Assembly: GCA_026026165.1 (NCBI GenBank)
Contig: JAPEUD010000008.1
Coordinates: forward strand, 1 to 64,000
DNA length: 64,000 nucleotides
Source: Sarea resinae
Lineage: Eukaryota
Reading direction: 5' to 3'
Part shown: positions 1 through 64,000 of the stretch, one piece after another
Layout: each line of letters opens with the position of its first letter
How positions within the stretch are numbered: the first letter of the stretch is position 1
Position numbers and translations under genes: made by a program
The notes under the pieces: model-generated
The model's database searches: none
The model's input: the letters and a program-made list of their open reading frames with translations, nothing else
Told to the model about the DNA's origin: nothing

Positions 1-1001
1 ATAAGAGACAGGGGGTGAGAGAGACTCACTTATCAATGACGTGCATCACGCCGTTCGCCAGCAAAATGTCCTGCTGGATGATCTTGGCGCTATTGACATA
101 CAGCGAATTACTGCCGAACCTGACTGTCAGGTTGCCGCCCTGCAGACTCTTCAAGATGGTGCCGTTGGGCAGCGCCGCCGAATAGCCGATCGTGCCGTTG
201 ACGACGTGGTAGCTGAAGAGCTCGGCTAGCTCCTGCACCGTCATATCTTCGAGCCCGCTGCCGATCCCCTCCAAGGCGTCGTTGCTGGGCGCAAAGATAG
301 TCAGGTCTTCGGTCGTGTCGAGGTAATCGTCGAGCTTAGCTTTCGTGGCGAGCCCGCCGGCCGAGGTCAGGTTGAACGTTGGCACCGTGCTGAGGAAGGT
401 CTCGGGCGGGATTAGGAATGTGTCGATGACTTGTATGACGCCGCCTGTATAGAGGATGTCCTTGAGGAGACAAACGCCGTCAGATCCAAAAACGATGTCA
501 AGTAGAGAGGTGGAAGCATACGGCAGTAGATAGACTGGAGCGGTCGCCTTCACCCGAGACGAAGACGACGTCGTCGCCAGCTTGCTTCACGACCGAGACG
601 ACGGCGCCGCCGGTCACGTTGGTGTACGAGGCATTGTTCAGCCAGGTCGGCAGGAACTGAAAGTTGCTGCTGAAAGAAGCCGTGGTATGGGTGCCATTGA
701 TGACATGGTAATCCAAGATGGCTCGGATGACGGCGGTGTCGTTGGTCTCGAAGGCGTCGCGCAGAGCCGAGTAGGGGATCTTGTTGAATGCGTCGTTGCT
801 GGGCGCCAGCAGCGTGATGCCCTCGGTGAAGGAGAGCGTGGCATAGAGGTCGCCGTACTTGTGGATGAGTTCGTTGATGCTGGTGAGGTTCTTGTTGCCG
901 GCGAGGACGTGGGTCAGGTCTGGTACGGGTGCCGGCGACGAGGAGGCGACTGCGACGGCGGCGGCGATCACCAGCGGCGCTAGAAGGGAGAGGATCTGCA
1001 T
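1..1001 (-). CDS. Secreted fasciclin (FAS1) domain protein, two FAS1 repeats; 3' end runs off the window
   Basis: Signal peptide MQILSLLAPLVIAAAVAVA from ATG 1001. FAS1 motifs ITLLAPSNDAF / TIFAPSNDA, YHVING / YHVVNG, GGVIQVID / NGVMHVID. GT-AG intron about 461-520 and another donor at about 29. Confidence 0.9.
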
Positions 1002-2878
1002 CTCTCTCGTAACGAGCGTGTGTGGACCTTGTGTCTCGATCGAAGGGCTCGTTTCTCTCTTTCCTCCTTCAACCAAAACCAAAACCAAAGCAGAAGGCAA
1101 AGGGCAGTCAATGGCGCAGTGGGGAACGGTTGCAGCGACAGCTTCTACGTGCAAGAGACATGCGTGCGAGCTCTTCCGACGGGAACATGTCGGTCACGAT
1201 GGGGACGAGGGAGGGAGCTCGCAGAATTAAGAGCAGTGTTCACGCTGCCCTGTTGCTGCGGCGTGGGCGAGGGCGAGGGCGGCCGAACAGGACCGCCAGC
1301 AGATCCCAATCTATCCATGAGATGCGTTGATGCATGAGTGCGATACGAGACGATTATTGATAAGGTACGGATCCAGAAGGGAGCAGCAGGAGCAGCAGGA
1401 GCAGCAAGAGCAGCGGCAGCTTGCTGGTGCCTGTGTGCTCTTGGAAGGCATTTCAGTCCGGTCTGCAGCAGACGCCCGCAGGTCGTGGCAAGTACAGTAT
1501 ACTATGTAGTCATCCATGTTGTGTCCAGGGGGCAACTCTGGCTGGAGTCGGGCTGGAGCTCTGGTCTGGATGTTCAATCCGTCGATGTTGGCACTCTGCC
1601 TGCACTCTCGGCACTCTCGTACCAGTCAGGACGGCATGCGACATGCATGGCTGCATGGCTGCATGCAGGCGGACAGGTGGCAGGTGGCGTCCGTCTATTC
1701 TCGTATCAATGCTCGTCGGCCCTGATTCTTCCATGCCATGATCCAATAGAGGCATCAACAATTACATAGTACGGAGGAAAGCCAATTCATGGTGCTGGTG
1801 CCCTGGCTGGCTGGCTGGCTGGCTGCTGATGTCGGTCGCACGAGTCCTCCATGGATGTCTCAGCCACGACCATACATAAGGTACTTCCACAGCGCTCCCA
1901 TGAAAATACATCTAATTCTCGAGAAGGAACAAGAGATAGGAGGAGTGCGAATCGAGGGCAATGGAGACGGTATTGATACGAACATGTAGCTCCCGTTCCT
2001 CGCATGAGAAGCGCTGTCGCCATCTGGAAGTCGGCAAAGCACTGAAGACTGAATATCTAAGTGAGAGCCTCGCCGTGGATTGATCTCTCCCGCCTCAGTA
2101 ACACAGCACGTCAAGCCCAGGGCATCCGTCGTGTCTTTGTAGCAGGAAGTGGCGCGATTACGATCATGGAATCACAAGAGAGGAGAGACACAGCGGCTCG
2201 AGGGATGAGCAGAATCACGATGATGCGAAGTGCTTCATCAACAAGGCACTCGTCATCGTCATCGAGAGCATGTTTCCTCGACCGCCTCATGGATTGCAGA
2301 GGTTGCGAAAGGACCGAGGCCGCATCAAGTCGAAGTGATCGGAGGGATCACCCTCAAACGGGGAAGTCCTTTCCCCTTCTGTCGCGGGTGTCAATCAAGT
2401 GACTGCAGTACTGCGCAGGTTGTGTCCTGTGTGCTGTTGCTGTGGAAACCCGATCAACTTGCTTGCTCCCCCTCGCTTAAACACTCTGAGACTGGTGACT
2501 TGTTTACCTTGAGGCCAACCCACTCCAGACCGCATCTCGCACCCACCTCCAGCTCCATCGCCTCAACCACACCGAACGGACTCCTCTTTCAATCGCGTGA
2601 GAACGTGTTCTCGCTGTATTTGCTGCCATTGCTGCCAATCTGTCGCACTCTCTAGACGGATAGAGCCTTTACCGCCGCTTCTCCAATCATCCTACTGGTC
2701 ACATCTTCTCTGCCTTCTCCATTACACGTGTATCCGGATTCGCGCATTGCTGCCTTCCATTCTTCACCACGCCTCCGTTGAGCGCTTTTTTGTCAAACTC
2801 AGCAGGTCAGACCCAAGGCGGACAGAGCTTGGCTATCGAGTGGTGAGAGGACTCGCTTGATCCGCGAGGGAGGCCAAG

Positions 2879-5800
2879 ATGCCCAGTGAAGCGGTAAGAT
2901 GATGCTGAGCCTTGCCCTGAGAGTCGAGAGTGGTCTCCCACGACAAGCGGCACTCTTCTCTGAGACGTTCGTGACTGAGATTCCTGATAGGTACAGCCGC
3001 TTCGGATCCAGAAGCATGCTTCGTCTTCACCCAGTAAATCAGATACGCTTGTGGTCCACCGTCCTCTTTCCGAGTTGAGTCCGATGGAACGACGAAGGAA
3101 TTCACCCAGTTACAACCAACCAACAAAGGTATATTCAGCCGCTTATCTACGTAGTCGACGGAGAGTCTAATCTGAAAGTTACAGAAGATGGTCATCAACG
3201 GAGACTCATCACCCTTTGATTCTTCACCATTTAGCAACTCTCCTCGTCTATTCTGGCAGGGCCGCGACATAGGCTCGCCAACCCGCGTTATGGGTGAGAA
3301 GACCGCCCGAACTCGTGACGGATCTCCTTCTCCGGTCAGACGCTCTTCGATCGAGAACCTCAAGCGCGCGTCGCGCGTCAAGAATAGCAACATGTTTGCT
3401 CGCGAGCAAAAGCAAGATCAAGACCCAGTCGCTTCACCGCGGCTTGACAGACCTCTGGCAAACGGACGCGCTCTCGCGACGCAGCCAAACGGATTCGGCG
3501 GTCGAGGCATCGAAGGAGTGGCTCATGATAGCACAACGGCCATTGATCTCTCACGGACCGATAGTGGCAGCAAGATCCCCATCTACAGCCCGAGCAAGAC
3601 GAAAACCCAAGAAAACGCCACCCCTTCGCATGCTCCGTCTCCAAGCAAAAGCCAAGCCTCGCCGACAAAATCGTCTCTGTCGAATCGTCATCGTTTTTTT
3701 GGAAATGCAGCAAGTTTTGATCCGGAAAGTGGCACGTGGTCCGAAGAGGATACATCCGGTGAGGAGCGCAGACTTCCTCCTGGTCGCTCTTTGCATCGTC
3801 ATGCAAAGAGTGTGACATTCGATGCTGCTCCGCCTCAAGTGAATGAATATGAAATGACGACTCCTGACTTATCTTCAGTCGCCTCAGGATCCAGAGAAGG
3901 CAGCTACGACTCGGGAGAAGGAGAGGAGGATGAGAGCTTTGAACGGAGCTTTTCGATGGACAGAGATGAAAGCTTTGACGCGTCATTGGAAGACACGACC
4001 AAGACTCCTGTAGTGGAACCCGAAGACTGGCGCCACATGAGCCCAGAAACTGCTCGCGACGGAATGAGCTCATTGATGGAAGACCCTTTCCACGACCCCA
4101 TGGATGGAGAAGACGGAAGTCCCATGCCCACAGCCGAGCCCATTGTATTCCACGGCATCAGACCCACAACTCCAAGAACGGACTCGATGAACTCGAACGG
4201 TGAACGTCGACCCCTGCCGCCACTGCCGCCACTACCTGGTTCGACATCGCCTTCCTCACAAGAACGCTCAGCTTCTCCAAGTGCTAACCCGGCTACCGCT
4301 GAGCGGACTGGGGGCGGACAACGAGATCTTCCTTCTCTGCCAACCCCAACTTCGGCACTCAAATCAGAGATCCGGAGCATAGGGGCAAACAGCATGTCTC
4401 TGGACGAGAGGATGCGCCTGATGGCTATCCAAGATCAAGATAACAACCAAACACATGATGAATTGCCACGTGCCCCTTCGGAGGAACTGAGCGAGGAGCG
4501 CCCAGAGTCACCTCATGGTCTCGGAATACAAGTCGAAGATCACGCTGAAGAGCAAGACACCACCTCAAACATGATGGATTATCAACTACCGCCCCGAATA
4601 TCGAGAGAATCGATACTTCGCAAGGTTGAGGGTATCAAGCGTCAAGACAGTCCGGAACATTACGATTTCTCATCGCCACCGAGGTATGACGGCTCTGAGT
4701 ATGATCCAGACGTTCCTCTCCCCTCGCTCGAAGACTCCACCCTGGCCGATCAGTCTGAAATGAGCATCGCGGTGAAGCAGGAAGAAGACGGAGAAGAAAG
4801 CGAGGTAGATCTGTATGCTATTCCTGACATGTACAATGTCCAAGAGCGAGCCGAATCACGTCTTGAAGATTACGAGGAAGACGATTCCATCATTCATCAC
4901 GACCTTCATCGGGAGATCGAGGACGTCGATGACGATGATCGGAGCCATTACTCTGAGCACTCCCCCGAGCTTGAGCAAGAACAACCACAGTCCAGTAGCG
5001 CTACCGAAGATGAGGGACCCGAAACTCCACGTCCGCAGAGCCCTCCTCGTATCGCGGATGAAGTCGATCGGTCAAATTCGAAACGCATGAGTCTTCCGGA
5101 ATTCGCATCACTTCTGGGTGATGATAGCTTCGATCTTGGTCTGCGTTCTTACATGAGTCCCTCGCCGCCGCCAACGAGCCAATGCATGCCCATGGAACCC
5201 GAAAAGCCCCTACCAGAAACGTCAGCAATTTCAGATGCATCGGCACTGGACGGACGCCTTGTGACACCAGAAGAGCAACTTCTTCCACCAAACTTTCCTG
5301 ACCAAGAACCTTTCTCGGAGAGCGAACGTGGCACCCCGGACTCGGTCATCCGACATCTAACCTCTGCGGAGTCGCCCCCGGCCGACTCACCCAGCGTACC
5401 TGAGCCTGTAGCAACTATCAAGGCACCTGGTGGAAGACTAAAAACTCGTCCTTCTGCTACTCCTGCAGACATGGCAGCACTCGCCGCGGCAAGACGACAA
5501 GTGAGTGGAGAGCATCCAGTTCCTCCAATCCCGGAAAAGCACCGGGATCGGACTTCTCTCGCCAACCAATCCGAAGGAGACGAAAACTCCGAAGCACAAG
5601 ACGAGATCGAGGATGAATCTAATGCAGCCAAAATCGAGAGAAAGGCAAGTCAGCGGAGCTTGATGCAGCTAGAGATGCCAGTCTCGGGACTTGCAGAAGA
5701 TTTGAGCTTCGGCCTTGACGAGGAATTCGATCGACTCATCGAAGCACAGAAGGTATGTGACCTTAGTAGAGTATTTTCGTAGTCGAGACAATTATTAATG

Positions 5801-7704
5801 GCTCACCCATCTACAGAGAGGCTATCTCATGAGGCAGAATACGAAGATCATTGTTGCAAGCAGCAACGCCGATGAACAGGTCCCAGCAGTCATTGACCTG
5901 CAGCAAGAGGAAAACTGCAGAGGTACCAAGTCGGCTGGAAATAGCCCAAGAAAGATCAGTCATGACCGCGGACACTCCTGGACAACTGAGCCTTGGAATG
6001 GCCATGCTCGGCGCAAGAGTGTTCGGCAGACTTCAGGAAGCCCTCAAAAGCGACCCGTCTCAGGCCCAGCACCTCCCTTGCCGGGCAAAGAGAGTAACGT
6101 CACTGGCGCGTTGGGAAGCGTTGCGGAAGCGGAAGTGCCAGCCGAAGACCTCAAAGCGGAAGAAGGCGAGGAGAGAGGAAGACTGTTTGTCAAGGTCGTT
6201 GGTGTCAAGGACCTCGACTTACCATTACCAAAGAGTGAGTGATTCTCCATTATAGATGGCTTCAGACGGCTAACGATCATTGCAGCCGAGCGGACTTGGT
6301 TCTGTCTCACTCTGGACAATGGGCTTCATTGTGTGACCACTGCCTGGTTGGAACTGGGCAAAACTGCCCCCATCGGTCAAGAATTTGAGCTTGTTGTCCT
6401 GGATGATCTCGAATTCACGCTTACCCTCCAAACGAAGCTCGAAAAACCTGCAGTCCATGCCGTTGTCGAGTCCTCTCCCGTAAAAGCCGCCAAACCTCAA
6501 AAGACTTCAACGTTCAGCCGTGTATTTGCATCACCGAAGAAGCGGAAGGAGCTAGAGAAAAAGCAGCAAGAGGATGAGCAACGTGTAGCACAGCAAAAGC
6601 AGCACGATGCCCAGGCCAAACGTCGGTCGGTGCAGCCTACAGCGTGGGATCTACTACATGATCTCGTTGCACGCGACGGAAGTTTTGCCAGATCTTACGT
6701 CTGCCTGAAAAACCACGAGAGCAAAGCATTTGGTCGGCCATACAACGTGGACATTCCCTGTTTCAATGAATGGGCGGCTGAGGATGCTTCCATCACAAAT
6801 AGCTCCAAGGGCAAACGCACAGGGACTGGGATTCAACGGAGACCACCATACAAAGTCGGAAAGCTCGAACTCCAACTTCTTTACGTGCCGAAGCCCAAGG
6901 GAGCAAAGGACGATGATATGCCTAAAAGCATGAATGCTTGCATTCGACAGATCAAAGAGGCCGAGGCAAGCGCCAAGAGAACTTGGGAGGGGCACTTGAG
7001 TCAACAAGGAGGCGACTGTCCGGTATGTATTTCGGTGACTTCAATCGGACCAATTTACTGACATGAAGAAAAAGTACTGGCGTCGTCGTTTCTTCAGACT
7101 CTCTGGCTCGAAACTTACGGCCTACCACGAGACAACGCGCCAACCGCGCGCCACTATCAACTTGGCCAAAGCCAGCCGCCTCATCGATGACCGCTCCTCG
7201 CTCATGCAAAACGAAGCGTCGGGCCGATCCAAATCCCGTCGCAAGTCTGCCTTTGCCGAAGAAGAAGAAGGATACATGTTCGTCGAGGAGGGATTTCGGG
7301 TCCGGTTCGGAAACGGCGAGACGATTGATTTCTATGCCGATAGTCGCGAGGAGAAGGATGGATGGATGAAGGTGCTCGCTGATACTGTCGGCAAGGACAC
7401 GGGTGGAGCTGGGAAGTGGACGGATGTCGTACTTGCTCGGGAGAAGGCGGAGAGGGCCAAGGCTGCCGCCGCGGCGACGGCCGCTCATGCTGTGAATGCG
7501 CATGGGCACGCACGGATGACGCATTCGCGGACTCCGTCGGGGACGAACTCCAGCTCGAAGCCGGTGCCGAATACTCCGAACCGCCATAGTCAGATGCTGC
7601 CTCCGTCGTCGATGGGGAGACATGCGCCGCCGCATGGACAAACTCCGGTCCCACCGCCTAACGCTTCGGCTAGGAGAGCCAATGTCAGGTCGATGATTTT
7701 CTAG
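2879..7704 (+). CDS. BUD4: Bud4/Int1 anillin-like septin-associated protein (anillin-homology region plus C-terminal PH domain), multi-exon
   Basis: Exon 1 MPSEA|GTAAG and exon 2 VQPLRIQK... lie upstream of ORF 3188. Conserved motifs KSVTFD, RGYLMRQNTKIIVAS, GRLFVKVVGVKDLDLPLP, WEGHLSQQGGDCP|YWRRRFFRL, FYADS..EKDGW (PH). Confidence 0.92.
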
Positions 7705-8242
7705 ACGACGACGGCATATGTGTGTGCTCTGCTCTTCACTTTTTCTTCGTGTTGGTTTCCGTTCAGGGGGGTCAGTCAGGGTGGTGGGGCGCATTATCAT
7801 CACGTCGTCTACTTTGGAGTCTTGTCAGCCTTGTCGTCCATTGGTATCAGATTGCGTTGTTGGTCCAGTCCGGTCTGGTTCGGGCGGTTGGGGGCGTCTA
7901 TATTGTTTATTTTCTCTTCTCTCGGATCCTCCTCGGTCATATTCTCTTTCTGCGAGCTGGTCCTCTCATCTTCTGTTTGCTTAGATTTACTTTTCGTGGC
8001 TTTGTTCTGTTTGCGTCAGCATACGGCGCGCATTACGCTACACACGTCATGCGTCATGTTCATGCGTCATGCATCATGCATCATGGCTGATGAATGGCTC
8101 TGTGTGTATTTCTCAATGGACTCGGTTGTTCTTGTTTTTGTGGTTTTTTTTAATGGAAACGATGTTGAGAATGAAGATGAACGTGGAAGATGAAAAAAGT
8201 AACGTGAAAAGTAAAGACAGATATAAAAAACAAAAGCATAGC

Positions 8243-9661
8243 CTAGGGCGGTGAAGAGGATGATTGGGATGAGAATGGTGATGGTGATGGCGACGGTGAG
8301 GAGGAGAGAGAGGGAGAGCGGGCTCCTCGTGCCCCTTTTTTACCTCTTCCTCTTCGTCTTCCTCGTCCTCTTGCTGGTCGTGGGTGTGGTCTGGCATTGA
8401 GGTTCAAGCTGGGGCGGTGGTTGTGGTTGGGTTCGGCGGCGTACATGTCAGGGTCGTCTGCGTTGAGGTTGTAGGTGTTGTGCTCGTGGGGGCTGGGATT
8501 AGTGTCGTCGTTGCCGTCATCATCACCACCACCATCATCATCAGCGCCGTCATCAGCGCCGTCATCGTCGTGGGAGTGCAGAGGTGGCATATGCCAGTGC
8601 CTATCTAGGTAAATCCCTTGGTTTCGGTTCTGCTGCGGGTGAGGAGCCCCGTCGTAGTTGTGACTACTGTCTGCTCTTCGCATCGATCCCGGCCAGCCGT
8701 CTTCGTTTTCTCTTCTTTCTTGTACTGTTGGACCTCGTTGCCAGTCACCGTCCCTCTCTCCTGGGCCTCGGTCTGGACGACCCCGACCTTCTGCTCCTCC
8801 TGGTGGACCGCCCGGCCCACGTCCACGTGCACCCCTAGCACCAAGCCAATCATCCTCTCCGCCCACATCTCTGCCTCTGCCTCTGCGACCATACGGCCCA
8901 GCATCGACATCAGCAGCCGCGATGCGCCGGACGAGCTGATCGACGCCCGAGAGGGCCGTCTCGACCTCACTGACTCGACGGCCAAGCCTCTCGACGGCAT
9001 CGCGGCGTGTCTTGTGCGTCTTCATCGGTGCGGCGTTCCGCGCCCACGGCCTGACCTCCTCTGCGCCTGTTCTCGCGCCGCCCTTCTTCCTCGCCCATAT
9101 TCTCTGCCTCTCTGAGCTCCTCTGCGGCGCTTTTGCCTCTGAGCTCCTCTGCGTCCCGGAACTTCTCTTTCGAGCAGATAGTCCTGCGCGTTGGACAATG
9201 GGTCCAGTAACCCTCGTTCCCTCCTTGAACTCTCCCCTCCCCCCGCCCTCTCCTCCTCTTCCTTTCGCGCCCGACATGTCCCGGCCTGGAATCTCATCCC
9301 GACGCCGACGCCGACTGCCATGACGGCGACCACGATCGCGCCAATCCACATCCCCCTCGTCAGTCCCGCGGCCGTGACTGCCACTCCTCGGTCGACGCCC
9401 AGAAGAACGGTGATGATGGTGACGATGGTGGGAGTGGTGTTTTTGGGACACGTAGTATTTGAACGGCACGTCTGTGTAGAGCACCTCGAGAGTGTGGTGC
9501 GGGTGTTGTTGGTGGGCTGTTGCTGCCGAGTATGGTGCCTGCGTGGGCGAAGACGCCGCGAAGAATCTTGCTCGTTGTTGTTGTTGTCGTGGTGGAGGTG
9601 GTGAAGAGGTCGGCTTGAGTAGGTAATATTTTCTTTCCTCGCTGCTGCACGGAATGCCCAT
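8243..9661 (-). CDS. Hypothetical low-complexity His/Arg/Gly-rich protein, about 472 aa
   Basis: Uninterrupted ORF (track 8243..9922 begins at a GTG). ATG 9661 gives MGIPCSS. No recognisable domain; a short predicted coiled coil VERLGRRVSEVETALSGVDQLVRRIA. Confidence 0.45.
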   Translation of the reverse strand: MGIPCSSEERKYYLLKPTSSPPPPRQQQQRARFFAASSPTQAPYSAATAHQQHPHHTLEVLYTDVPFKYYVSQKHHSHHRHHHHRSSGRRPRSGSHGRGTDEGDVDWRDRGRRHGSRRRRRDEIPGRDMSGAKGRGGEGGGRGEFKEGTRVTGPIVQRAGLSARKRSSGTQRSSEAKAPQRSSERQRIWARKKGGARTGAEEVRPWARNAAPMKTHKTRRDAVERLGRRVSEVETALSGVDQLVRRIAAADVDAGPYGRRGRGRDVGGEDDWLGARGARGRGPGGPPGGAEGRGRPDRGPGERDGDWQRGPTVQERRENEDGWPGSMRRADSSHNYDGAPHPQQNRNQGIYLDRHWHMPPLHSHDDDGADDGADDDGGGDDDGNDDTNPSPHEHNTYNLNADDPDMYAAEPNHNHRPSLNLNARPHPRPARGRGRRRGRGKKGARGARSPSLSSSPSPSPSPFSSQSSSSPP

Positions 9662-11114
9662 TCCCCCTCTCCTCTGAACTTGGGCAGAGTCAGTTGATCT
9701 CCTCGCTATCTTTCTGTTCTGCTGTCTGTCTTTCTGCTGAACTCCGTATCTCGGAGCTTTATGCACAGAATCGCAGAAGCATCTCAGGACACGGTTCCGG
9801 TCTCCCATATTTATACCCTCTTGTTTACCACATGCCCTGTTTGCCACTCTCAAATACCCTGACCATGACACTCGTGCCTGTATACTATACCACATCACGG
9901 TCCAGCCCAGCACCCCACCCACCTAGACAAATTATAGCAACTGGAAACAGGCATCGTGTCAGTATTCTGGACCAACCAATCACAATCATAACGAGTCTAG
10001 CAGATTGATTGCTAGCGAGAGCATGTCGGCGAGGATTTGGGCCTTGCAAAATGCCACCATGGGCCTCGAACGGTTCAAAGTTTGGCAAACCCGATGCACG
10101 TGGAACCTCCTCTTTTTTCTTCGGCGGTGCTGTAGAGGGCGTAGATATATGGAATTGTATCGATTGATGGTGTGTATATGTGTATGTGTATATGGGAAGT
10201 GGGTGACTGGATGGATGGATGGACAGACCGATGTAATTTTGTTTGCTCGTCATGGTTTGCCCCCATCCACAGCCTCTCCACAGTCCCATCTCGTCTGACC
10301 AGAGGTGCATCACGCGTCCTTGAGACGCTTATTTCCTTCTCCTTTCGCCTTCCCCGACTCAAAAGGCACACAAGGCACAAGATAATGAAAGACAAACAAA
10401 ACGTTCAACAGGTGTTCGACACGAATATCCAAAAAGATAGGCAGATCGCTGTGAAACAGAAAAACGAACACTGCCGAGAAGGAGAGAGAAGAAGTATCAT
10501 TCAAATTCGAGCCAAGTAACTTGCGACAGGAGCGAGCAGAGATGATGGCGTCTTGCCGTTTTGTTAGAATTATCTCGAGGCTACAATAGATGTGGATGGG
10601 GGGGGGGCGATAATAAGAATAGTCAGGAGTACGAGAAGCGGCAAAAGCGTGATCGATACCAATCAGCTTGACGAACATGCAAGGCAGAACGGGACGTACA
10701 GGCACCCAGACAGACACACGTATCTATGTGGATCCGTCCGACCTGAGAAGATTCAATGGGTATCCGGATGGACGTCTCTTACCTCCCATAGAATTTCTCC
10801 ACATCAGGAATATACTCCGGAGTATACTATCCGCCATACGCCGGATTGACTCCGGGTAGATGTCTTGGGTGATTAGAAATTCTGAAATCTATTTGCTAGC
10901 TAGCTAGAGGTGGTCGGCACCTGACTCCCTGGCCATCTCATCCTGGCCAACACCGCGAACGCCGCCGCGCCTGGTGGTGAAGCAAGTACATGCTGAATAA
11001 CGAAAACGCCGAGGAGCTTCGGTTAAAGTAAATTGAGCCTGTTTAAAGCAGAGAGTACTGGACCTGAATGAGACGAGTTAATCCAGACTGGATCACTCAT
11101 GGATAGAGTCCCGC

Positions 11115-12949
11115 CTACTTGACGCTAGAACGAGGTCTGCCTCTCCGCCGCTTACCCACCGGTGCTCCATCTGCACTCCCGTCTCGCGCCCCGAGGCTTC
11201 CCCCCCTTGTCTTGTCCTCACGCTTCACAAACCGATGCACAGTCCTATGGTCCAGTACCCTATCTTCTGTATCACCTCTCCCGTCCCTATCCGTCTTTGG
11301 CCACTGGTATCCATAGAGCTTACTATGTCTCTCGCACCGAGGGCAGGCGGCGCGAGGACCCTCCCAGGCATCATATTGGATGAAGAAGGAGTCGCAGATC
11401 GTACAGCTTGTCCAGCGGGTGGAAGCATCGGGGGTGAGGAGAGGCGTGAGGTGATAGTCCCCTGGTATGCGATTGATGGTTGGGTCCGGAGCTGACGAGG
11501 CAGCGAGTGAGCTTTTTCGAGAGGATCTCGTGCGACGAGATTTTGAGGGAGCTTGTGCGATAAGGGGTATGCTGTTATTGGGAACCACTTCCTGAGGCGA
11601 TGGCTCGGAGGTCTGCGAGTCTGGAGGCGTTGGCTGTGCTGAAAATTCAGTGTGAATCATTTCCTCGATATGACCGTTGTCATTGCTGCCGGTCGGCTGG
11701 CTTTGTAGATGTAGTGAGACCTCTTCCGACATCGAGATCGCAGTTGAGAACGAAGGAGATTGAGAATGGCTGGCGTTCGGAGACGAAATCCCAGAACCTC
11801 GAGGCGGAGAGTCGGGGCCAGGCGTCAATAATGATCCGCCAAGGTCCGAAGGGTTTGTCTCGGGAAGATCGTCCGCATGCAAAGATTTGATGGTATCATT
11901 AGTTTCGATGCTGCTGGAGAGCAGACTCGTGGATTTCCGAAGGCCGACTTTGCGTCTCTTGGATGGCAGAATCGGCTCGATGTCTGGAGTCATAGAAGGC
12001 GTCATTGTTTCTCGGTCTGATCGAGTCTTTCTCTTCCTTCGCAATGAGTAAGGGCTGCCCGATTCCACGTTCTCTGATAGCAGGCTATCGGCTGCTATAG
12101 CTGGAACACCATGATCGCTTCCAGAAGCCCATCCGTTTCTCCTGAGCCCCTCGCATGTGCCACAAAGACATTCGCAATTGTCGACTCCAAAGTAGTTATC
12201 TCCGTAACTGACCGTGATCTCTTGTCCCTCGGATATTTCGCGAACAGCAACAACCTCCATTCCCCGGGGTCCAGCCGTATTGAGTTTGGCGTTAGGCTCG
12301 CAGTCATGGTTCGCAAAACGAGCAGGCCCAAGGAACAGCGAAGGCGTCTTTTTGCGACTCGACATGACGATACTAAAATCACTCCTCCTAAGATCTAGGT
12401 CCTTTTCTTCCTCTAGTGTCATTGACACCTGGATACCACAAAGATATTTGACGACATCGCCTCTCTTGATCTTCCTTCGAGCTACCACCGAAGCTTCGTA
12501 GTTGGAGATCGTATACCGATTGGTGGTGCAGACCTCGAATGGGCAGTCAGGGAGGTAGATGTTAATATATTTTCGTAAATGACGTCGAAACTCCTCCCTC
12601 TCCCGGACTGTCTTTAATCTATCGACGAACCGCTTTACTCCACCGAGCTTGAGTATTTCCGTCTCGGCTTTGGCCGGGTCCTTCTCAACTATGGCATGTT
12701 GGCGAAGGATTGATGTGAGCTCCTCTTCGCGAATGCCCCTCGATGGAAAGTATTTGCTGCGATTCTTCCGAATTGTCGTCCAGTAATATACCTGTAGCAG
12801 CGTTAGCATTGAAAGACGCGCCAGCCATCCCATATGAGGCATTTCAAGGCGCATACATGATCCACCAGAGCATCGGTCAAGAGGTCGTCGTAGCTAGCCA
12901 ATTGACTGAGAGTAAGGCGTTCGCCCTTCCCAGTCGTCTTTGAGCCCAT
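11115..12949 (-). CDS. SET9: Histone H4K20 methyltransferase Set9 (SET domain)
   Basis: Exon 1 MGSK..LTLSQLASYDDLLTDALVDH|GTATGC, then VYYWTTIRKN. SET motifs LFLGPARFANHDCEPN, EITVSYG..YFG..NCECLC..CE. C-terminal CPRCERHSKLYGYQWPKT. Confidence 0.95.
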
Positions 12950-13525
12950 CCTGTCGACTCAATGGTACCCTCATGCGCGCGAACACGATGCTTTTATGAT
13001 GGCTTTCTAAAGGAAGGTAGGAAGTTTTTAGATGAGCAGCTGGAGCTACCGATAGATTCGTTTGGAGGTGTTATTACGAGCTTGCGCTCATTCACTCATG
13101 GGCGCGTGAAGGTGTATGATGAATTAAAAGAGCGATTGATTATCCATCTCACTTCAAAAGAGTGTGCAGCATTTTTCCAAGGTCAATGTTGGGCTCTGTG
13201 ATCTAGTCGCAAAATAAGGAGAGTAAGGTAGGTCGAATGAGGTATGTAAAGGTATGTGAACGAGGTATGGGAGGGCTGGGACGGCCGCTTGGTGTTGCAT
13301 GACATCCATGGATGCACCGCATTCACTATTGGCGGCGCGCGCCTATCCATCCATGGATATCTACGTAGTACATGGTACGGCAGCCGAGGAAACTTCCGGC
13401 GTTGCATCCACCCGCGCCAAGCTTCGGTCTTCCATCGCATCTACAAAAAGTACAGAGAGACAAAGGTCTTGAATATCATCAATCCGGCGTCGGTCACCCA
13501 GCTTTCCCCTGTGACTGATCTCAAG

Positions 13526-14151
13526 ATGATTCAACTCAAGGTCTGTAGTCTCGAAGCAACGGACTCGATCCAGAACGGTACTGACCTCAAACCTAGACGA
13601 TGCTGAATTGCATCGACAACTCCGGCGCAGCCGTTGTCGAATGCGCCAAAGTCCTCAAGATGAAGCGGGCCGCTGGCATTGGTTCGTGTTTGCCTTTCTT
13701 GTATCTTTCTCGACAAGCCACTTACAGTGTCTGTAGGTGACCGCATCATCGTCGTCGTCCAGAAGCAGCGATCGTTCGGCCCCGAATCCGGTCCTGGAGG
13801 TTCCGTCTCGACTTCAGCAGCAAACAAAGTCCGAAGAGGAGACATTAGACATGCGGTCGTGGTGCGGACACAGAAGAAATATCAGAGACCGGATGGAAGC
13901 GTTGTCAAATTCGATGACAATGCGTGCGTCCTGATCAACAAGGCCGGTGATCCTATTGGAACGAGATTAAACGGTAAGCAGCCTCGCTCATACACTCTGA
14001 GGGTGTTCCCAGCTACCTGAGGAGAGGACGGAAGATCGGACTTTTACGCTACAGTTTTCAAAGCTAATTGAGATACTCAGGGATTGTCGGAGCTGAGCTG
14101 AGGGACAAGAAGTGGTCCAAGATTTTGTCATTAGCACCAATGCATTTGTAA
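13526..14151 (+). CDS. MRPL38: Mitochondrial ribosomal protein uL14m (yeast Mrpl38 type), 4 exons
   Basis: MIQLK|TMLNCIDNSGAAVVEC, HAVVVRT, RPDGSVVKFDDNACVLINK, GIVGAELRDKKWSKILSLAP. Three GT-AG introns. Confidence 0.93.
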
Positions 14152-14338
14152 ATGTACACTTAGGCGTTCTGATAATTGAATTCATATCTATAACACAATG
14201 TGCCGAGTGGATTTGTACTGCAGAACTCCCACCACCCCTTTCCTTGGCTTCTCCAAACTCCGGCTACCTGGCATTTCTTGCCGCCCCGAAAATACATATA
14301 TGAACGCCGCCCAATGCCTTGAGTATGCATAACCATCG

Positions 14339-15060
14339 CTATTGAAAGATCTTGCCACAGCCAGGACTGCAGCAAACGTAGAAGAGTTTCTGCAGACGCG
14401 AGATGTAAGCTTCACAGCCGAGGAAGACCAAGATGTGGCGGCTCACCATTCCTGTCTCGGCAGATCGCTGTTGAGATTGGAAAAACACCGCTTCAGTCTC
14501 GTGGCAGGCTGGGCACTGCTTGTTCGACCTCGGCAGCTGTTGGGCGCACACATGTCAGCACAGATTCAAGGAAAGTTGCATGCAATGCGAATCTCCCGAT
14601 CTGCTTCAACCACAGCGCAAAGTTTCTTTATCCTCGAGCCCATCGATATAGCGATGCTTCTCGCTGTCGGGCTCGATGACCTCTCCACAAACCACGCACA
14701 CGATCTCCTGACCACAAAGGGTGCAAAACTCAGGTAGACCAACCGTTGGATCGGATCCCACGTCTTGCGTCACTCCTGCGACTTCACCAACCGAGTTCGA
14801 CAAGTCGTTTCGGAAGACACAGGCGGAGGTGGCGGGTTCGCTGAACTGGCATGTCCGACAGGCAAACATGAGGGTGTTGCTCAGGCGATCCTCTTTGGGA
14901 TAAAGCATGTTCGAGCTGGAAGAACAAGTTAGCAACAGTGGCAACCAGAAAACGGGAGGAGAGGAGGCATTTACCATTCGCGGCAGAATCGAAAGGTGAT
15001 CTGTTCGGAAGAAGGCTTGAGCTTCTGTTCGGCTTCTGAGCCCATCGGCGAGGCGGACAT
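14339..15060 (-). CDS. RPB9: RNA polymerase II subunit Rpb9, 4 exons
   Basis: [24 protein letters not shown] (N-terminal Zn ribbon), [45 protein letters not shown] (C-terminal Zn ribbon). Confidence 0.95.
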
Positions 15061-15554
15061 GGTGGTGAAATGAGACGCGGGCCGGGTAGAGTGAGGTAGA
15101 GGGTTTCGATGAGATCGAAGATCGTGGGATACGGTGTGAGACTACCTCGAGGTTTTCGAGGACTGTGAGAACGGTTGTCGGTGTGGATGATAGATGGTGG
15201 GTGATGAGGTCGTGGGTGATGGATGAGGAAAATGATTCACAGGGTCTACTGCTGTACTACAGTAGGTCTCGAGGGTCGGGTGGCAACTGGATGGATGACT
15301 AAGGGCCACCGCCGAATGGCTTACCTAAGCCGAACCCTCAACTCCCTTAGATTACCCCGCGATGGATCCATGAACGTTGTCCCTCCAGGGCTACCGGTTC
15401 CCCTTGCGACCACCAACGCCGTGGTTCACGGCCTCCAAGTATTTACCCTCCAGCTGTTCCTGCGTCAACGTCACAACTTTTGGATCCCTTCTCTTCCCTT
15501 CTACCCACCCTTGCCTTCTTGCGTCCCCACCCCACCACTCACCCACTCACTCAC

Positions 15555-15556
<2 letters not shown>

Positions 15557-15594
<38 letters not shown>
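15557..15594 (+). repeat. (CT)n microsatellite preceded by (CACT)n, upstream of ESS1
   Basis: Directly visible. Confidence 0.9.
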
Positions 15595-15598
<4 letters not shown>

Positions 15599-15754
15599 CC
15601 ACACTCTCTTCCCCTTCTCCACACTCACGCTCAGATTTACCCGTATCTCGCCAACTTGCACGGCATACCCTACAACCCTCCCGTCCTGTCCACTTCACAT
15701 TCCAATTCCAGTCACGGTCACTTCACTGCCAATTCGCAAACCACTATCGTAGAC

Positions 15755-16563
15755 ATGGTACGTAGCTCCCTCTTTGCTCTATCTGCAGGCTCACGGGACA
15801 CTCGTGCCAAGTCATCCCCTTCTTCCCTGTTCACGCCTGCTGACACGAATCCCTTCACCCTGGCCAGAGTGACGCAGGCCTTCCTCCCAGCTGGGAGGTC
15901 CGACATTCCAACTCCAAAAATCTCCCCTACTATTTCAACGCCTCGACCAAAGAGTCTCGCTGGGAGCCCCCATCCGGCACCGACACGGAGCTGCTGAAGC
16001 AATACATGGCGACGCACCACAGCGCCTCGGCCATCAGAGCAGACGGCGCCGGCACCGGCGAGGGAAAGATCCGCGCCAGTCATCTGCTGGTAAAGCACCG
16101 CGACAGCCGGCGACCGAGTAGCTGGCGCGAGTCGGAGATCACACGTTCCAAGGACGATGCGATGAGCATCATTCTAAGTCACGAAACGCGCATTCGCTCC
16201 GGTGCGACTAGTTTGGGGGATTTGGCTGTCACCGAGTCGGATTGCAGCTCTGCGAGGAAACGGGGCGATCTGTAAGGCGCACACAAAGCAATACCTTCCT
16301 AGTGGTAAGCATCTTACTGACTCGGAGTGCCTCATGGTAGTGGATTCTTTGGCAAAGGCGAGATGCAGAAGGAATTCGAGGAGGCGGCGTTCGCATTGAA
16401 ACCCGGCGAGGTCAGCCACGTGGTCGAGACGGCTTCGGGCTTGCATCTGATCGAGAGGAAAGAATAACTCCTGCTCCCATTTTCAAAACCCTTTCCCCGG
16501 TAAATTCGATCACCGATCCTGGAAGCCGAGGTCTAACTTTTCAGCTCTTACAGACTAGAATAG
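15755..16563 (+). CDS. ESS1: Parvulin peptidyl-prolyl isomerase Ess1/Pin1 (WW plus rotamase); ends at 16467 or 16563 depending on the last intron
   Basis: ATG|GTACGT. WW domain [79 protein letters not shown]. Confidence 0.95.
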
Positions 16564-17162
16564 GTAGTTCGGCAGCAGCAAGCCATTCGCCGTCATCTCA
16601 CTGGCATAGGAGCTGCTCTCTCGTGGGTAGGTTCTAAGCCATGGGAGATATGGCTCTCCTTTGGACGAATCGTTGCATATCTGTCGCAGCGCCAACCTCG
16701 AGTCGACAGTAGGTAGTCTCGATCTCTCTCGCTATCCAGTCATCATGTGTAGAACGAATATTACGTGCCCTTGGTTCGAAACTAGCCTTCGATACCCGGC
16801 GAAGAAAGCAGTCATCTCTCGCTCTTAGACATTCTCATCTACGATCGTTCCACCAAGCAGGTTCTATCTCGAATTGGGCCCATGCCTTGAGTATGTGCGC
16901 CGAATTCGAGCACTTGCCGTTGTATTCTAGGCCCTCCCGCGGGGGGAAATCCATCTTCTTATATGACTTTGGCTATCTTATGAGAACGTCTCCCATGCTT
17001 GGCTATTTGATAATATGCTCATCTACCGCAACCCAAATGTTTCTTCAAAGGTGCGTCGTATCACGTCTCTGCGTACACATAACCTCAACGAGAAAAGAAG
17101 CCGAGGTTCAACAGACGGAAAGAGGTAAAATTGTGGTGAGAGAAAGGGTGTAGCGGTCCCAC

Positions 17163-18480
17163 TTATCGCCTCCCCGGCCTCTTCGGTCTTGAAAATGCAA
17201 GCTTCTGCTCCTGTTTCGGGTGGAACTCTTCGTGGATCGTGGCTTCGGTGATTTCGTCGGGGTTGGAGGCTTCGAGCTGGATAGAGCACATTAGTACATT
17301 CGGCCCCTTTCGCTCCCTTGAATACCCACTACAGACACCGAGAATCCCCACAAAAAACGTAGAAAGCGTAGGGAGAAAGACAGAGAGCGCCGGTGCCCCC
17401 AGAGGCCCAGAAGGGGGGGAAAGGGACCAGGGGCGAAAGAGCATAAAGGGCTTACCTTCTTTGCGATGTTCAAGCCAGCAATTGCAGCGGCATTGTCCAC
17501 CATGGCCGCGCGCGAGGTTGCATACAGCATGCGCTCTTTTATCTTGGAGCCCGTCGGGCACGTGTAGATGAAGATGATGGGGGCCTGGTCCTGCCCATCG
17601 AACGAGTGCGAGTAGCGGAAGAAGGAGTAGCGGGGTTCGGTTGGGGAGATGGTGGTGCTGAGCGTGGATGCTGTGGCGCGGTCGCTGGAGGCGTGCTCGA
17701 TTGTCTCCGTGGAGACGTTGATTTTCTAGATGATCAAAGCTTACGTTAGACCTTCCGCATGAGAAGAATCATAGGAGACGGCTCCGTGCTAAATAAAGCG
17801 GAGGGGCTTTTACCAATTGCACCAAGTTGTCCTCCCCGCTCTCCAAAGCCTTCAACGCCTCCGCCGCAGCTTCGGCAATCGGGAATCCTACTCCGCTGCT
17901 GACGTGGCTCGTCCTTGACGTCGTACCGCGGCTAGCCTCGGCCTCTGCCTCCTTGACGTTCTGCAACGACTCCTCCTCCTCGGTCATCGGCGGCTTCAGC
18001 GCACTGTGCGCGTCGTGCTTCTCCCAGCCTTCGCGCGTCAGCTCCGCCTTCGTCGTCGCAAAGAGCGTCTCTCTGAATCTCTCGGTTCCCAATTCCCTGA
18101 CGAGCGTAAGGCGCGTCGCGGCGAACAGCATCTTCTGCCGCACGGGCGCCGCGTCGGGGACGTACGTCACGGCGACGAAGCCGTCGGCGGCGTCGGCATA
18201 GCGGCGCAGGATGACGTATGCTGGTTGGGTGTCGGTGAGGAGCTCCGAGAGGGCGGAGAGGTCGGAGAGGAAATCGGGCGTGCGCGAGGAGATGGTGGAG
18301 GTCGGGACCAGGGATTCCTTTTCGATGCCGGCCAGGAGGCCGCGTTGCGAGGGCGACGACACGAGCTCGTTGAAAGCTTTCTGGAGCTCTTGCGATGCTG
18401 TGGGGATCGAGGATTAATCAGGCGGTTTGGGGAGTTCTGGGAGTGGGAAGAACTCTGTTACCTGATATACCGGACTGCAT
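17163..18480 (-). CDS. TWF1: Twinfilin (two ADF-H domains), 4 exons
   Basis: MQSGIS|..., VTYVPDAAPVRQKMLFAATRLTLVRELG, PRYSFFRY, KIKERMLYATSR, C-terminal AFSRPKRPGRR. Confidence 0.93.
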
Positions 18481-18790
18481 CGCGGGAGGATTCGAATGGT
18501 ATTGCTTGCGTGAATGGAGCGCTGCCTCGGGCTGTGAGGATGAGGATGTTGATCTGTTGTTGGCTCCTTGGTATCGGGTTGCTGGTGAGATGGCAGGTTT
18601 CGGGCCTCCGTATTTACGCGAACGTGGGGCAGGCCCGCTAGCCCCTCGAGGGGAACGAAGGAAGGCCGATAAGGACAGCTACACCTGCTATCGACAATGC
18701 CTTCTTCGCGTCTTGGGTGTGGAATCGCTTCACTTCCCGCACAGTGTGGCTAGGAGTTCTGAGTCTTCATGCACGAGCTGAACTTCCGCA

Positions 18791-19638
18791 ATGGATCTCT
18801 CGAATATGCCCTCGGACACGGTCATTCCCCCACTACGCTTTGCTATAGTTGAGCCATACCTCTATCGTGGGAGCTATCCTCGGCCGTTGTGAGAACATGC
18901 CTTGCCGCGCTCTGTTGCCAGAAGATTTTCTAAATCGAAGCAGGAACTTCCCTTTTCTGGAGTCTCTAAAGCTGAAGACTGTTATTTCCCTGACGCCCGA
19001 GCCTCCAGCTGAGAACGTGGCCGCGTGGGCTGAATCACAAGGCATTCGACACATTCATATCAGGCCCGAGAAGACGGCTAAGAAGAGTGCTCCCATCCGA
19101 CCTGATCAAGCGAAGGATGTCTTGGAAATTATCTTGGATCAGAAGAATGCTCCAGTCTACGTGCACTGTCTGAACGGGAGCGGTAGGAGCCTCAGAGACG
19201 GGCGAGCTGACGATTCCAGTCCTCACTGATGGTGACGCAGAAATTACTTCGACGGCTATTTGTGCGCTTCGCAAACTCCAGTTTTGGACTCACCCTACAA
19301 TCTATTCCGAGATGTTGCGCTTTTCCGACATGCACTCGTCCACAGAGCACTTCGTCGAGACTTTTGCCTCGGGGGACAGCGAAGTCGTGATCACGATTCC
19401 GGAGGAGCGAGTTCATTGGCTTTGGCAGGGCCTAGCGGATGAAGAAGGACTGCTTCCTATTTCCGCGGCCTCCAGGGAGATTGCGCCAACGATTGTGAAA
19501 TTACAGTATGAGGACGAGCACTTGGAGAAAAAGAGAAGAGCTAGAGAAGAGGGAGCGCGGTATCTTGCGGAAAGCTCACAGAGGAGTAGAGAGCATTCGT
19601 CGGCAGCAGCAGCCAATCAAACAAAGCCAACAACATGA
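18791..19638 (+). CDS. OCA6: Oca6-like atypical dual-specificity (PFA-DSP/Siw14 family) phosphatase-like protein, 3 exons
   Basis: VIPPLRFAIVEPYLYRGSYPRPL|NFPFLESLKLKTVISLTPE and VYVHCLNGS|EITSTAICALRKLQFW. The HCLNG loop lacks the CX5R arginine, as in yeast Oca6. Confidence 0.8.
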
Positions 19639-21135
19639 CAACGGACCGTCAGAGAAGAAGGGAGAACGGCATCATTCAATGAGAGAACAGGACAGCCGAG
19701 CACCTTCGACCTGCGCAAGTAGGCCAAACTTCGCTTCCACCACAGTGGACTTGGTCATCAGAACTCAACCAACGTGTCGGGCGATGACAGGTCGACTCTG
19801 GGAGCAAATCAATCCTTCCAAGGGAGCAAGAGCAAACACCATTCGTCTAAGACGGCCGGATGACCATGAATCCCTGCAAGACATTCTCGAGGTGTTTGTA
19901 CGCAAACAATGGTATTTCGGGCCTGTGATGGCGCAAGGCCGTACCATGTCAACGATCAAGATTTGCGAGACAAGCTCAAAGCATCAGAGACCATACCCAT
20001 CTCTCTCTCTCTCTCTCATCCTGGTCCTCTACCCGTACACCGCTCGCAACACCCACATCGCAACGTGCTCGCCAATTCTCCCATGTTCGCTTCACAGCGA
20101 CAGCCGACTTTGTATGATTTGATGATGGCCCCGCAGGCGTGCGTGATGTTGTTGTAACACATGGATGTTTGCTGTTCGCGTGTCGCGGCGGGCCGCGAAG
20201 CGTGGGTGGTCTAAACCGACTTGCTTCGAACCGACGAGGTTCCGGGTCCCTTTCGTCCGTGGCGAATAGGGTGATTTGGGGAAGAGAAACGTGTCAACGC
20301 AGGACAAAGGTGGTTGATATCTCGAAAACAAAGTTGATTGCTCGTGGTAGCAATAGTGGGCGCAATCGTCTTTCTAAATAGTCCGCAGAGCGCACGCACC
20401 CTCTGGTACCGCGTGTCGCCGCCAATGCCTGTCTCCCTTTTCCTCAAGACGCCTGCCCTCCAATTGCGAGTTTCCGTCTCTTAACCATATAGCGCGCAAT
20501 GCCGCACTTATGCTTCAAGAGATGACATGCCGCCTTATCTGAGAAGCAGACGCCAGAAGCCCTGTACTAAGGATCTCCAGCGTTTCATCTAGCTGAGCGC
20601 AAAGTCCAGGTTCAAGTCCGATCCGGATAAGGAGACTCTGGCATAGGTCGCAGCAGCATGGCCAACGGACACCGTTTTGGATATATTACACGGACATGAG
20701 GGAGCGAGAGAGGGATAGAGAGCGCGTGTGAGGGAGGAAGAGAGAGAGAGAGAGAGACTAAGAGACAGAGTGTTCGGGGTAGAGAGAGCGGGATGGCGAG
20801 AGAGAGAGGGGAAGAAAGTGGAGAGAGGAAGTTTGTTCTGAAAAGTAGTAGGAAGGATTTAGTGTTTAATGTCTATTTCCATCTTCTAGGTATGTTTGTC
20901 TTTTTTCAGGGGTCGTAGAAAAAAAGGAGTAGAAGGTCTAGGAGGGAGAGCAGGGCGAGGATGAGGACGAGGAGGAGAAGGAGAAGGGGTAGAAGGGAGG
21001 GGAAAAAGGAGAAGAAGGCAATAAAGGTTATATCGTATCATGGCATAGCATATCAACCCCCCTTTCCCATCTTCTCTTTCCCATTCACCCCCCCCCCTCT
21101 CTCTCTCTCTTCTCTCCTCATCCCCACACCTACTC

Positions 21136-22359
21136 CTATACCCGCTCAAACATCATAAACTCATAGACCACATCTTTCGGAGCCTGCTCTTCGCTCTCGT
21201 TCTCGCTCTTCCCATCACACCCCACCCTCTCAACCACAATCCCGTCGGCCTCATCACCGGGCACCGTCTCACTCACCCACGCCTGCAGCTCGGCTCGGCT
21301 TTTTTTGCGCCAGCCGCTGCTGTTGTCACTGCTGCTACTACTGTTATTGTCATTGTTGGTGTTGTGGTGGTCTTCCAGGTTCAGGTTCAGGTCCAGCGGG
21401 AAAAAGGTATCGCATTCGAAATCTGGGGCGCGGAGACGCGTCAGCAGGATGCGCGTCGTGTGGGGCAGGCGGAGCGCTTGGGCGTAGAGCTCGGCGCCGC
21501 CGATGATAAAGGTGCGGGATATATGTGTTGGTGGTGTTGGTGTTAGTGTTGGTGTTGAGGGCGAGGATGAGGATGAGGGTGAGGGTGGGGGGTGAGCGGC
21601 TGGTTTTAGTGTTGGTGATTTTGATGTCGATGACGGTGGAGGTGGTGGGGGCGGAGACGGCCAATATTTCAGCACGCGGATAGCTTCCTCTAGACTCGTG
21701 ACTCCGATGGCCATATCTTCTTTCCTCGGTGCTTTTTTCGTTTCTCCACCGACGATTTTGCTACCACCACCATCACTACCATCAACACCACCATCCTCGT
21801 CCCTCTCGCCATCACCATCGCCAAGCCATTTCGCATCCACCAACCCCGGCGCACCCTTCGCCCCCCGTCTCGAAACAACAACATTCACCCGGCCCTTCAA
21901 CGGCCGAAAGCGAGCAGGGATACTCTCCCACGTCTTGCGGCCCATGACGACCGCATTGATGCCTTTCGAGCGGTCCTTTTCCGAGCCCGCACGTCCTGCA
22001 TTTTCCTCTTCCGTATTCGTAGTTGTTGTTGCCGCCCTCTTAGGCGCCGAGACGGAGTCAGAGGCAGAAGGGCAGGTAGACGGAGGAACACGTCGCGTGA
22101 CTCGTGCGAAATAGGCCATTTCGAGTTTCAGGCGCGGCCAGGGGAGCGTGCCGGCTGCGCCTATGCCCATGGTGCGCGTGGCGGCTACGATGAGCGTTAG
22201 GGTCTGCGGGGATGGTACGGGCGCCATTGGTGTTGGTGTCGTCGTTGTCTTTGTGGTAGTGTCGGTGGTGATGGTGGTGGTGGTGGGGTTGTTGTTGGTG
22301 GTGCTGATACTAGTCGGCGTTATGGAGGAGGGGAAGGGCGAGAGGGAGGAGAGGGGCAT
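21136..22359 (-). CDS. DFR1: Dihydrofolate reductase with large low-complexity insertions (start could also be 22227)
   Basis: [85 protein letters not shown]. Confidence 0.93.
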
Positions 22360-23087
22360 GGCAGGCCGAGTCTTCTTGTCGTCTTTCGCAGTCGCCGTAG
22401 ATCTTTCTGGTGGGGCTTGAGGCAAGATGTGTTGTTGGAGATGGCGTAGATGACTGGGTGAGTTGTCGTGGGGCGCGGGGAGAGAGGCTTAGAGCGGGCT
22501 TATCGTTGTGATCGTAGTTTGGGGATACGCGACTTTTGGTGATGTGCGATGCGATGCGATACGATGCGCGATGCGCGTAAAGTGGTCTCTCGCGTGTATT
22601 CGGTAGCTGGTGAGTGGCTTTCACAACTACATTACTCTGCCTACCGATGATAGATTAGGATAGAATAGGATAGAATAGGATTAGGATAAAGCAAATAATC
22701 AGGGATTTCTTCGACAGCCAGAAGCTTGACTTTGATTCTGGAAATGCAGTCAAGTAAATAAATGTCAGGTCTATAACTCGCCAGTCTCTCTCTCTGCAGG
22801 GACAAGGTGTGAAATCCCAATGTTAAAGCTTTTACAATTTCTAGGTGAATTTGGATGGAAGAAACAACTCCCTGTGAAAAATATCGGATCCCAATCAACT
22901 CAACGCCAGCCCGCCGGCGTCCGTCATGCCCCGCAAATCAGCCGCCAATGGCAAGAGAAATGAACTATATGACTCCTTTGCCATGGTATAACTCCTTAGA
23001 TCCTCCCAGGAAATCTCTAGTGTCTCCCACCGTTTCAACCCTACTCTCCATCGCTCTGTATTCTGTCCCACCAGCTCGATCCCGCCT

Positions 23088-23875
23088 TCACTCAGCCCGC
23101 TTTATTATCCTCTCTACCCCCCTCCCAACGACGGACGCATCCTCCTCCGTTTTCTGTCTCACTGCGCCGTCGGAAATGGTGTCGAGCGTGCCGAAGAGCC
23201 AGGCTTCTTTCAACGAGCGCGTGAGTGATAACATGTCTTCAGCTGCGCGGACCTGCGAGGTTTGTTAGAATACGTGGACCGGTAGCTGGAGCGGAGTGTG
23301 CCAATTGAGAGGTGACAAGCTGGTGTTGGCAGTTGCGTGAAGATGGTAAAAAGGTGGCGATAGAGAAAAGAAGCACGGCCAACATACCAGGGCAACAGTC
23401 TCGACCTCAATCTGATACGCTTCGACAGCGGTAGTATTGCGATCTTTCCCGACCATCTTCCCACCCTCTCTACCCTCGCCATCCCCCTGAGAGGGGTCGT
23501 TCACTTTGACCTCGACCTACATGAAGATGATATACAGGATTAGTCCACACGTTCTTTCTATCTCTTGAACAAGACCCTCAGATGCGAATTCAAGCTTGAC
23601 GAGAGAGAAGGCTGTGTGATGAGTATGGCATGCTTGTATGCATAGGTAAGAAATCCATACGCGCGCGAAAGAGAGAGGGGAAAACCCACAGGCGCAAGCG
23701 CAACCACATTCTCGAATCGCCTTAATAATTGCGCAATGTCCGCTTGAGCGCGATCTATAATCTCCCCGAACGTCGTTCCCACTTGTCAGCGTAGCTGCCA
23801 AGAGAGTGAGGAGGGAGTACAGCGAAGAGGCTACATACCCAGAAGCGCATTGGAGCTGCGGGAAGTCATATCCAT
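23088..23875 (-). CDS. MED22: Mediator subunit Med22 (Srb6/Surf5), 4 exons
   Basis: Hand-spliced: MDMTSRSSNALL|DRAQADIAQLLRRFENVVALAP|...TTAVEAYQIEVETVAL|VRAAEDMLSLTRSLKEAWLFG...RAE*. Confidence 0.85.
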
Positions 23876-24548
23876 GGCCGCGGGCACACCGCAGAACTCA
23901 GCTAATAGTTTTGTGACTGAGTTGTGGACACCTCAGAGATGCGAATGATGGTATTGGTGGTGGTGTTGAGGATGAAATATTCGTGTTTGTCTTGTTTGCA
24001 GCATTTGCTTTCGTCGGAAAGCTTATCGGCGGGTAAGGCCTGTAGCCGAATAACAATGCCTGCGGACCCGTATCCCCCGGTATCAACTGCTTCATATCTG
24101 ATCGAGACAGATCCTCCCCTCGAGCCATCTATCCCGACATCCGTGCATTCATATCTAGTACTCTCCCGCAATGATGGAAGGGACAGGATCTCACTACGTA
24201 TGCAACAACATATTATCAGGAGACAAAGGATGGGCTATCATAATCGGGAACTCCATTGAAGAATCCAGAAATAAACTTGAAGCTATAGCCAGCACATCAG
24301 GACCTTAGACTGCAAGTTATTTGCCGATCCCATCATTTCATCTTTTCGAAACAATCCCACTCCCTAGTAACCCATTTCATGTGCAGTTCAAAAAAAAAAC
24401 AAAGTAGATGGAAACATCAACAGAGACCCTCAGATCGCTAACCCATCATGACCAAACAGCCTCCCATTTCCGATCCAGCCAAAAGTAAAAGGAAGAGAGA
24501 ACCAAAAATATGTCAAATATGTCCAAGGAGAAAAGAAATGACACCCTT

Positions 24549-25886
24549 CTAGCAGCGGAGCTCGGATCTACGAGGCAGCGGCGGTGCCGGTGGAAGGCCC
24601 ATCAACATGTTCCACTCATTCCGCGTGATGGGCGTGACATCGGTCGCGGTATTTGGCGTTATGGGACCACGCCAGGATCGCTCGGAGACAGGCCGCGAAT
24701 GCAAAAGAGGTTCAGGTACTCGGTCAGGTTCAAGTTCGGGTTCGAATCCAGCGTCAGCAATTTCGGTACGCTCAAGGTCAGGTTCGGATCTAGCTCGAGC
24801 AGCAACCTCGGCGGGTTCGGGCGTAAGGTCCAGCGTGGTCCTCAGTACACACGGTGTCGAGGAGGTATGTGGGAGCTGCCTCTCATCCCCTATAGCGATG
24901 GCGATGCCGATCTCCCCATACGAGGCCACGTAACCGTCGTTGATGTGGCGAAGAAGGCTATCGTCAATGGGTAGATGGACATGGGCACGGGAGAGGTAGT
25001 TGCGGGTTATAGGACGATGGCCGTGTGCTTCTGTGATTCGTCGAAGGGTGGTAATACAGGTGTTTTCGAGAGCAAGCACTGCACCCTCCCTCGGCGATGA
25101 GTCTTTGCCAACATCTGTAACGGTGTTGGAGTCGAAATCGTCATCCTCAGGGTCTAGGAGAAAGGATGTTTCGACGGGGGGTGACGAGGGTGAAGGGGGA
25201 ACGTTCTTCTCCGAGTGTGAGGACAAGGCATCAAGTTGCAGCTTGAAAGTGTAAACGTGATCGATGGCCAAAAGCGTTAGTCCCTCGCTGGAGAAGAGGA
25301 CTTGGTTCTGTAACAGAGATCGGCGGACCAGAAACGCGTCTTCTCGGGTTTGACCTTCAAATCCGTCTGGTGACATGTCGAGAAGTCGTTTCATCCATTC
25401 GTCGCCGATCAGAAACTTCTTAGCCGCTTTGGCAACGATGGTCATAATGGCGCGATACGCTTTGGGGCTGAGTGGATGCGCTGGGATGAGCATGAGATTC
25501 TGCAAAGGATCCCAGCCAACGATGAGAGTGAGCAGGTGCTGCTTGCTCTGCAATTTCTGCGAGATGTAGTCCAGAGCCGGCAGGAGATACGGCGGAATAC
25601 GAAACTGTTTGACATTGTCGTGTTTGACGTCAAAAGATGCGGATGTCGGGGTCGAGCTCGGAGTCGATTTTGGAGTGGAGGCAGGACTCGACGATGTGCT
25701 CGATTCTGGACTGGACGTCGCAGTCGACGACGGAGTCTCGGAGACACCAGATGCTGGACCTGGAATGGGAGTCGAAGATGTGGAACAAGCTTTTTCATCC
25801 TTGTCTCCCCGTTTCGATGATCTGAGGGACGCCAGTCTGCGTAAACTTCCAAAGACCGCCATTACAGTCTCTGCTCGTTCCTCCAC
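24549..25886 (-). CDS. Fungal hypothetical protein, single exon, 445 aa
   Basis: Long clean ORF with an S/T-rich N-terminus, a globular-looking core (LLPALDYISQKL, LVRRSLLQNQVLFSSEGLTLLAIDHVYTFK) and a C-terminal GPITPN..DVTPITRNEW motif. Confidence 0.8.
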   Translation of the reverse strand: MEERAETVMAVFGSLRRLASLRSSKRGDKDEKACSTSSTPIPGPASGVSETPSSTATSSPESSTSSSPASTPKSTPSSTPTSASFDVKHDNVKQFRIPPYLLPALDYISQKLQSKQHLLTLIVGWDPLQNLMLIPAHPLSPKAYRAIMTIVAKAAKKFLIGDEWMKRLLDMSPDGFEGQTREDAFLVRRSLLQNQVLFSSEGLTLLAIDHVYTFKLQLDALSSHSEKNVPPSPSSPPVETSFLLDPEDDDFDSNTVTDVGKDSSPREGAVLALENTCITTLRRITEAHGHRPITRNYLSRAHVHLPIDDSLLRHINDGYVASYGEIGIAIAIGDERQLPHTSSTPCVLRTTLDLTPEPAEVAARARSEPDLERTEIADAGFEPELEPDRVPEPLLHSRPVSERSWRGPITPNTATDVTPITRNEWNMLMGLPPAPPLPRRSELRC

Positions 25887-27248
25887 CGAAGTAAAGATGC
25901 CTCACCCTTCGGGGTCCACAAGGCAAGAGAAACAAAGAGAAACAATTAGAGTTCGAGGAATTTAATGAAAGACTCGACGAACCCCACGTCACGCTCTGTC
26001 TCCAGAAGAAGAGAGGACAAAGTGAACATATAGACCAGCTGGAACGTGCCATGCATCCCCACTTGGAACCAAAATAAAACAACAAATCCGAAACATAGCT
26101 CTCAAACGCCGCTCTTTTCCTCCTCAACACGTACATATACGAGACGAGGAATGTAGGTATAGTCCAAGTAAGCACCAGAGGCATGGGAAATGTGGAGTCC
26201 CGCCATGGGTGCACAGACGGCACGAGTGAGTAGGGGTGCCTTAGCCACTTAGGCGGGCGCTTATAGGCATTCCCCCAATGGCCTGCCATCGCCCCCTCGA
26301 GGCGCCTCCGAGAGACGGGCGGGAGAAGGTGGACGGGAAGGAATGGTGGTTTGGGAGAGGTTAGCTTGGGTCCCTAATAGAAAGCGCGGCATCTCTCTAA
26401 CGCGTAAACAGCGTAAACAAGTCGATCGAGAGGCGATTAGGCATGGCCGTGGAGGTGTAGGAGTCCGATCCATGGACGTTGGCTTCTGCTGGCGCACTGG
26501 CTCGCCGCCTGATTTGCCCGTGGGGGGTGACGAGCTTGGGCGGCCAAGTCGCTAAAAGCGCCCCATGTTGGTGGCCCCTGCCCTCGGACCCCAGATATAG
26601 CAACACCAGCAAGACTCGTGCCGTCCCTAGAATTATCCACGTCCGAAGACGAATGCTGTTTCCGACGGCGAGCGAGAGCGCGTGCAGCAGCGAGGAAATT
26701 GGACAATCAGAACAATGGACTCCATCAGAGGGGCGTTGATACAGCGCAGATGGAAAGACGTACATCTCCATCCATCTTGCTATTGATCGAAGCTTGACCC
26801 CGTTGGAGCCTCCCAGAATGACTGGCCGTTGACTGTATGAGCTCACAAATTCACAATTAGAGATACAGCTTTCTCACGTACGAAGCACTGTACTGAACTA
26901 CGGCACAATTGCCATGGGGGAATCAGGCATTATCGTAAGCGGCATTCAGCGTTCATTGTTCATCCCCACAGGAAGCAAGAGCACGTCGATAGTATCATTG
27001 GTACGTGCGGCGTATCGAGCTATTCGTTGCGTAGCATTCAGTGTAGTGAGAGTAATGTGAGGGTAATGTCGCTCGTCGGCAGAGGCCGGCCAATGCCCAA
27101 TACAATAAACTCCCTGGTATCTGCCCGTCCACCAAATGACCCCCCAAATCCTATCCGCACTCCAGAGAACATAATAGAGACAATTCGTAGAATTACAAAG
27201 ATGGGAAAGCAAAGCCGTTCATCGTTGACATTTGTGAGAGCAAGCAAA

Positions 27249-29470
27249 TCACGCCTCCTCTTCTTCCTCTGAGTGAATCTTCAGCCCACCCTCGACTTGC
27301 ACTCCATCTTTTACCCACGGCATCTTGGCCACGGCATCTATACTCAGTCTCGTTCGTGCCCGCTTGAGAAGGCCCTCAACGACTGGTCTGGCACCTGAAA
27401 GCTCTTGGCCCTTGATTTCGTCCCACTCGCCGTCTTCATCTGCGAAGCGATACCAGCTCCATTCGACCCGTGCGACCCGGTGCGCCGTGCGACTTCTGCC
27501 GGCGGGTTGACCGGGCAAAGGATCAAACGGCAGACGTCCTTCCATGATGGCGTAGAGTAAGACACCGAGGGCCCATGCGTCAGTTGCGCGGCCATCGTAG
27601 GGCTGGCCCATGAGCAGTTCCGGGGCGGCGTAATCCTCACTGCCACAGCGCGTATGAAGTAAAGGTGACTCCGGCTCTTTTGGAACATAGCGTGAAAGCC
27701 CAAGGTCAGTGAGGGTCACGACGGGACTGGGAAAGGTTTGCCAGTCATCCACTGAGAGTATTGAATCGGGCCGAAGATTGAGCAGAACATCTAAGGAGCA
27801 AGTCAATATTAGTAATGGCATACTTAAAAAGTGCAGCAACGAGTAGAAAGCATACTTTCGAGCTTGATGTCACGGTGTACGATCCTTTTTTGATGCAAAT
27901 ACTGTACGGCCGCGACCAGTTCAGCGAATATCCTTCTGACAAGCTCCGGGACAAGTAATTCCAAATGTGCACTCGCAACATCGAAGAGGTCGCCTCCCGG
28001 GCAATAACCCAGGACAAGCAATGCTCGAGATGTTTCGACACTGTATGCTTTGAGGTGCACCACCGAGGGATGGTTGATCGATTTTAGAATGTCCAGCTCA
28101 CGCTTCAATGAGCTCTCCACCCTTGTTTCATCCGCTCCTCCAGCAGGCCCATGTTCAATCACCTTGACCGCTACAAGCTTCCGCGGATTGAGTTGTGATT
28201 CTTCTAGAGCGAGGCTTCTATCATCGTCTTCTCCAAGTCCTTCACTTGTTGCTAGGTGCACTTTGCTGAATGTTCCTTGTCCTAAAAGGCGAATGGCCCT
28301 CCATTTTCTCCGTCTGTTCACTGACACTGTCCGTGCCTCAAAGCACTCATATGGCAATTTCTGCGACAGTGATTTGACTTCATCATGTCGCACTCCAGTG
28401 CTTACCGGGCTCTCATTATCACTACTTTCAGCGCCACTCCGGCTACTTGCCGGTGGAGTTGGCGGACGAGCCACAGTCAAACCCCTCTGAGCGGCCAGGT
28501 ATTCTTCACGATGCATTTGAGGTTCAGGTGGGGTGGTCTTTCCTGAAGGGGAAATTATGCTACCGGTCCCCGCCATAGTGACTTGACGATGTCGGGGTAG
28601 TTGGATTGAATCGGGTACGAAATCGCTGAGACTTCTATTCCTACTATGAGCACTGACTCCTTGCTCCGCCTGGATGTTAGCGCTGTGGGCTTCGGTGGCA
28701 GCAGGCATAAGGTTATAATAGTTCCTTCTCTTCCGTTGAGAACCCGACGAAGAGATAGATCCGTTGCTCGACGGCCGATTTCCAGAGTCGGCCGGTGCCA
28801 AGACGGGTGAATCCTTCGATCCACGTCGCGTCGACAGCCACTTCCATGGTCCAGGAGAATCTCCCGACACAATGGGAGAAGGTAAGGGTGTAAGATCAGC
28901 CATCGGGCCCAGTGCAGGCGAGGAAAACGCAGAAGCTGGTGATAGCGAGTCGGCCGTGGTGGTGGTCGCAGACAATGTCCCCTTCACGCTGGGTGTACGG
29001 GCAGGAAGAGTGGAGAGGGTCGGAGTCAAGTCCGATGCAGTATAGCTATCCAGATCTGAGCCCATGTGATGGCGACCCGGTGCGGAGGGTTTCGCAGCTT
29101 GTTCGGCAAGGTCAGTCTGCAGCCGGAGCCCAGCACTGAGCGGGCTATAGGAAGGATGTGTATTTATAAAACCGTGCGGTTGCAGGCCATTGCTCGTGTC
29201 GATGCTCGGTATAGAGCCATATTGCTTCGATGGAGCGCCATGTACTTGGTCGTTAAGTGTCTGCCCCCGTTCAAAGGGCGCGTTCTCTGTCAGACGGGGG
29301 CCTGAGGAGGAATCGTTCGTACTGGACAGATTGGGACCGGGGATGGGGACTGTGTGTCCATCAGCCCGCGACTCGTGCTCGTTCGACGGGTCGGGAAGTC
29401 GTCGCAATGACTTTGTGTCGTCATCGGCTTTATCTGTCGAAGACAAAGAGGACGCGGAGGGCTGGAGCAT
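27249..29470 (-). CDS. Ser/Thr protein kinase, Prr1-like, 2 exons
   Basis: LGQGTFSKV, VAVK, HRDIKLE|NVL, DLGLSR, CGSEDYAAPE, DAWALGV. Long disordered N-terminus. Confidence 0.9.
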
Positions 29471-30341
29471 GGTGAGGAGGGGCACAGCCTTGAAGCGGTG
29501 CGCGTTCTTTGAAGCAAGCACCTCGAGGCGTTGCGCGCGGTATCCGGTAGAGGGATACACGAAGTACGAATGGAAGTTTGGATGAATCATGGAAATGTGG
29601 ACAGAAGCAGTTTAAGCGCACTCGAGGCAACGGCATCCCATCCCATCCCATCCCATCCCATGCCGTCTACTACTCTACATAGCAAAGTAGCACTCTACTG
29701 CGCAGTACGGCGCCAGTGCGCAGTAGAGGCAATTAAAACGATGATTATGATATTCCGACCTATCAGAATGGTGCAACTATTGAATTGTTGGTGTCAGCGC
29801 ATGCGAAAAGTCTCCAGGTGTGTCGGCCCAGGGGCGCTACAGCAGATGCTAGAGCAACTCTAATTGCCAATCTGCTCTAACGTCGAATTGGTCCCGGTCG
29901 GTCGACGTGTCCCGATGGAGGCATCCCGATACTCATGCTCGGCATCTGATGCTGCAGATGTTCAGGACTCGGACACTGGCACATCAACTGATCGCGACCT
30001 TCTACTCCATAGTACATGATCTCTCTCGATAGCATTGACTCGGCCTCTCCGTCCTGTTGGCGAAGCCGTTCTCTCCTCTCTCCCTGTCTGTGGGTTGGCA
30101 CGCATGGATGAGGAAACTGACTCGGATGAGACATCCATGTCAGGTGATTGACACTACGGAGTAGTATCCATACCATGTACTGAAGTACTCCAAGTAGCTG
30201 CGATCTTGCCCAGCCACTCACTTTCAAGACAATCGAGAACGAGAAATCCATCTACTCCGGAGTAGATGTGTCACGGCCTACCTATTACGCGTACGCTTAC
30301 AGTCGGCCTGCAGGCTTCAATAAACTGCCTAGCTAATCTCC

Positions 30342-31738
30342 TCAGGCTGCGCCAGCCTCGCCCATACGCCTCTTGATAACGTCGACGATATCTTGCATCC
30401 CCTTCTGTCTCGTGGCTTTCGTATCGCCTAGAAACAAGGCCACAACGGGCCACGCATGAATCGAACCTTCCTGCTCCTGGACCTCCGTGTGCACGCCAGC
30501 TGCCTTGAGGACGCCGATCAATTCCCAAGTCTCAGGGGCAAAGACTTCCTCGGAGCCAAAGGTCAAGAAGAATCCTTTCTTTGGCGATGCCCGAGCCCAC
30601 CAATCTCGATCCTTGCATGTCCCGGGAGACGCGATAGGATCGCCCAAGAGCGCCTTCGTCCCGGTGTATTGGAGAGCGTACTGATGCAGTGTATTAGCAT
30701 CTAGATAGTCACTTGGCGTGTTCCGATTCATCGGAGACAGTAACGTGGTCCATGGTGAAATGCAAACGGACAAGCCCGGCCGTCGGTCCATGTAGTCTGG
30801 ATATTGCGCGACGTGCAAAAGCAGGCTGAGTATCAATGTTGCTCCGGCCGAGTCACCACCGACGCAGATGCGAGACGAATCTCCCATGATAGATTGCAAA
30901 TGATCGTAGCCAGCGATCGTTTCCTGAAGCTGGGTAGGATACATGGCGTCGGGCACGAGGGTGTACTCCAGAGCAAACAAGGCAGGGTTTTGATACCCAG
31001 CTTCTTTCAGTAGGCTCACCCATGCCAGCAAGAACTCTAGATAAAAATAGCTGGAGCCCATTGAAAAGCCTCCGCCTGCACGAAAATCAGAGCCTGTTAC
31101 TGCGAGACAGAGGTGTGAATATCGAACAGCGGCTCACCATGGCAATAATAGATAGCAATATCTGGTTTCATACGGTCATCGTATGTGATCCAGAGGCCTT
31201 TCATGGAATTCTAGCATCCTCACTACAGTCAGAAAGGGATTCGATAATAGCTTCTATATGTTCGAGCTAGAGAAGGGTTCCACGAACCGTCTTAACTTCC
31301 CGCCAGGAGACTGGCGAGATTAGATAGCCATGCCGCAGCATGCGAAACCGCAAAAATGGCAACGCCACACCCTTTGAGAAGAAGACTCTACCAATCTTCG
31401 CCGGTATGTTGCCAAATGCATATCGAACGCATCGGATAACGAAGTCTTCGAATCCCGTGGCGGTCTTGACGAAAGGAGTCTGGCTCTTGCTCTTCGTTAG
31501 ATATCGCCCCCTGACAAATTCATAAGGCAACTGTAGCACTGTGACAGTATCAGTTTTCAGAACCGTTTGCGATATCCTGATCAATTCTGGGGCAGAACGA
31601 CTGCACCTTACCGAGGAATGGTAACGCGGAACATGCACATAGAAAGGTATCGCAAAATCCAACTTGTATAAGCAATTGAGGCGTAAGAAAGAGCAAGAAA
31701 ACAAAGCAATCTAAATAGGATATCTGATCCAGAATCAT
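30342..31738 (-). CDS. Alpha/beta hydrolase (HSL-like; Say1/Mug180-type) with an N-terminal hydrophobic segment, 4 exons
   Basis: YYCHG|GGFSMGS oxyanion motif, GDSAG nucleophile elbow, GSEEVF and HAWP catalytic motifs. Confidence 0.88.
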
Positions 31739-32336
31739 CCTGAGCGAGCAGTCGAATGTGAGTTCCCTGCGTTGCCAAATGTGGGCATGAAAGATGACCA
31801 TCAACCAAGCATTGTTGATGTTGAGAGCTTGCCAGTCAATGACAGGTTGACTTGAGCTTAGGTATAGGCAGATAAGTAGTCTATACTCAAACCAGGCCGA
31901 TGCGACGTCCGACGAATTCCCAACCTATCGTGAGATCTGAAGGCAAGTTTGTACGATGGTGAAGCGTGCGTGAATATGTGCCATTGATTCAAGTTTTGTA
32001 CCAATTGACTTGCAGTGTGACGCCGTAAAGCTTTCGAAGAATCCGTGGTATAGATCCACAGATGTAGACTGGCACTCACTGTCAGACATTGAACTTGGCC
32101 CTTCTCGCCTGCAACCTTTTCGCTGAGGAATGATTTCGACAACCGAAAAGCCTCGTCGACTCTCCAACTCCAAATTTCTGCTACAAACCACCAAGCCACG
32201 AAGTTTCACAGCATCTTTCGAAGCCATCATTATGAAACCGTGATAGAGCTCCTCATACCCTGCAGGTGGCGAGAGCCGAGCATCCGTGTCGTATCAGCTA
32301 TTGCATCCTCGATTCGTCGGTCTAGGAAGCTCAACC

Positions 32337-35300
32337 ATGGCTACTACTGCAGCATCGACGACTGCAATGGAAATCGCAAAGTAAGCTATGTGATGGTGGA
32401 CGATATCTGAGTAGCGGCTAATCAAAGCACCTCAGCTCTCTGACGCAAGATGAGATCCCAATCAAGTTGCGATGTGCCTGCTGCAACAAGTTGGCAATCA
32501 ACGCGTTTCGGCTGCCTTGTTGCGACCAGCTGATCTGTGAGAACTGTGAGCTCAACCTTCTACATTTCGCCATTGCTATACTTACCTTTGTGGTGAAAAG
32601 GTCAATCCTCTCTCCCTGTCAGTTGTCCGGTCTGTGAGCATTCCCCGATCTCGGCCGAGGACTGTAAGCCACACAAGGCTATGAGGACAACTATCAAGGT
32701 ATATCTCCGGACGAAAGAGAAGCAGAGGGAATCTGTCAAGCACGGCGAGCGATCGCAGGGCTCTGCCAAGCCATTACCCGCTCCGGCGTCTTCTTCGAAT
32801 GATCCTTCAACGACCACCACTGCTGTCGAACCGGTTGCCGCGAAAGAGGTGCCTATTCAGTCGCAGACACCTATCGATGATGCAAAGCCTAAAGATTCGG
32901 CACAAGACGTCATAGTCAATGGTGCTCAAGAATCAGAAGAAGCCCAGAAAGATATTCCTAGGCCTTCCATCGAGGTGAGTACAAGCGCACCCGCTTTCAT
33001 AGATAGTCCTAATTCAAAGTCTAGGCTACGGATGGAACTGTGGACCCAAATGCATCCGTAGTGTCTACAGCACCTGATGCGCAAATCTCAGAACCAAAAA
33101 ATGCGCAGGCTCATGCGTCTGAGGAGCAGAGTTCACGAGTGGGGCAAAAGCAAGAGCAAGGAGTGCAATGGAATCCGACTCAAATGCAAGCCGAGAACTT
33201 CAGTGGAGGATTTGCTTTCGATGGTTCTAATGGCGGATTTCCAAACATGGGATGGAACGGCCCTGGAGACTTCAACCAAATGATGCAAGGCATGCCAAAT
33301 GGGATGCAGAACAGTTGGGGCGGATTCCCAAATATGATGGGTGAGTCGCATCATGGTCTAGATATCTTGCTGCATAATTACTGACCCATATTGTTTCCTA
33401 GGTATGCCTGGGATGAATATGGATCCAACGGCCATGTCGCAGGGCATGTATGGAGGATTCGATGGTCAGGGAATGGGCATGAATGGGATGAGTATGGGAA
33501 TGGGCTACGGCGCTGGACAAGGCGGGTTTGGTGGTTGGGATGGGCAACCAGGCGCTTGGAGTGGAGGTCAAGATAAATTCATTCCAAATTCAAATGGTGG
33601 CCATGCCAGTGGTATGGGAAATGATTTTGGAGCTTTTGCTGGCTATCATCCCGGTGGTGGTTATAATCTGCAATCTCGCCACGATAATTTCAGTCAGATG
33701 CATCACCCGCAATACTCAAACAATAACTTCCAAAATAGCTTCAACGGACAAAGCTATCCTCCGAGAGATGATGGTTCCCGCCGACAGAGCACTGGCAATG
33801 GCGGCCAAATTCGAAATGCATCTGTCCACAATGTTGAGGGTAATGATGCAGCATTCTCTCATCAACTTCCAGTAGGTTTCGATTCTATTGATAGTACACA
33901 GCAGCTTGCACATGGAGGTGAACCAAATGCTATGCCGAAAGAGACAGAGAAGCAGCCAACGGAAGCCGATCAAAACCATATCTTCACTGGAGATGATGAA
34001 CAAGACACTGCGGGCTCGAACGTGGCAGATGCCCCAAATGCAAATACTGCACCTTCTCCTATGAATATAACCGGACAAGGCGTCCAGGAAGAAGAAGGGA
34101 AATCGATCATAGCAGAAGAAGCCGCCAAACCAGTACCTATTGAATCGGTCATGAATACGCCAGCGGCTCAGCTAAATGGGATCGATGCGCAATTTACAGC
34201 GCCTACGGGTACAATAGGAATGACACCACCGACGGGGCCGGCCATACCTCTAGGACCGGCGGGTTTCCATCACGCAGATACTCAGCCGTTCGGAGGTCGA
34301 GGGCGTGGCTTCACTCGTGGATACATCCGGGGCGGCTTTGACTATCGAGGTGGAATGCGTGGGCGTGGAGCTAGCTTTTTGCCAAATGGTAGTCTTATTG
34401 GTCCGCACGTGCCTCACTCAAACTTGCCTACTGACTTTCCGGGAGTTGTCCCTATAGCGCCGAAAGGTGTTGGTGTCGAAGGGGCGCCGAAGGCACCTAA
34501 AGCTCTAAGGGAGGGTCTTCCCAATACTGGACTTCGAGGTGGACGAGGAGCTTTCATGGCTGGTCGGGCCGGATTTCCCACCGCGATGCCACCGACTGGG
34601 CCAGCTGCGATGGCAACACCAGGCACGCCAGTCGCCCCAGCTGTTAAAGCTGCATCCACAGCACCGTCCGCGACCGTCAAGTCAAGGAGGTAAGTAAAAG
34701 ATTTTCCTGAATTGATTTAGATTCGGTCACTCATTCTGAGTAGTCGATCACCGGAAAAGCCGCGGTCCAAATCTCGATCTCGCACGCGATCTCGTTCCCC
34801 TGAACGGCGTCACCGCCATCAGCAGCATAATTCACCGAGCAGCTCAATCAATGATGATGAGCGAGAACGAAAACGAGAGAAACGGCATCATCGGTCAAAA
34901 AAGTATACCGACGGAGAAATAGAAAACGGTAAAGAGAGAATTGCTCGGTCCCGGTCCGCGTCTTCGTCTAGGCGATCTACCCATAACAGCCGCCATGACA
35001 AAGAACGGCATACCTCCCACAAGCATAGGTCTTCTCACCGCTCGCATCGAGACCGAAGTGGAGATCATTCTCGCCGAAGACGACGATCACGTTCGGCCGC
35101 GGATCGTCCTATCGCGGAGGATGCAAAACTAGAGAAGGAATACTCCAGCAGAAATCGCGATCGAGAGAAGAAGCGGTCTCAAAGAGCGCCATCTGACCTT
35201 TCTGATGAAGGCAGTGACCATGAACGCTCCTATCGATCCCGACGCAGTAAGCGCGAAAAGAGAGATTCGGAACGCACCAGGGAAAAAGAAAAGGAGAAAG

Positions 35301-35653
35301 ACAAAGCATGCCAGCCAGACAACCATACGCTGGAACGAGAAGCTCGGAACAGAGAGCGTTTGCTCAAAGAACAAGAACGGCGGCAATCTCTGAATCAGGA
35401 GCGGGAGCGTAAGGATAGGGAGAGGAAGCGAGGCCGAGACCCAGACGAAGGGGATGGCGACGATGTGAGGGGAGATGGGCACAGGAGTCGCAGAAATGGA
35501 ACGAAATCTAGTCTCAGTCGAAGAGATTCGGAGCGAGAAGAGCCTGGGGAGGGGAAGAGGAGGAGAGTGAGTTATAAATATGACGACGAAGAAAACGAGG
35601 AGGCAAGGGCTATCAGGGTTGAGAATGAGAGAGAAGCGGCGCGATGGGGTTAA
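32337..35653 (+). CDS. N-terminal RING-like Zn finger protein with GM/RGG-rich middle and RS/charged C-terminus (RNA-processing-like), multi-exon
   Basis: LRCACCNKLAINAFRLPCCDQLICENC|QSSLPVSCPVCEH, GVEGAPKAPKALREGLPN, RSRSRSR tail, ENEREAARWG*. Confidence 0.82.
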
Positions 35654-36246
35654 CCCTAGAATCCATCTTCACCATCTACCTCACCTCAATGCCCTGCTAT
35701 TAGGTGCTTCAAGAGCCTCTTTATAGCCATGCAACTGTCCATCGATACTCGCTCTCATTCTTTGCGCAGCGTATATGAACTTCTAGCAGCCTTTTGTCCT
35801 AGCTAGGCAGATTCGTGAAAATAGTAAAATTCCAAACAGCGTAATCATGTATATTATTTCTATCCCTTCCTCAGAGTAAGGAAGCTCTACTTTCGATATC
35901 AAAGACAGACTCATTAGAATAATGCTCTTTTGCTTTACGATTATGGCCATTGATGGATGTCTCGAGTAAAGCATTATTGCCGAAGAAGTGACTAGGGATC
36001 TTAGTCGGTACGAGATACGTACTTGAGCCGCGTGTGTTAGACGCAGCGATAATAAGGTATACTAGAAGTACCCTGTCGCCCCGCGTCACAGAGCTAGAGC
36101 CTGAGCGTCAAAAATTCGTCGTCAAACTTAGTCGCCAATCCGGTGCGACTTTCTTGCCGTTCTTTCTTTTCTTTCTTTCCTCTTTCCCCCTGGCAAAAGC
36201 CGGGAAAAGGCCTGCATTGTTGCTTCAGAAGAGCTTTATCGCCATC

Positions 36247-38352
36247 ATGAAGTACGTTCTAGTCTCTGGAGGTAATTTCATATTTAGGATTTCCATTAAA
36301 TGTCGTCCGTCACTAACCGCTTCGCAGGTGTCATCAGCGGCATTGGGAAGGGCGTTATCGGTATGCTGCACTCCGCATGAGATGATGCCATTATGACAGA
36401 GGAGCCGCCGATACTGATACGTTGATAGCCTCTTCTACCGGCTTGCTGCTTAAGACCATCGGATTAAAGATATGTCGCTTTTGAAACCCATCTTGGCCCA
36501 GGCTATGGTGCGCGCAGCATTGGCGGAGGAAGATATACTGACAGGCTTTGCACGTTTCTTCCATCAAGGTCGATCCTTACATGAACGTCGATGCTGGAAC
36601 TATGGCGCCCACCGAGTACGCTCAATTGCCAATGCATTTTCTTTGAATTCTTAAGCTGACCGGCCCCCGCAGACATGGGGAGGTCTTTGTGCTGGACGAT
36701 GGCGGTGAGGTGGACCTTGACCTGGGCAATTACGAGCGCTACCTCAATATCACCTTGACGAGGGAGAACAATATCACGACCGGCAAAATCTACCAGCATG
36801 TCATTGAGCGCGAACGTCGGGGTGACTATCTAGGTCGAACGGTGCAAGTCGTTCCACATCTTACGGATGCTATTCAAGATTGGATTGAGCGGGTTGCGAG
36901 GATACCTGTGGATGACACCAATGAGGAGCCAGATGTCTGTATCATTGAGTTGGGAGGTACCGTCGGAGATATCGAGAGTGCCCCCTTTATCGAAGCGATG
37001 CGGCAACTGAGACGAAGAGCGGGCAAGGACAATTTCCTGCAGATTCATGTTTCTCTCATTCCCGTCGTTGGAGGCGAGCAGAAGACCAAACCAACTCAAC
37101 AAGCCATCAAGGACGTTCGAAGTGCTGGTTTGAGTCCCGATCTGGTATGATTTACCATCCTTGCGCCAACTTGGCTGCTGAACAAGGACTGACTCTTCGC
37201 TCACAGATTGCTTGCCGGTGTATCAAACCGCTCGAGAAAACCACTACGGATAAGATCGCCATGTTCTGCCAGGTAGAACCCGAGCAGGTCGTCGCAGTCC
37301 ACGACGTTTCTTCCACCTATCACGTTCCCATGTTGCTCGAACGGCAGGGACTTATTGGTCTTCTACGTGACACTCTCAAGCTCGACAACGTCACAATCTC
37401 GCCCCATCTAGCCAAAAAGGGCCAGCTGATATGGAACGAGTGGCGAACACTCACCGGCGGCCAAGACCGCCTTTTCGAATCCGTCTCCATCGCCCTTGTA
37501 GGGAAGTACACCAACCTCCACGACTCGTACCTCAGTGTTATCAAATCCCTCGAGCACGCCGCTATGCGCTGCAACAAGAAGCTCGACCTGATCTGGGTCG
37601 ACGCCTCGCATCTCGAGCAGCAAACCGGCCAAGATAGCCCAGCAGACTACCACAAAGCCTGGCACGCGGTCTGCACGGCCAACGGCATCCTCGTTCCCGG
37701 CGGATTCGGTCACCGCGGTACAGAGGGCATGATCGCCGCCGCCAAATGGGCCCGCCAGAACAAAACCCCCTATCTGGGTATCTGTCTCGGCATGCAGATC
37801 GCCGTCATCGAGTTCGCGCGCAACGTCTGCAACATCCCGCACGCATCGTCGGTGGAGCTGTTCGAGCAGTGCCCAGATCCCGTCATCATATTCATGCCAG
37901 AGATCGACCGCACGACGCTCGGCGGTACGATGCGGCTCGGGCTGCGGCCGACTCTCTTCCAGCCGGGCTCGGAATGGTCCCGGCTGCGGGCGCTGTACGG
38001 TGAGGCGGGCGAGATCCTCGAGCGCCACCGTCATCGCTACGAGGTCAACCCGGAGTACATTGAGCGGCTCGGCAAGAGCGGCCTCGAGTTCATCGGCAAG
38101 GACGACAAGGGCGTCCGCATGGAGATCCTCGAGCTCAAGGATCACCCTTGGTACGTCGGCGTCCAGTTCCACCCCGAGTACCTGTCTCGCGTCTTGCAGC
38201 CGTCCAAGCCGTATCTGGGTTTCGTGGCCGCCAGTGCCGGCTGTCTTGATGAGGTCGTCAAGCGCAGCGTCGAGGAGGCTGAGAGGCTGGCTGCCAGTGG
38301 GTTGAGCGGTGAGGGTGGTCTGGTCAATGGCGTTGCTGGCGTGACTATCTAG
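36247..38352 (+). CDS. URA7: CTP synthase, 6 exons
   Basis: [94 protein letters not shown]. Confidence 0.97.
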
Positions 38353-39056
38353 AACAGAGACGTGAGACAGAAGAGGGGGAAGTAGAAGCAATCTGAGTAG
38401 AGGGGAGTGCAATGCAGTGAAGTGGAATAGAGTGTGTGGGCGAGCTTGGGTGTCCAGAATCGAAAAGACGCGCAGCCAGCCGCTGGGCGGAGAATCAAGA
38501 AGAGCGGACGGGGGCTCCGTGAAGGAAGGGTGTAGTGGTAGCGTGTCCACCCCTTCCATCCTCGCCGGAAATTCTCTTCTACGGTTTTCGAAATTTTTTT
38601 TTGTTTTTCTCATCTTCTGGGGTCAATCGTCCGAATTTTCTTCTTTTGCCCCTTTTTGGGTCTTGTTTCACAGATCCGATCTGGTTGTCGAGGCAGCTCT
38701 TCAACATCTTACCTTTGGTTCAATTTTTTCTTTTCTTTGGTGGGCGGTGGCGGGGGGTGGAAAGGGGGGCAGGGCGGCAGGGCGGGTCATGTACGTGTAG
38801 ATTGATTGGTATATCATTATGATAGACGGTACAGGATTGAGATAATGCAAGACAAGACAAGACGGCTTTATCAGAATTGAATGTTGAGCTCAGCCGAGGA
38901 ACTCTTGGCCCCCCTGGGAGGCGGGCGGGCGTGCTTTTCCACGAACCATACTAGCTAACGACCCATTTGACTGTCTGGCTATACTGAAATTGAAATGGCT
39001 GACTGACTGGCTGGCTGGCTAAATTGGCTGGCTAACTAGGACCAAGGTCGAGACAC

Positions 39057-39078
39057 GTGTGTGTGTGTGTGTGTGTGT
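39057..39078 (+). repeat. (GT)n microsatellite
   Basis: Directly visible. Confidence 0.9.
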
Positions 39079-39185
39079 ATGTGTTGAAGTGTGGACATGT
39101 AGAATGCGGAGAGAGACGAGATCGATCAGTCAATCAATCACCCAATCAACCAAATCAGCAATCAAGCAAACAATCAAGCAATCAA

Positions 39186-40704
39186 TCAGCACTGAAATGC
39201 CACGCCCTGCCTCTTAATCATGTTCTTGCCGCCGCCCGCGAAGCCGGTGCCCTCGGTGCTGAGCTCCACGAGGCCGGGCTTGATGTGCTCTTTCTCTTTC
39301 TGCTTTCCTTGATCCTTCTCGATGGAGGTCACCGTTTCGGCATTTTGGGGGTTCGTGTCTTTCGGGTTGGGGTTGGAGGAGGATTTGCGGCCACTGCTGA
39401 GGTCCGCGGCGCAGACGTAGCATCTTAGAGGTGGTGGTGGGAGGGGCGAGTGGGACGGGTTGCTGGGGGAGGAGGACGAGGAGGAGGTGTGGGGATCGTG
39501 CGGATCGTGCGGGTTGTGAGAGGGCGGGGTCATGAATTGCGTTACGCAGGGCTTGCAGAGGACGTGACCGCATGGTTTGGCGACTGATTGTTTTTCGGAG
39601 GGGTTAGCCGGCTGAGGCAGGGGTGTGGCATTTTCGTTACACACAGAAGACGGAAGAAAGAAAGAAAGAAAGGTACGAGTGAGTGGTAAGGGGTGAAGGC
39701 CAAGGGGAAGGGGAGGGCTGGAGAGGGAGGAAAAGCTTACGCATCGCTTTCGAGCTGTTGCTCAGCGTCTTCCTGCAACTCGGACAGATCCGGGCCGTGG
39801 GCTCGCCCGTCTTCGGGTCTTTTTCCTCGGTGAAGTGCACGGTGACGAGCGTCTTGAGGGAGTAGGCGTGTGGGTTTGTGGCTGTGGATCCAGGGCATGT
39901 GGGGTGCAGTTTTTGCTTTTCCGATGCTGGTTTATTGGTGTTGGAGGTTGTGGGGGTGAGGGAGGGGACCCAGAAGGAGGGGAGCGATGTGCGGGTTGCT
40001 TCGTTCTGGAGGGGGTTTTGTTAGTACTGGAAAAGGAAGCAGTGTGAAGGTTCTCTTGATAGATATCTGGAGAAGTCGTACCTTTTCCTCATCGAGAGCT
40101 TTCCTAGCTTTCCCTCTCTCCTCTCTCGCGATCCGTAGAAGCTCATCCTCATCGAGCTCGAATTTCCTCTTGGTCCCCCTCTTCCCGGCCTCGTTCCCTT
40201 CCTCCTCGATCTCCTCGACAACCACCTTGCCGCCCTCGCGACCAACGACCCTCTTCCCCTTGCCCAGACTGACCTCCAAGCCCATCTGCACCCGCTCGAA
40301 TTCATCCAAGGCCCGTCTCGCGGCCTCCTCCTCGTCGACCTTGTCCGCCTCCGCCTCTTCCGCCTTCTTCCGCTCGGCCTCTTTCTCGAGTCGTTTGATC
40401 TCCTTGCGTTGCGCCAGGAGATTCGACACGGCGCATTCGCGGCAGAAGATGTCGCCGTTGGTGGCGCATGCCACGACGGGTGCGCGCGACGGCAGCAGAC
40501 ATAGCCGGCACGAGGCGAATGGGAGGAAGGATTCGCGCGTGAGCCGCGTCGATTGGGAGCCCCAGTGGGATTTCAGCTGGGAGCGCTCGTGCGAGGTGAA
40601 GAAAGCGAGGGAGGTGTTGCGTTTGCCTGGCGAGGTGAGAAGGGGGGATGCGATGGGGAGAGGGGAGAGGAGACGGGTCGATTGAGGCACTTACTGTGAG
40701 ACAT
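39186..40704 (-). CDS. NOSIP-like RING/U-box protein, 4 exons
   Basis: [86 protein letters not shown]. Confidence 0.88.
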
Positions 40705-41366
40705 GATGACGGACGAAGACGATGAAGAGCGTATAGGCTCTTCTCGATGAGATGGACGTCAGAGAACAGTGGTCGAGGCCGTCTTCTGTAGTTCGCACGT
40801 TTGTTTGGTCGTTGAAGCTATCTAATATTCGTACCTGGGCCGAGGCCAGAAGTCTCAATGCACTACGCTCTACACTCGCCAAACTCGGCGGAACGTCATG
40901 AACTTCGACACCTCACATGAATTACTCAAGATACTGTTCTATGTTTTGATTCCTTCACTTACTCACTCACACACCCACACTGCACAATTATGTGTTGCAT
41001 ACATGTCCACAAAGTCAGTCACAGCCATTCAGTCATTCAATCAGTCAGTCAGTAGTCAGTCAGCCAGTCGAACAAACAAACGAAGTTCGTCTCGGCTACC
41101 TACCAGCCTGCCTGCGTATCTTAGTATCTATCAGATCTGCATTCGTGAATGGAAAAAATAACGTCGCAGTGATATCGTCGTATCAACATCAACATCTGCT
41201 ATCTCGTCTTGTCTCGTCTTATCTTGTTCTCTCCCTCTCTCTTTCTTTCTTCTGCTCGTCGTTGTCGTCGCCTTTGAGGTTTCCCCTGAAAACCAGGCTT
41301 GAATCTTCTCCTCCCCTCTTCTCCTCCCCTCCGTCTACCCCACCTCGCAAACACCAACGCCACCAC

Positions 41367-43892
41367 TCACGAGCGCGCACTCTCCAGCTCGAGCTCCAGC
41401 TCGCGGATCCGCTCGTCCTTTTCCCTCTCGCTGCGACTGCCGCCGGCGCCTTTGTCGTCGGCGCCGCCACCCAGGACGCGCGACTTCAGCGTGTCGACCT
41501 CGGCCGTCAGCGCGCCGATCTTGTCGACCTGCGCGTTCATGACGCGCGTCTGGTGCTCGAGAAGCGCTTTGATGTCGGCGAGCGAGGACGCGATCAGTTT
41601 CGGGTCTTCGGCGGCGGTCGCTGCCGTCGCGTTCGTGGGCGAGGGTGAGGTGGCGGATTTGGCCGATGCTGTTGTTGGTGTGTTTTTGGATGTCCAGAGG
41701 GAGGATGACGGGGCGGGGACAGATGAGGAGGTGGTGGGCATTGGTTTGGGAGGCTCGGCCGACTAGAAGAGAAAGGATCAGTAAGACGAGAGACGGGTCA
41801 CCGTAGATCACAATGCGTACCTTTGCAGCCGTGGAGAGGGGCTGGGGTTTTGGTGGCTCGGCCGTCGAGGTCTTGGTCGGAGACGTGGCGGGCTTACTCT
41901 CATTCTTGGCGGCGGCAGCCGACTCCTTGACCTTCTCTTCGAACTTCGCTGCCACCGAGTGAGTCTTCTCGGCTGGCCGGACCACCTCCTCGAAGCTCGA
42001 GTTGTCGTCTTCCTCGGATGACTCTTCATCTTTGTCGGCGAATTTGTCGGCCATCTCCGCGATGGACCCCTTAGTTTCCTTCATCGTTGGGGGCGGGCCA
42101 CGCTGGGCGATGGCCGCCGCGGCCGGAGCTGCTGGTTTGGGCTGTTCGGGTTCGGGCTCCTTCTTCGGTGCTGGAGCTGCCGCTGCCGGCTTCGGCGATG
42201 CTGGCCTTAGCTTGTAGTCCGACGCCACCTCGACGGGCTCTTCGCCGGCATAGATACTCTCGAGGTTGATCTTTGCGGGAATGCCGTCCTTGCCATTGAA
42301 CCATTCGGATGCAGATACGGCCGGCTTGGTACCGATTGCGGGAGGATAAATGTCGTTTTGGAATACCTCGGCTCTGCGCGGGACGATGAACGATACAGGC
42401 TCGATGTAGGCGTCGTTGACGGTCTTGAAAGCCCGCATGATCTCGTTCTCGTGGACCTGGTCTTGATTAGACTACATGTTGATGGCCAAAAGAGGACCAC
42501 TCACATTGACCCCTCGTTTCGGGAGGAAGGCTATGCCCCGCTGCGGGTCGGGAGATTTGAATTCGGAAAGGTATTCAAACTTGTCGTGCTGGTACTCAAA
42601 GTACCTTATATTGCCGTCCCTGAAACATGTCAATCGAGTTGCCTTGACCTTTCTGTATCTCGACCTACCCTTTACCAGCCAAGTAAAGGCACTGTGTCCC
42701 ATCATCCCAAAAAGGCATGCAGACGCCCGAGATGGAGTCAAGCTTCTGGAAGCCACCAATAGGTTCTTTCGGATCGCGAATGTCCCACAACCCCAACTGA
42801 CGGTCGCTCATTTTCGAGAAGCCCGTCGTCACTACTCGGTCATGTTCGCCCATCCATACCGCACGGCTATTCTTCGCTCCCGCGTGACCGGGCACCTCGT
42901 GTGCTGGCTTTTCTTGACGCACATCCCAGATGCGTAATTTCTTATCGCGAGAGGTCGTCACAAGGAGTGAACCGTTGGCGCTCCAAGAGAGCGACTGAAC
43001 AATGTCACTATGCTTCAGGGTGAGCCGTGGAGAAGATGTTTCCACGTCCCAGATCTTGATAGTGTAGTCGCCCGATGAAGTCGCAAGAACGTTCTCAGCT
43101 GCCGGATTGAACAAGACGTGACCCACTTTCCTGTCTCATAGTAAGCAAACGTCTCAAAGCAGTAAGTCGTCATGATTGTGTACCTGGAATGGCCTACGAG
43201 CTTCCCAATGGGCGCGACATCCTGAGGTTCTTCCGAATCAGTATGTAAGGAGAAGCCTTCGGGCACTCTCCAAAGAAAAGCCTAAAATCCTGTGAGCCAC
43301 GCATGCTACAATCAAAGTCGACAAACGGTGGGGCAATGCACCTTGCCGTCATCGGATCCGGACGCCACGAGCGAGTCGTCGAACGGGCTCCTACTCTCAA
43401 CGTCAGTCCCCGCGCAATGCTCCATGCCCGGCTCACGCACCAATCCGTATCCAAGACCGCCGCAGTGTGCCCTCGGAACAGGGGGATACGCTCGGGCAGC
43501 CTTCCCTTCTCATTGAGGGGTATCACGGCGAAAGCCCCACCACCGCCAGCTTCCCAGTTGACCGACAGATAGTTCGGGTTTGCCTATGCGAAAATGAGTT
43601 TCCGAGTTCCCCGCCTCTCTTGCGCAGCCAGCTGACCTTGACGAGATTGGTATCCCAGGCATTCCTCGAGATTCTCAGATTGTCATAGCATTGCTCCTAA
43701 TTGCGGTAAGCGACCTGACGTTCCTCTTCTCACCACTGGAGCTGACGCCGACGAACCTTTTTGCTCGACTGTCCGAAGACATGCCCTGCAGAAGGGGGTA
43801 TCAGTAGGCAACACAGATCAACGATGGCGGTGGTTCTCCGAAAGAAGACAGAACTCACGATATTTCGAGGCCCGCACGAATCGCCCAGACAT
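41367..43892 (-). CDS. CRN1: Coronin (WD40 propeller plus C-terminal coiled coil), multi-exon
   Basis: MSGRFVRASKY|RHVFG, YDNLRISRNAWDTNLVK, LFRGHTAAVLDTDW, GHAGAKNSRAVW, YLAGKG|DGNIRYFE, ISF-type VSFIVPRRAEVFQNDIYP, C-terminal coiled coil KDERIRELELELE. Confidence 0.95.
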
Positions 43893-45081
43893 TGGCACTC
43901 AGGCTAAGGGCAATTCTGATCCGAAGTGGTGTTTATTGAAGGGGTATGATGCGCGCGCGGACTTTGGAGGTGTTGGAGCTTCAAGAGTTGTGGTGAAGGG
44001 GGTCAATAGCAAGATCAAGTAAGGTAGGTAGAGTAATGAGCTGTGCTGGAGAGGACCAGGACCAAGGTGCCACTACTACTACTTTGGGTAGCTGGAGCTT
44101 TTGACCGTTTCAGACAAAAGGACACAGACAGCCCGCCGTGACCAGCACCGCCTCGCTAACGTGTTCGTACACGCGACATGCGACACCTCATGCACTCGCT
44201 CACTCACTCCATCCCCTGGCACCAACCGGAAGCCCTCAGAAACTACAAACTATAGGATGTTGTAGCGAATTCATCGAATGTGACGGCTACAGCAGCTGCT
44301 GTTGCGCAGGTCGAGGATACTATTGCGCTGATCTCCACTCTCTTCTCCGAAACACTGTACTTACTAGTGGGCGTTGAAGAAGGCCTGATAGAAGGAGTTG
44401 CCAGACATATTTCGGGAACAGTGTTGCCTCCAGGCGCGGCTCAGAAAGTAGGCAGACGGACTCCGTAGTTACGAGGAGCTACAGACGTAAGAAAGGAGAC
44501 GTAAGACCATGCTAGATTTGATGGAGTATGCTTCTGGACGACGGCTACGTGGCCACCGGCGTAGGATTTGATGGCAGAGGTGAGACTTGACTACGCTGAT
44601 GAATAGAGTATGTGCCGGCGGTGGAAGATGGAGAATAGTCTGGGAAGAAAGAGAGCCATGTCGGGTCGATACTGGTAGACCCGCCTTTGTTCGACAAGTA
44701 CAGAGCCTCGCAAAGACGTTATGTCGAAATTCAAGCCAAAAGGGTAGCGCCCCCTTAAGGACTTGCTTGTGATTCGTCTACATATTGTATTCCCACACGT
44801 TGCGCCACTTCAATGACATCTATATACAGGGAAAAGAATGCTACACCGGCTTTCCTCGAACTTATTCTCGCATTTCGAAGCCGAGTGGCGGTTCTTCGGC
44901 TGCCTGCCCCACCGTCTGGCCATAAAGGAATGGGTAAAATTCGCCCCAATACCATCTTTCCTTCTTCGACTCGTACTCTGGGCTTAGCAAGAGCCTTGCG
45001 AACTCCCCTTTTGAGGCATGAGCGTATGAGTTGCGTCCGTCATTGAAGATAGTATAGTTGTTGAGGACATGAATATACTTT

Positions 45082-45207
45082 CAGTGCTGCCAACGCTCCA
45101 CATGGTCCAAATGGTCCAAGCAGTCGGTCCATGGCCCTTGGACTGGACCCATAACTACATAGGTTGGACTGTTTGAACCTTTTGGACCGACAGACCGTTG
45201 GTCACTG
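45082..45207. mobile_element. 126-bp hAT-like MITE
   Basis: Ends CAGTGCTGCCAACG ... CGTTGGTCACTG (imperfect TIR). 8-bp flanking duplication TATACTTT (45074-45081) / TATACTTC (45208-45215). Internal GGTCC/GGACC subterminal repeats. Confidence 0.75.
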
Positions 45208-45438
45208 TATACTTCGAGAGGAGCCCTGAATTTCTCCCAAAGGCTGGATCGGCGAGCTTCTTTGCGGCTATCTCATACTTGGTCTGGCTGATGGCATGAT
45301 CATCATTGCCCCGAATCAGCCCTATCATCTTGACAGGAACGAAAGTTCCCCTAATCGGGCCCAATTACCCCTTGATTCAGGGCTGCGTAGAATTACTAGT
45401 ATCAATACCTCATTAAAAAAAAACTTGGCGGTTTAAAA

Positions 45439-45904
45439 TAGTCGGTCCATAGCTCTTAGACTGGACCGACAGACTGCATAGACAGGACTGTTTAGACCAA
45501 GCGACATCTCGAGCGGCCCTCGTCTTAGGTCATACATTATTATCAGAGCTGGAATACCAGCCAACAGGCCAGCGGTGCGTACAGTCCCCGCGATCCGAGA
45601 AACATTTGGGCGTTGTCTTTCTAACAGACTTGATCCTGCTGACTGGCGACTCAAGCACGTCTCCGTTCCAAGCTATCGTCCTATCCGCGCGGTTTCTCGT
45701 TCTTTCAAGGACCTCGTCGAGCGTTGTGGCTTCGAGTTTTCCCAAACGGAGTGCAAGGATGAGTAGAAGTTTGATCGGGCAGACTGCGTTTTCCTATGTG
45801 TTTTTCAAAGATACCAAGACCACCTTGCGAACTGTAGATATGTTCCTGTTTGATCAGTATTTGGACCGACAGACCGACAGACCGACAGACGGTTGGCAGC
45901 ACTG
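45439..45904. mobile_element. Second related non-autonomous hAT-like element; left end eroded and approximate
   Basis: 45439-45498 is a diverged copy of the MITE interior (AGTCGGTCCAT..ACTGGACC..GGACTGTTT). Right end GACCGACAGACGGTTGGCAGCACTG is a perfect 13-bp inverse of CAGTGCTGCCAAC. Confidence 0.6.
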
Positions 45905-46169
45905 CCCAAAATGCCTTTGCTGATGGTTTGAAGGGAGCGATCAAAGGGAAGTCGTACGCTCAATTTTGGTCTGTCTTCATGGAGGAGTACGGCCATTCGC
46001 GAAATATAATCTGAGATGGTGAGATCATCGGCTTTTAGCTGTGGATCGAGTCGGAGGCATTTGAGAGCCTTTGGTGTTAATTCTAGTGAGGCTTCTCTCT
46101 TAAGAGGGATGAGGACTTCAATTCGGGGTCTAGCAGAAATGACTTTGGAGATAACTTTGCGGATGCGCT

Positions 46170-46208
46170 TTCTTCTTCTTCTTCTTCTTCTTCTTCTTCT
46201 TCTTCTTC
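46170..46208 (+). repeat. (TTC)n microsatellite inside the pseudogene relic
   Basis: Directly visible. Confidence 0.9.
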
Positions 46209-46625
46209 AGGAGGACTGAGCTCTGATATACTCAGAAAAAAGGACATCTTCGAGATGAACAATACTGTTGATAGATCGGAGAGGCTTACAGAACTATTCC
46301 TAGAGCAATGTGAGGTGCGCTGCGCTATATAGTAGGCAAATAGGCATAGCCCGGACGAGCCGGGTTATAGTGGTCTTTTTGGCACGCGTGGGAACAGGTT
46401 TGCCTATTTACTGGTCCTTACATGATGGGGCAAGAGAATTGAAGTAGTGAATCGAAGTCAGTCTGGAAGTGAATCGATCAAAGTAGGTACGTATGTACTT
46501 CGTATGCGAATTACATTCACACCCACCAGTCACCACCCACACCCTATCCCCCACCCCCGCATCCCCCTTCCACCCCACCTCACCCTTCATAGCCCACAAT
46601 AAGCGCCCTCATCCCCAACGTCCTC

Positions 46626-46771
46626 AGTCGCGTGTTCTAATGGTTATGATTTCTCGTTCACAACTTGCTAAAAATGTGAGCAATTCACATCTCAGCTTGG
46701 AAAATAATACCTCTGGTTTATTTCCTTGTATGATGCCGAGAAGGTTCCGAGTTCGATCCTCGGCGTGACTA
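46626..46771 (+). tRNA. tRNA-Val(CAC) with a 73-nt intron (46663-46735)
   Basis: Acceptor stem AGTCGCG/CGTGACT, anticodon arm TCTCG-TTCACA^C-CGAGA, T-arm CCGAG-TTCGATC-CTCGG, and a T6 Pol III terminator right after the 3' end. Confidence 0.88.
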
Positions 46772-47371
46772 ATTTTTTCTTCTTTCTCTTTTTGCGTTGG
46801 GTTGGGGTGATTATGGTAGAGATTGTACTCGATATTTTAGTTTCATGACAAGATGGTGGTTTTTTTTTTTGGTTTTTTTTAAGCTTCTTGTTGAAGGGGT
46901 CGCGGAAGACTTGACTTGATTGACTACTAGATTGGGGATGATTGGATGGTTGAATGTTATTACTGGTTTTATGCTCGCTCTGGGTAGGAAATGTGTGGGG
47001 ATGAAAACTGGCGAATCGAAGATTGAAGAGTACATACATGAGCTCAAAACGATCGCGAGATCGGAGATGCTACTCGAAAGATATCGCGAGACCAATCAAT
47101 CTTGGTAAAACGACTGCAAATGACTAGCTAGCTAGTAAAAGAGGAAAAAAAACAACATGGAGGAAACAAGAAAAACGCTGGGAATAATGCCCGAATCTAG
47201 AGGACCTATAAATGAAAAGCGTATGAAGATATGATGCCCAAAGCTCTTTCCCCCTCCCTCTCTGCAAATGCTTCCATTCTACCTACCTGCGCCTGCCAGC
47301 CACAGCGCTATTCGATCTCATGAAATCCGCACCCAAAACTAATTACATCCTCGTAGATTGGAAAATAATAC

Positions 47372-50300
47372 TCACAAGAATTTGACCTCGCCAAACAAGC
47401 TCGCTCGGACCTGGACCAACGCCGCCAGCTCCAGGATGAATTCCTGGAGGATGATGACGTTGGTGAGGAGATGGTTGAGAGAGACAGAGGTGCTGGCCAT
47501 CTCTGCATCGTCTTCTTCCTTCCCCTCATCGGCTGCGTCGTGCTTGCGTTGCTGTTGCTCAGTGTCAACGTCTGATTCGAGCTGCGACACATCCGGCTCC
47601 TGTGTATCATCTCGGCCGTCGATATTGCTGGCATCGCCGTTCGCCGGTTCCTTCGGGGTCTGCGGATGCACCTTTGCAGGACTGACTTCAGAGGTCTTTG
47701 CTGGACGCACGGCAATCTTGCGCTTCAGGAAGTCGGTGTTATCGGAACCGAAACTGGGAAGGCCGTGGGGAGGAGTGTGCGTGGTAGAGGACAGATTATC
47801 ACGGAGGGGAGACCTCGAGAATGCACGTCTATTTCTGCTTTCTTGAGAGGATGTAGGCGAACTCAGGCGAGTATGTCGCATGGCTCGACCAGAAGGCGAA
47901 GGGATCGGCAGTATCTTGCTACCCTGCGCACGGCCGCGAGGTGAACTGGAGCGTGACATGCCATCGGAGAAGATTCGTTGCGAGATTGATTCGATGGCCG
48001 GCATCCGCTGTGGCGTGGGCATTTGAATGGTATCGTCCGGACTGGCCTCCTGGCTGGACAGAGGAGCTGAGGCTAGAGCGTCGTTGAGCTTGTCGCTGAC
48101 TTGGAATGCCTCCTTTCGTTCGGCAAGATATCTGTCAAATGCTGGTACTTCGTCACGAAAGCAGTCTAATTGCTGGACGAGGCTTTGGAGACTGGCAAAG
48201 ACGGGCGGCGTATGCTCTTTCGACCATGAAGGTTCCCTCCGGGCTGACTGCATGGCGCATATCTGCTGTTTCTCGTACTCTTCGATTGGATCTAAGAAAG
48301 AATCCAAGCTCCCCGATCCATCGGCATGTTGGCTCCTTTCCATTTTGCTTTCCTCGAGATCCTCGTCGTACTCGTATTTTGAAGGGTCCACGAGTAGCCA
48401 GCCTTCAAGATGCATGTAACCACAGCAGGCTAGAGCCACGATAGCCTCAGTCAGAGCAAAATTCGTCTCCACAGTATTGGTGAAGAATGTGCTCAACGTG
48501 TCTAGGAGACACTTGAGGAGAGGATCTTCTAAACTCAAGGAATGCTGATACGCCTCTCTCGGACCAGCTTCAAGAATGGAGTCACCGCCCGGCTTTTTGG
48601 CAGATCCGCCATGACCCTTTATCGCCAGGAGTTGCATCGAGCAGGGATGCGTCTCCAAGATTTTGAGGGTGTCTTTGAGATAATTCTCATACGACTCATC
48701 AATTCCGTCAAGGGTTCCAACATCTTGAACAAGGCCAAACAGGGCCTCGAGCTCTTTATTGTAGGCACCGACTGTACGCTGCGGTGCGGACGGACCAACA
48801 TGTGCGGTCCTTAATAGTGTCGGGACGGCGTAGAGGTGGTGTCTTCTTAAGATGACGGAGACCAACTTGAGCGTTGCTGTGACTGTTTGCTGGCTTTTGG
48901 ACCGCATACTGGTCAAGATTAGGTCTACAAGGTTAAAGATTGCCGGCGTGGTCTTGTCTTCAAGACTTGCATAACGTGCGAGCAGGTCCAAGGATTTACG
49001 CCGTCTCTCAGCAAGCGGAGACCGGGTAGTGGAGGGGGATTCCGGAAAAGACTGGTCTGGTAGGGCGAGGAGATAGTGAAGAACCAAATGAATAAGATCT
49101 GGGTGGTCGAGGGAATCGAGAATATGTCTGAGATAGGTGAGCACAGCAACCGAACCTCCATCGACATCGGAGGATTCGAGAAGAGATGGGTATCTGTACC
49201 GTTAGCAAGACCATCGAACATTTCGAATTGGAACACAACGCACAATAATTGCTGCAAGAATAATATCTGGAAATGGTCAAGGAGAGTTTCCTTTACATCG
49301 TACGACCGGCAGTGCTCAAGAACGTCCTGCCAGAACATGAGATAGGACAAAAATGTCTGCATATGTGCCTGAAAGTCGGGAGAGGCAGAACTCTCAGCAT
49401 GAAGGGCCTTCTCTACGTCTTGATGATCGGATAAGGCCAGGACCACGGGGGTTTCCTCTTCGGGGTAAGATATCACGAGTTTCCTACTCTGTATAAGTGT
49501 CTGTTGCCCCATCGATCACGCAGGGAATATGACGAACCGACTCAACTGGCTGTAAAGCGCCCCCAATCCGCTCGCCATCAGCGTCGCGAGATCACTTTTC
49601 ACAATCCATCGTTCTAGATCTTTCGAATTAGATGCCGATTCGATGATATATAGCAGCCCGGTCCGGGCAAAGTCTCCAACCCGCCCTTCGTGATGGACAT
49701 AGTCTATCAGTAGATAGAACAGCGGAAAATCCTCCTTGTTGGTCACACCGGCGAACTTGGGTCCATCCCCATTGCTCACCACTCGCCGAGCTCCGTGCGA
49801 TTGTAACGTAAACCAAACGGGCAGAATTTCGGGCTGCAACCTGATCTTTGCCGCAATTCCAAACAACAGCTCCACCACTTCTCCCTCAGTATCTGCACTC
49901 ACGATCATTGCACTTGTACCTGCAATCTTCCCGAACAGAGCCATGAGAGCCCTGGCAAAGCCGTCATTGCCGAGGAACTCTTCCTCCTCGCTATCGATGA
50001 GTGTACTAAAGGCGGAGAGAGCTTCCCTGACAACGCCATCGTTGAGCGAAGTCGATGCAACTTTGGAGACGGTAACGTAAATCTGGGACGAAGCAGCGAA
50101 AGAGGTGCATAGATGTGGAGCCGGAGCTCGGGATTCTTCCTGGAGTAGGGAGGTCAGGCGTTGCAAGCAAAGGCGCAGGCCGTCGGTGATAGCTGGATCA
50201 GCGCTGTGAGAAGGAGCACCTCGCCACGTTTGCTGAATGGTCGTCAGCAAAGCCCACAGATCCAAGACGTTCGAAGCCTCTGCATACCAGGAGTTGGTTA

Positions 50301-50472
50301 TAGACCCGCTTGAAGCGTGCTAGACGTTGCTGTGGATTGTTTGCGACAGACTGCTTGCTGGAAGCAGACCCGACGCCCCCAATGAGTCTTGCCCACTGTT
50401 AGACTGAGTGTCAGCCTCCTTGTTCTCTGAATGCGTGAAGCCGTCATCTGGTAAAGCACGTACGAAGTCCAT
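47372..50472 (-). CDS. FTS/Hook-interacting protein (FHIP, RAI16-like family), 5 exons
   Basis: MDF|WARLIGG..NNPQQRLARFKRVYNQLL, DFPLFYLLIDYVHHEGRVGDFARTGLLYIIE, SDLATLMASGLGALYSQLSR, LTNVIILQEFILELAALVQVRASLF. Confidence 0.9.
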
Positions 50473-50909
50473 GATATCTCCATACTCATGTTTACCTCTC
50501 GTATCTTGATATCGGCAAGCTACTACGGTGCCTCTTCGAGGTCTTCGGTCTGTCGTGTCGCGTCTCTCGCTTACGGAGTGCAATCGGTCACTTGTCACCA
50601 ACACATTCCAATTTCGAATTTCTTGACATTTGATAAGCTAATGATATAAAGTCGAAAATATGATTTCGGTTCATCGCATAGATGAGCCAAATCTCCGCTA
50701 TAGCCATGAATACTTCCATGCCGCCCTAACGCCACGTTATATGCTCTGTGCTAGTAGACACCGTGATCCTCTCGTGCCAAGTCGAGCGCTTTCACGGAAA
50801 CCGCAACACCGAGACCGCCCGGAAACTCCAAGGTCAAGAAGACCAGCAAATAGCTCATAGCCTGTAGGTAATGGCAAAAAAAACCTGCAGCATCCCGAGT
50901 CCACCGTCG

Positions 50910-51690
50910 TCAGAACTCTTCGCTATCCTTCCGCTTCTTTCTGCCGCCTCGTTTCCTCTTTCCATCCGACCCTTCGTCGCCGTCCTCGGCCTTTTCGGCC
51001 GCTGGAGGTCCATCTGGAACCTTTGCGATAATGTCTTGCAAGAAGTCGAATTGCTCGTCCTTTGAGATCGCTTGCTTGAGGTGAGCGGCCGTAATTCGTT
51101 TTGAAGATCGTGATTTCGCCTCATTTGAAGCTTTGCAGACTAGGGAGATCATGAAGAGCTCAAGAGCTTTCGCTGGAGAACGAGAGGGCATATTAGCGAA
51201 CACTGCAACGCACAGGATCGCTAGGGCCAGAAGACTTACAAACGACAACCGGTGTGACTTGGGCGACCTTTCCAACATCCTCATCGGCCTGCATGATCCG
51301 TTTTATTCTGGCAACAGGAAACTTCGTCTTCACCTCAATTCCCTCGGCCGCCCCCGGTGTGACTCCCGTGCCGCTCTTCACTTTTCTGCTCCTGCGACCG
51401 CCTTCGCGACCCGATGAGCTCGCTATCGCCGTCGGCTCCGGAAGCCATTCATCGTCCTCCATTTTGAGGCCATTGCCAGCCATTGGCTGAGTGCTGTAAG
51501 GTTGTGGCTGGAGATATGGTGGTTGCTGTGGATAGTAAGGCGGAGGATGGTACTCGTAATTCGACTGCGAAACGGACGCTCGATATGGCTGAGTTTGCGA
51601 ATGAAAGGACGCGGCAGGCGGCTCTGGTACGTAGGACGACTGGTACGCGGACAAGTCGGGCGACCGCGGTGCATAAGTGCCTTCGTCCAT
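50910..51690 (-). CDS. BUR6: NC2 alpha (Bur6/DRAP1) histone-fold transcription cofactor, 2 exons
   Basis: [62 protein letters not shown]. Confidence 0.9.
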
Positions 51691-52704
51691 GGTTGGGCTC
51701 CCGGGTTCGGTCGCCCGTAATATAGCCAGGCAGGCACGGACGGGGGATTATGATTTGGCGGGCAAACGAACAAGGAAGATCAAGACGGCGTAGGCAGAGT
51801 AGAGTAGAGTAAGGTAGTACAGGGCGAGCTAATACAGGCAAGCAGAGGAGGTAGCTGGAGGTATGTTTCGAGAACTGACGCTACTGCACGCAATCGCATC
51901 CAAAGCGGTGCGCCTCGGGAGGCGGGCGTTGCGAGTCAAGGAGGGCGGTGAGGGAGCGAGGGAGCGGAATGCCGTCGTCGATACGAGCTCAATCAAGGGT
52001 CTTGTTCAGGGAGGGGGACTGGCTATTGCCGGTCCTGCCCTGGTCGAGATGTATGTCGTTGGGGAATGGATGTAAGATGAAGTAATAAGGGAAGGTCGTT
52101 GAGCCCTCTGATAAGAATTGCTTGGTGCCGTCCTTGGGAGTCAATGTTTTTTTTTGTTTTTCTTTCTTTCGCAAGGTTGATGCGGCAGAAAAGAGCAAAG
52201 GGATTGGCCGATGAGCGATCCAGATGGCTCGATAGGTAGGCAGGTACCTGAGGCAAGGTTGGGCGCGGCGGGGGGCCAGAGGTATCGGGTACTTTTGCGG
52301 TGGGTTGCCAATCGATCAGCCGGGTGTTGACAGCTGGAGGTGCAGAGGTACTGGAGTAGAGGTGCAGAGCTGCAGTGGTGCAGTGGTGGACCGGCGACCC
52401 TACTACTGCCTAAGGTACTGCGTACGCTCCGAGAAAGCAGAGACAGCTGGACGCGAGCGAGGCCGAGGGAGGGGGTTCACCATATGGTTATATACTTGCT
52501 GCATGCGTACCTGACCAACGCGCAATGGATCCATTAGGGTTCGATGCATGTCGCGACCCGCCGAGTCCAAGTACCCTTTCCGCGTGCGCCGCGGCCACAG
52601 CTACTTCGGCCGACCTGCCTGGGTACTCGACTCGAGTAGAGTACGGCGCACCAGCCGGTACCGCAGGGAAGCAGAAAAACAGAAAACAGCTGGAGAAAAC
52701 CTTT

Positions 52705-52746
52705 GCCCCTCGCCCCTCGCCCCTCGCCCCTCGCCCCTCGCCCCTC
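52705..52746 (+). repeat. (GCCCCTC)6 perfect heptamer tandem repeat
   Basis: Six exact units. Confidence 0.95.
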
Positions 52747-53760
52747 CAGTCCTCTCCCTTTGTCGTCTTTCTCGCTTGCCGCCCACCGCACGCAGACACG
52801 CACCAACGCACCCACGCAGCTAGAAGACAACGCCCATGGCCAGCAGGGAACAGCATACAAGTACAGCATGCAAGTACGGCAAGCTACCACGAACCGGTGT
52901 CATCAACCAGCCCCGATGAGGAAAGGACCACCTCGTCCCATATTTCGGTAGAAGGCGACCATGCACGAGGCAATGAAATGATCGACTCTCTCATCTTCGC
53001 TCTACCTTGCACTTACCGGAGTTGGCCAGGCACCTTTGGTGCATAAGAGAGGACGAAAACGCCGAAGATGGAGGAAATGAAGTGGAGATGGGCCGGCAGT
53101 GAATGTGGAAATGCGGCTCAAGTCGGCCGTCACCGATGAGATGCTTTGTCCAGAGACCGACTGGCAGCGCATAGATACTCCTACTCGTACCGCGTAGATC
53201 ATGATGCAAACCCACTGCGCTGATGCCTAACAGATGCAATGCATAAATGAATGGGATGAATCAGTGACAGCACAGGGCCAGCCAACCCCAAGGAGGACCG
53301 CCACAGCCCGGGAGAGAAAAAGCAAAAAAGAAAGGAACGCGCGCGGACGCGTCTTCTCGGCCTCCGTACCACGAGCCGCATGGAGTACGGCATCCGTAAT
53401 CATACAGTATCTCCAACCTACCGCATATAGCAACCACCTCCTGTGCCATCGATTGACACTCTCAATTTCCACGTTGAATGATGACAGAGCAATAAAACCC
53501 CTAGACCCCATCAACCAAACCAAACCCAACCCAACCCAATCCCCTGGTCCCGAATCCCAAGATCCCAGAATCCCAAGCCCCCCAAAAGAGCTCCGCAGAA
53601 CCGTCCCTGTCTCTAGATACTCTCTCCCACTTGCTTGCTTGCCTACCTGTCCCGACGTCGGTCAAGGAGCCCGCTTTCGACGCTCTGTCGTCGGCGGTGT
53701 GGTTCCTTACTCTCGTTCGCAGGTGGGCGTGTAGGGGGCGGGCGAGCACGAGCACAAGCA

Positions 53761-54144
53761 TCAGCACTGCATTATGCCCCTAACTTGCTCTGCTTGCTTG
53801 CTTAGATGCTTGACGAACAGCCATATCGCGCGATCCACGATCCCGTGACGCTGTGCGGGGAATGAGACTCGAGTGCGGTTCTGCTCTCTGATCCAGGCCT
53901 CCCGGAATTCCTCGATCCCGTCGGAATCATGGGTAGTACGGGACGTTCTTTCAGACAGACCCTCCTTTGGGGGGGGTGGGCTTCTAGGGAGGGGAGGGGA
54001 GATCTGAGGATCTGGGGTTTCGGGTTCTGGGGAAGTGAGGTTGAAGGTTGGAGATTTGGGAGGGTCTGTGAAGGCCCAATTTACTTGATCTAATCTGACA
54101 ACACTATCGAGAGCTGCGTCCATGTCTTTCTCTGCATTCATCAC
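53761..54144 (-). CDS. Possible small orphan protein, 127 aa
   Basis: Isolated single-exon ORF with protein-like composition and a Pro-rich centre; no recognisable domain. Confidence 0.35.
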   Translation of the reverse strand: MMNAEKDMDAALDSVVRLDQVNWAFTDPPKSPTFNLTSPEPETPDPQISPPLPRSPPPPKEGLSERTSRTTHDSDGIEEFREAWIREQNRTRVSFPAQRHGIVDRAIWLFVKHLSKQAEQVRGIMQC

Positions 54145-54224
54145 TGTATTGATTATATCAACCTATCTTTTTTATGCGGAGACTAAACCCTCTCCTTCCC
54201 CCCACCTCCGCACATACACATATA

Positions 54225-54803
54225 TTCTCTCTCTCTCTCTCTCTCTCTCTCCCTCTCTCTCCCCCCCCCTCTCTCTCTCCCTCTCTCTCTCGCTCGCTCG
54301 CTCGCTCGCTTTTCCTCTTCTTCCTCTTTCCCTTTCCCCTATATTCCATCTCCACTCTTCGCTTCTCCAAGCAGGAATGTGCGGGCCCAGGAGTGGCACA
54401 ATCAAAGTCCCATTCTTATGTCGAGGATCCAACTCCAAGTGGCCAAGGAAGGAAGCTGGCAAGATACAGTGTGGTACAGTGCCGTTTGCTGCTTTCTATC
54501 CGTCGTCGTTGTCATTCATTCATTCATTCATCATCATCATCATCATCATCATCTTGGTAATCCGATCCGTAACAACAGAACAGAACCGAACGGAATGCGC
54601 GTGAGAAGCGAGGAGGATTGTATACAGGATATTTTGGATTTATCTTCTCTAATGCGAATGACGCTGTGGGTGTGGATGTGGATGTGGATGTACGTAATGC
54701 GTACCTAATAATAAAGACCACACCATGCATGCCGCGTTTGTTGCAGCGACGCAGGTTCTAATACACGCAGACTTTTTCTTCTTCTTCTTCTTCTTCTTCT
54801 TCT
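54225..54803 (+). repeat. Cluster of microsatellites: (CT)n, (CTCG)n, (TCA)n, (TTC)n
   Basis: Directly visible at about 54225-54310, 54527-54553 and 54776-54803. Confidence 0.85.
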
Positions 54804-54899
54804 TTCTATGCCATCAATACAGGAAACAAAAAAAGCCGATGCAACGTACACGCAGCCCCGGGGCTCCCCCAGATAGAAAAAAAAACAAAAAAAAAACAA

Positions 54900-56280
54900 T
54901 CAGGTATCTTTGACCCAGCTCCCATCCTGCATGCGACCTTCACGGGCCGGGCCCTCCTCCCTCCAGGTCTCGACCAGGCTAGCCTTGGGGTCCTCGTCGG
55001 GGAGCCCGCGCAGCTTGCGGAGCTTGAGCACCTCGGCGCGCACGCGCATCGCGCACTCCATGCGCAGCTCGATGGCCTCTCGGCCGTATTTGAGCCGGTC
55101 CGTCAGCACGCCCACGGCGAAGCTACCGGCACCAGCACCGGCACCAGCGCCATCGCCGCCGCCGCCGCTCTGCCCCGCTTGCAGCGCGTCTTCCTCGCGC
55201 CGTCGAAGGCGCTGCCACCGCTGTCGCAGGTCGCCGAAGATGTCGTCCGTGTCGACCGGGGCGCCAAAGGTGATGCTGATGTTCTTGAAGACTCTGGGGA
55301 TGAAGCGCGGGAAGGTGCGAGACTCGTGCATGACTTCGTCGATGCCCTCGATCCAGATGGGCACGACGGCGGGACAGGGCTCGCTCTCGAGGATCAGCCG
55401 CGCCACGCCCCATTTGAAGTACCGCATCGCCTTGTCTTCGCGCTGGTGGATCTTGCCCTCGGGGAAGATGTGGATCCAGCTGTATCGTCGGCTGGGGTAC
55501 ACTGACGGCGCCGGGAAGGTGTCGGCTCCCGTCGTGCTGTAGGTTAGCTGGCCGGATGAAAACGGATCGGTGACCACGGGGTTGAAGGCTGGCGCATGCG
55601 ACGGGGGCGTAGAGTGTTCTGAGTACGGCGTAAAGGGGCCGCGGCAAAGCAGTCGGATGGCCTCGGTGATGGTAGGCTGAAAGAGGCCGCCAAACTTGGA
55701 ATGCGCAGCCCGATGGGTGGGCAGGACTTGGCCGGTGCTGAAAAAGGTCGAAAGGGCGCTTTATTTGGTGACGATGATTTAGCTGTAGCTTAAATTAGGG
55801 GCAAATCAAGGGCCGACTGACTTATTGGTAAAGCAGATATCATAGCTCCCTAATCCCCAGCGAAGATTATCCGGTGAGAGCATGTTCTGCAGGGGCAGAG
55901 CGCCCCAGATCAACGGATCATCAACCCTGCATCGTAGCCTGTGAGCCACGCTTCGGAACGACTTCCAAACTCCGGGTTACATACGTACACGCTGACATGA
56001 TTCGAAACTGTAGAGAAGGACTAAAGCATCAGCACATCCGTCCTCCCAAAAAAATGCCAACGATGTGCGCCTTACCAGTTATCAACCCTCTCTGCCGGCC
56101 TTGCACATCCCGCCGCTCGTCCAGCAGGTCTCGAAAGCCGTCCAGCCCATGCAATTCCGTTTTGTTGAGCCCGAATAAGAAGACCTTGGAGATCAGGCCC
56201 GTCGTGAGCATCGTGATGGTCGATGTAATGCGCCATGGTAGGCTAGGGCACTCGGGGTGCCCATCATCTTTGCCTGACAT
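54900..56280 (-). CDS. TAZ1: Tafazzin (cardiolipin transacylase), 4 exons
   Basis: GLIT|VSNHVSV|VDDPLIWG (HX4D), LRWGLGSYDICF, GQVLPTHR, WIHIFPEGKIHQ, YFKWGVARLILE. Confidence 0.95.
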
Positions 56281-57532
56281 TTGCCTCAGCTACGATGAGA
56301 GAGCTGCTGCTGCTGCTCCTGCGTGCGCACCGCTGCAACGACGAGTTCGCCCGCTCACAACAACCGACCTCCTTGTGGTTATATTCTGCGCATTGACGGC
56401 CGCACCTAGGGATGATGGTATCTCGAAGGATTGGTGGGGCGCAAGCAGGTATGTAGGTATGTTGTATGTAGGTATGTAGGCGGGTAGGTAGAAGGTCGAG
56501 GGGCAAATTGTTGTAGCTTCAGATTGCTGGTGTAAGGTATCCCAATAAGCGTTTTCTCATTAGCACGTTCCAAGGTTCCCCGAGGTTCAAGGTCGCTAAT
56601 AATGACGATCTGGGTCCGGGATGAGAGGAACACGAAAATTCTCGTGGAGGCATTGTTTCTCCGGTGTCCGAGGCTCAATGGAACCTCCAGCTGAACCTTC
56701 ACCAATAATCCACATGGACCTCACCTACGCATGTTCATCGTCATTGAATCTTATATGAATCCTTCGAGGATCATTCTTATTGATCAGAGGAAGCATCGAT
56801 GGCTCTGCAGGCCCATTCTGAGACCCTCGACTATTCCAGGATGTCTATCTCGACCTACTCGGAAGTACAGAAGTTCAGGCGGTGTGCTTCCATAGAGTGA
56901 TGATACCCTCAGTTTACTGATGACTCTGATCGAGTATACAGAGGTCCTTTCTCTCTTGAGACCTTGCGTCGACTCTCCGTGGACACGAGCGGGCGCTTTG
57001 AATCATGGGTGGCGAGGTTGATCCATCCAAGTAGCTGCACACCAAAATTGGGAGGCGAGAGGACTGGGTGGATCGTGGGATAGCTGACTATTCCTGTACA
57101 TCATCATCAATAGGATATTCACAAAGTTGCAGTGGTCTGGAGTAGCATTGACTACGATCTCACTTATCCGATGAGCAAGTAATTGAGTAACTGAGGTAGT
57201 AAGGAACACCACGAGTTTTATGTCATTTTATTCCTTTATTAGAAAAGTATCTATTCCATCTGTCTGTTCGGTGTTATTTGTCCAGATAGTGTGGTGTGGT
57301 GTGGTGTAGCATAGCATGGCAAAATATAGCACAGCAGAGTATCGCAGAGGGTAGCACAGCATAGCAAGCAAGCAAGCATCGCATGCTATCTTCTCCATCA
57401 GTCGATCGACTAGACGACCTAGACCATACCAGTCCTACTCAGACTGACCACTCAGACTGACCAGACAGACAGACAGAGATGACACAACACGCCACAGCAC
57501 GCCCGACGAGACCGACCTGGTAAACTGATCCC

Positions 57533-60147
57533 CTAATCCCCACCTCTCCTCCTCCCATCCGCCCTCCTCACGCGCTTCTGCTCTTCCTCGCGCAGCCAGC
57601 GCTGCTGGAAGCTTCCGGGCGGCGCCACATCGTCCGACGGCCGCGAGCCCATGGTGCGGATGTCGCTGGGGTCGTAGCCGCTGCTGCCGTCGATGCTACC
57701 GACGAAGAAGGGCACCTCGGCCGCTTCGCGCGCGAGCGACTGAGACGCGCGTCGGTACGATGCCGTCGCGGCCTGCTGAAACGGGTTGCCCATGAAGGTC
57801 GGCGTGCCGCGGATCGGGTTGTTGGGCGTGGTCGCGGATGTGGGACTGAGAGACGCGTGGGGAAAACCAATGGCTCGCGGTTGGGGAGAGTCGGTGCTGC
57901 CGATCGTTCGGGGCTGGGGAGAGGCCGTGCTAGCGACTGGGTTATTATTGGTGGTGGATGAGCTGGAAGTGTTTGTGGCTGTGGCGGGGCCGCGACCGTG
58001 ATGACGGTCGGATTCGTCTTGTTCCATTTTATCGGAACGGGCGTTGAGGCCATGAAGACGTTTAGACGTGGCTTCTTCCGGGGCGTACGAGACGGAGCCC
58101 TTGTCATCTGGACCGGGCGGCTCCATGGGTTTCGGAGTCGGGATGCGCATGGTGGAGACGTTGGCTCGGGGGGAACCGACCTGATTCAAAGCGTCGCCTT
58201 CGGATTCGCGAGATATCTCTCTAGCTTGTTCGTCCTCGTGGTGGCGCTCGAACGTGGTCGTTGCTTCGTTCTTACGTTGATCGTCTTGGGATGTCTGGTC
58301 TTTCGATTCTCTAGGATCACCGTATTTGGTAATCAAGCCTCTTCTCCAAGACTGAGGGCCAACGTTCCCTATACCACTTGGAGGCGAGGTAGGCTTTGGA
58401 AAGGATGATGTCTGGGCTTCTAGAAGAGACTCGTAGTCGAGGGCGAGATTAGGTTTGCGAGGGCCGGAAGGAAAAGGACCAACGTGAGCTGCAGCAGAGT
58501 GAGCCCAAGTCACAGAAGAGCGGAGCTGAAGGACATGCGGTCCCAGCCACGAGCAGGCAACATACCAGTCTCAGCAGGTGCGGTGCCCGGCATGCCGTGA
58601 TCGTACCGACTACGACCAAAGGTGTCAGGCATCCGACTACGTGAGTCAAACGAGTGAGCCCCAATCTGGCTCACTTGGCCTTGATGCATCACATTCTTGG
58701 CAGCAAGCCTGTCGAGAAGAGCTTGCCTGTCGTGGTACTCGTACTGAGAGGCACGGGGAGCGACATATGACGGGTCTTGCTCCTCATCAAACCCAAAGAT
58801 GGCGTCGTCGTCATCGTTATCATCATCGTCGTCAGGTGCGTCACGTGGGTCCTGCTCCTTCGGCTCAAGTGATGCTGTCACACGCGTCAGTCCTGTCGCG
58901 GTGTTGTGACCACAGTAGCAAGCAAGCAAAGCAAACTTACGAGACTGAGTGCCGGCCACACTGCCAGATGCCGTTGGGGCCATTGCAAGAGTCTTGTCGT
59001 GAGACCCTTCGTCGTGCATAGTTGACCTATCGCCCTTTTGCTGCTCCAGAGCCTCAGGTTTGTGGTAAGTAAGAAGTGGATGTTCCAATCTGGGGTTGTA
59101 GTTCTCCGAAATAGAGGACTCCGGAGAAGGCGAATTTAGAGTGCTGGGTGACTTCGATTCGTCCTCGGCATCACTCGGGCTTATTTCCGCCGCCTCGATT
59201 CCTGATATGGCAATCTCCTCGACGCTGTCCGAAGGCCGAACAATGATATCGTTTAGCTGAAAAGTGACCCTTTTAGGACTTCCATTCTTCTTCTTCCGAT
59301 GAAGAGCAGAAGAACGTGGAGCAGGATTGGTCGCAATCGAGCTCGGAGGTGTCGTCTTCTTCGGTACAGACAGTTTGGGTAATGACGGCCGTGAATGCGA
59401 ATGTGAGTACGAATGCGAGTGGCTTGACCTCGATTCCCCTGATGAAGATTTCGTAATCGGTGATCTCCCATGCCTATGTGATCCATCCTCGGAACTCGCT
59501 CCGCCAGACCCCCTACTGCGTGATGAGCCTGCAGAGTCGCGTTTTGAGGACTTATGTGCCACTTTATGCCTTTCAACATCAAGCAGTGGTAGGAATAGAG
59601 GTGTAAACAATCCCCGGAACTCTTGTTCTCGTTGGTGTGGCGGTGTCTGGTCAGCACCCGGGCTTGTCTTTGAACGGGCCTCTCTGGCTTCCTTGCGCAA
59701 ATCCTCGCCGTGTTTCCGTAAAATGTCAAAATGCTGAGAAGCCTCGGGAGGTTGAACCTGAGGCGAGGTGAGCTCGCCTTCCTTCCGAGGAACATCTCCA
59801 GACCCCTCCATTGTGCCTGTGGTATCAGCCTGGGCGACGTTATCCTTCTTTCTCGCGAGTTCCGCTTGGCTTCTCAAGGCCTTCTCGAATTGTCGAAATT
59901 CCTCCTCCTTCTGCGCCTTGAATTTGGCAATCTCGTCGTCTAGTTGACGTCTTTTTTTATCTAGTGCGTCGATTATGTGCCTCGCCTCTTCATCATTATA
60001 TGTTTCTGATCGGTCCGGTGTTGACGCGTTTTCCACCGGTAAAGTGCTTGATTCCCTGGAACGACCGTCTCCATGCTTGCCAACTTTCTCTTCTCGGCTG
60101 CTATCAGGGGTTGTGTCCCGGGAAGATGAACTATCCAAAGAGACCAT
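57533..60147 (-). CDS. Hypothetical largely disordered protein with an N-terminal coiled coil, multi-exon
   Basis: ORFs 58510..60147 and 57533..58513 are joined by a GTATGT..CAG intron (about 58489-58565). A 66-nt in-frame intron lies at 58875-58940. Motifs LDDEIAKFKAQKEEEFRQFE and REQEFRGLFTPLFLPLLD. Confidence 0.75.
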
Positions 60148-62182
60148 CTCGAGTTCAAGTCGGTGATGTCTGTCTGTTACCCAATATCTCTCTGTTCAGC
60201 TATATCCCATGCCCGTATGTTCGTCGCAAAGATCGTATGTACTATTTCTTCCCTTTTCCTTAATTAAAGAACGAAAGTCATCGCTTCATTTGCGGACACA
60301 AGATACAAAACGGAGTCGACGACGGGCATCACATGCTTTTCTGGTAAATTTTCAGCGGACCACCCAAAATACGAGGCAGCACGGTAGATGATCGGCCACG
60401 AGAGTCGCCGTCAAGATACGAATTGGAAAGAGTCAGCCGCAAGGGACTTTATCTATGACCAAGAGCACCGGCCTGACACGGCATATGGGTTAGTACACGC
60501 TCTCAACATTCCAAACATGCAGCCCTACGACTGACCAAATGTCTCAGACCCGGCTGGGGTCAAATGGCTTCTTCTGGTGAGGCTCTTCGACGGAAGCGAA
60601 AGCCTGTTTTGTGCTGTGAAGACTCACTCGGAAATGTCCGCGGTCGCAATTGTGGAGGACTAGAAAGAGCGTTGCCCTGGAAAGAGAAGGTCGTGCTGAC
60701 TCCCTTGCAGCCCCTTGGCTGTTGGCTTCCCTTTTGCTATCACGCCGAAGACTTCGGGTCGAGGCAGCGACAGGCTTGAGTGTCCAATGCAGAGACGGGC
60801 AGGACGGAAGAGCCGACAGGTTGGTGTCACACTGATGGGCCGATTAGAAAATGTTATCAGGCCCTGGTGGCTCGTGCACCTCCACCGACTCGCTAATTCA
60901 GCCGATGATCAGCGGTACAACGAGGAGAAAGACCGAAGAAGGCCTGGGAGCCTGGAAACACGGGAGACAGACACCCTGCTCGACGATGATCAAGGGTCGA
61001 AGTATCGGCGATCTCTCGAGGAGAGGTGGGGAAGGAGAGACGAAGAGAATGCGAGATGAAGGCTGAGCGATTGTAGTACTTGAAATGATCGAAAGGGAAG
61101 GCGGGGAGGAAGACGGAGAGAAAGAGAACGAGGAGAGGAAGGCAGTCACGGCAACGATGATGCAGACGATCGACCTCGAAGCTCGTGATGGTGGATGAGG
61201 CCGCTTGTTCTCAGAGCGGGATCAAATGTGCAGGTGAAGAAGGGTGACAAGAAGTGACATCAATCTCTTTCCGTTCTACAGGGTCTGCTCCACTGTGCAT
61301 TGAAATCGCCTGAATTACCGCTTTCGGTCAATCAGATGTCTTGGCCCGTGCATCTCACTCAACATCTGGTTCACATCCTGGCATTCTGGCTGCCCTGATC
61401 TACCCCCCCTCTTCCCTAACCCCCTGACTCAACCCACAATCTAGGTCCTCGAAAGTTGTCCCCTCGACAGAAGATTGGGAAAGAGAAAGGAGCAGACGGC
61501 TTGCAAAATGCTCGAACAGAGCAGGGGTGGCATTCAGGGAGGCATATACCCTATGCGCTCTGAGTCGTGGATCCTCTCCCCTCGACAAGGTATTCACAGC
61601 GTTGCACAACCTTAGATACTAACACGTCCTTGATTTCTCCTCGAAGTGGACCATCAATAGGGCGGGGTATATTACTGATTTTGCTTAAAGGGTCTATTAT
61701 CTGTAGCCATCGAATGAGACGTGTATCGTAAACAGCCGACTGCGACAAAAGGTATAATTCTAGTCGTGGGCAAAATGGAAGAGGACAAGTCTACACTACG
61801 CCGTAGGGCATGACCATATCGTGCAATCTCACAGGGACAGAATTGAATGGACATAGTTATTCATACATTCAGAGTCGTAAAGAACTGAATCAACGAGTGG
61901 TCTCCCGAAACCACCACTAGAAACGGCGCTGGTGCGCAGCGACGGTGGCTTATACAGACAGGCTAATAGCATAATGGCCCGCTCCCAAACCTTAGTATGT
62001 ACAAGAAGGTTTCCCTCCTGCCGTAAGGAGACTTCATATCAAATGAAAAGCCTTCTGATCTCGACGTATGTGGATCTAAGGCACCATGCTCTAATGCTTC
62101 GACAAAACGGAATTCCCCCAAACCCAAAGAACCTTCAACTGTCTGGGTCCTCCCAGCCAGCTGTATCATTTGCGAATAGCTC

Positions 62183-64000
62183 TCATTCTGCCTTCGATGA
62201 AAGACCCTCTCCTTCTTCGACGTGCACTTCGGCAACATGTAGCTCAATGTCTTGATTGCTAGGCACTCCAGTCTTGAGTTTCAAGTTATCGGCATCGAAG
62301 CGGGTATCAAGCTGGAGCTCATCTGAACTGAAATCGGATATATCCCGAATTGGAGAACCTAACCGCTTTGGCGTGTCTTCGAAGTCAGCGAGGACGCCTT
62401 CGTCATCCGCAAAATCCGCCATGCGGTTATCCACATCACTCAGCCCCGCGGAAGATCCATTGGCAGCCTTATCGCTACCTTCGAAAAGATCCTCGTCATC
62501 AGAGCCTGGTGGAGCTGCAGTGATGTGACTACTACCGTTTCCCCCGAGACTTTCAAATGACCAGCCCTGTTCCATAACAGCAGAAGGCCCATAACCGCCA
62601 TACGAGGATTCGGCGCCTTCGTCATCCATTTCCATACTTTCCAATGACTGCTCCCCAGACTGCAGGTCACTGGAATAAGCAGGAAGATCATCGTCGTTAT
62701 TCGTTAGATTCCCACCAGCTAAACCAGGCCCCGCTTGGCGAGTTGCTCCTGCTCCGGCTAAAGCTCTCGATGATCCACTGTGAAAGGAGCCGTCGAGATC
62801 CTCGCCTTCCCCCGCCGGCGAAGTCTCAGAGTCAGATTCCGACCGATTGGCTTCCTCAATCAGATGCTCAAAGAACGGACCTCCCAAAGGCTTATCTGAC
62901 CGTCTGCGATAGAAAAGAAGATACGCAGCGGGTGTAATCACCGCTTCCGTGTTACGCCGTTGGGAAACGTGAGAGTCTTTTCGAATAGTTAGCGGTGAAT
63001 TTCATTATCACGACATCTAAACCTTACCATTGTATTCATACCAATTTCCGTCGAAGAAATTCTGAGCAAACGCGGTGTAGTGACCCCCGCCGAGACCGCC
63101 ATAGTGATTGTCAACTGCAATAAGATCGTAGACATTATCCTTGCCATCTTCCTTCAAGGCAACCCTCTCGGTAAGGTCTAGATCTGTGATTGGAAAGTCG
63201 ACTAGAACATCGATCTTGTCTCGGAAACCCCTATTGGCGCTGAATCTTTTCAAATGAACAACGAGGATATCTGGGGATTTCCATAGCTCAAATTTCTTGC
63301 TGGCTCGACGATGTTCTTTGCATCGTGGGCAATACCAAGCATCGTTCTCAGAAAGTATCTCCTCTTTCCCGAACTCGTCCAAGCAGTCTTTTAGGCTGAT
63401 ACCCTGTTGCTTTCTTCTGGCACGGCGGGCCCGCTTCTCAATCAGTTCGGGATCGGCCACGATACGCGGTCTATACCATGTCGCCACGCCGCGAAAAGAG
63501 TCATTTCTATCTGTCGAGAAAAGGGTGTCGTGTGTCTCCGCGGGAATGTCAAGAATTAGCCCCTCTCCAAGGCCGATTAAGCCTCTGTTTTCTGATGAGC
63601 CAGGAGAGCCAGATACGTTATTAGATGATCCGTGGTCTTTCCTTGAGTAAGTGATCGTTCGTTTATTGTTTGATTGACTGGTCTTACCGGATGAAAGTCG
63701 AGTATCTTTTCTTGTGAACATGCTCTCAACTGAAGGGAAACCATCTGAGTCGCTACTTTCCTCAGCATCCATTGGGGCTATAGCATTGTTTGACTGCTCC
63801 GGGGTATGCTGGAAGTCTTCGTCGCTCTCGGACGGACTAGCCCCTCGGCGTGTGTGAAGAGGACCTTCACAGGATTGAGGCGGTTCCTGGCGACTCGGAC
63901 GAGGGAGTCGAGACTCGAGGGTTGGAAAGTCGCTGTTGTCACTTCCAATTGGGGTGTAACCCGTTGGCACCAATTCACCGTGTCCTTTGAACAACCTCAT
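62183..64000 (-). CDS. UBP12: Ubiquitin-specific protease Ubp12 (USP4/15-like), 3' part only
   Basis: SLKDCLDEF..EEILSENDAWYCPRCKEHRRASK, LVVHLKRF, His box NHYGGLGGGHYTA, |DSHVS, AAYLLFYRRR. Confidence 0.93.

Follow-up and report, generated by a model that had tools for sequence, protein, structure and literature searches.

A candidate alternative C-terminus of the Pol II subunit Rpb9, conserved within intron 2 of RPB9 in several classes of leotiomyceta

The window analyzed here, a stretch of 64,000 nucleotides from Sarea resinae, carries the RPB9 gene on its minus strand, with four exons separated by three introns (Table 1). Exons 3 and 4 encode the canonical C-terminal zinc ribbon (C-ribbon) with the cysteines CPAC...CSPGC, and exon 3 showed a mean column identity of 87% across 25 sequences. 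When intron 2 is read in frame with exon 2, the linker is instead followed by 45 codons that contain CTLCG-x4-CVVCG and end at a TGA stop codon, the cysteines being spaced as CxxC-x5-CxxC with a glycine after each pair. This reading of intron 2 had been given in a preliminary description of the sequence, and the borders and 207 nt of intron 2, the GTTGGT donor, the 45 codons and the four cysteines were all found to be correct on re-reading. The unusual length of intron 2, also pointed out there, was confirmed by comparison with the neighboring introns of 59 and 57 nt.

Table 1. Features of the RPB9 gene, given as positions in the window.
Feature	Position	Strand	Description
RPB9 exon 1	15060-14975	minus	ATG at 15060-15058; 28 codons plus TG; first CxxC of the N-terminal zinc ribbon
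RPB9 intron 1	14974-14916	minus	59 nt; GTAAAT donor; removed in RNA contigs
RPB9 exon 2	14915-14744	minus	Remainder of the N-ribbon and linker; ends ...GSDPT
RPB9 intron 2	14743-14537	minus	207 nt; weak GTTGGT donor; CTGAC at 14558-14554; CAACAG acceptor
Conserved core of the putative alternative C-terminus	14743-14684	minus	20 codons; four Cys
End of the putative alternative tail	14683-14606	minus	25 residues, variable, mostly acidic; TGA stop at 14608-14606
RPB9 exon 3	14536-14447	minus	Canonical C-terminal ribbon: first knuckle with hairpin
RPB9 intron 3	14446-14390	minus	57 nt; removed in RNA contigs
RPB9 exon 4	14389-14339	minus	Second knuckle of the canonical C-ribbon and stop codon

RNA contigs from one public metatranscriptome run, compared over positions 14200-15200, were near-identical to the window and had all three introns removed at the predicted borders. 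Exon 1 was joined to exon 2 with positions 14916-14974 skipped and 172 letters on the shorter side of the joint. The joints of 14536 to 14744 across intron 2 and of 14389 to 14447 across intron 3 contained no mismatch, with shorter sides of 21 and 20 letters, respectively, where the rule is 31. The exact joint between 14536 and 14744 indicates that intron 2 is a real intron, about 3.5 times as long as introns 1 and 3. Additionally, the joining of DPT to LPRS in these contigs establishes that the canonical mRNA exists and that the Cys motif is not part of a constitutive exon. Two mutually exclusive C-termini are encoded at this locus, with a conserved weak donor as the point of choice between them, and the RNA contigs show that the canonical option is taken.

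The motif C..CG-x(3-6)-C..CG occurred once in the six frames of the 64-kb window, at intron 2, as compared with an expectation of 0.005 per window from block shuffles (1 of 200 shuffles). The length of the intron 2 open reading frame in the window sequence was not significant by itself (shuffle p = 0.098), and frame +1 of the same intron is open for 58 codons versus 45 in frame 0. That length would be compatible with a chance open reading frame or an artefact of gene prediction, but the single occurrence of so rare a motif, its retention in seven classes of fungi and the coding signature that it carries (both described below) already contradict such an origin, which we regard as exceedingly improbable.

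Orthologous introns were collected from metagenome contigs, in a scan that gave 327 pattern matches, of which 133 were confirmed and the best 80 loci were kept. The linker pattern was matched in 76 of these 80 loci, and the remaining four (L072-L075) have variant linkers with the motif still present. Seventy-one complete introns, from 70 loci and the window, were reduced to 48 distinct ones at 97% identity. The possibility that the orthologous introns are short, which had been named as a ground for rejecting a second isoform, did not hold: intron 2 measured 83-543 nt with a median of 207 nt, and 159-543 nt in 47 of the 48, while introns 1 and 3 of the same genes had medians of 53.5 and 55 nt. 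The donor of intron 2 read GTNGGT in 40/48 and was consensus-like in just 3/48, as against consensus-like donors in 25/40 for intron 1 and 26/46 for intron 3.

The frame of exon 2 was open over a median fraction of 0.69 of intron 2, versus 0.33 and 0.22 for the other two frames. The corresponding Wilcoxon values of 3.7e-5 and 4.6e-8 overstate the independence of the data because the loci are phylogenetically related. Frame 0 often stops just 20-40 nt upstream of the intron 2 acceptor, and 21 of the 48 distinct introns individually passed the shuffle test at 0.05. Between the VG that follows the linker and the motif, the loci have a spacer of 0 to about 50 codons, and the peptide motif is kept throughout this range.

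Conservation of the frame and of the cysteines, as proposed in the preliminary description, was thereby supported. The frame and the motif are kept, but four cysteines are not universal: Leotiomycetes have three, some lichen-fungus contigs retain the first knuckle only, and in loci L035, L058 and L066 a CTYCG knuckle with two cysteines is all that is present. The motif has been lost in a few lineages. In L077 the donor is GTGAGT and the motif has decayed; decay of the motif is also seen in L079, which is related to the L020 group. Locus L080 lacks the motif altogether, and its intron is 83 nt long with a GTGAGC donor. These cases hint that intron 2 may revert to an ordinary intron once the tail is lost, although three cases are too small a sample for a conclusion.

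At the protein level, a read-through tail of the form DPT-VGLPxFCTLCGxEIxCxxCG was found in hundreds of predicted proteins in addition to the 80 metagenome loci. A query consisting of exon 2 and the read-through sequence (P0001, 102 aa) gave 590 protein matches, and two more protein searches used metagenome loci as queries. Among the best 120 of the 590 matches, all 120 read V(G)... after DPT rather than LPRS, in most cases as VGLPDFCTLCGxEIxCxxCG. Residues C64, C67, G68, C73 and C76 (P0001 numbering) were invariant in an alignment of 53 tail proteins, and the core invariants in three alignments (A1-A3) were the cysteines and glycine of the first knuckle and the third cysteine. The tails of the form 'DPTVG..C..CG..C..CG' that the preliminary description had suggested for other Pezizomycotina are therefore real, as these searches retrieved them.

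The tail takes different forms in different lineages. In Leotiomycetes, including Cadophora, Rhynchosporium, Lachnellula, Hymenoscyphus, Botrytis, Sclerotinia and others, it reads VGLPLCLLCGxVVMCEGR and has three cysteines. In Dothideomycetes (Lophium, Vermiconidia, Pseudocercospora fijiensis, Cercospora, Septoria linicola, Macrophomina, Acrodontium and Trichodelitschia), VG is followed by a variable spacer that can reach about 50 residues, and after it by (I/V)PxFCTMCGQEIxCxxC(G/E)xxTDxGxxLEVxD and an acidic end. Bearers were also found in Eurotiomycetes (Aspergillus terreus, A. affinis and Polytolypa), Candelariomycetes (Candelina, Candelaria), Coniocybomycetes (Sclerophora, Chaenotheca) and Lichinomycetes (Phylliscum). 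Together with Lecanoromycetes, the named bearers represent seven classes of leotiomyceta. The class lineage was looked up for one species per class, and for one genus each in Coniocybomycetes and Candelariomycetes; the remaining named genera we take to belong to the classes given. A four-Cys tail is likely to occur in Sordariomycetes as well, as suggested by three metagenome loci (L070, L076 and L078) and one protein (P0366) that have four-Cys tails and an exon 2 resembling that of a canonical Sordariomycete protein, P0213.

The fetched proteins with the linker pattern D[VI]xxDPT numbered 318, with the canonical junction in 15 and read-through in 303, a set biased toward tail bearers because the queries contained the tail. 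The 303 read-through proteins comprised 175 with C..C-x4-7-C..C, 86 with the three-Cys form C..CG-x4-C, 9 with the first knuckle alone and 33 in which the motif was absent. Tails of at least 10 residues after the motif (n = 262) contained on average 27% D+E versus 10% K+R. These tail sequences were already in the databases, as unremarked gene models only. For example, the read-through form was the one chosen in the annotation of Botrytis cinerea B05.10 (Bcrpb9, 112 aa) and of Sclerotinia (SS1G_08937); the 128-aa canonical form appears in other records from these or from sister species. The read-through form makes up many of the RPB9 entries that databases contain for these fungi, and such entries describe one isoform out of two and should not be taken for the protein as such.

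Selection on the tail was assessed by pooled Nei-Gojobori pN/pS over 17 codons around the motif. The proposal that the read-through frame evolves at a ratio below 1 was borne out in this core, with values in frame of 0.35 for 24 four-Cys loci (276 pairs) and 0.23 for 17 Leotiomycete loci (136 pairs); the corresponding values for exon 2 in these loci were 0.24 and 0.10. The same core bases read in shifted frames gave values of 0.75-2.2. Column entropy in the core was 1.50 at codon position 3 versus 0.79 and 0.74 at positions 1 and 2, and every cysteine of the motif is encoded by both TGT and TGC across loci. All other sense and antisense frames of the 51-nt core contain stops in some loci, with 5-17 stop-bearing loci in most of these frames and 3/17 in the least affected one.

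Conservation of an RNA or DNA element, such as a splicing regulator or an antisense gene, would be an alternative to conservation of the sense peptide. Long plus-strand open frames do run across RPB9 in the window, and regulatory sequence often accompanies weak donors. Such an element would nonetheless leave unexplained why variation is concentrated at the third position of sense codons with alternation of TGT and TGC, why stops occur in some loci in every antisense frame and in both of the shifted sense ones, and why the peptide motif is kept across a spacer that differs so widely in length between loci. We consider this alternative highly improbable as compared with selection on the encoded peptide.

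Beyond the core, the pN/pS of the tail was constrained in three groups (0.07, 0.17 and 0.26), intermediate in one (0.52), and near neutral in Leotiomycetes (0.69) and in the group of the window (0.84). Owing to this dependence on lineage, the shared constrained unit is VG...CxxCG...C(xxC), with the acidic tail mattering in some lineages only.

A transcript that retains intron 2 is suggested for one relative. Protein P0122 is an open reading frame on JGI contigs of at most 985 nt, and it matches a genomic locus on an 891-kb contig (L048) at 100%. Residues 1-26 correspond to positions 1368-1445 of that locus and residues 28-113 to positions 1501-1758, and the 55 nt between these blocks, which hold a GT...AG intron 1, are missing from P0122. 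Its reading frame passes from DPT straight into intron 2. The simplest reading is that P0122 represents an assembled Leotiomycete transcript from which intron 1 has been spliced out and in which intron 2 is kept, its status as a transcript being suggested by the contig size and the matched genome. Intron 1 is absent from the genome itself in several lineages (P0231 and P0127 among the examples), and for this reason the joining of exons 1 and 2 marks a transcript only where the genome has the intron, as in the pair of P0122 and L048.

Two more of the short JGI contigs must be spliced RNA. One of them (P0206) has the canonical DPT to LPRS junction with a shifted intron 3 acceptor, and in another (P0247) the donor lies inside the motif and leads out of frame into exon 3. 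Twenty-one proteins with exons 1 and 2 joined and a tail, flagged as possible transcript evidence, were rejected, as all of them are NCBI gene models that may be ab initio predictions. The pattern for this joining in the first protein search missed the NLLYP and NMLYA variants, and the Logan and ENA entries from that search were plain open reading frames on genomic contigs. In the window species, no RNA retaining intron 2 was found, with zero cover of the intron in the contigs of the one metatranscriptome run, a type of assembly that drops rare variants. A retained-intron transcript of the expected kind is suggested for one relative, by P0122, and did not appear in the contigs of the window species.

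These observations also bear on whether the retained mRNA serves a purpose other than encoding a protein. In regulated unproductive splicing, it would be a target of decay or a means of tuning Rpb9 dosage, and the peptide would have no function. The weak donor and long intron 2 found across lineages, the near-neutral tail after the motif in two groups, and the lack of a retained form in the RNA contigs of the window species are in keeping with this explanation. Additionally, about 160 nt separate the alternative stop from the exon 3-exon 4 junction downstream of it, and the retained mRNA could therefore be an NMD target. Dosage control, however, requires just a stop, and it would explain neither the invariant cysteines and glycine, nor an in-frame pN/pS of 0.23-0.35 alongside shifted-frame controls near or above 1, nor a frame that stays open over most of introns of 300-540 nt, nor the constrained post-core tails of some lineages (0.07-0.26). 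Regulated unproductive splicing as the whole explanation is thus unlikely.

The motif could also be inserted into a full-length Rpb9, at the boundary of linker and C-ribbon, by use of an in-frame donor downstream of the second knuckle. An NCBI gene model from Rutstroemia (P0159) is built in this way, and the JGI transcript contig P0247 does use an intron-internal donor, though out of frame. P0159 is a prediction, however, and no phase-0 GT is conserved past the motif, where the window has only GTCATC. In the RNA contigs of the window species, splicing is from the canonical donor, and the frame remains open, and in some lineages constrained, well past the motif. Such an insertion is accordingly quite improbable, and a tail that ends within intron 2 remains the reading we favor.

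The nature of the Cys module was explored by profile searches and structure prediction. Pfam family PF02150 (Zn_ribbon_RPB9) was matched by exon 2 together with the tail, even with the knuckle of exon 1 left out, at E 1.6e-08, and by full-length alternative forms at 5.4e-12 (P0005) and 6.1e-13 (P0219); PF01096 is present in the canonical relatives P0197, P0200, P0213 and P0214. For the tail itself, no Pfam family scored above its cut-off, the best being DZR (E 0.002, 18.7 vs 27.3 bits). A PDB profile search with the tails gave 0 matches at E up to 10, and an Atlas feature search returned only ascomycete RPB9 clusters at low score (0.82 or lower). A tail-only profile run against 1.84 billion representatives matched 56 proteins, 52 with RPB9 exon 2 upstream and 4 that are tail fragments. 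As every one of the 56 lies in an RPB9 context or is a piece of the tail, the module appears to exist only in RPB9. An origin of the tail from a duplication of exon 3 was considered and was unsupported (hhalign probability 2.3%).

In AF2 modeling of the full alternative form P0005 (89 sequences), the pLDDT was about 90 over the N-ribbon, fell to 55-64 in the linker and rose again to 73-74 in the motif. The window tail modeled alone reached 67-76 over residues 1-20 and about 50 beyond, so that the motif lay at 73-76 across both models. These values fit a small knuckle that is ordered, with a disordered tail behind it.

Altogether, the comparative evidence suggests that RPB9 here, as in most leotiomyceta, probably encodes two C-termini by way of splicing or read-through of intron 2. 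Judged from the sequences, the alternative C-terminus would be real, conserved and apparently undescribed, its coding status being well supported, and a second form of Rpb9 that lacks the C-terminal zinc ribbon is very probably made by the gene. In the proposed mechanism, splicing of intron 2 joins ...DPT to LPRS... and yields canonical Rpb9, with N-ribbon, linker and TFIIS-like C-ribbon. Where the weak GTTGGT donor is left unused, translation would pass from DPT into intron 2 and end before the exons of the C-ribbon. The resulting short product would consist of the N-ribbon and linker, a 20-residue VGLPxFCTLCGxEIxCxxCG module, predicted to bind one zinc ion where four cysteines are present, and a short, variable, acidic tail that is probably disordered. 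Such a product would still dock on Pol II through its N-ribbon and linker, and it would give a polymerase, or a free factor, without the functions of the C-ribbon. The ratio of the two forms would be expected to follow the efficiency with which the weak donor is used.

A broader reading, which we put forward tentatively and hold to be less likely than the encoding of two C-termini, is that a single RPB9 gene gives rise to two kinds of Rpb9 in most filamentous ascomycetes, the short kind having a minimal zinc knuckle and acidic tail where the other has the TFIIS-like ribbon. This short kind would form a second population of Pol II or act as a free factor made of Zn1 and linker, under the control of a regulated weak donor, in an arrangement ancestral to leotiomyceta. 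If this were true, polymerases with different Rpb9 forms could differ in fidelity, in response to TFIIS or in activation of stress genes. Production of the short form would imply a built-in variation of Pol II composition in a very large group of fungi, including Aspergillus, Botrytis, Cercospora, Pseudocercospora and lichen fungi. A natural separation-of-function allele, with Zn1 and linker and without Zn2, would likewise become available, and simple edits of the intron could remove or fix it, for example in Aspergillus nidulans. Within the literature covered, which left most subscription journals outside its scope, no Rpb9 isoform without the C-ribbon and no conserved retention of intron 2 was described.

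As compared with canonical Rpb9/POLR2I, in which a PF02150 N-ribbon is followed by a linker and a PF01096 C-ribbon, the putative alternative form is a product of the same gene and shares exons 1 and 2 and the DPT linker. It differs in that a C-ribbon of about 46 residues, encoded by exons 3 and 4, is exchanged for the Cys module and acidic tail. The fidelity and TFIIS-linked roles of Rpb9 are assigned to the C-ribbon, whose functions include TFIIS-linked cleavage and read-through, fidelity and contact with TFIIE. To our knowledge, RPB9 of yeast has no intron. Rpb9 has been tied to start-site choice, elongation through arrest sites, fidelity and repair, in part on the account of PMC4168980 and in part as general background; its general roles in fidelity and TFIIS-linked elongation are described in PMC4168980. 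The available part of bioRxiv 10.1101/026799 raises the possibility that fidelity is adjusted by cells by way of the dosage of Rpb9.

The closest experimental likeness comes from yeast, where, in the available part of PMC9638876, Rpb9 1-52 (Zn1 and linker) is sufficient for ATG1 activation and autophagy, while Zn2 is dispensable for this role and mutations of its cysteines are without effect on it. Rpb9 1-52 resembles the predicted short form in having the N-ribbon and linker without Zn2, but it is an artificial construct that lacks the Cys module and the acidic tail, and that part of the source (PMC9638876) is silent on the fidelity and TFIIS-linked roles. Given the sufficiency of N-ribbon and linker in yeast, the short form should keep those roles and lose the ones that depend on the C-ribbon.

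The C-terminal ribbons of TFIIS, Rpa12.2 and C11 have two CxxC knuckles, as does the tail, and TFIIS-type ribbons usually begin in a manner similar to the first tail knuckle, FCxxCG. Classical zinc ribbons have more than five residues between their knuckles. With knuckles 5 residues apart, the tail would lack the beta hairpin that forms the functional tip of the ribbons of TFIIS, Rpa12.2 and C11. Finally, intron retention that gives rise to an alternative C-terminus is a general mechanism and is common in fungi. The case described here is like it in the weak donor, the in-frame read-through and the stop inside the intron, and differs from it in that the frame is kept across seven classes and in a core subunit of Pol II.

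RPB9 intron 1, which separates exons 1 and 2, is missing from the genome in several lineages, and the long intron 2, which encodes, in frame with exon 2, the cysteine core of the alternative C-terminus (four cysteines in two CxxCG pairs in the window; hereafter the motif), is still present in the genome where this is so. Contiguous exons 1 and 2 were found at the metagenome loci L035, L037, L038, L045, L049, L057 and L058, and further at L066, L067, L070, L072, L074, L075 and L076. At three other loci the motif itself shows lineage-specific decay or loss: intron 2 of L080 is 83 nt long with the donor GTGAGC, the motif is broken in L077, where the intron 2 donor is GTGAGT, and it has decayed in L079.

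In the Dothideomycetes, the database proteins P0273-P0299 and the loci L020-L025 carry an additional conserved stretch, xxTDxGxxLEVxD, after the second knuckle; the spacer between VG and the motif is variable and acidic in these sequences, reaching approximately 50 residues.

RPB9 variants occur amongst the Leotiomycetes. The transcript contig P0247 (JGI, 1219 nt) uses an alternative donor within the motif, after ...CLLC. The resulting junction puts exon 3 out of frame, for a reading of 180 aa, and the contig probably represents mis-spliced or unproductive RPB9 RNA. In P0206, P0251, P0253 and P0257, some of which are gene models and one an ORF from a JGI contig, intron 3 is retained or its acceptor is shifted, which alters the canonical C-ribbon at its last knuckle.

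A microsatellite rich in CT lies upstream of RPB9. Two long stop-free frames run antisense to RPB9, probably as a side effect of sequence composition; in the relatives compared, the antisense frames do not stay open. The Ribosomal_L14 match of a further open frame indicates that a predicted uL14-type ribosomal protein gene is the convergent neighbour of RPB9 in the window.

Features in and around RPB9 in the window
Feature	Position	Strand	Details
uL14-type ribosomal protein gene (predicted), open frame	13664-14020	+	Ribosomal_L14 (PF00238), E 5e-25
Two antisense stop-free frames	14323-14737	+	118 and 134 codons; cross RPB9 exons 3-4 and intron 2
CT-rich microsatellite	15531-15626		(CTCT) x 12.5 at 15546-15595, and CCACTCAC repeats

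Follow-up and report, generated by a model that had tools for sequence, protein, structure and literature searches.

A probable AT-AC intron with U2-type splice signals in the CTP synthase gene of Sarea resinae and its conservation across fungal classes

Analysis of the gene structure, of orthologous DNA and of predicted fungal proteins indicated that positions 36470-36553 of the 64-kb stretch of DNA analysed in this study (the window) are very probably a genuine, constitutively removed intron of the CTP synthase gene, which has AT-AC ends and would be excised by the major (U1/U2/U4/U5/U6) spliceosome. Judged by its sequence, this intron, the third of the gene, is a deeply conserved addition to the known U2-type "AT-AC II" class.

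Structure of the CTP synthase gene and of intron 3

Sarea resinae belongs to the Pezizomycotina. The CTP synthase gene in the window was modelled with six exons, which encode 592 aa in an intact frame without a stop codon. The exons, the introns and the signals of intron 3 are as follows.

36247..36271, + strand, exon 1: MKYVLVSG and the first base of G9; gene model, N-terminus in agreement with homologues
36272..36327, + strand, intron 1: GT-AG, 56 nt, GTAATT...CACTAAC...CAG
36328..36360, + strand, exon 2: 11 residues and the first base of A20; gene model
36361..36428, + strand, intron 2: GT-AG, 68 nt, GTATGC...ACTGAT...TAG
36429..36469, + strand, exon 3: 14 residues, last codon AAG; gene model
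36470..36553, + strand, intron 3, the putative AT-AC intron: 84 nt, between codons K33 and V34
36470..36475, + strand, 5' splice site of intron 3: ATATGT after exonic AAG, resembling GTATGT except for the A at +1
36536..36542, + strand, candidate branch-site motif of intron 3: TACTGAC, presumed branch A at 36541
36550..36553, + strand, 3' splice site of intron 3: GCAC, with YAC instead of YAG
36554..36615, + strand, exon 4: 20 residues and the first two bases of E54; gene model
36616..36672, + strand, intron 4: GT-AG, 57 nt, GTACGC...GCTGAC...CAG
36673..37144, + strand, exon 5; gene model
37145..37206, + strand, intron 5: GT-AG, 62 nt, GTATGA...ACTGAC...CAG
37207..38352, + strand, exon 6 including the stop codon: glutamine amidotransferase half; gene model

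An earlier note on this DNA had proposed an AT-AC intron at this place, and its description of the sequence was confirmed in each particular. Exon 3 ends with ATC GGA TTA AAG (IGLK) at 36469, and the conserved frame resumes at 36554 with GTT TCT TCC ATC AAG GTC GAT CCT TAC (VSSIKVDPY). The 84 nt between them start with ATATGT and end with TTTGCAC (AT at 36470-71, AC at 36552-53), and the TACTGAC motif at 36536-36542 places the presumed branch A 12 nt upstream of the final base of the intron. If the intron is retained, ICRF is added and then a TGA as the fifth codon, and the GT at 36474 shifts the frame when joined with the AG at 36543-44 or at 36567-68, both as the earlier note had stated. An exhaustive scan of 36433-36612 found no GT/GC-AG intron of at least 36 nt that keeps the frame and is free of stops. 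Stepwise or nested splicing via canonical sites was likewise rejected as a candidate, since the exon has no GT at its end or upstream of it, and the frame is not restored by any canonical pair.

The window contained a single copy of the motif ATAWGT..CTRAC..YAC, compared with an average of 2.0 copies over 50 shuffled sequences, so that the bare motif is not above chance and was discarded as an argument in itself. The significance of the intron derives instead from its exact position between two conserved codons, together with the AT-AC ends of all seven orthologous introns described below.

Protein comparisons agreed with this model. The deposited protein of this gene, P0001, matched the N-terminal synthetase and C-terminal class-I glutamine amidotransferase domains in the Pfam search (PF06418, 363.6 bits; PF00117, 129.2 bits), its sequence is identical to the product of exon 6 (100% over 381 aa), and it equals the AT-AC gene model everywhere except at residues 20-38. 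Over residues 1-80, the AT-AC model is identical at 79 of 80 positions, without gaps, to a correctly modelled homologue, P0053. When this homologue was used as the query against solved structures, it matched yeast and human CTP synthases with E-values down to 3.6e-236; the alignment to the solved yeast enzymes is gapless across the K|V junction, and homologues likewise have no insertion there. Exon 4 aligned without gaps both to homologues and to solved CTP synthases.

Conservation of intron 3 in orthologous DNA and predicted proteins

Related loci were found with exon 5 as the query, and seven fungal metagenome loci (L001-L004 and L006-L008) had an intron at the K|V codon boundary. The comparison of orthologues for which the earlier note had asked found AT-AC ends in all eight sequences (the window and the seven loci). 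The orthologous introns are 52-69 nt long, compared with 84 nt in the window, and their interiors could not be aligned; the invariant columns of the eight-sequence alignment are solely ATA.GT, CTGAC and the final AC. The donor is ATATGT in six sequences and ATAAGT in two, with G at +5 and T at +6 in every one, while the branch motif CTGAC is present in 8/8 and the 3' end is GCAC in seven and CTAC in one. In the same genes, introns 1, 2 and 4 have GT-AG ends throughout, with GTAWGT-like donors, and intron 1 lies at the same place, with GT-AG ends, in all six other loci that cover its site. In seven of the eight AT-AC introns the presumed branch A lies 12 nt from the last intron base, and in the remaining one 9 nt. 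This spacing falls inside the range of the neighbouring GT-AG introns, where it is mostly 9-17 nt and clusters at 11 (one uncertain case, 29), and a fixed 12-nt spacing was therefore not retained as a special feature.

Across exon 3 and the first 17 codons of exon 4 (30 codons in seven sequences), variable columns numbered 6, 0 and 24 at the first, second and third codon positions, and only three amino-acid columns varied, a pattern of clear coding constraint on the exons flanking the AT-AC intron. Retention of the intron leads to a stop or a frameshift in 8/8 sequences. The K|V boundary is also present in 62 further loci, all without an intron at that place, including five fungal-like loci with 68-80% identity (L009, L010, L011, L013 and L018).

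The earlier note had also expected gene predictors to mis-model this gene, and that expectation was borne out by a sample of 157 fungal CTP synthases of at least 480 aa. Sixty-five of these predictions are wrong at or upstream of the K|V junction, among them P0001 with its residues 20-38, the typical errors being a truncated N-terminus or a scrambled stretch beside the conserved GIGKG motif. In the 28 predictions that extend into intron sequence, K is followed by I (12) or M (1) in 13/13 and V is preceded by H (20) or Y (2) in 22/22, which fits intron ends of the form AT...YAC, with the qualification that an H or Y at this place determines no more than ..A[C/T] and that some predictions jump inside the intron. 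The 92 correct proteins are compatible with AT-AC, GT-AG or no intron in their genes, and reversions may therefore exist unseen among them. The species span eight classes, namely Sareomycetes, Pezizomycetes, Dothideomycetes, Eurotiomycetes, Lecanoromycetes, Lichinomycetes, Geoglossomycetes and Leotiomycetes; the Sordariomycetes sample comprised only three Xylariales proteins, correctly modelled. CTP synthase is often used as a housekeeping marker, and pipelines that forbid AT-AC introns will go on mis-modelling it.

Indirect evidence at the RNA level came from other species, in which full-length, uninterrupted proteins with a correct K|V junction were found on contigs too short for introns, as judged solely by protein length against contig span. 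Examples of such cDNA-like contigs are those encoding P0033, with 614 aa on a contig of 2112 nt, and P0137, with 606 aa on one of 1997 nt. P0033 shares 94.5% identity over the last 400 aa with P0020 of Cadophora sp. M221, a genomic prediction that reads into the AT...AC intron.

Spliceosome type, proposed mechanism and alternative explanations

U12-type AT-AC introns are defined by a /ATATCCTT donor and a TCCTTRAC branch. Neither an ATATCC donor ([AG]TATCC start) nor a U12 branch (CCTTRAC, CCTTRAY or TCCTTRA) was found in any of the eight intron sequences, in accordance with the earlier classification of the signals as U2-type. The Rfam search of the window gave no matches, 64 kb being a weak test for minor snRNAs. 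Surveys of the Ascomycota, in the available parts of their text, describe no convincing minor introns or snRNAs (PMC10639083; PMC2846911), and from this published absence and the motifs we infer that the intron probably depends on the major snRNAs and not on U11/U12/U4atac/U6atac.

Established splicing biochemistry suggests how such an intron could be removed. Apart from +1, the donor AAG|ATATGT would retain the U1 and U6 pairing positions of the fungal GTATGT/GTAAGT consensus, and U2 would pair with the perfect branch motif TACTGAC. The A at the first base and the C at the last base may then form a compensating non-Watson-Crick pair in place of the usual G-G pair, so that the second splicing step works and AAG is joined to GTT to give ...IGLK|VSSIK.... 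The intron would be at least as old as the common ancestor of Pezizomycetes and leotiomyceta. The unusual ends would most simply have been kept because a change at a single end (G...C or A...G) would cripple splicing. The CTP synthase gene is expected to be essential; since the mutation of either end alone would break its splicing, the deep conservation of AT-AC would need no regulatory role, and the mutual dependence of the two ends may account for it equally well. The practical consequence is a widespread mis-annotation of the CTP synthase gene.

Several other explanations were weighed against removal of a true AT-AC intron by the major spliceosome. It is hardly credible that the deposited GT-AG-only model P0001 is right, with exon 3 skipped and about 36470-36507 exonic; this pipeline output has the merit of using canonical splice sites only and departs from the AT-AC model at residues 20-38 only, but there it drops 19 residues that are near-invariant in fungi and gapless in solved yeast structures, substitutes 13 residues from sequence that is unconserved in every orthologous locus, and skips an exon under clear coding constraint (6/0/24). 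An assembly or sequencing error at the ends, or a dead copy of the gene, is virtually inconceivable: the best database match is labelled a metagenome-assembled genome, yet both non-canonical ends recur in seven independent contigs, AT-AC ends are implied by 28 predictions from other species, and the gene otherwise has an unbroken open frame of 592 codons. The AT-AC ends and the 12-nt branch-to-3' distance might suggest that the fungus has kept a minor spliceosome, which would excise the intron as a U12-type one. That reading is highly improbable and close to refuted by donors that are ATATGT or ATAAGT (ATATCC 0/8), by a branch of the form xxxCTGAC (TCCTTRAC 0/8), and by the published surveys of Ascomycota (PMC10639083; PMC2846911, as available), with the Rfam result adding the weak test of a 64-kb window.

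The intron might alternatively be a fossil, a former U12-type AT-AC intron that switched to the major spliceosome when the minor one was lost in the Dikarya. U12-type introns typically have such ends, and the 12-nt branch-to-3' distance lies within their range and was counted in favour of this idea; passages of PMC1557818 also call AT-AC II introns a possible relic class. It is nevertheless very unlikely, as no U12 motif is left in any of the eight sequences and 62 other loci containing the boundary, five fungal-like ones among them, have no intron there, so that the intron looks like a Pezizomycotina-specific gain after the loss of the minor spliceosome; a literature search on CTPS2 and minor introns returned nothing relevant in the text available. 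The earlier note had tentatively proposed that the splice limits the rate or is regulated. Retention of the AT-AC ends for slow or conditional splicing, probably at the second step, which would limit or regulate CTP synthase under, for example, pyrimidine or nutrient stress, is also unlikely. Such a role would agree with the persistence of the AT-AC state across eight fungal classes, with a stop or frameshift upon retention in 8/8 sequences (the in-frame TGA would make retained transcripts unproductive), and with a rescue of A(+1) by a last-base C that is described as less efficient than the wild type (PMC1557818, in the part available). However, conservation would be expected anyway, as a single reversion would leave a presumably essential gene with mismatched intron ends, the intron has no conserved element besides the three splice signals, and the auxiliary signals come close to the consensus (exonic AAG next to the donor, G+5, T+6 and CTGAC in 8/8), which looks like compensation for efficiency and not like the tuning of a weakness. 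In a broader form, the proposal that the AT-AC pair is maintained via a slow second catalytic step, making CTP synthase sensitive to the state of the spliceosome or of nutrients, or that this is the last U12-type fossil in the Dikarya using U2-type signals, appears quite unlikely.

Comparison with known AT-AC introns

U2-type AT-AC II introns are described in the animal genes SCN4A, SCN5A and TAF2 (Sheth et al. 2006, PMC1557818, in part). Both the animal introns and the CTP synthase intron have AT and AC ends with a donor otherwise of the major-spliceosome consensus, which is a strong /ATAAGT in the animal introns according to passages of PMC5029451 and either ATAAGT or ATATGT in CTP synthase; in both, the ends are preserved long-term in orthologues, and the class is extremely rare. 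Unlike its animal counterparts, the CTP synthase intron occurs in a fungal lineage without a minor spliceosome. It measures only 52-84 nt, and its CTGAC branch, of the fungal kind, lies 9-12 nt from the 3' end. Removal by U1/U2 is experimentally established for SCN4A and SCN5A and predicted for CTP synthase.

Rescue of a +1 G-to-A change by a last-base G-to-C change is reported for yeast and human (PMC1557818), and an engineered AT-AC intron is reported to splice in yeast (PMC5029451). These A(+1)/C(last) double mutants, made in yeast and human introns by Parker and Siliciano 1993 and by others whom the available text of both sources cites, differ from a normal U2-type intron in having the first G changed to A and the last G to C; the mechanism proposed above for the CTP synthase intron follows from this same pair of changes. 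The engineered mutants are laboratory-made and spliced with reduced efficiency, whereas the CTP synthase intron is natural, lies in a housekeeping gene and is found in eight classes. It may thus serve as an old natural example of an A(+1)-C(last) compensating pair in the major spliceosome, and as a natural test case for splicing chemistry in a clade with no minor spliceosome to confuse the picture, for instance in studies of the second-step choice of a 3' AC. The state of the intron (AT-AC, GT-AG or lost) could also be scored across the Pezizomycotina as a rare genomic change and phylogenetic character.

Filamentous ascomycetes provide a low-frequency Pezizomycotina precedent, but in genes different from CTP synthase. 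In the portions of these papers that were available, AT-AC splicing was confirmed by sequencing in Fusarium graminearum FGSG_10073 and FGSG_08743 (PMC3577648), Trichoderma longibrachiatum had AT-AC at 69 of 14305 junctions (PMC4324775), AT-AC introns made up 0.03% of introns in SnowyOwl gene models (PMC4084796), and those of xylanase genes were 'hypothesized' (PMC1557818). The two F. graminearum genes were considered as possible CTP synthases and rejected on the lengths given there, 786 nt and 210 nt respectively (PMC3577648). No conservation across classes and no CTP synthase case was found in the available text of these accounts, a search of the literature on FGSG_10073 by name found none, and searches pairing AT-AC with CTP synthase and with Pezizomycotina found, in the text they returned, no account of the CTP synthase intron.

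U12-type AT-AC introns share the AT-AC dinucleotides and the short branch-to-3' distance with the CTP synthase intron. Their /ATATCCTT donor and TCCTTRAC branch are absent from 8/8 CTP synthase introns, only the spacing being a fit, and they need machinery reported absent from the host phylum in the available survey text (PMC10639083; PMC2846911). In Saccharomyces cerevisiae, a nested AT-AC intron of RPL30 is spliced in about 1-2% of transcripts according to passages of PMC5029451, and this case resembles the CTP synthase intron in that an ascomycete lacking the minor spliceosome carries out AT-AC splicing. The RPL30 donor is described there as unlike the U2-type AT-AC consensus and the splice as dispensable for the protein, whereas the CTP synthase intron has consensus-like signals and its removal is required for the enzyme.

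Gene model and third intron of CTP synthase

A stop-free CTP synthase of 592 residues was obtained when the following six exons were joined.

Exons of the CTP synthase gene model
36247-36271, + strand, exon 1
36328-36360, + strand, exon 2
36429-36469, + strand, exon 3
36554-36615, + strand, exon 4
36673-37144, + strand, exon 5
37207-38352, + strand, exon 6

Introns 1, 2, 4 and 5 are of the ordinary short fungal type (GT...CTRAY...YAG, 56-68 nt), and intron 3 is the exception. Exon 3 ends with ...ATC GGA TTA AAG at 36469 (+ strand) and the conserved frame restarts at 36554 with GTT TCT TCC ATC AAG GTC GAT CCT TAC, while the intervening 84 nt start with ATATGT, end with TTTGCAC and contain a TACTGAC branch motif at 36536-36542, all as described in an earlier note made from the sequence alone. 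That note was also right that the GT at 36474 joined to either downstream AG shifts the frame, and that retention ends in a stop, with read-through translation giving ICRF directly followed by TGA. The AG at 36543-44 is presumably too near the branch A for acceptor use, because it lies only 2-3 nt past it. When 36433-36612 was scanned exhaustively, not one GT-AG or GC-AG intron of at least 36 nt kept the frame open; the note had named such a junction, if seen in cDNA, as contradicting its reading.

The last exon was 100% identical to P0001, the deposited model for this gene found by database search (586 aa, 'MAG: CTP synthase ura7 [Sarea resinae]'), which is covered by both Pfam CTP_synth_N and GATase. 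Residues 20-38 were the sole difference between P0001 and the AT-AC gene model; there the predictor left out exon 3 and took a piece of intron 3 as exon, the kind of mis-modelling that had been anticipated. The AT-AC gene model matched the correctly modelled homologue P0053 without gaps at 79/80 N-terminal residues, and P0053 aligned gaplessly with solved yeast CTP synthases (e.g. 7rmc) across ...LKT.GLKV.SIK.DPY...

Orthologous introns and their splice signals

Metagenome contigs scanned with exon 5 yielded 80 loci, 69 of which contained the exon-4 motif. Precisely at the boundary of the K and V codons, an intron was present in seven of these 69 (L001, L002, L003, L004, L006, L007 and L008; 87-97% identity in exon 5) and in none of the other 62, which include five fungal-like loci of 68-80% identity (L009, L010, L011, L013 and L018). 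Conservation in orthologues, a point raised in the earlier note, was borne out by AT-AC ends in 7/7 of these introns and in 8/8 including the window, eight sequences representing approximately six independent lineages because L001/L003 and L007/L008 are close pairs. Introns 1, 2 and 4 of the same loci are GT-AG wherever present. Variable columns in the flanking exons (30 codons, seven sequences) numbered 6/0/24 by codon position, with three variable amino-acid columns, which shows that the sequence flanking intron 3 is under coding constraint.

The donor of intron 3 departs from the fungal GTATGT/GTAAGT consensus only by its A at +1, and its branch site follows the fungal CTRAC consensus. Among the eight AT-AC introns (52-84 nt, with unalignable interiors), the donor was ATATGT in six and ATAAGT in two, the branch CTGAC in all, and the last four bases GCAC in seven and CTAC in one; the invariant columns of the MAFFT alignment were ATA.GT, CTGAC and the terminal AC only. 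The U12-type donor ATATCC and the CCTTRAC branch were found in 0/8, in agreement with the proposal that the signals are U2-type (major spliceosome) rather than U12-type (minor spliceosome). The branch-to-3' distance (12 nt in 7/8, 9 nt in 1/8) falls within the spread seen in the GT-AG neighbours (mostly 9-17 nt, mode 11). All eight have T at +6 as well as CTGAC, and 18 neighbouring GT-AG introns have varied donors and branch motifs; the auxiliary signals of the AT-AC introns are nearer consensus, a comparison that, given the relatedness of the sequences, serves as description only. Rfam gave no match in the 64-kb window, and published surveys of Ascomycota contain no convincing evidence of minor introns or snRNAs (PMC10639083; PMC2846911).

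Three local comparisons were also made. The 56-nt AT-AC introns L007:33-88 and L008:1824-1879, on separate metagenome contigs, are identical but for +4 (ATATGT vs ATAAGT); as both forms fit the fungal donor consensus, either A or T is apparently tolerated at +4, with A retained at +1. L002:1710-1949 has kept the AT-AC intron, but its second intron occupies a different position, within the GIGKG codons, and it lacks intron 4; relocation or loss has thus affected neighbouring GT-AG introns and spared the AT-AC intron. The last 16 nt (CTGACAGGCTTTGCAC) are the same in the window (36536-36553) and L001:1864-1879 and differ by one base in L003:1860-1875, against an otherwise unalignable intron and ~23% difference at synonymous exon sites, and the branch-to-3' segment may be under extra constraint in this sub-lineage.

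Proposed mutual dependence of the two ends and known AT-AC introns

U1 and U6 could pair with AAG/AUAUGU everywhere except +1, UACUGAC would pair with U2, and the second splicing step requires the first intron base to interact with the last. The compensatory terminal change invoked in the earlier note is documented in PMC1557818: in U2-type introns of yeast and human, G-to-C at the final position rescues G-to-A at +1, 'although less efficiently'; an engineered AT-AC intron splices in yeast, as cited in PMC5029451. If one end reverted by itself, the two would no longer match, in a gene that is presumably essential, and the AT-AC state would be locked unless the entire intron were lost; this mutual dependence of the two ends would also explain its conservation. 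No conserved element apart from the splice signals was found in the alignment of the eight introns, and the analysis brought out no sign of the rate-limiting or regulated splice that the note had considered possible. Candidate origins are a GT-AG ancestor that underwent compensation or a converted U12-type intron; in our sample the site is intronless outside Pezizomycotina, which argues against a U12 relic.

U2-type 'AT-AC II' introns are known but very rare, with 24 in five model genomes and experimentally shown cases in SCN4A and SCN5A (PMC1557818). According to the fungal literature, filamentous ascomycete RNA-seq contains AT-AC junctions (PMC4324775; PMC4084796), AT-AC is a minor class in an annotation survey (PMC7072748), and two cases are listed in Fusarium graminearum, where some non-canonical sites were Sanger-confirmed (PMC3577648); these two genes, 786 and 210 nt long, are therefore not CTP synthase. 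A search that mostly covered journals outside subscription found no report of an AT-AC intron in CTP synthase, nor of one conserved across classes of Pezizomycotina. We rate the CTP synthase intron as what appears to be an unusually old and well-supported addition to the AT-AC II class.

Protein predictions, taxonomic spread and neighbouring frames

Homologue searches returned 210 proteins, of which 157 of at least 480 residues were used and 53 shorter ones, mostly last-exon fragments, were dropped.

The K/V junction in 157 CTP synthase proteins
Correct junction: 92/157; the gene may have an AT-AC, a GT-AG or no intron
Wrong, intron read-in: 28/157; after K, I 12 and M 1 (13/13); before V, H 20 and Y 2 (22/22)
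Wrong, uninformative: 37/157; 13 begin MN[VI]DAGTM and 9 begin MAPTEH; in some, truncation may have another cause

A GT intron start would encode V, and an AG end K, E or Q. The read-in residues fit those encoded by AT... and ...YA[C/T], although as indirect evidence, since they leave the last codon's third base undefined and a predictor may skip part of the intron. Phylliscum P0193 retains an apparent whole in-frame intron (ICLVSAHDDGHWPRRH), the first two codons of which are compatible with ATATGT.

Species with read-in proteins (taxonomy look-up)
Pezizomycetes: Rhizina, Trichophaea
Dothideomycetes: Kalmusia
Eurotiomycetes: Ophidiomyces, Exophiala dermatitidis
Lecanoromycetes: Lasallia
Lichinomycetes: Phylliscum
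Geoglossomycetes: Glutinoglossum
Leotiomycetes: Lachnellula

With Sarea resinae (Sareomycetes, Pezizomycotina; taxonomy look-up), eight classes on either side of the Pezizomycetes/leotiomyceta split are represented, from which we infer that the AT-AC intron was probably already in their common ancestor; this distribution draws on mispredicted proteins beyond the eight DNA sequences, and Sordariomycetes, Orbiliomycetes and Eurotiales lie outside the placed set.

Indirect support at the RNA level comes from several full-length proteins with the correct junction, among them P0033 (614 aa/2112 nt), P0137 (606 aa/1997 nt) and P0150 (577 aa/1946 nt), whose contigs are too short for the introns; the simplest account of these contigs is that they are spliced transcripts. 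In their last 400 residues, P0032 and P0033 are 94.5% identical to Cadophora sp. M221 P0020, a genomic prediction reading LK-INY-VSSIK, and genomic locus L004, with the AT-AC intron, is ~97% identical to Cadophora malorum P0029. Full-length CTP synthases on ~2 kb contigs, all with the correct junction, include these three, P0135, P0141 and others; the contigs are probably assembled transcripts and would offer ready-made RNA evidence if matched to genomes.

A 310-codon open frame (34721-35653, + strand) that closely precedes the CTP synthase gene encodes an extremely R/S/E/K/D-rich product with RS/RD/RE repeats, which had no Pfam match at E <= 0.01 and whose composition resembles an arginine/serine-rich, splicing-factor-like tail. 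A downstream open frame (39186-39761, - strand) has weak RING-finger matches below the Pfam cut-offs (best E 0.0011) and adjoins a (GT)n microsatellite at ~39056-39082.
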